A stretch of DNA of 61,374 nt, filler included, from Globobulimina sp. (Eukaryota): the NCBI GenBank assembly GCA_003354225.1. It is 22 parts of 22 records of this genome, joined end to end, with 100 filler letters (N's around TTAATTAATTAA, not from the genome) between each part and the next. Parts side by side here need not be neighbours in the genome. Positions count along the whole stretch, not along the records: positions 50,305 to 52,997 come from PIVH01005321.1; 21 more parts are not named here. One strand, 5' to 3'. Positions 1 to 61,374 of the stretch are shown in pieces (the first letter of the stretch is position 1; the number at the start of each line of letters is the position of its first letter). A program made the translations under genes and the position numbers. Under the pieces are notes generated by a model. That model was not told where the DNA came from and made no database searches. It was given only the letters and a program-made list of their open reading frames with translations.

Positions 1-30
1 TTAACCTATTTTCCTTCCAAAATCTTTACT

Positions 31-876
31 ATGTTTGGATGGTTAACTGGCAAGAATGACAATCAAAAAAATGGCAAAAAGCATAAGCAACCACATCTGC
101 CCTCAGCTCCATCGAAACCTGCATTGCCCGATCCAATTCAACAACAACAATTGAAATATAGCTATGAAGAAGCACAGAAACTGCAAATCGAAAGAGCTCA
201 TCAACAGAAAGTCACACAAATGAGGAAGCAAACAATATATAAGGATGCGATATGGAGCGCAGTTATTGTTGATTTGGATAATTTGAATAACTTTGACATG
301 GACACAACAGATTCTGTTAATAAACAAAATGAATATCTGAACAACATCCCAATTACAACCTCAATCATTCCAATAACGAACATTGATATTGACACTAAGA
401 TAGAAGAATATGTTAACTTTTTAACTGAAACAAATGAAATGAATGATGCTGAAGAAAAAAAGGAATGGGCTGAGTGGCTGGAACAATATAACAAACGTCA
501 AGAATTAAAACAAAATATTAAAGAAACAGTGCATAAAACTGCAGAATTTTCAAAATATGCATGGAAAAAATCAGTGAAATTTACCACCACTGCAACTTCA
601 GCGCTATTCAGTGCGACAAGCAATGCATTGACAAAAATTGAAAAATATAAAAAGGAAAAGGATTTGAAAAAACTTGAAGGGCAATCTGATGAAAAGGAGG
701 ATGATAGAAACGATGAACAAATTGAAGGACAATCAGATAAAAACAAAAAAAAGAATGATTCAAACTCATTGTGGGGATATTTGGATATTAACAAATATAA
801 AAAGAAAACAAACACGAATGCATATGATGATAAAAGTGATACTCATACATCGACGTTTAATCCCTACGAGTCATGA
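31..876 (+). CDS. Hypothetical low-complexity/coiled-coil protein
   Basis: 281-aa uninterrupted ORF, K/E/N-rich, no recognisable domain. Confidence 0.6.
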   Translation: MFGWLTGKNDNQKNGKKHKQPHLPSAPSKPALPDPIQQQQLKYSYEEAQKLQIERAHQQKVTQMRKQTIYKDAIWSAVIVDLDNLNNFDMDTTDSVNKQNEYLNNIPITTSIIPITNIDIDTKIEEYVNFLTETNEMNDAEEKKEWAEWLEQYNKRQELKQNIKETVHKTAEFSKYAWKKSVKFTTTATSALFSATSNALTKIEKYKKEKDLKKLEGQSDEKEDDRNDEQIEGQSDKNKKKNDSNSLWGYLDINKYKKKTNTNAYDDKSDTHTSTFNPYES

Positions 877-885
877 AGTGCGTAA

Positions 886-946
886 TCAGTAATTATTATT
901 GAGTGTGTTCAGTAATTATTATTGAGTGTGTTCAGTAATTATTATT
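886..946. repeat. 23-bp tandem repeat (about 2.6 copies) in the 3' region
   Basis: TCAGTAATTATTATTGAGTGTGT repeated head to tail with no spacers. Confidence 0.9.
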
Positions 947-1104
947 TTAAGTTTTATCCTTGCACTCTGATGTGTAACTTATCACAAATCACAGAACAAA
1001 AACAAAATTAAATGTACTCTTACATTACATGCTGCTGCTATATAATTGCATATATATTTGAAAATTATACAGCTCAATTATTTTATGCTTATCTTATTTG
1101 TTTT

Positions 1105-1845
1105 TTACTCTTTGAGTGCAGTCATTAAGCCCGCCAACTTCAACTGTGACGCAACATTGCTTTTAAAATATTCAATCTGTTGCTTATTTAATCCAACATC
1201 GGCAGCCAACTGATCAATATCCTCATCGTCCGCCTCTTCCATGGCAAAAAATGGTAAATCAAAAGCAGTGAACAGTTTTTTAATATATCCAGTGATCATT
1301 TCTGCAGTTATTTGTCCTTTGCTTTGTCCTGTTAATGGTTCCAATGTTTTATACCATCCAATCACATTACGTACATCGCCCACATTTATCTCACATTCAT
1401 CACATATTTTTCTGTCAAAGTATTATATTTTTATATATAAATATTCGCACAATCGCAGGGCTGCGATACATTAATACATTACACACTTTATATCATCATC
1501 GGTGATCATCGAGGCAGGTTTTTCAATAACATTCAAACTTTGAATTAATTCGCCAGATTGTTTTTCTTCATTCAATGTTTCTCCTAAAAAAGACCACGGC
1601 GAATATTTGACTAAACATTTTGAGACCGCACTCTTGAATTTTTTGGTTTGAATGCTCTCCAAACCCAACGCTTCACATAAATCGTCCGTGTCTTGTTTGT
1701 CTGCATGGAGCATATCCATTAATTCTAATCCCCACTCCGACACTATCTTCACTTTTTCATCCACATTAATTTTACCGCATGCACCAAACACTTCAATCCA
1801 TGCGTTTCCTCCATCTTTCATATCATCTGATTTATATTCCGCCAT
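1105..1845 (-). CDS. Two-exon protein with two SAM-like helical repeats
   Basis: ORFs 1471-1845 and 1105-1383 are in the same frame and joined by a GT-AG intron (about 1412-1477). Both halves carry similar D-[IL]-D-x-L...LGL...F-K-S segments typical of SAM-like domains. Confidence 0.5.
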
Positions 1846-2020
1846 TATAAGCTGTTAACAATCAAATGAAGGGATGAGCTGAAGCCTGAGAGTCAAGTTG
1901 AATGAGGATAAATATTAAACTACTGAAAGGAGACAAATAACGTTCAAAGTCAGCTACAAAATCATAGTTTGAATGAATAAACAATACAACAAAAAACAAT
2001 ATCGATCAATTATCAACAGT

Positions 2021-2626
2021 TTAGTTGTTGGATTCATTGGCTTTGTTGGATTGATTAGATTCATATTCAAGCCATGGGTCGACATAATCGGCAGGTTTTT
2101 GCATCACAAAGCGTAAGCCGCAATATTTGCATGTTTGTGGTGTGAAAGGCTTTCGTGTATTTAATGTAATCCATTGCATAGGATGTCCTTCCATAGGATG
2201 GCGAACTACATCTTTTCTACGTGGACTCATATCCGATTCGAACCACATTCCATCACATTTGACAAATTGTGCATCCACTTCGATGATTGGTACTTCTGCA
2301 ATTAACTCCATTGGTGTCTTGGTCTGACATTAAAACATGAGAGGAAACAGTTGCGTTTTTGCGTTATTCAGTATGGGTATATGGAGCATACGAACTTGAT
2401 AGGTTGGTCTCATTGGTGGCAATTCAAACTGTTCCACTGGTTCGAGAGCCTTTGTATCTTCTTTCTCTATCTCTATCACAGTGGTTGTGGTGGCATCCTT
2501 TGGATCGTCAACAAAGTGTCTTTGATGTTGTAAATTAGATTTTGTTGCTAGGGATGATTGGAAATACAATGATTTGTGTACGTGAATCAAAGGTCGAGTC
2601 AGAGCACGACGCAGCAACGTTGCCAT
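2021..2626 (-). CDS. NDUFS6: Mitochondrial complex I 13-kDa subunit (zf-CHCC)
   Basis: Arg-rich presequence MATLLRRALTR; 72-nt intron 2324-2395 (GTTCGT...TCAG); motifs ELIAEVP, CDG, GHP and TCKYCGLRF. Confidence 0.88.
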
Positions 2627-2696
2627 TATTGACTAACTTAGCAAGATTTCTACAGTTTGGATTAAAAACATCATCAGTTTTCTTTGTAATTCTTTT

Positions 2697-2796
2697 NNNN
2701 NNNNNNNNNNNNNNNNNNNNNNNNNNNNNNNNNNNNNNNNTTAATTAATTAANNNNNNNNNNNNNNNNNNNNNNNNNNNNNNNNNNNNNNNNNNNN
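2697..2796. other. Artificial contig linker (first of 21 identical 100-bp spacers)
   Basis: 44 N + TTAATTAATTAA (stops in all six frames) + 44 N. It recurs starting at 5493, 8289, 11085, 13881, 16676, 19471, 22266, 25061, 27856, 30651, 33445, 36239, 39033, 41826, 44619, 47412, 50205, 52998, 55791 and 58583. Contig lengths fall monotonically from 2696 to 2692 bp. Confidence 0.99.
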
Positions 2797-5200
2797 TCTG
2801 TCATTTATCAAATTTGAACATCGTTTACCCGTTTGTGAATCCGAAAACTGCTTCATTGTGCAAGAAAAGTCGTACAAAAGTTGGAATATGTTGTAATCCA
2901 AATTGTAGACTTCCTTTGACATGGGAAACTCTTATTAAACAAAAAGTCAAATGTTGCATATGTAATGGTGAGTTTATGTTAATCGTTCTTTCTATACCAT
3001 TATTAGTTATTTTATGAATATATGTAACGTTAAAAAAATTTTTTTTTTATTATTTTCTTAAATGAAATCTTGGTTATAAAAAGTTACATTTTAAGATGGA
3101 ATTTGTATCTCACGCGACTTAAAAACGGGAGTTTTTGCGTCTGGTATGGAAAAGTGTCTTAAAGTAGGGGGGACTAAATCATTTTTAGTACAGAAGTACT
3201 AGATTCCACACTCGTCTCGGCCATGTAGTAAAGAGAGAAAACAGTGTCCGCCGTGGGACGTAGCGAACGGCTCGAACATACCCCCAAGCCTCCTTATTCG
3301 GAAGAGTATAGGGGGTATACAATCGAAATAGGGGTATTCGACCCCTAACTTGTGAAAATTAATATCACCACTACATTCAACGGCTTGCATTTCGTATCTG
3401 TATAAATTTTTATTCTAATTGGTGACTTATCACAGATTTTAGAACAAAAAATGGTTAATTCATGCAAAATTTTCACTATGGCAAAATGAGTCTCTCGATA
3501 TATTCGAGGCGTTGGCTACCTGTCATGGTGGACAATTTTTTCTCTGTTTACTACATGACCGAGTTGGCTATGGTATTTAGTGCTTCTGTACCAAAAATTA
3601 TTCACAGGTCTCTACTGTAAGACACTTTCGCATAGCTGACGCAAAAAAAGGTCGCGTGACTGAGAAATTTTATCTTAACTTATACTTTTATATTTATAGC
3701 ATTATATCACGTGGCATGTTTGGATGGTATCGAATTTTCTTCAAACGATTATGTCATTACGAAGAAAAATAACAACGAAGAAGTTATACATATCGTAAAA
3801 AATCCGTTTTTTATATGTTGTATATGTACATATAGAAAATTGCACCCTTTATACCCAAGTATATGTACTTCATATACAAATTATATAATGGAACTCAATT
3901 CACTCATATTTGAAGAAAAAAAGAATGCTTTGGTTACTTTGCCCGAAATGGTTCATTTTATTGAAATGAATAATTTAAACGAAGATATAACAAATACGAA
4001 CGTAAGTTTTATATTGAAATTTTTTATTATACTATTGTTAAATTTAAATTAAAAAAATTAATTAGATTTAATCTAATAAAAAAAATAGGAAAATTACTAT
4101 AACATAAATATTAAAAAATGTTTATTTAGTTCTTCGATAAATTAATACGATTATTGAATGAGAAAACAAGTTCTCAAGAATCTCATCAATGTGGTATAAT
4201 TATTATGGAAACAACAAAGTTGAGTGCAATTTTCACAAAAAATGGTTTTATTGATATGGATGAAAATATTGGAATTTTATTAAAGTACATTGGTGAAATA
4301 ATTTATATTTTAAAAAAAAGAGATGAAATAATATTATTACCTGTGGTCGATGGTAGTATGTATGTCGTTGTAAGTTATTGTTTTTATTTTATTATAATAG
4401 TATTTTTTTATAATTTACATATTAGAAAAATTGCTTAGAAAACGGTAGAAATTTGGGTTAAAACTAAAAATTAATTTATATTATTTAAAATTAAATTTAA
4501 AATCGTAATGTAAATGTATTATTAAAAATATAATAATAAAATTTTAGATCTGTTACAAATCTAATGGAAAAGTGTTGATATTAGATCCATTATTAAAACC
4601 CGGATTGTCAGAATTAGAAACAAAATTAGAATTGAACAAATGTGGTGCTATATGCAATAGTATTTGGTAAAGGAATAAAATTAATTTTTGTAAAATTATA
4701 TTTGTATCAATGATGTAATAATTTTAGTGGAATATTAAAGTTCATAACAAATGTGATGAAAGTTAAACTGACAGAAGATGATCATATTAATTGGAATGGT
4801 TTTTATATTGATCAAAATCCTACATGTGAAACAAAGTTGGAATCAATGGGAATAAGTTTGGGGATAATATATCATATATTGGCTGGTCACTCTTTTCATT
4901 ATTTAAATAGTGTGAGTAATAAATAAAATATTTTATGTATTACAAACAAATAATATGTTATAAATAAATATAAAAATTTATACTTGTTTATAAAATTTTT
5001 TTCAGGTATCTTCACACTACTGGTTGCAAAATTGTATGAGATACCTTGTTTGTCAAGATATATATCCAAAAATAAATGGAAACGAGCGTGTTACTTCTTT
5101 TGAAAAATACCGTAATACAAATGCAGGATGGCCAAAGGATAAAAGGAAAAGATGGATAAATCATCAAAGTTTTGAAAGTTTGAAGATTCAAACGATATGA
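2797..5200 (+). CDS. Partial multi-exon gene: PHD-like Cys/His finger followed by a possible degenerate Ulp1-like segment
   Basis: Exons split by very AT-rich GT-AG introns. The first splice (TGTAATG|gtgagt ... tttatag|CATTAT) gives CCICNALYHVAC. Later exons read ILLPVV, KVLILDPL and DQNPTC. The last exon follows ttttcag and ends near 5200. Internal exon structure is only partly resolved. Confidence 0.4.
3095..3674. mobile_element. 580-bp non-autonomous TIR element (MITE) flanked by TTAA, inside an intron; Kolobok-like termini
   Basis: About 190-bp imperfect inverted arms (shared blocks TCACGCGAC, TTTTTGCGTC, AAAGTGTCTTA, GTACAGAAG, CATGTAGTAAA). TTAA at 3091-3094 and 3675-3678. Termini are GA...TC. 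Confidence 0.75.
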
Positions 5201-5686
5201 AATTTTATATGATTATCGATTTTATGTGTTGCGTAAAAATTATTTTATATTTTTATTTTAATAAGAATAATTTAGGTATTAGACAGTAGCTAATTTTTTG
5301 TATTTATTTGCTTTTTTATTTATGCTTAAATTCAAACAAATTTCCGTATTTACTAATATTTGTTATTCGTTATTTTTATTTTGAAAATAAAAATATTAAT
5401 AAAACATATGTTTAAATTATATTACTTTATCTTTTATTGAAAGTCTATCTTAATGTATAATATAATATTGTCGGTAAATTTGAAAAATTAATNNNNNNNN
5501 NNNNNNNNNNNNNNNNNNNNNNNNNNNNNNNNNNNNTTAATTAATTAANNNNNNNNNNNNNNNNNNNNNNNNNNNNNNNNNNNNNNNNNNNNATGAAAAT
5601 TCAGTACATAACGGAGACCCCTAATGTAAATAATATAAAAGAAAACAAAAATAATTTCATATTTGACAAGTTTCATCAATATCCAA

Positions 5687-5826
5687 GAGCATCCTGTTTT
5701 CAGCGTCAGATTTTTATTGTTTCTGAGAAACGAAGGCAAACCTATATTTTTCCCTTTATCAGTCACCAGAAACGGTTTGCTTATACCTTACCCCAATAAA
5801 AATCTGACGCTGAAGACCGGATGCTC
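5687..5826 (+). mobile_element. MITE family A, copy 1 (140 bp)
   Basis: About 34-bp TIR GAGCATCCTGTTTTCAGCGTCAGATTTTTATTG ... CAATAAAAATCTGACGCTGAAGACCGGATGCTC; flanks CAA and TTT. Confidence 0.88.
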
Positions 5827-5910
5827 TTTTAGCTCATGCGACTTTTTTTTTAGATTGGATATACTATTCTTGAAACATTTTCACGTTGACATTAACTTGA
5901 AACTGGAAAA

Positions 5911-6053
5911 GAGCATCCGGTATTTAGCGTTAGATTTTTATTGGGGTAAGGTATAAGCAAACCGTTTCTGGCGACTGATAAAGGTAAAAATAATATAGGT
6001 TTGCCTTCGTTTCTCAGAAACAATAAAAATCTGACGCTGAAAACAGGATGCTC
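5911..6053 (-). mobile_element. MITE family A, copy 2 (143 bp, inverted relative to copy 1)
   Basis: Same TIR and internal sequence in reverse orientation, with several substitutions; flanks AAA and TTT. Confidence 0.88.
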
Positions 6054-6200
6054 TTTAAAGATTTTTTTTACTTGAAAGTTACTGCAGATTTTACAAGAAT
6101 ATTTTCCTGAAATGGTTTGCAAAATAAATTTATTATGGATATGATTGTGAAATACTACTTTCTGATTCAAAGGAGTTTCTGAAAAAGAATGATCTAAGGA

Positions 6201-6286
6201 ATGATATGATATATCTCAGATATATCTATATAGATCTCAGTTATATCTGATAAGTATCTAGATATATCTGAGATATATCATATCAT
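6201..6286. repeat. Hairpin with perfect 28-bp arms built from GATATATCT-like units
   Basis: ATGATATGATATATCTCAGATATATCTA (6201-6228) is the reverse complement of 6259-6286. Related units recur at about 6405-6450. Confidence 0.85.
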
Positions 6287-6586
6287 CTTCAGATGAGATG
6301 AATAAACCGTTATTATCATCATCACTGATAATTTATAAATGGTGTTGACTGTTAATTAGTAAAAGAAAAACAAAACACCAAGAAAATCAGTTAGCAAACC
6401 AGTCCAGATATATATCAGATGTATCTTAGATATATCCAGATGTATCACATATGTATCCCATAAGCCAAAAAAGTTAGAAAACTAAGGGAATGTTGGTAAT
6501 TAAAATTTGACCCTAGGACTAGGTCCAGGTCACATGACTCACATCGCAATTGCAATAAAAAGGAAAACATCGAAAAAATTAGAAAA

Positions 6587-7975
6587 CTAAATATTAGTTA
6601 TTGTGCTGATTGTTTTTTTTTGCTTGGTTAATTTTTCGGCGTCAAGTCTAAATTTAGCAAATTGAGAATCTAATAATTTTATATGTTTTGTTTTTGATCG
6701 AGATTTTTTTTCATTTTGTATAAATTTATCATTTGCATCGCCATTTTTAATAACAAATAATGATGGAAATAAATTATGAATATCATCTGGTAAAAACCGT
6801 ATCATTTGGCTTCTTGTGTACAAATAACATTTTATTACATCCTTTTGTTGGATTTGAAAACTTAAACAAAACACATAACCGTTGGCCGATGTTTTTGCTG
6901 TAATTGTGTCGTTTTGTTGTTTGCCGGGTATTATTGACTTAATTGAAGACTCAAAATACCATTCTGGCAAATGGCAATCTGGCATTTCTGACAAAATAGC
7001 GGGTTTATACAAAAATAATTCATTTGCCCCCACTCCTTTCCTTCGATCTAAAATTATGCACAACCTCTCACGATGAGGGAAACCATAATGAATATTTTCA
7101 TTTTTCTTTAATTTCTCTTTAAAATCTTTAAACACACCGTGAAATATTCGGGGTCTATATCCTTGTTTTAATGTTCGTTGTTCATACATTACATTTGCCG
7201 AATCTAACATGTTTTTAATGTCAGTTATCTCAAAAAATGGATCATATTCGTCTTTTTTCTCTGTTTCATCGTCGACGTCGGAATTATCAGAATCCTCATC
7301 ATCATCACGATCAAACTCATCCGAATCATCAGAATCATCCTCATCCTCATTCTCTGACTCATTCTCTGACTCTGACTCTGTGTCTGCTACATTTATATTT
7401 GAACAATCGATAACTTTTTTGGGTATAATAAGCAAATCGATTTGGAATGGCGGACTGATGAGATCTCTGTCAATAATGGTATGGATTAACGAGGTGGCCT
7501 CACAAATATAATCAGCAAAGGCTTCAATTGAGTCATCATATTTTTCCATGACAGGTAGTTGGATCATACTGCAATATCTATGAAAAAACATTTGTGCCGC
7601 AGCCTTTATCATTTCTTGGTGTCTTTTTTTTTTGGATAATAGGCGTAATGTCGGATATCCATTGGACCATTGTTGCAGTGCTAAGCCTTGTCGATGTGCG
7701 ATAAAATAATCCATCCGATCGCGAGTAAAACTGTCAATGACTAATGTCAATAACGGCAATTTATTTTTCCTCGCAATGGCCAATGTTTTCCATAAATCTT
7801 GTTGTTGTTCTTCATGCGCCAAACCACTGCATTGTATTGTATATATTTGTTTTGTTTCTTCGATTTCATTTTCACTCAAATCAAAGTTCAAGTTATCTGC
7901 TGATATGTACTCATCGTATTTCTCCTTTTCTTCATCTTCTTCTTCTTCGTCCTTTTGTTTTGTAAGTGTTGACAT
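6587..7975 (-). CDS. Hypothetical protein with acidic tracts
   Basis: 462-aa uninterrupted ORF with a long D/E/S tract; no domain recognised. Confidence 0.75.
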   Translation of the reverse strand: MSTLTKQKDEEEEDEEKEKYDEYISADNLNFDLSENEIEETKQIYTIQCSGLAHEEQQQDLWKTLAIARKNKLPLLTLVIDSFTRDRMDYFIAHRQGLALQQWSNGYPTLRLLSKKKRHQEMIKAAAQMFFHRYCSMIQLPVMEKYDDSIEAFADYICEATSLIHTIIDRDLISPPFQIDLLIIPKKVIDCSNINVADTESESENESENEDEDDSDDSDEFDRDDDEDSDNSDVDDETEKKDEYDPFFEITDIKNMLDSANVMYEQRTLKQGYRPRIFHGVFKDFKEKLKKNENIHYGFPHRERLCIILDRRKGVGANELFLYKPAILSEMPDCHLPEWYFESSIKSIIPGKQQNDTITAKTSANGYVFCLSFQIQQKDVIKCYLYTRSQMIRFLPDDIHNLFPSLFVIKNGDANDKFIQNEKKSRSKTKHIKLLDSQFAKFRLDAEKLTKQKKTISTITNI

Positions 7976-8397
7976 GTTAATGTCCTCAGCTAGCGCGAAC
8001 TTCAGGTAGTATATTTTAGATTTTTATATTGTTTGGTTTGTGATTTATTTTCTTTTGCATTTTTGTTTGGGGCTCGGACTTATGAGGATTCATAAGTCGG
8101 TTTTCTATGTACCGGTTTTATACCGCTCTGTGAAAGTCCTCATCATTGTATGAAACTGTAGAATTTAAATTATAACATATGTACTTAACTGACTAACGTG
8201 TTTTTGTTTTTTTTTACAGGATGTGTTCGTCTTGTTACAATTGAGAACCTAACCCCATATAGTATGTACTACTAACATCAATGAAACANNNNNNNNNNNN
8301 NNNNNNNNNNNNNNNNNNNNNNNNNNNNNNNNTTAATTAATTAANNNNNNNNNNNNNNNNNNNNNNNNNNNNNNNNNNNNNNNNNNNNGAACCAGTT

Positions 8398-8694
8398 ATG
8401 GCATCGGTATCAACGGGTAGCCCTTACACCAAAGAAGAAATTCAATCAGATTTACAAAAAGGCGTAGCAAGTGTATCATTCACAAAAGTGAACTGTGAGA
8501 CTCGCATTATGGAATGCACGTTGAAGAGCCAATTGCTTCCAGTAGCAGATATGCCCAAAAAGAAGACAGACCGCGTTAAAGCACCAAATGACAAGGTTTT
8601 AAGCGTTTGGGATGTCAATGCTAAGGGTTGGAGATCTTTCCGCGTAGAGAACGTTTTTAACGTAGAATCGCCACAAAACGAGCTTGACCTGTAA
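8398..8694 (+). CDS. Phage-type WYL_2/DUF2693 (Sm-like SH3) small protein, as in T4-like phages
   Basis: Motif order L-x-K-G-V-x-x-V-x-F-T-K-V-N-x-E-x-R-x-M-x-C-T-L ... V-W-D-V-x-x-K-G-W-R-S-F-R; no introns. Confidence 0.85.
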   Translation: MASVSTGSPYTKEEIQSDLQKGVASVSFTKVNCETRIMECTLKSQLLPVADMPKKKTDRVKAPNDKVLSVWDVNAKGWRSFRVENVFNVESPQNELDL

Positions 8695-8712
8695 TCAAAT
8701 AGGCTCTATAAT
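8684..8712 (+). promoter_or_regulatory. Near-consensus sigma70-type promoter
   Basis: TTGACC (8684-8689), 17-bp spacer, TATAAT (8707-8712), then a GAGGT ribosome-binding site (8739-8743) and ATG at 8749. Confidence 0.8.
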
Positions 8713-8748
8713 ACGTGTATTATGCAACTATTTAACTTGAGGTTTGAT

Positions 8749-11084
<2,336 letters not shown>

Positions 11085-11184
11085 NNNNNNNNNNNNNNNN
11101 NNNNNNNNNNNNNNNNNNNNNNNNNNNNTTAATTAATTAANNNNNNNNNNNNNNNNNNNNNNNNNNNNNNNNNNNNNNNNNNNN

Positions 11185-12243
11185 AAATTTGCCGCTCGCA
11201 ATTTGTTTGCGGTTTTACTTTCACATTTCTTGGTTGCTTTTAGCATACAATCAAGATACACCATCTTTGGTTCTTTAAATATTTTATTTTGTAATATTTC
11301 TTGCTGAATATTTTTATATTTTGCTGCAACAAATAAATCTTTGTAGGTTAATGTCTCATCACTTTCATTGAGCACATTTGTTTCTAATTGCGTGTTTATA
11401 TTAGTTTTGTAATAATCCCAATAATAAAATTTATATCCAATCCTGAACACATTGTTATATTCTTTCTCGTCATCATCAAATGTTTCATGTTTTTCAGTTT
11501 CTGTCAACAGTTCGCGTTTGATTTGAATCAAATGTACATACAACAAACTTAGACAAACCTTCATTGTTTCCATCGGAGGCGGAGCTATTGATAATATCTG
11601 GTAATATAATATTAAATTTCTGAATACGATGGAAAGCAGTATTTGTATCTAATTTGGATTGTTGTTGTTGTTGTTGTAATATGGAAGTAGTAATTTCTAT
11701 ATCATTATCATCAAATTTATCTTCATCCAAATCATTTGATTTACTTTCTGTACATTGTGGTTTCGATAATAATCTAACTCCGGTATCAAATGAATGAAAT
11801 AAAAATGTATGGATTTCATCCATAAGATTTTGAACAAATTGTAACTTTGCATCATATGTAATATTTTTACTTATTTTCGATTCATAATCTGTTTGTTTCA
11901 TTCTATTCAACGAATGACAGCTTAATACGTTGCAATTTGTAATCAATGAATTCCAATTTAATCGGATATATTCATACATATCAGCCAATTGATTGTTGTG
12001 TTCGGTAACAATATGTGCGAAATCATCTAAAATGTTTGAATATGTTTTATCTATAAATGTTGACAATTTATTTATGTCATTTGTATTTTGCCAATATAAT
12101 AAACAATGTATAATTCGTGCAAATGGGGTACAATCACTACAATGTTGTATTTGTGATTTACAACTTTTATCTATTTTGTTTTCATTGATTGTAAATATTC
12201 TTGCATCAAACGCACATGCTTCCACATGTTTGGTCGAAGACAT
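11185..12243 (-). CDS. Hypothetical protein (two exons, 3' truncated)
   Basis: ORFs 11494-12243 and 11185-11573 are joined by a 58-nt GT-AG intron at 11501-11558; contains an FRIGYKFYYWDYYK motif. Confidence 0.65.
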
Positions 12244-13227
12244 GATGATTTACGGAAGTCAATCTAAAGTGTTTTTCTGCAACCGTATATTTCCAAAACT
12301 GTCGAAACAATTGTTTTTTTGGCTACGGAATCGAGCGGATGAAAGAAAATTAGTTTTAACGTTTTTAGTCAAGATAATAATAAAATTGTTATTTTAACAT
12401 GTTTTAACATGTATTAACATGTATAGCGTAATTATATTATAAACATTAATTAAACAAATAGTCAATGATTCATATTATAATAATTTAAAGTGTTTTTATA
12501 TTTTGATTGAGTGTCATTTTTTGTTTTGTTTATTTGCTTTATTTGCGACTTGAATTGCCATCCATAAAAAATGTGCTGTTTTTGCTGCATTTTTAAATCC
12601 CCAAACGTGTAATATGCGTTCTCTATTTATAATATAATATCAAATATAAAAAAATATGCGTTCTCTAGCTATTCTATAACGTTCGTAAACGAATGAGTAC
12701 AAATGTAAAAAAATATTGAATGCAAAATATTCGTGTTAATATAGTATTTTTTTCCATCAAAACCGGTAAACTTTATTGGTAAAGTCTGTGAAAAATATAT
12801 TGAATATTATGTAGCCACTACCAATATTTGTATGCTTTAAATGGTATTTGGGTTTGTTTTTATTCGGTGTATAGTATAAAGTTTGTATTTTTCGGTGCAA
12901 ACCAAAACTGTCTCCATGAAACATATACTGTAATTGCTGCTGTTTAATACATAAAATAGAAAATGTGTAAAACTGATGTTGTGTAAATTAACCTGTGTTG
13001 CAATTGGTAATGAGGCAATGCTATGATACAAAATTTCATTTTGGCATTGCATTTTTTCTAAACACCACTTTTTACCATATAGAGTTTATACTGTTTGGTC
13101 AGAAAATAAATCTAAAATATACATACGAATATTTTTTCAGTTCAATATTATCCGAATTAAAATAACGTTATAAAAATAGAAACGCTCGTTTGTTACAGAA
13201 TATTTGTGATGATGATAGAAACATAAA

Positions 13228-13449
13228 TCACAAATCTCCAAACCTTAGAGGGGCAAAAGGATACTTTAATAGTTTTTCAATTGTGTTAATTTCGTCATCA
13301 TCTTCCATTTGTTCACATAATTCATCCAATTCATCATCATCTAATTCATGTTTTTTATGCTGCAACGCTGTTTTTACAAAAACAGTAACTGTTGGACGAG
13401 AGTTTTGTTCTTGTGCTTCTTTCTGCTCATTCTTTGTGATTTCTGCCAT
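13228..13449 (-). CDS. Short acidic ORF or first exon of an unresolved gene
   Basis: 73-aa ORF from ATG with a likely donor (AG|gtttgg) near its end. Confidence 0.35.
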   Translation of the reverse strand: MAEITKNEQKEAQEQNSRPTVTVFVKTALQHKKHELDDDELDELCEQMEDDDEINTIEKLLKYPFAPLRFGDL

Positions 13450-13676
13450 TAATGTATAGGGGCCGGGTTCCTTTCAGTTACTTAAAAAATGTAAGATTAA
13501 AAACGACTTAAAAAATCTTAATTTAGGAATAAATCCGACAATTTAAAGCAGTTTCTAATCTTACATTTTGTTTGTTGGATAAAAAGCGATAATATCCGTA
13601 CACTGACTGGTTTAAATTAATACACTCATTTTTAATTATACAGTAAAAATTATTGCATTATTGATTGCTTATAAAC

Positions 13677-13880
13677 CTACAAAGAATGCTGTTTGATCCA
13701 AATATCAATACTATCTTTTAAATTTTTATTGGATACAATATCTTTTAATTCAGCATATTGTTCGGTGATTGGATCTTTATTATATTTTTTAATATACTCC
13801 TCAATAACTTGTCTATTATACGTATTGCCAGAAACAGTTAATATTACCGGATCCGTCATAATCTCAAATGTAACAGGATC
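13677..13880 (-). CDS. C-terminal U-box domain (5' truncated)
   Basis: DPVTFEIMTDPVILTVSGNTYNRQVIEEYI...DPIT...N-x-N-LK-x-x-I-x-x-W matches the U-box consensus. Confidence 0.9.
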   Translation of the reverse strand, partial: DPVTFEIMTDPVILTVSGNTYNRQVIEEYIKKYNKDPITEQYAELKDIVSNKNLKDSIDIWIKQHSL

Positions 13881-14181
13881 NNNNNNNNNNNNNNNNNNNN
13901 NNNNNNNNNNNNNNNNNNNNNNNNTTAATTAATTAANNNNNNNNNNNNNNNNNNNNNNNNNNNNNNNNNNNNNNNNNNNNAATGAGAAAGGCAGTATCAT
14001 TCTATGCTGTACAGAGACCCAGCTGCAGTACCGTGCATTTCCTGACAAAGCCAACTAGACCCACCTCCGAGATAAGTTTTGTAGCAAAAGTTTGGAGTAC
14101 TGTGTTATCAAAAAGAGAGTGTCAAAGAATACGCGTTATATTTTAATTATGCAAACACTACAATTAAAATAACACAGATTA

Positions 14182-16290
14182 TTATAAATATAAACCTTCA
14201 ACTTTGTCAACCAACTCTTTATTCGAGGCAGTATCCGCTCGCTTATTACCATTCATCTTTCGCTGCATTATCTCCATAACAATTTGTTGGTGAGTACGGG
14301 TTTCCTCCTTCGCCACAGTTTGCGCCAAAAATATAGCGGCTTCTTTGTCCACGGTTCTGTCGACAGTCAATGCTGAAATCGCATGCGACTGCAACGTAAT
14401 TAATTTCTTTTTGGGACTGTCATGCTGTGAGAATAAATATCGATTGTCGGAGCGTCGTAAATTATGTGCCATTCGATCCATTCGTTGATTCATATTATTG
14501 GTCATTTGATTGATTTTGTCATCAAAGACAGCTTTCTGGGCTTGGAGCACATTGTTGGTATTGTCAGAGGCTTGAATGGTCAGATTGATCACTGTGGGAT
14601 GGCGAAGGGAGGGAATTTGTAAGTATCGATCGGGTAAATTCTTTCTGGCGTTTCCGGCCATGGCGGTTTGTTTCATGGACACCGGCAAATTTCACCATAT
14701 GATGGGATTTACGTTTATGGAGCGATTTGAGACATTCATCGACTAAACGTTTCTCAAAATACGGAGAATTCCATTTTTTCAATTGGTTGCCTTTCGCATC
14801 GAGGACTTTATCATGCTTCAAATGGGAGAATCTTTCCAATACTTTGGGCACCAACCAACGCCACCAAAATTCTTTAATGTCGTCGTTTATAGGATCGGTA
14901 AAAAAATACATAATAAATGAGGTCAATGACAGAGCGTTTATCTGCAGATACCAACGGATTAATAAATAACTGATTGTATTGCATGGCATATAACATATTG
15001 AGGGATATTCCAGTCATAATAATATTATCCAAAAAGGCAATAAATGCAATCCTACGCTCTTCATTGTAACAACGGATGGTTTCCTTCAATGTTTTGCCAG
15101 CTGCCACCATGACCTCCATATTGGAAATCATTTTATCGAAGAATCTGCGGGATGTAACATATAAATTTATAACATTCTCCGTCGATTTTTGTCCTCGTAA
15201 TTGCTTACCGCGGAATCGTAACAGATTGAGAACGGTCAGGGCATCGGTACGGACCTTCGGATTTTTAAAATGCGCAAATTGTTTATTACCCAATATCGAA
15301 TAAACAACATTCTTAAATAAATATGCGTTGACTTTGGTCAATGCACTAAATCGATTAGTTGGAGGCGTTGGGTTAAGACTGGCAAACGGATCAATATCCA
15401 AATCCAATGCGGAATGTACTGGCGATTCATGAATAAGAAAATGTGACGGATCAGTTGTATACATCGGCGAATCTTTAACATTTGTATTTGTACGTTGGGT
15501 TTGTCTGGTTTCGAAGGTTCGCGATATTTGGGTTTGTTCGGATCGTTGCCGACTTCGATGGTTTGTATTTGCTTCATCATCATCAGCGTCCATTTCCTTT
15601 TTGTCAGATTCTTTGGTTTCGGGCTGATCACTGTCTTCCGAAATATCGAGCAAGTTAGTTTGGGATTGCTGCGAATGCGAGCCAGTAATGTTAAAATCTG
15701 GTTGTTGTGATAAAACAAATGCTTCATCAATGGAGAGTACTTTGCCATCGTCTGTGATCCCGTTGGTATTACTGGCATTCTCATTGTCTGCAGAATCATC
15801 GTCGGATCTCGTCGTTTTTGTATGTTTATTTGTATTTGAATCAGGAACAGGAGCTAATAATGGTGACGTTTGAATATTATATTGTAATAAACATTTCTTG
15901 TAACCGACCCACTCTCTCGATTTCCGAAATACAGACACTTTATCCACGGGAACCCTGTTTACAGAACGCTGCCAATAATTCTTTCACTGGGCGTACGGTG
16001 GGCGATGGTCTTGGCTGTGCTAAGTTATATTTCTTGTTTAAACGATCCAATATCGCTTCGTAGGACGAGGATTGGCTGGGAATAATATACATATATTTGT
16101 TATTTTTAATGTAATCAACGATGTTCACATAATCCTCTTTAAAATATTTCACCGGCGCTGCAGTTGAGCCTTTTAATGGTTGTTTCATTAATGATGGGGT
16201 CAAAAAGAATAGTTTTGGATTACTATCAACCGTTGCAGCAAATTTATCAAATTCAGTTACTGTTAATGTTAACGCCATATCGACGATCAC
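14182..16290 (-). CDS. Probable single gene of about 700 codons split into four overlapping ORFs by three +1 frame changes (frameshifted gene or pseudogene)
   Basis: ORFs 15940-16290, 14874-15947, 14564-14989 and 14182-14688 overlap in succession. Each is in the +1 frame of the previous one, with no AT-rich 50-80 nt intron at the junctions. Confidence 0.5.
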
Positions 16291-16775
16291 CAGTATAATT
16301 TACTAATAATGATGCCTAAAAATTCAATGATTTGCTAAGCGTTTCTATCGGTTTGTTGGCAGCAGCCTTGGTGAGAATAAACAATAGAAAGAGGACAGTG
16401 AAGTTAAGTGAACTAAAGATAAAATCAAGTAAATACAATAAAAACACTTTAGAATGTTAAGAATCATAACACTGCGTTTTATTTATAAATAATTAAAACT
16501 CCGAAAATAATTATATTTTATTATTTGCACACAAATTGTTATCATTTATCTCTTATTTATCTGCAAAAATGGACAATTATATGGCTCGTCGTGGTTAGAT
16601 TTGTATATTGATTCAAATTGCGGCAACTCGCAAAATGGGCGCAAATTTTTAATATTTTCCACTTGTTTTTTTTTTNNNNNNNNNNNNNNNNNNNNNNNNN
16701 NNNNNNNNNNNNNNNNNNNTTAATTAATTAANNNNNNNNNNNNNNNNNNNNNNNNNNNNNNNNNNNNNNNNNNNN

Positions 16776-16984
16776 CCAATTAATGTGGGTTTGTCATGTT
16801 GAAGGATATCCATATCGTCATCAGATTCAATGATGTCATTTGGTTGATTGATTATCGGAGGTGGAATAACATTATTATCATTAGCAAAACCCATTATTGT
16901 ATGCGTGGTTGCTCTCAAAGTATATTCCTCTGAATCAGATTCATTGTTCGTATTTACTTCAATGCCACCGTCATTTGTTGCCAT
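16776..16984 (-). CDS. 5' fragment of a hypothetical protein
   Basis: ATG-initiated acidic ORF running off the contig end. Confidence 0.45.
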
Positions 16985-17217
16985 GGTTTAAAATTGTTTA
17001 ATTTGGGATCTACGACTCAGATTATAAACGACAAACAAATTTGTACATGTATTTGGTTTGCTGACCACAAACCCTACACACTGCTAAGCAAACCATACAA
17101 ACTGTTTTAGTCAAAACCATTCAAAACAATTACATCCAATCAAAACAATACAAAATAAAAACTAAAAATGATACTTAAAAAATACATAAAATAGGTCAAA
17201 AAAGGTAAAAAAATAAT

Positions 17218-18168
17218 TTAAAATGTGAAACTAGTTGTCGTTTTTTTCATATTTTTATTTTCTGTATGTTTGATAATAAATGGATGACATGATATTTGCT
17301 GTAATGATAATCGTTTTGTAGGATCTTTAGTTAACAATTTTTTAATTAGATCTCTAGCATAAAGAGTAACATGCCCAGGGAATATAAATTGAACATTTTT
17401 AATTTTTATAAATGTAGTTATTTGTTCATTTGATTCAAACGGTGGCGAACCACATAAAAATTCAAACATCAACACACCTAATGACCATACATCAACTGCT
17501 GGATCGTATCGTTTTTTTTCTACAATTTCAGGTGCGATATAATCCAATGTGCCACATAATGTATTTCTTTTCGTTTCCGGATCATGTACACTCCATCCAA
17601 AATCCGCCAATTTTATATTATTTCCGTCATCCAATAATAAATTCTCAGGCTTGATATCTGTGATACAGTACACATATATAATTATTATTAATATATCGCA
17701 CATCATACCTCTATGAATCACATGCTTGGAATGGCAATAAAGTAATGCTGCGGATAAATCCAATATGTATTTTGCTGTTTCTTTCTCTGTGAATGTATCG
17801 TTTTCTCTTAATTTAGTAAATAATTCACCGCCACAACAATACTCTAATACTAAATATATTTTTTCTTTATCATGAAAATATGTAAATAAACGCATGATAT
17901 GTTTATGTCGTAAATGTGCTAATATCTCAATTTCCCGTCGTAATTGATGTCCAACATGATGTTTAATTAATATTTGCTTATATAACACTTTGATTGCAAC
18001 AATATATTTTGTTTTTTTCTCCCGCGCTAAATATACTTTACCAAATTTGCCTCTTCCTAATCGTTTACCAATCTCAAAATCCGATATACACCATTCTTTA
18101 TCATCTAATGAATTCATTGATGAAAACGTGCTTATTCCAATCGACATTGTTCGTGATGGTGTTGCCAT
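17218..18168 (-). CDS. AURK: Aurora kinase
   Basis: DFEIGKRLGRGKFGKVYLARE, QLRREIEI, HRDIKPEN (after removing the 51-nt in-frame intron 17658-17708), ADFGWSVH, RNTLCGTLDYIAPE. Confidence 0.96.
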   Translation of the reverse strand: MATPSRTMSIGISTFSSMNSLDDKEWCISDFEIGKRLGRGKFGKVYLAREKKTKYIVAIKVLYKQILIKHHVGHQLRREIEILAHLRHKHIMRLFTYFHDKEKIYLVLEYCCGGELFTKLRENDTFTEKETAKYILDLSAALLYCHSKHVIHRGMMCDILIIIIYVYCITDIKPENLLLDDGNNIKLADFGWSVHDPETKRNTLCGTLDYIAPEIVEKKRYDPAVDVWSLGVLMFEFLCGSPPFESNEQITTFIKIKNVQFIFPGHVTLYARDLIKKLLTKDPTKRLSLQQISCHPFIIKHTENKNMKKTTTSFTF

Positions 18169-18256
18169 TATGTTGTTAGTGATGGAGTTGATGGTGTTTG
18201 CGATGAATATTCAGAACAAAATTATTTTTGAATTTTTTTTTTCAAAGTTCTGTATC

Positions 18257-19111
18257 ATGGGTTGCTGTATGGAAGCAATGTGTCTTCACACATTGAAACG
18301 ATGTGGTTGTTGCATTTGCGATTGTTGTTATGGTTCATCATCGAAAAAATGTTATTGCACCCTACACGAAACAGAATATGGTCAAACTGTATTTAATTCA
18401 CCATTTTCATTAATTCTCTATGATAAATGGAGTAAAGAAAGCGATGTTTATAAAAATAAAGAAGGAATTTTCGAGCAATTATCGGAAACAGTTATAACAA
18501 ATAAGAATTTAGTACAAGATTTAGTAATTTTAGACATAGGATGCGGTACTGGCTGTTTTACGACGTCATTAGCAAACACATTTATGGCAGACAATAATGA
18601 TACGTTAATTTGTATGGATATATCCCCTCAATGTTTACATTTTGTTCGTACGCGCGTAGTTGAACAAAATGCAATGTTAAGAAGCAAACATATTGAATAT
18701 TTTAATAATGATACAAATTCACTTTGTTTAGAAAACTATTACAATGACAATAACATTGATATAATATTTATGGCATTTGTTTTAAATCATATTTCTGTTG
18801 GAAAGGGAGACAGACATTGCATTTTAAAGCAATTATATTCAGTGTGTAAAAATGATGGAGCTTTTATCGTATTTGAATATGGAACACAGTTTTTACAACA
18901 ATTTAATGAACCAATTAACAGTTCTGGTTCTGACAAGGATGGGGATGGTGCAGTGTTATTAGAAAATGCACCAAATGATACTACAATGTCTGGTTTTAAG
19001 TGTTGTGATGAGTTGCAACAATATGTTGAGGGATTTGGATTTAAATTTGAGAAAAGAATAATGGAGGAAACATTTGGTAATCAACAATGGATTCTATTGT
19101 TTAGAAAATAA
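18257..19111 (+). CDS. Class I SAM-dependent methyltransferase with a Cys-rich, probably acylated N-terminus
   Basis: Motif I ILDIGCGTG, acidic motif MDIS, DIIF...VLNH, GAFIVFE. The likely start MGCC at 18257 is preferred over the track's TTG at 17990, which overlaps Aurora. Confidence 0.85.
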   Translation: MGCCMEAMCLHTLKRCGCCICDCCYGSSSKKCYCTLHETEYGQTVFNSPFSLILYDKWSKESDVYKNKEGIFEQLSETVITNKNLVQDLVILDIGCGTGCFTTSLANTFMADNNDTLICMDISPQCLHFVRTRVVEQNAMLRSKHIEYFNNDTNSLCLENYYNDNNIDIIFMAFVLNHISVGKGDRHCILKQLYSVCKNDGAFIVFEYGTQFLQQFNEPINSSGSDKDGDGAVLLENAPNDTTMSGFKCCDELQQYVEGFGFKFEKRIMEETFGNQQWILLFRK

Positions 19112-19671
19112 TATTTGTATAATCTGAGTAATGAAATATAATTATCATACAAAACTTTTTCATTTTTTTAATTTTTTTTATGTATGTACAAATATATAAA
19201 TTTGATAATTAGATTTCGGACACGTGGATTTCGGGGAATTACGCTCATTTCTGTGGCGCTTTTTCTCTGTCAAAAAGTTTTTATACTTAAGTTGACCTAT
19301 CGTTGGAACATGGCAAGCACAGAAAACCTTAGATTTGTGTTGGAAATGTATGACAAGTGTTGATATATTTTTGTTGTATTGCTAGAATCGAATGATATGT
19401 TACTTTTCCTGTACAGGACTAAGATATGTAACAATCCGATAGGAAATGTTATTGTGAGTCCATCATTGAANNNNNNNNNNNNNNNNNNNNNNNNNNNNNN
19501 NNNNNNNNNNNNNNTTAATTAATTAANNNNNNNNNNNNNNNNNNNNNNNNNNNNNNNNNNNNNNNNNNNNATTTATCAGCTTCATAACTACTCACAATTT
19601 ATAATTATGAGCTAACCTCATTTAAAACCATCACTTGCAATAATTGTTATTGTTGATATATCCAATATACA

Positions 19672-20655
19672 ATGCATTTTTTACTTGAATTTACCTTCGT
19701 TGTCGCTGGTTTCATCCAACAATATAAAATCCCTACATACAAAACCAAATGGAGCCGAACCGCTATTTCCGACATAGCGCTTACTGTCGACCAGATTAAT
19801 CATGATATATTGCAACGAAATGGATGTTTTTACATTAATTTATCGCCGCATAGGCATGAATATACTGTCGGACCAGTTGAATTGCAACATTTTGGAATTA
19901 TAGGTTTGCCTGAAAATGATGAAGCGACAGTTATGTTATAATCTAAGTATTTAATTCCTAAAACACGTATAATAATGTTGTGTAATATACAGATCGTTCA
20001 TATTGAAAACCAAAAACAATTTGAAGAATCAGTATTAGATTGGTTGTTATCAAAGGATTTATATATCCGGTGCTATAATAAGGATAATCGTGATGAACCA
20101 GAATTGGATCAGCGGCGAGAAATGCTCACTTCTCAACGAGCAGATGAGCTCATTCAAACCAGAAACTCTGAGAAGAAACATGTGCTGCCAACAACTGCTA
20201 TACATTCGCATACATTGCAGAGAATAAATGAATTGCGGAAAGCTGATGGAGAGCCATCTTGGCAAACTGACATGGCCAACAACATGCCATCGCTACTAGT
20301 AGACACTGCAAAATTTAGCTCGAGATTGGTTACGTATACACCAACATTTGGAGATACAACAATGACCACATATGGAAGGTTAATTCGCAGAATGATATCG
20401 GAGAACATATCACAGACTGCATCAGAAAACTACTTATCTGCAGTATCATTCGTATCATTCTTTGGGGAATCCATTGCCTATTTACCATGGTGGATATCTA
20501 TAGGAGTCGTTATTGTGGCAGTTATCTGCATTGTGGCAGCAATTCATTGTGCCGGTAAATTGAAACAAAAAGAACAGAAATTAGTTATAACTGAAGAAGT
20601 GAATTTGTTATCGATATCACCAGATAGTGATACAATTAACATTATCGTGCATTGA
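19672..20655 (+). CDS. Hypothetical single-pass membrane protein (two exons)
   Basis: 63-nt intron 19930-19992 joins the two ORFs in frame; C-terminal TM WWISIGVVIVAVICIVAAI. Confidence 0.6.
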
Positions 20656-20851
20656 TTTTGCAATTGTGTGTGTTCATGATAATTATTAATTTTATTTTAC
20701 GTGTTTTGAAGTGTTAAAAAAACATTCTGATGAAAGTGTGTCAAAAACTTAAGCTTGGTCATGTCACTTGGAATTCACGGTTTGCACCACGGCCGTTGAC
20801 TTGCTTACGGTTTAGTTTTTTTTTGTAAAATGCGATTGGATCTGATTTTTA

Positions 20852-21833
20852 GTGAATATAATATCACGCAGACATAATGGCAATATACATTTGATACGAA
20901 ATCGTTTTTGTTCCCAACCGAAACTGCCAAAGGATGAGAAAGATACAGATAAAGAAGCAGAAAAATCAAAGGATGAAAATGCTACTTCAGGACCAATAGC
21001 TTCAATGTTAAAAGATGTATTTTCATGGTCTGCAAAAGCAGCTGAAGCAATGGCAAAAAATTCGGAAAATACTGCAAACGAAAAAAGTGATACCAATAAA
21101 AAAAAGGATAATAACACTCAATGGATAGCAATGTGGACAGAAATAAAAGAATCAAATAAATTTGAATTGGATGTTGATCCAAAACAAGGCGATATTTTGA
21201 ACAATGAATGGGGTGCATTTCAGCAAATATCTCGAATTGAGTTCATGCACAGGTTTGTGAACCATTTATATCATTTATTTGATTGCTATAACAACACAAT
21301 ATAATACAATAAATAATAACTTCAGAACAATGATGAAAGTAAATTATTATCCATTAAAGTATGAGGAATTTATGGTTGGTGCTTATCAAGGAATGGAATT
21401 CATTTTTGAGTGTTTGGAACAGAATGATTTGGACAAACTTAGAGATGTTGTTACACCGCAATGTATGGATAAAATTAATGAGTTAAAAGATAGAATATTG
21501 GATAAAAAATATAATTGCGTTGGTAAAATAATGCCATACCTCAAGGATGTGAATAATAGACCAAGTTTTAAGGATACTTCGATCACTGCAAAGTATACTG
21601 TTCGATATTATTATCAATTAAAATGCACAAATGTTGACAAGTCAAATGGCGATCTTGTACTGGATCAGGAGGAAAAGCAAAACATTGATGAGTATATTCA
21701 AAAAAGATGTGATGTAACCTGGCAATCCACATGGCTGCCAGTTAAAGGGTGGAGATTTACAATATCTGAGGATGGATGGATGGTGGAAGATATTGACTGT
21801 GCCGATATTGTAAAAGTTCCACCAAAGTCTTAA
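20852..21833 (+). CDS. Mitochondrial Tim44-like/MAIP1-like protein (two exons)
   Basis: Arg-rich presequence ending RFCS; 73-nt intron 21253-21325; EEFMVGA...I...L...DLDKLRDVVTP resembles Tim44-like domains. Confidence 0.55.
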
Positions 21834-21899
21834 TTTTGATTTGTTAAAGCTAGTTTGAAGATTTTTTGAGTATAAAAAAAGAAAACTTTACTTTTTCCA

Positions 21900-22265
21900 A
21901 TGCCAAGAAGAAGAAAAGCAACACGAAGCAACAAATCACGTAGTCATAACAGTGATGATTTTGGGACAATAAGACGAGGACGAGGTGCATCATCTCGATC
22001 ATCATACGTTTCTACCAACAAAACAAATATTTCAAGCCATCATCATCTGTCCTCATTTAATCCCATTGCAACAGCGTCCACAGTTGTACCTACACCACCT
22101 GCTCCTACATCCGCTGCGGTAACACCACCATCCCCACCATCCACAGCAGCATCAAAACCCAAAGAAGCCCCAACACCAATCTCAATTCCAATTGATTGTG
22201 ATGAGCCAGACCCAAATCTCCATAACAAAAATATCAAAAAACCAGAATCACCCAAATCGCCAATA
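21900..22265 (+). CDS. 5' fragment of an Arg/Ser/Pro-rich protein
   Basis: ATG ORF open to the contig end, low complexity. Confidence 0.5.
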
Positions 22266-22365
22266 NNNNNNNNNNNNNNNNNNNNNNNNNNNNNNNNNNN
22301 NNNNNNNNNTTAATTAATTAANNNNNNNNNNNNNNNNNNNNNNNNNNNNNNNNNNNNNNNNNNNN

Positions 22366-22484
22366 AATGCGCAACCATTGGATTACGAAGATGACGATGA
22401 CGATGATAATCAATAATAATTTATTTATTTTTTCCTTTTTTCTTTTTTTGTTGGTTGGTTGACAGTAAATATAGCAAACCAACA
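22366..22484 (+). repeat. 119-bp terminal direct repeat (left copy)
   Basis: Same sequence as 24942-25060 at the other end of the contig. Confidence 0.95.
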
Positions 22485-23132
22485 CAACATAAATAAAAAC
22501 ACAAAACAAACAAAAAACAAAACAAAAATTGATATAATAAATAAAAAATACTATAAAAATAGACTTTAAATTATAATAAATTCTTACTTTTCTTTTTATT
22601 TTAAAAAAAAAATCTTTTTATTATTTTTCTATAAATTCGGATTTATAATCAATGCAAATAAATTGACATTTGATTTTTATTATTTTATTTATTTTATCTT
22701 ATTTTTGATTATTAATGCGATGTATCGGTGCCATATGTAACCGTTTCGTATATTTTTACAAATTGTATATTAATTAATTAATCTGTTTAAATTATTTTTA
22801 TTTCCGCCATTTTTTTATGTTTATAAATACAAAACTTTTTATTCTCTTTTCTTTTTAAATTGGGTGATAATTATTTAATTACTCACAAAATTATATATGT
22901 TTTCCACTTTTTCTTCCTTTGTTTCTTTTTGTTTTTTTTTCCTATGACTGTATGAAATATTTAGTTATCATACAACAACTATGTGTTATTAATTATTATA
23001 TGTGTGAATCATACATGTATTTAATAAATCCCTTGTGGATAAGTAATAACGTGAATTATTGTATGTGTGTAATTAAATTAAAATCTTGCTTTCATAGGCC
23101 TTATAGGCTTGGAACATCGAAAATTTTTTATT

Positions 23133-23261
23133 GTATACTTTCCTGTAGATTGGTTAAAAAGGATTTCGTTTCAGATTATCCTTTCACTGCTGGAAGATAA
23201 TCACCAGTCTAAAAAAAACTGGCCCGAAATCCTTTCGAACCAATCAACAGGGAAAGTATAC
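23133..23261. mobile_element. MITE-like element with about 36-bp imperfect TIRs and TA flanks (Tc1/mariner-like)
   Basis: GTATACTTTCCTGTAGATTGGTT...AAAGGATTTCG versus CGAAATCCTTT..AACCAATCAACAGGGAAAGTATAC. Confidence 0.7.
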
Positions 23262-23310
23262 CGAGTCTGAAAAAGAACTTATTAAATTATATACAAAAAT
23301 ACACATGATA

Positions 23311-23341
23311 CACAAGTGCACATGGTCCATGTGCACTTGTG
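23311..23341. repeat. Perfect palindrome with 15-bp arms and a 1-nt centre
   Basis: CACAAGTGCACATGG-T-CCATGTGCACTTGTG, with imperfect extension to about 23299-23356. Confidence 0.9.
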
Positions 23342-24102
23342 CATCATATGTGTAGCTATGTGTTCCTATGTGCATACATGTGTATTTATACTATGATATC
23401 CAATGCATTTTCACCATAGGGTTTCTAGACAGACATGATTAAAGATGTAGTTTCTAGTAAGTCAAAGTAAAGTTTAAATTAAATCAAAAGTTTTACAAAA
23501 AGAGAGTCAACGGCCTCTGTTGCCACCACCAAGTCCACTAATCACCGATCAAAATTAAATCACCACATTTTCTGCAAAACAAACGTTTGCTATCATTTGT
23601 ACATTGATAATCATGAGGATAACATATTAGACGCGCAATAACATAACAAACGTTTAGTTTTTCTCTTTGTTTGTATTTTTTTCGCTTTTTTTATCCATTT
23701 TAAAACAGATTGATGATATTTATGAGTATATATATGAGTACTAATATGCGTATATCTTATCGGGAACACTACTGTATATCATAAATTGTTCTTGATGCAT
23801 CATGTTTTTGTATCTTCTATGATGTTGTACGACGATAAAATCATATTTTATTTTTGAAAATGTTTGTTTTTTCACATGCACTTGAGCATTGTTGAAAATA
23901 ATTAAAAACTTTCCTCAAACCTATTTTCTTTCATTCCTGCCAGTCTCAAGCTAAAGCTATATCGCAATATATGAAAGTTATTACTCGCGGAGAACCAGCT
24001 CAATACATTATGTGATGGCAATTCTTGCCGCGTATGGTACGGTACATGTTCTGTATGAATTTATTTTGGCGGTTTAATTCAACCGTAGACCATCCTAAAT
24101 GA

Positions 24103-24215
24103 GCAACCATCTCAACCATCCATCTCAACCATCCATCCAACCAACATCGCATCCATCCACCCATCATCGCAACCATCCATCCAACAACACCATCCAACAT
24201 CGCGTCCATCCATCC
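24103..24215. repeat. Degenerate (CCAT)n / CAACCATC microsatellite
   Basis: C-rich strand of repeated CCATCC and CAACCATC units within an otherwise AT-rich contig. Confidence 0.85.
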
Positions 24216-24369
24216 GGCGCATTTTTTGCGGAACAGAAGTGTGGCGCTTTTGCTATGTTTTATGGAACATTGCATTCGGAAATGTCAACGTGACTACGTG
24301 AGATGTAGTGTTTAGTAAAAATAGAAAATTTAAATGTTGATTGAAGAAATGAACTAAAAGCAAAAACCC

Positions 24370-25060
24370 TAATGGAAAATGGAAAATCATTTTATCAGCA
24401 ATGGAAAATGATATTAGAATTATGTGCATGTCCGATCAGTTGCCGCTTAATACGTATATGGCCTACAAAGCCAACAACCACTCATTCCAACCATATTGCA
24501 ATCAACATTGCAATCAACATTACGATTGTGATACACAACAACTTGACGAAACACTCATGCATTACTTCGTTGAGTGTCAGGCTGAGCATTATATCATACC
24601 ACGAAGAAAACTGTTCGATGCGATATCGGCTATATATGATAAGCATAATAGAACAGTATCAAAAGATAAAAATAAATTATTCTTTGATGAAAACGGTGGT
24701 ATCAAACACATACAAAAGTTCCTATTATTAGATATTAGATTACGTGTAAATATCATAAAAAGACTTAACACCCCGGTCAAAGCTCGGATCATAGAATTCA
24801 GACGTGAACTAAAGGATCGCTAGGCCGTGCTTTCACACATGACAAGGTGTGACACACACCGAGTCGTATATGATAAACTTTGTCAAAGATACAAGACGTG
24901 ATTTGATTAGAATGTATACCAAAGGAATGTGCAAAAAGATGAATGCGCAACCATTGGATTACGAAGATGACGATGACGATGATAATCAATAATAATTTAT
25001 TTATTTTTTCCTTTTTTCTTTTTTTGTTGGTTGGTTGACAGTAAATATAGCAAACCAACA
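24370..25060 (+). mobile_element. Degenerate 3' end of a non-LTR retrotransposon ORF2 (CCHC/zf-RVT-like finger) plus 3' UTR
   Basis: ORF 24401-24823 has LPLNTYM...YC-x3-C...ETLMHYFVEC, the typical LINE C-terminal zinc knuckle. Stops follow downstream. Across the terminal repeat it continues into an A/C-rich tail at about 22485-22530. Confidence 0.65.
24942..25060 (+). repeat. 119-bp terminal direct repeat (right copy)
   Basis: Same sequence as 22366-22484. Confidence 0.95.
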
Positions 25061-25160
25061 NNNNNNNNNNNNNNNNNNNNNNNNNNNNNNNNNNNNNNNN
25101 NNNNTTAATTAATTAANNNNNNNNNNNNNNNNNNNNNNNNNNNNNNNNNNNNNNNNNNNN

Positions 25161-36238: not shown

Positions 36239-36801
36239 NNNNNNNNNNNNNNNNNNNNNNNNNNNNNNNNNNNNNNNNNNNNTTAATTAATTAANNNNNN
36301 NNNNNNNNNNNNNNNNNNNNNNNNNNNNNNNNNNNNNNTATTTGTACTCACTGAATTAACAGGTGACAATACAAGCATTGAGGCAATATTTGCTGTAATA
36401 TCACTTGTCTTCATTGCTCCAACACCAGTCGTCTCATTCTGTGATGACATTGGCAGTGCGACTAAGTTCTATGTTGATTGTATCCCTATTCCCATCTCTT
36501 AAATGTGCCGGAATGCAACACTCAGAACAATTACACGCACATAAACTTAAACATTTATCTGATATACATTTCATAGCATATTGGCAAATCCTGTCAAATT
36601 AAATTTTGTGATTAGAAAACTGCATATACAAACAATCAAAAATCAGCAAATAAATAAGCTCTTCAAAAACTTGTGCTTAGTAATAATTAAAACCGCATCA
36701 CAAAAAAAAAACACGTGCTTTCTTCAAAACATAATTAGTTGAATTATTCATTGCAACCAAATGATGCTGAATTCATTTAGCCGCATTGATATATTACTTA
36801 C

Positions 36802-37707
36802 TTAATTATAATATTGATCATGTATTTGCTTGTAAGAAATTCCAGAAACCTGCAAAATGTATTCGCTTATTTGTTGCTGGAAATCATAAAATAACTTTGC
36901 ATGATTATCATAGTCCATATGTGCCAATTCGTGAGTGAATGTACTGAATATTTCATGGTCTTTTCTGTTGCCAACATATATTCCAATTGAACGTTTTCCA
37001 TTTTTTGTTCCTGCATTGTAGCCAACAGCGCCTCTCTGACTATTTCTGTTTTGTTTAATGGGCGCTTCCAATTCCACAACGACGTCAATGTTCCATTTAT
37101 TGTGTTTTACCACATTTTGCACTGCTTTTGAATACACCAAATTGTACAATTTCTTGTAGCCATCGTTTGTTTTAAAGTGGATGATTGGCCTCCAAATGGA
37201 AGTATTTTTATTGTTGTTGGCACTTTGAAGGTGATAACATAAACCGGACTCGATTGGTTTTAAAAAGGATAGAAAATTGTGGTTCAATTCAAAAGAACAG
37301 ATCAATTCTTCAACATTGTCACATTGCTTCTGGTTGGTTTCCATATTTATTTGAATCAAAATCTCTTTTAATATGCCATAGATACGAGATATTTGCTCGA
37401 TGTCCACAACAAATTCATGCAATAAATATCGAAAACTATAATTAGTCAATGATATGGATTTGGAAAAGCCAATGGATTCTAATATATCGATGCAAATCTT
37501 ATATTTGCTGAACAGTTTTGTTGTTTTGCAGTAATTCAATTTTCTGTATTTTTTGTCATTGGGAAATTTCAATAAATTTTTCAATATATTGATCAAGGCG
37601 CATTTTGCTGTTTGAGCGTCTTTATCATAAACTGCGCCAAATGCAAACCATGAAAAACTGACAATAAGCACGTGATCATTCACTCCAAAAAAAAACAGCT
37701 CACTCAT
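36802..37707 (-). CDS. PUB domain + WLM (Wss1-like) zinc metalloprotease
   Basis: PUB: ILKNLLKFPNDKKYRKLN...ILESIGF. WLM: W-x-I-x-x-V-x-E, GYN, I.I, TFTHELAH...H...FY. Confidence 0.75.
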   Translation of the reverse strand: MSELFFFGVNDHVLIVSFSWFAFGAVYDKDAQTAKCALINILKNLLKFPNDKKYRKLNYCKTTKLFSKYKICIDILESIGFSKSISLTNYSFRYLLHEFVVDIEQISRIYGILKEILIQINMETNQKQCDNVEELICSFELNHNFLSFLKPIESGLCYHLQSANNNKNTSIWRPIIHFKTNDGYKKLYNLVYSKAVQNVVKHNKWNIDVVVELEAPIKQNRNSQRGAVGYNAGTKNGKRSIGIYVGNRKDHEIFSTFTHELAHMDYDNHAKLFYDFQQQISEYILQVSGISYKQIHDQYYN

Positions 37708-37731
37708 TTGTAAAACTCTACTACTCAGCAC

Positions 37732-38514
37732 ATGGCGCTCTGGTTGGAAGTTTGTAGCTATTTACTATGGGCATTGTTTATAGCCGTTTCAGTGTATGGC
37801 AATATTCGTTTGTGGTCGTTTAAACAAGAACCCTTTATTCAAAAGAGATCAATTTCATCCGTTTTTGGATTAAATGCGACGTTTATCTGTTTAATGATAT
37901 CCTCATTATTTGAGCAAATACTGTCCACACATCGTTTTTCGGCGAATAACGAATGGATATTACTCAGTTCCTCGCTTGTCACATTTACAGCTTTTTGGTT
38001 TTTATTATTCTTTTTAAACACAACAAATTGGTTACTTTTCTATAAAATTAAATGGACATATTTTACATTTAAATACAAATGGCAACGAATAATAAATAAA
38101 GATGTGATTTCAATTAAAAATGAAAAAAATTGGTACATTGTAAATAACACTAAATATGGCAATCCAATGTACGTTAAAAAGGGTGTAGCCATATATTGCT
38201 TGGTTGGATTGCTGGTTTGTTCTGTCACAATGTGGTGGCTGTCTGTTACTGATACATTTGCCGGAGTGACATTGATAATATTGAGCATATTGCCGCCGTT
38301 TCTAACTTATACGGTGATTACCTGCAAAATACCATGCTTTGCTGATTCATTTTGGATTCGTGGCGAAAGTATAATGCGTTCGCGATTAATTTTATTATTT
38401 GTTATTTTTCAGCCAGTATTGCACGGCGTTGGTACAGCGGTTGAACATACTTTTGCTGTTTATATGGCCGGATATCCACTGATTGGTTTTGTGTTATTGG
38501 ATACTTTTAATTAA
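37732..38514 (+). CDS. 7TM-like membrane protein, probably 3' truncated
   Basis: Multiple TM segments and an FIQKR motif after TM1. Ends abruptly in a 20-bp direct repeat. Confidence 0.6.
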   Translation: MALWLEVCSYLLWALFIAVSVYGNIRLWSFKQEPFIQKRSISSVFGLNATFICLMISSLFEQILSTHRFSANNEWILLSSSLVTFTAFWFLLFFLNTTNWLLFYKIKWTYFTFKYKWQRIINKDVISIKNEKNWYIVNNTKYGNPMYVKKGVAIYCLVGLLVCSVTMWWLSVTDTFAGVTLIILSILPPFLTYTVITCKIPCFADSFWIRGESIMRSRLILLFVIFQPVLHGVGTAVEHTFAVYMAGYPLIGFVLLDTFN

Positions 38515-38749
38515 TGGATACTAGAGAGGATATAAATGGATACTTTTAATTAATGGTCTCAGTGATCGTTGACGTTTAAAAACTTAATTCAGAGCAGGAA
38601 AAGTGTAGATAATAACATATTGATGTATGTATTTTCAATATGCAGCTGTCACACATTAAATTATTTTACAATGCAAATTCGCACTATCATTCACCTCATT
38701 TTATTTACCCCAATCAGTCAATTCAATGTTAACCAAATGTATTATTATA

Positions 38750-39032
38750 ATGATCTTAAACATTCTATCAATGACTTCCTGCAGTAACAAGAGCCGATTA
38801 ATAGGTTCAAACGATTTATTAAGTCACATCTATCAATGGCTAACATCCACGGAATTAGTAAACAAATATTTAAATCCTGAAAACATTCGTTTTAGGAAAG
38901 TGGCAGAGTCTGAACTGAAACGAAGAAATTTAGGAACTGCAAATAATACAATACACTCAGACGATTATGGAAGATTAATAAATGCATTTATGAGCCAAGA
39001 AAAAGGAAAAGAAAATAGAATAATTGCACGCT
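38750..39032 (+). CDS. 5' fragment of a hypothetical protein
   Basis: ORF open to the contig end. Confidence 0.35.
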
Positions 39033-39133
39033 NNNNNNNNNNNNNNNNNNNNNNNNNNNNNNNNNNNNNNNNNNNNTTAATTAATTAANNNNNNNNNNNN
39101 NNNNNNNNNNNNNNNNNNNNNNNNNNNNNNNNA

Positions 39134-40885
39134 ATGAAATTATTTGCATTACTGACATTGCCAACCATCATTTCAGCATCTAAATTTTTAGCATCTGACA
39201 ATGCATGTTTTAATGCTGTCGATAGGAGCCAATCAACAATATTCAATGCACCAATGGATGGCACTCTTATAGGCGTCGAACTCAATCATAAATCTGGATC
39301 TGTCAATTGCGATTACAATAATTACGAATACACAAAGTGGGGCTGTGAATGGGGAGATGACCCAATAATGGTATTCATGGAAAAAGTCACTAATCCCAAC
39401 TCCAACTCGTTTGAAGGTGACATATATTATCCAACCACCTCAACAGATGATGTGGCCTTAACTGATTGGTCGCAACATTGGACATTTTACACCATGACAT
39501 CCTACACTATGAACTCCGATCAAATTGCGTTGGTTAACCCAAAATACACTGTCTCCACTCATGCAAATGAGCAGTTTATGCTGCAATATGGCGAAGCCGA
39601 TGGCAGATCCAATGTAGAAAACGATGGTACTTCTTGCGCTGAGGTTTACTTCCTTTATGATCTCGACAAAATGTGTACTGTAGCTTCTAAGAGCATTAGT
39701 TGTCAGGATATTTGTGTATATGGTAATTATGCGTCCTCTCTCGATGGGACCTATGTGTGGCACCATTATGATTCTTCCACTGGCAGTTCTGTATATTTTT
39801 GTGCTTTGTGCCAACCAGGCAGTTATTTGTTTGTTTGGTCATTCGAAAACGGTTTGAATTGGAGAATAGGCTCCGATTACAATGAAGCGAATGCACATTC
39901 TTCGTGTCATACGGATGCAAACGATGCAGTGGATGGGGTATTACGTCCTGAATTGTGTGACAGTTCAAATTGGAGATCATATTTTAATGATGAGTGGAAT
40001 GAACAGAGTATAACAGTGCAAAAATGTAATTATTACACCAAACAAACAACCAAACAAACAACCACAAAAGCACCGGATTATGGAGGATATGGACCTGACA
40101 ATGATAATGATTCTGATTCAAATACAGCGCTATTTATTGGTTTAGGATGCGGGTTGGGAATACCTTTGGTTTTAGCTCTTTTTTTGATTTGTTGTAAAAG
40201 TGCTAGCAACAATGCAAAGACAGCTGATGATATAAATGGAAGTGGGCCAACGAAAGGAGATGAAAACTGTCAGGAACATAATGGCCAAAGCCGACAGACT
40301 CAAGTTGTTTATAATAACAATGAAGCACAGAACAAACAACCTGAACATGTACAAAATATAGGAATGGTCCAGTTTCAATGTACACAGAATGAGAATCAGA
40401 ATGAAGGTGGAAATATGGAAGAAGGGCCTGGTGAAGAAAATGAGTTCGATAATGATTATGGAAATGAACCTGAAATAAATGAATATAACAACGAACCTGA
40501 ATATGAACCTGAATATGAACCGGAAGATGAACCGGAAGATGAACCTGAATATGAACCTGAATATGAACCGGAAGGCAATGATTATCAAAATGAATATGAA
40601 AATGAGATTGAGAATGAAAACGTAAACGATTATGACAATGATTATGAAAATGAAAATGGAAACGATTATGATAATGATTATGGAAACGATTATGGTAATG
40701 ATTATGGAACAAATGCCCCCGATTTTCATATTGTTCCAGATGATTTTGTATTGCTCCATGGCCATGATATGGAACAAATGCCTGTGGATATCCCAGAGCC
40801 AGTTCCTGAACCTGTTTATGAGCCACCTCCTGTTGAATATGTGCCTGAATATGCTTTTGGTATGGAATTTGGTGCAATGATATAA
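39134..40885 (+). CDS. Type I membrane protein: Cys/Trp-rich ectodomain, TM, acidic Tyr-rich repeat tail
   Basis: Signal peptide MKLFALLTLPTIISA; TM ALFIGLGCGLGIPLVLALFLICC; EPEY and NDY[GDE] repeats. Confidence 0.8.
   Translation: MKLFALLTLPTIISASKFLASDNACFNAVDRSQSTIFNAPMDGTLIGVELNHKSGSVNCDYNNYEYTKWGCEWGDDPIMVFMEKVTNPNSNSFEGDIYYPTTSTDDVALTDWSQHWTFYTMTSYTMNSDQIALVNPKYTVSTHANEQFMLQYGEADGRSNVENDGTSCAEVYFLYDLDKMCTVASKSISCQDICVYGNYASSLDGTYVWHHYDSSTGSSVYFCALCQPGSYLFVWSFENGLNWRIGSDYNEANAHSSCHTDANDAVDGVLRPELCDSSNWRSYFNDEWNEQSITVQKCNYYTKQTTKQTTTKAPDYGGYGPDNDNDSDSNTALFIGLGCGLGIPLVLALFLICCKSASNNAKTADDINGSGPTKGDENCQEHNGQSRQTQVVYNNNEAQNKQPEHVQNIGMVQFQCTQNENQNEGGNMEEGPGEENEFDNDYGNEPEINEYNNEPEYEPEYEPEDEPEDEPEYEPEYEPEGNDYQNEYENEIENENVNDYDNDYENENGNDYDNDYGNDYGNDYGTNAPDFHIVPDDFVLLHGHDMEQMPVDIPEPVPEPVYEPPPVEYVPEYAFGMEFGAMI
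40490..40710 (+). repeat. Coding 12-bp tandem repeats (EPEY/EPED and NDYG-type)
   Basis: GAACCTGAATAT and AACGATTATGG[AT]-type units. Confidence 0.85.
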
Positions 40886-41018
40886 TCAAAAATGTAAATA
40901 TTATTGTAAATGTTTTGTGGTGTCCCTATTTTGTGTATCAATAGATATAGTTCTTTATTAAATAATTTGTGTTGTGTGTTGATTTTATGGATTTATCTCC
41001 GTAAATAATCTTTCAAAG

Positions 41019-41774
41019 TCAAATCGTTTTTGCTCCATGTCCCGAACCAAAATGGCAGTTTGAAATCAAAGTATCGTTGGCATGCATCGCCACATTGTCG
41101 TCGCCCGTATTTATGGTCGAGTCGTGCACATAAAAAGGCTGTCCATGGACGTCGATGCCGTCCGTGTTATGGGACTCTGCGTCTTTGTTGGAAAGGACAG
41201 AGGGCGGATTTTGGATTTGTATGTTGCTGATTTCCGTATAATCGGTATACATTTCCAAGCAATGATTGGGACAGTCATAAATATGGATATTTGCAATCAC
41301 CACATTTGTCGATGTGTGGGCACTCATTATTTTTGGCCGGAAATCGTTTCTGTTTTTCCACCACACTGCTCCTTGGCCATTGATATTGCCTCCACCAGAA
41401 ACCACAAAATTTGTCAACGAATGGACAAATAAAAAATCAGTGTCTTTGGGCCATTTGGAACGGTCATTTGAAACAAGGAGAGTTGCGCCGGAACTGATGG
41501 TCAAGGCACAATCCGTGCATTTATACTGCAAATTCAATGGGCCCGTTAAGAAGGTCTTGCCGCCGGGAATCAAAACTTGCGCAGACGAGCCTTGCCCATA
41601 ACACGCGGCTATGGCGGCTTGAATGGCCGCCGTATCATCGCTTTTGCCGTCCCCTTTGCCTCCATAGTCCATTGGATTGCATACATGAGAGTACGCCTCG
41701 ATTTCTTCAAAATAATGGAAAGATCGAACACTTGCAATCACAAAACATAATATAACTAAAACGACCGCTGGCAT
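41019..41774 (-). CDS. Secreted GH28 polygalacturonase-like enzyme, C-terminally truncated
   Basis: Signal peptide; DYGGKGDGKSDDTAAIQAAI, GGGNINGQG..WW, NTDGIDV, GDDNVA, GHG. Stops before the SIGS and RIK motifs. Confidence 0.88.
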   Translation of the reverse strand: MPAVVLVILCFVIASVRSFHYFEEIEAYSHVCNPMDYGGKGDGKSDDTAAIQAAIAACYGQGSSAQVLIPGGKTFLTGPLNLQYKCTDCALTISSGATLLVSNDRSKWPKDTDFLFVHSLTNFVVSGGGNINGQGAVWWKNRNDFRPKIMSAHTSTNVVIANIHIYDCPNHCLEMYTDYTEISNIQIQNPPSVLSNKDAESHNTDGIDVHGQPFYVHDSTINTGDDNVAMHANDTLISNCHFGSGHGAKTI

Positions 41775-42330
41775 TGCTACTTTCTAGCAAGTTCCACTGG
41801 AGATAAAAAATTAATAATTTTGTTTNNNNNNNNNNNNNNNNNNNNNNNNNNNNNNNNNNNNNNNNNNNNTTAATTAATTAANNNNNNNNNNNNNNNNNNN
41901 NNNNNNNNNNNNNNNNNNNNNNNNNATAATGATTTTGCAACTCCAATGACACCACAATCAAATTCACAAAGGCCAACAGATCAAATTGTTACAATTGAAT
42001 TGACATAATCTGTTACTAAATTTCATGTATATATATAAAAAGTACCTCATGCATATAATAGTGTCTTTTTGTGATCGATAACTCATATCATGACTTTAGT
42101 AGAAAAACAGCAAATGAATGACTCAAATAATGACGTTTCTTTCAACAAGCAACGAAAGCGGTTCTATCCGCTAGTCCGAATTTAACGAAGAAGATATTGA
42201 TAGACGGACATTCTATAGCAGTTTAAATCAAATTATAAATTAAAAAATGGAAGGCTTATTATATTTAATAATTGGTATTGTAAAAACAATAAATAATATA
42301 TCAAATAAGAGATTTTAAATAAGAGATCAT

Positions 42331-42789
42331 TTAATTGTGTGGTACTTGCAGCGCTGGAATCTGATGGTATTGCTCAAATTGTGTTTCTAAGTCTTTCAAT
42401 TCGATTTGGAGCTTCATTTGTTCCATACTTTCCTTATCGCTTTTTGATGTTCCAAGACTGCGTAAAAATGTGCGTCTTGCTAGTTTCTCACTGTACTGTT
42501 GTCTTAACCGATTCATCTCTTGTTCCAAAGGAGAAACATGTGTAGGTATCAACAATCTGGAAACTAGGGCCTCATGTTCTTGGTTCCTTTCTTCCTTCTC
42601 TAGTGCTGCTATCTTTTCGTTGTATTCGTCGAGTAAAGCGAGAGCACCATTAAAATTATAATTTATACCATCGACATTGGTCATAATGTGAGTCTCTATT
42701 TTGTTTCTGTCTCGGAGCAATTGTTGCATTTCTGCACTGCCAGCATTGATGATATCAATAACTATAAATACTGTTAGTAATCCAATCAT
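42331..42789 (-). CDS. Small secreted helical protein
   Basis: Signal peptide MIGLLTVFIVIDIINA; coiled-coil-like body. Confidence 0.6.
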   Translation of the reverse strand: MIGLLTVFIVIDIINAGSAEMQQLLRDRNKIETHIMTNVDGINYNFNGALALLDEYNEKIAALEKEERNQEHEALVSRLLIPTHVSPLEQEMNRLRQQYSEKLARRTFLRSLGTSKSDKESMEQMKLQIELKDLETQFEQYHQIPALQVPHN

Positions 42790-43336
42790 GCTTAGTCAAC
42801 ACTGCTTGTTTAGTTAATATTACTTGTGGCGCCTGTCAATGTATCTATTATTGATAATGATAAATACGATTATATGAATCACTAAATTTAGAGTGGATGT
42901 GTATAAAAAATATAATTATGACAGCTGCAGTTATTGTATGTGTAAAATCCAAAACCAAATGTTTCGTTTTTAATGCTTTTTATCGCGTTTTACCGCTTTT
43001 GTACGCAGTAAAAATCTAAAACAACGTTTAGTTAAAGAGATAAAATAATATCTAATAAATTTTGTATTTGATATTGCATCGTCTCTCAAACATCCGGAAT
43101 TTTTCAATGTATAGTTATTCAAAATTTGCATTGCAATCAAAATAAATATATATCGACCATGATATAGGAATAGCATTGAATCAATAAATTGTGCCATTTA
43201 AATTGATGAATATTATGGCTGATATTGTTGCTCAAATGCTGCGGTACAAAATCTTAAAAACTTCTTTACTTCTTTTTTTTCACCATGTTTGCTTCAGTTG
43301 TACAAGGATCGTACAAGTAACACAATTATTGGTATA

Positions 43337-44618
43337 ATGCAACTCAATCCAGCATCAGATTCGTCATCTTCATCAGACTCAGGCAGTGATGACAGTGACC
43401 TGGACAACAAACCAAATGATCACCAAATTCAAACTAATAATTCCAATAATAAAAATGTACCATCATCCAAACAAACTCCATTGAATATCAACAATGATAA
43501 CGATAACAACGGTAGTAACCGTAAAAGAAAACTATCAAATATTAATCCCCCAAACAGTAAACCCACTGATTTATCAATCTCCGGTCCACCAAAAAAGCGA
43601 CAACGAACAAATAATATCACGATAAACACACACATTGATAACGAGGAGAGGAAGCAGCGAAAAAAGAGGAAATGCGATAAAAACAAAAACAAAAAGAAAA
43701 AACGAAAAAAAGCTGAAACTCCGCCTAAAAAACCGGTTTGCGGCGTTAAAATCGAAGAATTGGAATGTATCGTTTGCAGAGACTTGCCGCAGCTAAAAAT
43801 CTATCGATGCGTCAACAGCCATTTGTTGTGCGACAAATGCTATGCCCGAATCTGCGAAGGAAAGGACTGTCTCTGCCCCGAATGCCGCGTCCCAATGAGC
43901 CGCAGACAGCCGTCTCGCAACAAATTGGCTGAAAACTATTTGAAAGCGCATTTATTTGACTGTCTCAACGCAGAGCGAGGCTGTAAAGATAAGATTCAAT
44001 TTTGTTATTTGAATGAACACTCGTTTCATGAATGCAAATACCGCCAAATCGAGTGCAAATTCAGTATCTTAGGTTGTGAGTGGGGCGGTTTGGCCAAAGA
44101 TCGCTCCAAACACAATAAAATCTGTCCCATTAAAAGCACGGAACCGAAGAAGATCTTGAAATTGGTGTCGCATTTAAAGGTTGAAAACCAGGAGAAACAG
44201 AAAAAAAAAGATGAACAAATCAATAAATACGCGAAGATCGCAAAATTATTCGAGATGCGCGCGAGGAACATAGTTTGCAAAGACATTCGCATCGCGCCGT
44301 GGAACGTGAATAGCAAGAAAACGGTGGAGATTATGAATAGTAACATTTTCGTGGTGATGCGGAAGCGATGGCAGTTTCAGCTGAAAGTGGAGAAAGTGGG
44401 CAATCCGAAGAAGAATAAAAATAATACCAACAATTCGACGGAAGTGAATGGCGAGAAATTGAATAAATTATACATCCGATTGCAGTGTTTGTCCACAGCG
44501 CGGCGCCGCATTCCCTATCAAATTTGCGTGATTCGCGGACCTGATTTTGGATGGAAATTAGAGCCCATTCAGTTTGAGTGTGAGATGACGAAGAATTGCC
44601 GCGATAGCAAATGGATTG
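43337..44618 (+). CDS. RING + TRAF/Sina-type zinc-finger E3 ligase, CYHR1/ZFTRAF1-like (3' truncated)
   Basis: CIVCRDLP...IYRCVNSHLLCDKC...CPECR...RNKLAE, then CKYR..ECKF..LGCEWGG; basic NLS-like tracts. Confidence 0.8.
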
Positions 44619-44785
44619 NNNNNNNNNNNNNNNNNNNNNNNNNNNNNNNNNNNNNNNNNNNNTTAATTAATTAANNNNNNNNNNNNNNNNNNNNNNNNNN
44701 NNNNNNNNNNNNNNNNNNAACATTTCAAGGTTATAAATATAAAAAAAAAACAGGTTTTTACTAAGTCAGTAATCTTGCAAATAGC

Positions 44786-45529
44786 ATGAATTGCATTATC
44801 AAAACAGCGAATCGTTGTTTGAAGATATGTACACCTAAGGTGGGAAAATACAATCCATTGAGAACATTGAAGAGAATATCGGTAATTCAGAGACGTCATT
44901 TATACAAAGGATACTATACGCATAGAATATATCCCATCGTCTATGCCAAACGTTTTAATTCTGGTGACAGTAATAAAAATATATTACTGTCTGCTTGTAC
45001 ACCTGGCACATTTATTATGAAATATTATTTTGAAGTGTTTGGTGAATTACTTGCTTTGCATGATAAAAACGATAACAATGACAAAGATATGGCAAAAAGA
45101 TGGTGGGAATGTGTAGCGTATGTTTGTAGAGGCAATGGCGAATTGAGTAAGGAAGAAGAGCGATGGATTCGGGGTTTAATTGATATTAATAAACATAGCT
45201 TTGACGAGGAGGCTCTTTCCAAAATATTAGCTGGCAAACAAATCCCATTAAACTTGGATATATATCTATATAATTGGGTGCATGAAAAGGGTTTTTCCGA
45301 AGTTCATATGGCGAAGACTGGCATAGAAAGAGCTGGGGATGGACAGAAACAAAGTTTAATATTAATATCATTAATAGCCTGTGCTCAGGATGGATTACAC
45401 GAAGCTGAATTAAGAAAAGCATATGAATTGGCTCGCAAATTAGGCGTTGATAAAAGTAAAGTTGATGAATTAGTGAAAATTTTGAAGTTGGAACAAGAAT
45501 TATTTGATAAGCTTAGGAGAAACGTGTAA
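44786..45529 (+). CDS. TerB-like helical protein with a probable mitochondrial presequence
   Basis: Two TerB-like halves (VC-x-GNGELSKEEERWI; IACAQDGLHEAEL...ARKLGV). The first roughly 58 aa are basic with no acidic residues and end RFNS. Confidence 0.65.
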   Translation: MNCIIKTANRCLKICTPKVGKYNPLRTLKRISVIQRRHLYKGYYTHRIYPIVYAKRFNSGDSNKNILLSACTPGTFIMKYYFEVFGELLALHDKNDNNDKDMAKRWWECVAYVCRGNGELSKEEERWIRGLIDINKHSFDEEALSKILAGKQIPLNLDIYLYNWVHEKGFSEVHMAKTGIERAGDGQKQSLILISLIACAQDGLHEAELRKAYELARKLGVDKSKVDELVKILKLEQELFDKLRRNV

Positions 45530-45831
45530 AGTGTATACGGATTTTAATTTACATTCATAATGAATATAATTAATTTTGTAAGTTTTATATTTTGAATATA
45601 ATGCCATTGTTTAACTGTAATGTATGTTGTTGGTAATGTAAATGTAAAACAATCATACTGTACTTTGCATGTCAACGTAGGGAAACGTTGGCACACTCGT
45701 CTCCGATTTGTGCTATCAGATTGTAAGTTTTGTTCGTTGGATAAACCAGATACTATTTAAATAGTGTTCCTCTCTAACTAAGCTTTAACACATTTGTGGA
45801 TAACTTTTCTTTCACTGGCATTTAACAAAAC

Positions 45832-47411
45832 ATGTCCGCGAGTCTAGATAATTTAATATGTGAATTATATGGTGACTATAGAGTTAAAAATAAAGATGTG
45901 GTGCTATTTGAAAAATTTGTTGGAACTACAAATATGGATCGGTATGCATTGTTTGATGATATAAAACAAGCAAATAAATGCGAGAATGAGAATAATTCAT
46001 CAGAAACAGTTGAATGGTTGATATCCAACAACTGCTATACCACAATATATCCTGTAATCGTTGAATTTATGTCTCAATATTTGACAGACCCAAAACGCGA
46101 AGAAATGCTTAATTTTTTAACAGATTTTTTAGAACGGTTCACATCAGAATCGACACATAAACTCTCCATAACATATTTGAAAAAATTGCAAGCCATTCTC
46201 TCGAAATTATTTGCGCATCAAAAGCAATTTATAAACAATATGGATGACAACCGATTGACATTAAATTTGAGATATCATGATCAATATAATCAATTTCTAC
46301 CATTACTAACTATATTACTGCACAAAATCTATGATTCATTCGATTGCAATCATTATATTCATTCATTAGAATACTTAAATGTATTCCAACTATTTCTAGA
46401 AAACGGAGCCAATCCACTCAATAAAACACGGGATGGATGGCTTAGTTTTAAGAGAATGATTCGAATATTGGATGTTTTATATGGTTTGTATCCAATGGTT
46501 ATTAAAAATGCAATTGTTGAGGAATTAGTGGTGAATAAATATTTATCATTGCTGACATATGGCAAAAGGCACGATTCTGACGATATGGAATCATGGTTTC
46601 CAACTATTTTGACAATGAAACACAACACATATAATAATAACACATGTGTTTCTTTTGTAAATGATGCTTTTTTAAATCCATATTCATATAAATATTGTGC
46701 GCATACAGCAGAGCAAAAACAATGTATTCAATCCATTTATTGTTTGAAATATTTGTTAATCCGCGGCTTTAATATAATTGATATTGAAAATGATGGTATC
46801 ATCGATGCGGTTATATCAAAATCGCAAATTATTAAAAATATATGCTTTCAAAATAATTATATAAATAATCCGACTTATCCAAGGTTGCGAGGTAAAATTA
46901 TTTTATTATTATGGATTTTAAAGATATTAATTATTGAAATTAGAGATGAATTTGTCTCTGCATTTCATAAAATATATAACGAATCGCATGAGGAACTTAA
47001 ACAAGAATGTGGTGGCACAGCGGTGTCTTATTCAGTATGGATAATGATTATGGACTATGGCATTGTGAATAAATTAACATTTTTAAATCAAATTGATGAT
47101 AATTATTTTGTTCAAAACGCAGATTGGATGTCATTGCATGAGTTATCTCCTCAAATTATAATATTTATATTTAACAACATATTGAATAAATTATCGGCAA
47201 ATAATTTAAAATTTGTGGTTAATAAAATGGCGGATGATATAAGATCGTTTATTGAGATATTCAAAACAATATTGTTCCAAAATAATGAAACAAAGTATGA
47301 CAATACGATTATTCCGAAAATGTGTCAATATTTGTTAGTTAGCAATAATTATAATAACAGGTTTTTAATCAAACAAATATTTGATACTCATTTAATGCAA
47401 AAAATATTTGA
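45832..47411 (+). CDS. Hypothetical protein with degenerate ankyrin-like ends (3' truncated)
   Basis: Long ORF; LFLENGANP and YLLIRGFNI resemble ankyrin repeat C-halves. Confidence 0.6.
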
Positions 47412-47762
47412 NNNNNNNNNNNNNNNNNNNNNNNNNNNNNNNNNNNNNNNNNNNNTTAATTAATTAANNNNNNNNNNNNNNNNNNNNNNNNNNNNNNNNN
47501 NNNNNNNNNNNCTTAGTGTTTCTGTTACCGGTAATAAATTATATAAAACACAAGATATTAACGGCAAATATTTGTGCTGAAAAACTTGTGCTGAAACATT
47601 GTCACTATCTTCACATAGAACTGAACTGCGATCATCAATAAAAATACAAAACAAACGCGTGCTTAATGCTGAGAAATTATATTTTATAGAAAAGCTTCTG
47701 TCAACAAAAAATAAACAAATCAGAAACTAAAGAAGTAAATCGATTTTAGTTTATTAGTGAAT

Positions 47763-48356
47763 CTAGTTTAACAATTGAAGGTGTTTACATTCAAGCCGAT
47801 GAATGGCGTTCCATGACTTTTTTTGACAATGCCTGCTGCAATAATACATTCTGCGACATCCTGCACATTTTCTGAGTTTGGTTGTTAATGATCGCATGAC
47901 ATTGCATGTGGTGCATCTGCGTTTGTATGATGGCCACGGCAATGTGATGCCTTGTACTTTCATCCATTCTTCATAAAACACTTTGTGTGTTCCGTTATAT
48001 ACTTGCATTAAAGCACCGGCTTCTAAAACAATCGGAGAAGGTCCACATGGAACCAATTCAACTGGCACATACGAATAATTTATGCCTACAAACAAGTAAT
48101 CGCTTGTGTTTTCATTATAGATAACCAAATAATGCAAGCGGTGGCTTGTAGAATTGATGAGCGCCGTTGTATGTATCACATTAAAATCAGAGCAATCCCA
48201 TTTTGTAACTTTTGTTAATGACCCTATTGTGGAATAAACCTTTGTTGAAACTGGTTTCTCCAATTCAACAAATTTAGCATTTGAATAGTCTATTTTTTCC
48301 ATAATCTTACAATATCGAAGTGTATTGTTTCCAAATTTAGCATTTGAATAATCCAA
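47763..48356 (-). CDS. MYND zinc-finger protein (5' end unresolved)
   Basis: CTTC...LRKCAGCRRMYYCSRHCQKKSW...HRLEC. Confidence 0.85.
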   Translation of the reverse strand: MDYSNAKFGNNTLRYCKIMEKIDYSNAKFVELEKPVSTKVYSTIGSLTKVTKWDCSDFNVIHTTALINSTSHRLHYLVIYNENTSDYLFVGINYSYVPVELVPCGPSPIVLEAGALMQVYNGTHKVFYEEWMKVQGITLPWPSYKRRCTTCNVMRSLTTKLRKCAGCRRMYYCSRHCQKKSWNAIHRLECKHLQLLN

Positions 48357-48565
48357 GTTATAAAAACGAATTATGACTTATAATCTGAATGGAATTATGA
48401 CACCGCTGAAATTCGCCATAATTCATATTATATAGTTGTTTCTGTTACAGATAATGTACATAAACTATCTGTACATAGAGCTGCGATCATCAATAAAAAT
48501 ACAAAGCAAACTGTCATGTGCGTGATATTAATTTCATACAAGTTGGACTGGTGCTAAATTAAACA

Positions 48566-49675
48566 ATGGCAAACAAAGTTTCAAAAAAGAAAAAAAGGGA
48601 ATCCGCAACAGACACAAACAACCAACAACCAATCAGTCCTAGCAATGATCATAAACGAACACTAGAATCGATATCAAAACAACAGCGGAAAGAAATTGAA
48701 TTTGTTTGGTATTATCCGTCATTCACAAACACAAAATCAAAAACTACTTTATATAAATTGGATTTATCATCAATGGAAAAAATAATATCCCATTCAACCA
48801 GAACTAACAAAGTAATATGGATCAATGATTTAACAATAATGATAAATAATTATTACAATCCGTTCCAACTCCCAACAAAGCAAACAATAAACGTTCCCAA
48901 AACCAAAACAGTCAATGAATTAAAAGCAATGATTGTAAATCAATTAAACATTGATGTTTCATTTGAGGAGGTTTATGTATTTGGGCATGATGCAATTGGT
49001 TATGCTCAAGAACTTGATAATGAATTATTGATTGATGCAATTGATGAAAGATTTACTTTGTTAGTTCTATATAATGTGAAAGCACATTCGTTATTGAATA
49101 ATTATAAAAGTAAAGAATCAAACATTGTTACTGAATTAGTGTCTGTTTCCATATCTGAATATTGTATACCTTTAAAAGTAATGTTACCCTATAAATATTA
49201 TGCAGTATCAATAAAGAATTCCGATGTAAGAATAATTTTATTTGATTTAATTGATCCATACTTAAGAGATAATTACAGTGGTTGTGATGATAAAGATTTA
49301 CCATTTGAAATGAATGCATCATTAGCTATTAAAATGCGTAATAATCAACGTAGTATCCCAAGGAATGACGAGTTAATTTATCAGCAAACATTTGGATTTA
49401 CATTAAAGTTTGATGGTAATGTAGTAAATTATTGTGTTTTGCCAGATTTTGAAGCCAAACGACCAAAGCATGTATTGCCAAAAAGACAAAGAACAGCGAA
49501 TTCGAATGAAAATAATACGACTGCAAATAATTCAAATCTAAGGAGGAAACTTAATGTTAATCGCGTTGAATCAAATTGTATTATGGACAATGAATTGAAT
49601 GTGGAGTTAAATGATTCGTGTTACATGGAAATGAATTGTGAATTGAGTCAGAAAATAAACGCGTATTCTGATTGA
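48566..49675 (+). CDS. Hypothetical protein with a ubiquitin-like segment
   Basis: 369-aa ORF; TINVPKTKTVNELKAMI resembles a beta-grasp/UBL segment. Confidence 0.6.
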   Translation: MANKVSKKKKRESATDTNNQQPISPSNDHKRTLESISKQQRKEIEFVWYYPSFTNTKSKTTLYKLDLSSMEKIISHSTRTNKVIWINDLTIMINNYYNPFQLPTKQTINVPKTKTVNELKAMIVNQLNIDVSFEEVYVFGHDAIGYAQELDNELLIDAIDERFTLLVLYNVKAHSLLNNYKSKESNIVTELVSVSISEYCIPLKVMLPYKYYAVSIKNSDVRIILFDLIDPYLRDNYSGCDDKDLPFEMNASLAIKMRNNQRSIPRNDELIYQQTFGFTLKFDGNVVNYCVLPDFEAKRPKHVLPKRQRTANSNENNTTANNSNLRRKLNVNRVESNCIMDNELNVELNDSCYMEMNCELSQKINAYSD

Positions 49676-49744
49676 AGATATTGAATTATTTTGTACAGAG
49701 TATGATTTTAGAAACATTTTATCCAACTACAAAACTCTTTGAGC

Positions 49745-50104
49745 ATGTCGTTGCTTCCTTTGATTCGATTTCGACATTTAGACACGCAATTGAGTGATGA
49801 TGAATTTTTTAATCAATTTACTAAATCTGTTGGAAGAGAATTAATCACAAAATTATTATTCAATCATTTTAAAACTACTAATCCCAGAGAAATATCAACA
49901 ATTACAAATATTCAATCCGATATTATCACAAAAAGAGAAGAAAAGCAACAGATATTACCGTATGACTGTATCGATGCATTGCCAGCAGAACTAATTAGCG
50001 AATGTGGATCGTATTTGCATTATAAAGAATATTTTCGATTTGCTAAATGCAACAGAAAAACATATATTGCATGTTATGCATTTACGTATTTGATTATGAA
50101 ATGA
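49745..50104 (+). CDS. F-box-like protein fragment
   Basis: IDALPAELISECGSYL...FAKCNR resembles an F-box; the ORF ends just after it. Confidence 0.5.
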   Translation: MSLLPLIRFRHLDTQLSDDEFFNQFTKSVGRELITKLLFNHFKTTNPREISTITNIQSDIITKREEKQQILPYDCIDALPAELISECGSYLHYKEYFRFAKCNRKTYIACYAFTYLIMK

Positions 50105-50357
50105 ACCAAAATCATAATCTCAATATTTTATAAAATATAAAATATCTAAAATAAGAAAACAAATAAAATGTGGAAAGCAATATCATTAACATTCATCATA
50201 TTATNNNNNNNNNNNNNNNNNNNNNNNNNNNNNNNNNNNNNNNNNNNNTTAATTAATTAANNNNNNNNNNNNNNNNNNNNNNNNNNNNNNNNNNNNNNNN
50301 NNNNCAGGTCATTCGGAAAAAAAACACGTCTGGACTGAGAATAATTAATTTATTGAA

Positions 50358-51197
50358 CTACAATGGTCTATCTGACAAATAATTATATACTCTCTCAAAT
50401 GGTTGAATATAGAAAGCTGTAACCATTGTTAAAATATCCTCAATCAAATAATTGCCATCATGCCATGCAGCAATCAGCAATATAATGTCATTGGATGGCA
50501 CTCTTATTTCATTGAATGCTGTTAATCCCCAACAAAAACGAATGTATCCAGTGATCAAAACAGTTTTATTTTTACCTAATTCCTCATATTGTTGGTGGAT
50601 ATGATATCGATACCATGCTTTTATTGTTGGTTTTTTTCTTTTAATCATCCATCGGTTAATGATAGCCAATGGCAAATTGGATGAATTGCGTAAATGATAG
50701 CCATTGGCTTTAAATGGAGGATCAACTTTTACATTGTCCACAGGGAAGCCAATCAGACAAAAATATTTCTCTTTTTTCAGTGTAGGAACAATAGTACAAT
50801 ACGGTGCGTTGAGAAGCCTGACAACGATTCTTTTTGTTTTATCAAAATGTTTGCTATATACTGCAGTTCGCCACGACTTAGATTTTGAATCATAAACACC
50901 AATACAACAGTCGTTATTTAATAATAGATTTAATACATCGCCATAAGTTTTCAAAGATTCAGCGACAAATGGCTCTGTTTGCTCTAAATCTGAAATATCA
51001 TCATTTATATCATGAGGAATGATATTGGAATCACTGCTGTCTATGTATGCTGCAGTGGTTGATTCCAACAGCGGATGATCAATTGCAATATTTCCTGAGG
51101 AGTCCGATTCATGTAATACTTCTAGTTCAAATTCAAGTTCTTGTGTTATATTCACTTCATTTGGTTTCGTAGTACCAAAAGAAAAACAAGTGCCCAT
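50358..51197 (-). CDS. Hypothetical protein with a probable N-myristoylation/palmitoylation motif
   Basis: MGTCFS start; LITGYIR...P.NDIILLI motif near the C-terminus. Confidence 0.65.
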   Translation of the reverse strand: MGTCFSFGTTKPNEVNITQELEFELEVLHESDSSGNIAIDHPLLESTTAAYIDSSDSNIIPHDINDDISDLEQTEPFVAESLKTYGDVLNLLLNNDCCIGVYDSKSKSWRTAVYSKHFDKTKRIVVRLLNAPYCTIVPTLKKEKYFCLIGFPVDNVKVDPPFKANGYHLRNSSNLPLAIINRWMIKRKKPTIKAWYRYHIHQQYEELGKNKTVLITGYIRFCWGLTAFNEIRVPSNDIILLIAAWHDGNYLIEDILTMVTAFYIQPFERVYNYLSDRPL

Positions 51198-51428
51198 TGT
51201 TTGAAAGCTAATGAAATGTTACAAAAAAAACCTGTTTTTGGTAATAGGATTTGGACTTTTGCAGTTGGGGATGGACTCGTTCATGTTAACCTTTTTTCAA
51301 ATGCGCTCATCCCAACACAAAAAATGGAAACAAGTTACATAGCAAACAAAAAACATACAATTACCACTTTTCTGAAAGTTAATATATATTCACATGGAAC
51401 GGATGATGGAAGTCCAAATTATGTAACA

Positions 51429-52997
51429 TTATGTTTTCAACATTGTGGCAGATGTGGCTAGCTCTTTCAGTCCCTCCTCGACCAGTGTCCCTCGTTGCGA
51501 ATTGCTTTTGAGTCTGGCATCTGATTTTTTTGTGCATTGACAACATCGACATTTCAAACATGCAACAATACCCATTCCAATCCATTTACACATAAAAGTA
51601 CAAAAATTATTTGCTTTAATATGTTGCATTTCCATCAATGGATCCACATCAACAAAAGAAGCAATTCTGCCGTTAACCCCTCGGAAATCTTCACGCGTTG
51701 GTTTAGCAAACCATGCCATTTTAAACTGATGTTTCCTTTCTTCAATATATTCTTCCAATTGGTGTGAATCCATATACAATTTTTTAGACTCCCAATGTCG
51801 TAGCCATCCGGCGTGTATCATAAATATCAAATTGTATGAAATGAAGACAAACACAAAAGCCGCAAAAGAGATGGGATAATCAAAAAGTCCTTCATCGCTA
51901 AACCATGGCACTGTTTGTATCGCAGTACATGCGGTCTGCAAAGATACGCCAGAAATAAACATAAAAGAAACAATAATATACTTATGTAACAACGTTAAGT
52001 AAGCCACATTTGGTAATTCCTCAAAAACAATATCTTGAAAAGCAACAGCCGTTAACAATAATGTCACTGCCAACGACATCCTAAAGCAAAGCATGACAAA
52101 CGCATTAAAGTAATAAAAAAACATATAGAACACAAACCTCTCACCAACAATGGCCACATCTCCCAAAGCAAAGCATGACAAACTCATCAAAGTAATAAAA
52201 AACATATATAACACAACATTCCATAAATAGACTGCATAGCGACGTCTCATTTTGAATCGAATGGTTAACATAAAATATTCCGTGTCGCTGCGCGATTCGT
52301 TTGGATTGGAGCTGCGAAATTCAATGCGAGAATTATGAAATTCCCATTCATCCAACACACTGAATGAGGGATCCACGCGTGCAAAATCTGAGGGAACTCC
52401 TTTTGGATCTCCTTTTTTGGTCCGCAATGAGGGTATAAATAACGCAATGTTTATACCCCAACCTTCCCTCATCACGATAGAGAAATCCTGGCAATCCACA
52501 GGAAAATTTTCTAATTCTAACTCTTCACAAAATGTAGCATCCACTTCCAATTTCATGCGACACATAAAAGCATGCTCTGCGTCAAAACCAACCAACTCTG
52601 AGGCAAAATCCTTGATTCTCTGGACGCGATACGGTCCATCGATGCCATAATCAACTTCTTCATATAAATGAGCTTCCACAATATTTAAGAATTCATAGCG
52701 AGGACGGAAAGGTGGATACCATTCAACTTTTTTGCTTCCTCGATTTTTCTGTACGTTGGATTTTGCGAATATGCGAATAATATAATTTTTAAATCATTAT
52801 TATTTTACTTAACTTTATATTCAATGTATGATAGATATCCTTCTTTCGTTAATAGCCAATTAAAGTATATATGGAATCTGCATCTATAGGTTTCACGGAC
52901 ATTATCCACATCAGATATTCGTTTGATTTTCAATCCAACATAAATGCGTCTCGGTGCTATTGGGTTTGCAAAATAAATCACTTCTTCTGTGTCTATG
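51429..52997 (-). CDS. Pentameric ligand-gated ion channel (Cys-less Pro-loop type), 5' truncated
   Basis: IYVGL.I.RISDVDNV.ETY, ELELENFPVDCQ (Pro-loop), pre-M1 MRRR.AVYLWN, M2 GERMSLAVTLLLTAVAF, LPNVAYLTLL. Introns 52749-52813 and 52081-52137. Confidence 0.9.
52081..52217 (-). repeat. Local direct repeat: intron 52081-52137 is a copy of exon segment 52163-52217
   Basis: Manual alignment gives 51 identities in 57 columns (4 substitutions, 2 single-base gaps). Confidence 0.95.
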
Positions 52998-53097
52998 NNN
53001 NNNNNNNNNNNNNNNNNNNNNNNNNNNNNNNNNNNNNNNNNTTAATTAATTAANNNNNNNNNNNNNNNNNNNNNNNNNNNNNNNNNNNNNNNNNNNN

Positions 53098-53680
53098 TGA
53101 TCCGGTGCCGCAAAGAAAACGTACACATACACCCAGTACGCATGGTGATATTCGGAAGGGTTCCTCAATGAGTCCGGTTAACTTGGATGCTGTACAGGAA
53201 CATAAATATCCAGCACCGGATGTATCTGTTGATGCTAATGTTGGTGCTTATCATATGGCTGCGCAGCATGTAAAGTTGCAACATGCCACAGCAGGTACAT
53301 TTTTGTTATAGTTTTAATAATTTGATGTAGCAAATATTTTAATACATAACTGATGTTGTAATTTTGTTGTAGATGCTGGAGGACACAATGTAGGGGATAT
53401 AAGCAGTGATAGTGATGATCAAATGTATGTACAAGGGGATGATACACCGACATTGGGTGCTCAACAAACAGTGGGTGCTCATGTACAAAGTAAGGAAAGT
53501 ATGGATTTACAATTGGTTGCTAAGAGTAGTGTGGATATCCCCGACCTTGACAGCAGTGAGGATAACAATGAAATGATAATTATAAACAATAATGCTAATG
53601 TTATACACAACAATGCCGAAGAGATAGAGGATAATTATGAGGTGGTTGATGATGATGGAAATTTTGTATTTCAAACGTAA
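53098..53680 (+). CDS. 3' end of a hypothetical acidic protein (two exons)
   Basis: 78-nt intron 53295-53372 joins ORFs 53105-53311 and 53423-53680 in frame. Confidence 0.55.
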
Positions 53681-53872
53681 TTTATAATCTTTTCATTAAA
53701 TTGTAAAATAAAATTTGTACACATGTTTTAATATGTGTTACTGTTAAATTTATGTGTTTTTGATGGGTTCTGATGTTATATTTTAGTGTTTGAAACACTA
53801 TGAGTTCTAGTCTGTGTTAAAAAAATGTAAAAAAAATGTACACTGACTAAAAACTAACACTTTTTAGAAACA

Positions 53873-54994
53873 ATGCTTGACAATCGTGTGTTGCTTTCAA
53901 TTTCATTTCTAGTGAGCAGAGTCCATGGCGTTATATCCGGCAGCACCATAGATTGTTCAGTTCTAAACTGCAAACAAACCACAATCAATTGCGCATCGAA
54001 TACAGACTGTCACATCGATTGCTCAAATGGAATTTGTGTTAATTCAACCATTAACTGTCCAGAAAATGCGATGTGTTATTTGAATTTAGGAATTGGGCTA
54101 CAACTCATTCATATCAACGCTCAAAGTTCTACGTATTTTGAATTGCAGACAGCAGGAACTTCTTTAGTAGAAAACATGATAGTTTTTTGTCCACAAAACG
54201 GATATGCTGGAGATCAAAATATATGTAGATTCAAAGGTGATCAATATTATGATTGTGATATTTATGCGGAAGAAGGATTTCGAGATATTTATTTTGATGC
54301 TGGACAATCGTTATCAAACGTTGTTATTCACTGTGGAATAGGTCCGCTCGTCACAGAGTATCAATGCACGGCAGAAACTGATGGATCTGCATGTAGCGCC
54401 TATTGCAATTCTGATTTCCTCATTGCAACCAGTACACCGTCACAAACAACAACACCAACAAACATACCTACACATACACCGACAAATATACCGACAAACA
54501 TACCGATAAATATACCGACAAAAAATCCAACAACATCGCCAACAGATTTTACAGAAAAGCCAACAACATCACCAACAAAAATACCTACACATACACCGAC
54601 AAATATACCGACAAAAAAACCAACAACATCGCCAACAGATTTTACAGAAAAGCCAACAACATCACCAACAAACGTGCCTACAAATATACCGATAAAAATG
54701 CCAACAAATACATCAACAACATCACCAACATATAAGCCAACAATTTCACCAACAAATAAGCCAACAACATCACCACAAACATCAAATATTACACCAACTA
54801 CAACAGAAACACGAACACCAACTCCGGCGGTATCAATCTCCAGTACTTTGAGTCATTATGATGGAAATGAATCTTTGATCGCAAATTTAGTGTTGACAGG
54901 GTATTTATTGATAATTATATTGGGAGTCGTTGCTGTCATTTGCACATTGAGTGCTTTCAAATATCATAACCACCTTCGGATGACGACTACCTAA
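53873..54994 (+). CDS. Cys-rich surface protein with a Pro/Thr (PT) mucin-like stalk and TM anchor
   Basis: Signal peptide; C-x-I-x-C repeats; [TN]xPT tandem repeats at about 54430-54830; TM YLLIIILGVVAVIC. The extreme 3' end is probably replaced by bacterial DNA. Confidence 0.8.
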   Translation: MLDNRVLLSISFLVSRVHGVISGSTIDCSVLNCKQTTINCASNTDCHIDCSNGICVNSTINCPENAMCYLNLGIGLQLIHINAQSSTYFELQTAGTSLVENMIVFCPQNGYAGDQNICRFKGDQYYDCDIYAEEGFRDIYFDAGQSLSNVVIHCGIGPLVTEYQCTAETDGSACSAYCNSDFLIATSTPSQTTTPTNIPTHTPTNIPTNIPINIPTKNPTTSPTDFTEKPTTSPTKIPTHTPTNIPTKKPTTSPTDFTEKPTTSPTNVPTNIPIKMPTNTSTTSPTYKPTISPTNKPTTSPQTSNITPTTTETRTPTPAVSISSTLSHYDGNESLIANLVLTGYLLIIILGVVAVICTLSAFKYHNHLRMTTT

Positions 54995-55004
54995 TGTTGG
55001 GGAT

Positions 55005-55352
55005 TTAGCTTTCATTCACAATTGCTCCGTACACCTGTTTCAAAGCGGCGTTTATTGATACTATTTTCTGTTTACACGCAGCATTGTCTTGATCTAACGC
55101 TGTGTGTTCTAAAGCTTCGAGTAAATCTGCCGTTTGTTCAGCGCCAACGGCTTTTGCTGATGTTTTCAAAAAATGTGCCTCCTCCTTGATGGCAGTGTAA
55201 TTATTACTGTTATAGGACAGGGCAATTTTATTGACGGAAACTTTTGCTTGTTTCAAGAACTCAATTTCAAATTTTCTCGCCAAGGCAACATCATCCCCAA
55301 TGAGCTCACGCATAACGTTTCGATTGAGTATTGCACGTTGTGAATCAGTCAT
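55005..55352 (-). CDS. Bacterial Hpt (histidine phosphotransfer) protein
   Basis: EEAHFLKTSAKAVGA..LE motif. Overlaps the upstream gene by 8 nt and the next ATG (55015) in operon fashion. Confidence 0.9.
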   Translation of the reverse strand: MTDSQRAILNRNVMRELIGDDVALARKFEIEFLKQAKVSVNKIALSYNSNNYTAIKEEAHFLKTSAKAVGAEQTADLLEALEHTALDQDNAACKQKIVSINAALKQVYGAIVNES

Positions 55353-55790
55353 TGTGATACCACTCCTTTAACACCTGTTTAAGATCGGCAAGTTGAACCG
55401 GTTTACTAACAAAACTATTCATGCCTGCTTTATAACACCGTTCGGCATCGCCACTCATTGCCGCACCTGTTACCGCAATAATAGGAATAGGAACGCGATT
55501 CGTAGAGCTTTCCAATTTACGAATGGATTGTGTCATCTGATATCCATCTATTTTTGGCATATGACAATCGGTTAAAATAAGCTTATAGTCATTTTCTTGC
55601 CACTTTTGAATGCCTTGTTCACCGTCATCCGCAAGATCACAATCATAACCCAAGTTACTCATCTGTTTCATAATAAGCTTTTGATTTAGTGGATTATCTT
55701 CAACAATCAAGATCCCGCCACTAAGTGATTCTTCTTCCTCTTCTAATTCTAGACCTAGACCTTCCAAGTCCAATTCATCTAAAACCAATT
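55345..55790 (-). CDS. Bacterial receiver domain, C-terminus of a hybrid histidine kinase (5' truncated)
   Basis: ILIVEDNPLNQ, LILTDCHMPKIDGY, IPIIAVTG, AGMNSFVSKP. Confidence 0.92.
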
Positions 55791-55890
55791 NNNNNNNNNN
55801 NNNNNNNNNNNNNNNNNNNNNNNNNNNNNNNNNNTTAATTAATTAANNNNNNNNNNNNNNNNNNNNNNNNNNNNNNNNNNNNNNNNNNNN

Positions 55891-56302
55891 TAATTAAGTC
55901 CATATTATGTTTCATTTCTTCCTTTTCATTGTGTAGTTCATGCATTTGTGTTTTCATATTTTTGATGGTTTGCGTCTGTGTACATTTGATGTTTTGTTTT
56001 TCTTTTAACGTTTGAACTTTGTTTGTGTGTTCAATTTGTAATTTGATCAATTGCTGTTTGACTTGATCGTATTGTGATAAATCTGTTTGTAAATCTACAA
56101 TTTGAGTTTTCATATCATCAATTTTTTTCTGTTTTTGTACTGTTGCTTGTTCTGTCGAACGTAATACTATGTTTTCGCGCTTATTGTCATTGTCAATGCT
56201 GGTCATTTGTTCTTTTAGTTTTATGATTTGTCGTTGTAACGCCGCATTTTCATTCTTCATCTTATTGTGTTCATCTTCTTCTTTTGAGGCTGAATTGCCC
56301 AT
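55891..56302 (-). CDS. N-myristoylated coiled-coil protein (3' truncated)
   Basis: MGNSAS start followed by heptad-rich sequence. Confidence 0.6.
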
Positions 56303-56403
56303 TTTTGGTTGGTTAGTTGGTAGGGTAAAATTTAAAAAACCTTTTGTGAAATTGATAGGTTAATCTGACGCTATCAGACTTTGCGAAAGTGTTTCTATAT
56401 AAA

Positions 56404-57810
56404 TTATGCTCTTTCAATGTTACAGTTGGAAAGTTCAATAGCTATTTTAATATCATCATTGTTGAAACTCTCTATGAGTACATATATAATGCTCAAACAG
56501 AGACACAACAACCAGCAAATACCAGCAACATACATTGTTGAAAAAACAACGTTTTGTGCATACAATGATCCTGCAATTAGCACAGCAATGGCTGGCAATA
56601 CTCTTCTAATGAATTCCTTCAATCCCCCAACTTTTCCAGCATGTTCAGTTGGCTGTCTCTTTAAAATAAGTGCCTCTGAGGTCATCATATAAACACCAAG
56701 ACATAGCCCAGCAACAAAATTTAATCCCCAAAAGATATGAATATTAGATATCAATGGGAATACCACAATAAATAATATAATATTTACAATACATGGCATT
56801 ATTAATATAAATGGATATGGTATTTTCCCGTTATTCACACTTTTCTGAGCTACTCCATTCCCAATAACAAATCCAAAACACAGTGGAAATATTTGCGCTG
56901 TGGCCATCATTACAGTTGCATCAAAATGATCTCGTACAAATACGACATAATATGTTATATATAATGCCTCTGTTACGGAAGCTAAGGCATTTTGTAAAAT
57001 TGCATTTATTAATTGACACCATTCACATTTCGATATTGAATGCCAAAATTCTTTTAAATTCAAAGTTGATCGATCTGTATCAATATGAAGAATTGATGGG
57101 AATATATACATTTTATCCATATGTTGTTCATCAAATTCTGGTTTTAATGATAATTGTAATTTTTGTAACTTGTGTTGTTTTCCATAAATAAAAATGAACG
57201 AAACTATCAACATAAATATATTTAAAATAAAATTAAGCCAAAACGCACTGCGATAACTGATATAATGAGACAATATCCCCGCAATAATTGGTCCTGACAG
57301 ATAGATGATAGCATAGCCACCATACAAATAACTTGTATATTTAATGGAAGATTTGAGGGGTAATATCCAGGCAATATACGACAAACAGACTGCAACTAAA
57401 TGTACTTGACTGATTACAAAGAATACACTTAAAAATATAAAATTCATTGCTATGCACTCTCCAAATATCCCAATACATCGAATAACTAATTTAATCATAA
57501 TAGCTTTGTCATAGCCAATTACATCACCTATGCATGGATACAATACACCAACTAAAGCCAATGAAATATATCCTAACACCAATACACACACTATGCCCTT
57601 TTCTGAATGATCATCGAATTCCCGGGCATAAGAGTACCAAATAGTAAGTCTGGAGCTATATGAAAATGCTGCAAATAATGCAGATGCGATCACCCAATGA
57701 ACAACTTTAATGGATTCCAAAAGTACTTTATTCTGTCTTTGTGTATATTGGTCAGGCATAATTGCAGGATCGTTATCATTATCATTGACAATCTCTATTT
57801 GTGCTGACAT
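56404..57810 (-). CDS. Major facilitator superfamily transporter
   Basis: About 12 TM segments; GDVIGY motif A-like; GPIIAG motif C-like; first ATG at 57810. Confidence 0.85.
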   Translation of the reverse strand: MSAQIEIVNDNDNDPAIMPDQYTQRQNKVLLESIKVVHWVIASALFAAFSYSSRLTIWYSYAREFDDHSEKGIVCVLVLGYISLALVGVLYPCIGDVIGYDKAIMIKLVIRCIGIFGECIAMNFIFLSVFFVISQVHLVAVCLSYIAWILPLKSSIKYTSYLYGGYAIIYLSGPIIAGILSHYISYRSAFWLNFILNIFMLIVSFIFIYGKQHKLQKLQLSLKPEFDEQHMDKMYIFPSILHIDTDRSTLNLKEFWHSISKCEWCQLINAILQNALASVTEALYITYYVVFVRDHFDATVMMATAQIFPLCFGFVIGNGVAQKSVNNGKIPYPFILIMPCIVNIILFIVVFPLISNIHIFWGLNFVAGLCLGVYMMTSEALILKRQPTEHAGKVGGLKEFIRRVLPAIAVLIAGSLYAQNVVFSTMYVAGICWLLCLCLSIIYVLIESFNNDDIKIAIELSNCNIERA

Positions 57811-57875
57811 TGCACCTAAGTAATCAAAAAAAAGCGATGTCTTTTCAGATATTTGGATTGTAGCATTATTTATCA

Positions 57876-58582
57876 ATGCAACATTTTAAAGAGCGGTTTG
57901 GAAAAGAATGCAGGTTGATAAATGAATCTAATTTGTACAAATCATCCATAAAAAATACAAAATATGAATCCATGTCCATCACTCAACTTCAATTACATCA
58001 CAAACACGAAGCTCTGATCATTTTAAGCTATCAGTTTTCATCAATGGGGAATACGAATAATGCTGCGACATTAATGATATCTTCTAAAGATGTTCATGAC
58101 TATTTCTCGATAGCGCTAGATCACGCAATTAAAACTGGATTTGGATGTTGCGGAGTCGATGTGTATGGTCATTTAATATATGTTCTATTGTTTTATGATT
58201 ATTGTGATCCTCCCAAATATGTTCCACATTTAAACAAATTAATACAATATAAACATGAAATGAATGAGAAGGCATTACAATCGCTTGCTAGTTATAGAGA
58301 ATTGATTGAAGATACACCAGAATTTGGCGAAGTCATTTGTGTCGATATGGGAGCTGCCCGGCCAGATATAAGCGCTTCAAAATTATCCGGAGTTGTATTT
58401 TTTCAAATGTTAGCTGCTTCTGCAAGAGTTGGATTCAAATATGCATTTAGCATTGCTACGCATCCTCGTTCAATACAAATGATTTCAACAATTGCAAAAC
58501 AATATGGATCTTATTTGAGTTTCAGTACGCGTACATTTAGCATGAAAGGTTTTGAATTCAAGGATAATGTTAAACTAAATGA
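57876..58582 (+). CDS. GNAT-like (AANAT-like) acetyltransferase, 3' truncated
   Basis: VDMGAARPD...LSG...AASARVGFKYAFSIATHPRS resembles GNAT motifs A/B. Confidence 0.5.
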
Positions 58583-58682
58583 NNNNNNNNNNNNNNNNNN
58601 NNNNNNNNNNNNNNNNNNNNNNNNNNTTAATTAATTAANNNNNNNNNNNNNNNNNNNNNNNNNNNNNNNNNNNNNNNNNNNN

Positions 58683-61374: not shown

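Follow-up and report, generated by a model that had tools for sequence, protein, structure and literature searches.

A young spliceosomal intron copied from a nearby exon of an ion channel-like gene in the foraminiferan Globobulimina sp.

The available text on 168 intron gains in Caenorhabditis gives a source for none of them (PMC9169325), and for Daphnia a source was found for one of 21 gains, as cited in PMC4974935. Where routes of gain were counted, the part of PMC3443670 at hand lists 188 gains by tandem duplication and five by break repair. Newer introns are described as tending toward proto-splice sites (bioRxiv 051292, available text), and alternative end joining as leaving templated insertions as a scar (PMC7407515, available text). 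Also compared, in their accessible portions, were PMC8469720, PMC13685798, PMC5647799, PMC3296678, PMC2891723 and bioRxiv 2022.06.08.495308. Within this literature, which leaves most subscription papers outside its scope and excludes supplements, where Daphnia or Drosophila cases of such a layout could stand, we found no published intron that copies a nearby exon in full and is set apart from it by a spacer; within the same scope as regards subscription papers, no study of intron gain in foraminifera was found.

The window (the whole stretch of DNA analysed, 61,374 nt) is a chain of short contigs of the Globobulimina sp. assembly GCA_003354225.1 (G000), and the intron described here is located on contig C5321 (PIVH01005321.1, approximately positions 50305-52997). 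This contig carries, on the minus strand, a pentameric ligand-gated ion channel (pLGIC)-like gene (51429..52994), whose 5' end is lost at the contig end and whose exons occupy positions 52814-52994, 52138-52748 and 51429-52080. A profile built on the channel gene plus seven homologues recovers chains of the GABA-A, GluCl and glycine receptors and of ELIC (best E 1.3e-10), the similarity spanning the ligand-binding and M1-M3 regions, as expected of a pLGIC; as a single unspliced sequence the gene gives a Pfam match under the cut-off (E 0.019). The nearest named homologues, from Bolivina argentea and Ammonia sp., are 71-72% identical, and Nonionella stella is also found in the first cluster of homologues, which places the host among the foraminifera. 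A large pLGIC-like family is present in this foraminifer, with members on 30 other contigs of G000. For comparison with sequencing runs, contigs of X1, X2, X6 and X8 were used, four of the ten runs listed, the others being X3-X5, X7, X9 and X10 (share of X9 and X10, 0.00). The first intron of the gene (52749..52813, minus strand; 65 nt, GT-AG), which is without match to its flanks, serves as an internal splicing control. The extracellular domain contains an in-frame 12-nt tandem duplication (52393..52416, minus strand), which is present in the X1 and X2 contigs and absent from X6 and from the orthologue proteins; the residues immediately upstream of it also differ from an otherwise conserved stretch.

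The second intron (52081..52137, minus strand) is a 57-nt GT-AG intron in phase 2, located within an Arg codon of the M1-M2 loop, and is a copy of upstream exon sequence. Its source, a 55-nt M1-coding stretch (52163..52217, minus strand) that is conserved in orthologues, includes a copied core of 52 nt (52165-52216, minus strand), and is separated from the copy by a 25-nt exonic spacer that occurs once (52138..52162, minus strand). In a global alignment, intron and source match in 51 of 57 columns, with four mismatches and two one-base T gains, while within the 52-nt core copy and source differ by three substitutions and two indels. The local score of the intron against its own upstream flank is 41.5, compared with a mean of 8.2 and a maximum of 17 over 20,000 windows of 300 nt drawn at random from this genome. 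The original prediction of an exon-copied 57-nt intron lying 25 nt from its source is thus borne out in coordinates, strand, lengths and identity, and at a level far above chance. Without the insert, the protein aligns through the M1-M2 loop with its paralogues and orthologues in a colinear manner, so that removal restores the M2 start, and the insert itself is, as had also been predicted, a multiple of three, free of stops and hydrophobic when read through (mean Kyte-Doolittle value 1.8 over the 18 inner residues). Retention would lengthen the M1-M2 loop by a hydrophobic stretch and probably disrupt the channel; a retained stop-free insert of 3n length would escape nonsense-mediated decay. 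A branch-point-like YTRAY motif with its A at -25 (52104..52108, minus strand) is a consensus match only, stands at the same place in the source, and is of a type found in the same zone in 45 of 150 putative introns, hence common by chance.

Similar to the tandem-duplication introns of the Rogers type, this intron consists of duplicated exon sequence, repeats AG/G at both junctions and leaves the protein unchanged. Unlike them, it has no AGGT in its 80-nt unit, its empty site reads AG/GA and its GT arises at the new junction; the arrangement is not head-to-tail, the 25-nt spacer being single and the intron measuring 57 nt against a source-to-copy spacing of 82 nt. Membership in this type was rejected on the AGGT and the head-to-tail and length features, exon homology and the unchanged protein being in agreement with it. 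As in the break-repair neointrons of Daphnia pulex, in the available account of PMC4202315, the intron is a young, short and clean exon insert, and the direct repeat at its junctions may be of the same kind. The Daphnia repeats measure 4-12 nt against 3 nt (AGG) here, most Daphnia inserts have no known source whereas here the whole body comes from a local exon, and 25 of the 27 Daphnia neointrons of 3n length contain a stop whereas this one contains none (PMC4202315, same portion). The copying of an insert from near the junction is shared with synthesis-dependent or polymerase-theta end joining, although the available text of PMC7407515 does not describe such templated insertions as a source of introns, and microhomology here is minimal (at most 1 nt at the 5' junction). 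Fungal same-gene duplicated introns (PMC3609843) and the local propagation of introns in Oikopleura (bioRxiv 051292), as described in the available texts, are likewise copies of nearby same-gene sequence; here, however, the donor is an exon, so that the copy cannot have come about through reverse splicing of an excised intron. An introner or introner-like origin was rejected: the best score elsewhere was 17 among the 20,000 random windows, none of 22 inverted pairs had both arms in the intron as terminal inverted repeats would, and when the intron with its surroundings (501 nt) was searched against the DNA of G000, by a method that may miss simple sequence, the locus alone was matched.

The intron is one of the few whose source remains legible, and arose by a modified form of known routes of duplication or break repair; its spacer layout departs from textbook tandem duplication and links exon duplication with break repair. 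The source, the direction of copying, the target site and the spliced product are all visible in this one case; taken alone it is a clear example and not a new principle, and its value would grow if a genome-wide count showed the layout to recur.

The same AGG flanks the insert on both sides, at the donor junction (52137..52139, minus strand; exon AG plus first intron G) and, as a 3-nt direct repeat, at the acceptor junction (52080..52082, minus strand; intron AG plus first exon G). Because AGG stands at both junctions, the acceptor AG can be the target's own without any mutation, and from the junction letters it probably derives from a duplicated target AGG and not from a point mutation. The junction then reads AGG, a 54-nt copy and AGG, with the 3' end unchanged, while an extra T at the 5' end converts the source form GTTGTG to the donor GTTTGT. 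Among 150 putative introns, which were predicted from open frames and a self-learnt matrix, have a flank-like composition and include many false introns, GTTTGT is the second commonest donor (11 of 150) and GTTGTG is found in none. Since 27 of the same 150 have a junction repeat of at least 3 nt, the AGG repeat is no proof of a staggered break. The insert is 58% T, a value reached by one of the 150 in this noisy set; together with an A-rich first intron, this outlying composition means that T-richness is no local requirement, and the earlier notion of a T-rich tract as a ready-made intron body is not upheld. Compared with X6 and X8, the Ser codon directly after the acceptor reads TCG (52074..52076, minus strand) in place of AGT, and the Arg codon at the junction (52138-52139) also differs, being CGG in those runs. 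There are four differences in 9 nt at the junction, compared with 25 in 823 elsewhere in X8 (P ~1e-4), and this unpolarised mutation cluster would fit a repair scar.

Our leading reading, held with about even confidence, is that this spliceosomal intron was recently gained in one foraminiferan lineage via a one-step templated insertion at a break. The target would have been the AGG Arg codon preceding M2, and a staggered break there would have been repaired by switching to a local template: about 52 nt of the M1-coding stretch, which lies 25 nt upstream, would have been copied and inserted in one step, the fill-in leaving AGG on both sides. The first AGG with the leading T of the copy would supply the donor AG/GT, and the T-run of the copy with the second AGG the acceptor TAG/G, making the insert spliceable from the outset with the protein unchanged; one extra T would then have given the donor GTTTGT, with the second T and the three substitutions arising later. 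While the homology, its direction, the splicing pattern, the absence from relatives and the AGG repeat are observed, we infer the single repair event, its enzyme and the order of the later changes. The source-spacer-copy layout recurs at two other candidate loci of G000, L189 (spacer of 112 nt) and L081 (15 nt). Among repair genes, G000 contains two Ku-domain matches and seven family-A polymerase matches, none of the latter assigned to polymerase theta; a ligase IV motif search matched nowhere in G000, which is uninformative on the presence of the gene. As read in X6 and X8, the start of M2 shares 10 identical nt with M1; this was rejected as the switching point, since it predicts a 51-nt duplication and not the present one.

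A two-step route, which yields the identical final sequence, is a genuine if somewhat doubtful competitor. In it, the 80 nt that begin with the source and end with the AG of the Arg codon would first be duplicated head-to-tail, and 25 nt would then be deleted. The new junction AG/GT and the AG of the second copy would first delimit an 80-nt intron with a poor GAG acceptor, and removal of the second spacer copy would then create the TAG acceptor and shorten the intron. The duplicated unit minus the core and the final AG is exactly 25 nt, the observed ends are obtained without point mutation, and selection for a YAG acceptor would set both ends of the deletion. Tandem duplications do occur in this genome (12 nt in the channel gene and about 70 nt in L168), and duplication is the best documented route in the available part of PMC3443670. 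Against it, a frameshifting intermediate with a GAG acceptor is required, and G at -3 has a value of 0.0 in the learnt matrix; the second spacer has left no trace, its deletion would have proceeded without microhomology, and L189 would likewise require a deletion of 112 nt.

The route originally proposed, in which the inserted 55-nt copy still ended in GG and gained its acceptor through a subsequent G-to-A substitution, is quite improbable. The global alignment, with 51 of 57 columns matching and a mismatch at the acceptor, can be read in this way, but the allele would have been an unspliceable 55-nt frameshift until the change occurred, and one event more is needed than with the AGG repeat; the claim that one substitution created the acceptor is not supported.

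Contigs from X1 and X2, which come from two studies and whose run kind is not on record, omit precisely these 57 nt, whose ends read CT..AC on the plus strand; at the level of assembled contigs, the splicing check set out with the original prediction therefore came out in its favour. Both also skip the 65-nt first intron and break between neighbouring genes, and so behave as transcript assemblies. Over the joint, the X2 contig has no other letter differing from the assembly on either side. The GT...AG ends, the exact excision in the X1 and X2 contigs and the restored homologous protein are those of a U2-type spliceosomal intron. No retention of the insert was seen among the listed contigs, which are assembled and not raw reads and from which rare forms are dropped. 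The X6 and X8 contigs (~97% alike) and a ~90% alike X2 contig are also net 57 nt short; as the first intron is missing there too, they are uninformative on their own DNA. That there is no intron at all, the insert being an in-frame insertion allele or a chimera of assembly or amplification and the transcripts coming from an allele that never carried it, is very improbable. The insert is present in the assembly only, no run recorded as DNA or RNA contains the stretch, it is of 3n length and stopless, and contigs lose rare variants; yet a chimera would be an exact copy, whereas the core has five differences, GT and AG stand at exactly the skipped place, and apart from the skip the X2 contig agrees with the assembly letter for letter where it crosses the joint. 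Template switching during cDNA synthesis at the repeat was rejected, since it would delete 82 nt and not 57.

The site was then compared in relatives. Of the 30 other family contigs, 24 span it by at least six residues on each side and four are without coverage; an intron-size insertion is found in none of the 24, nor in two further contigs that cross the site, one of them with a 1-nt frameshift. An apparent intron at the site in paralogue L023 was rejected, being a 1-nt frameshift at the M2 start. Paralogue L003 has a 57-nt intron of its own, located after M2. Six of the seven homologous proteins reach the site, and all six are contiguous there. The EukProt homologue proteins are presumably transcript-derived and would as such be uninformative on intron absence; P0006 has a 21-residue intron-like read-through elsewhere and P0003 stems from a 6.4-kb contig, so that these two proteins were probably called from DNA. 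A metagenome scan gave two weak loci only and no close relative. The intron is thus absent, as the original prediction required, from both paralogue contigs (24) and orthologue proteins (six). An old intron position overwritten by ectopic conversion from the nearby exon is scarcely credible: introns exist elsewhere in the family (L003, P0006), but this position occurs in none of the 24 paralogues and in no orthologue protein, and conversion requires prior homology.

Two of the three core substitutions would alter residues conserved in orthologues (a Leu and a Ser), the third being silent; at least two of the three therefore arose in the copy, which makes the exon the source. With about 6% substitutions and two slips, the copy is young and not newborn, although error-prone synthesis at insertion could explain some of its differences. 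The description of an intron caught at birth holds as regards youth and fails as regards birth, three substitutions and two indels having accumulated in the 52-nt core. The 57-nt segment is a real, young, exon-derived spliceosomal intron with a readable source, and its recent gain, by local templated insertion or by duplication plus deletion as originally predicted, is supported by the splicing pattern, the absence in relatives and the exon copy.

To gauge the frequency of such events, the window was scanned together with 947 kb of G000, made up of 180 long-contig stretches of 5 kb and the paralogue loci and amounting to 1.3% of the assembly. The scan yielded 72,193 GT-AG candidates whose flanks are open, of which 210 (39 clusters) resemble a flank, and a second scan gave 74 local repeat groups, of which 46 were dropped as array-like and 28 kept. 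Besides the present case, one exon-copied candidate (L189) and one locally copied intron (L081) were found, both putative. L189 (contig C539 of G000, 3040-3096, minus strand) is a 57-nt putative intron that contains an in-frame stop and has open frames of 351 and 238 codons on its two sides. The core of this intron agrees with an exon 112 nt upstream (3209-3239) in 29 of 31 positions, a score reached by none of 20,000 random windows. It cannot be polarised, because G000 gave no paralogue and none of 2694 candidates qualified as a homologue at E 0.001. L081 (contig C431, 3691-3833, minus strand) consists of look-alike putative introns of 66 and 62 nt around a 15-nt micro-exon that encodes part of the Walker-B motif in an ABC transporter gene; the two introns agree in 56 of 62 aligned letters, which would make L081 a case of same-gene intron copying as in fungi and Oikopleura. 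In L168 (contig C518, ~1857-1992, plus strand), ~70 nt of a long reading frame are duplicated in tandem, perfectly and out of frame, without AG/GT for clean removal; this duplication is either very recent or an assembly error. L168 was dropped together with L057, L059, L070, L088, L124, L153, L155 and L167, as non-coding, protein-repeat, inverted-repeat or tandem cases.

Local copying into introns thus recurs in this genome, but is rare and not dominant among the candidates in 0.95 Mb, and the suggestion of a general mechanism did not stand, with only one further exon-copied candidate in that span. That a lineage-wide, sequence-blind process of local copying at the DNA level regularly makes introns from a nearby exon or intron is a tentative proposal, which we consider unlikely. 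If true, it would provide tens to a few hundred datable examples (Poisson range ~2-400 in 70 Mb, extrapolated from one candidate per 0.95 Mb), and same-gene duplicated introns, which are often credited to RNA-level transposition, could arise by templated repair.

Two other parts of the window deserve mention. At ~5640-6215, direct and inverted repeats lie nested within one another in a contig of low coding content and may represent a fold-back element or an amplification chimera. At ~55005-55842, a possible contaminant contig is suggested by two frames of bacterial appearance on visual inspection (histidine-phosphotransfer and response-regulator-like).
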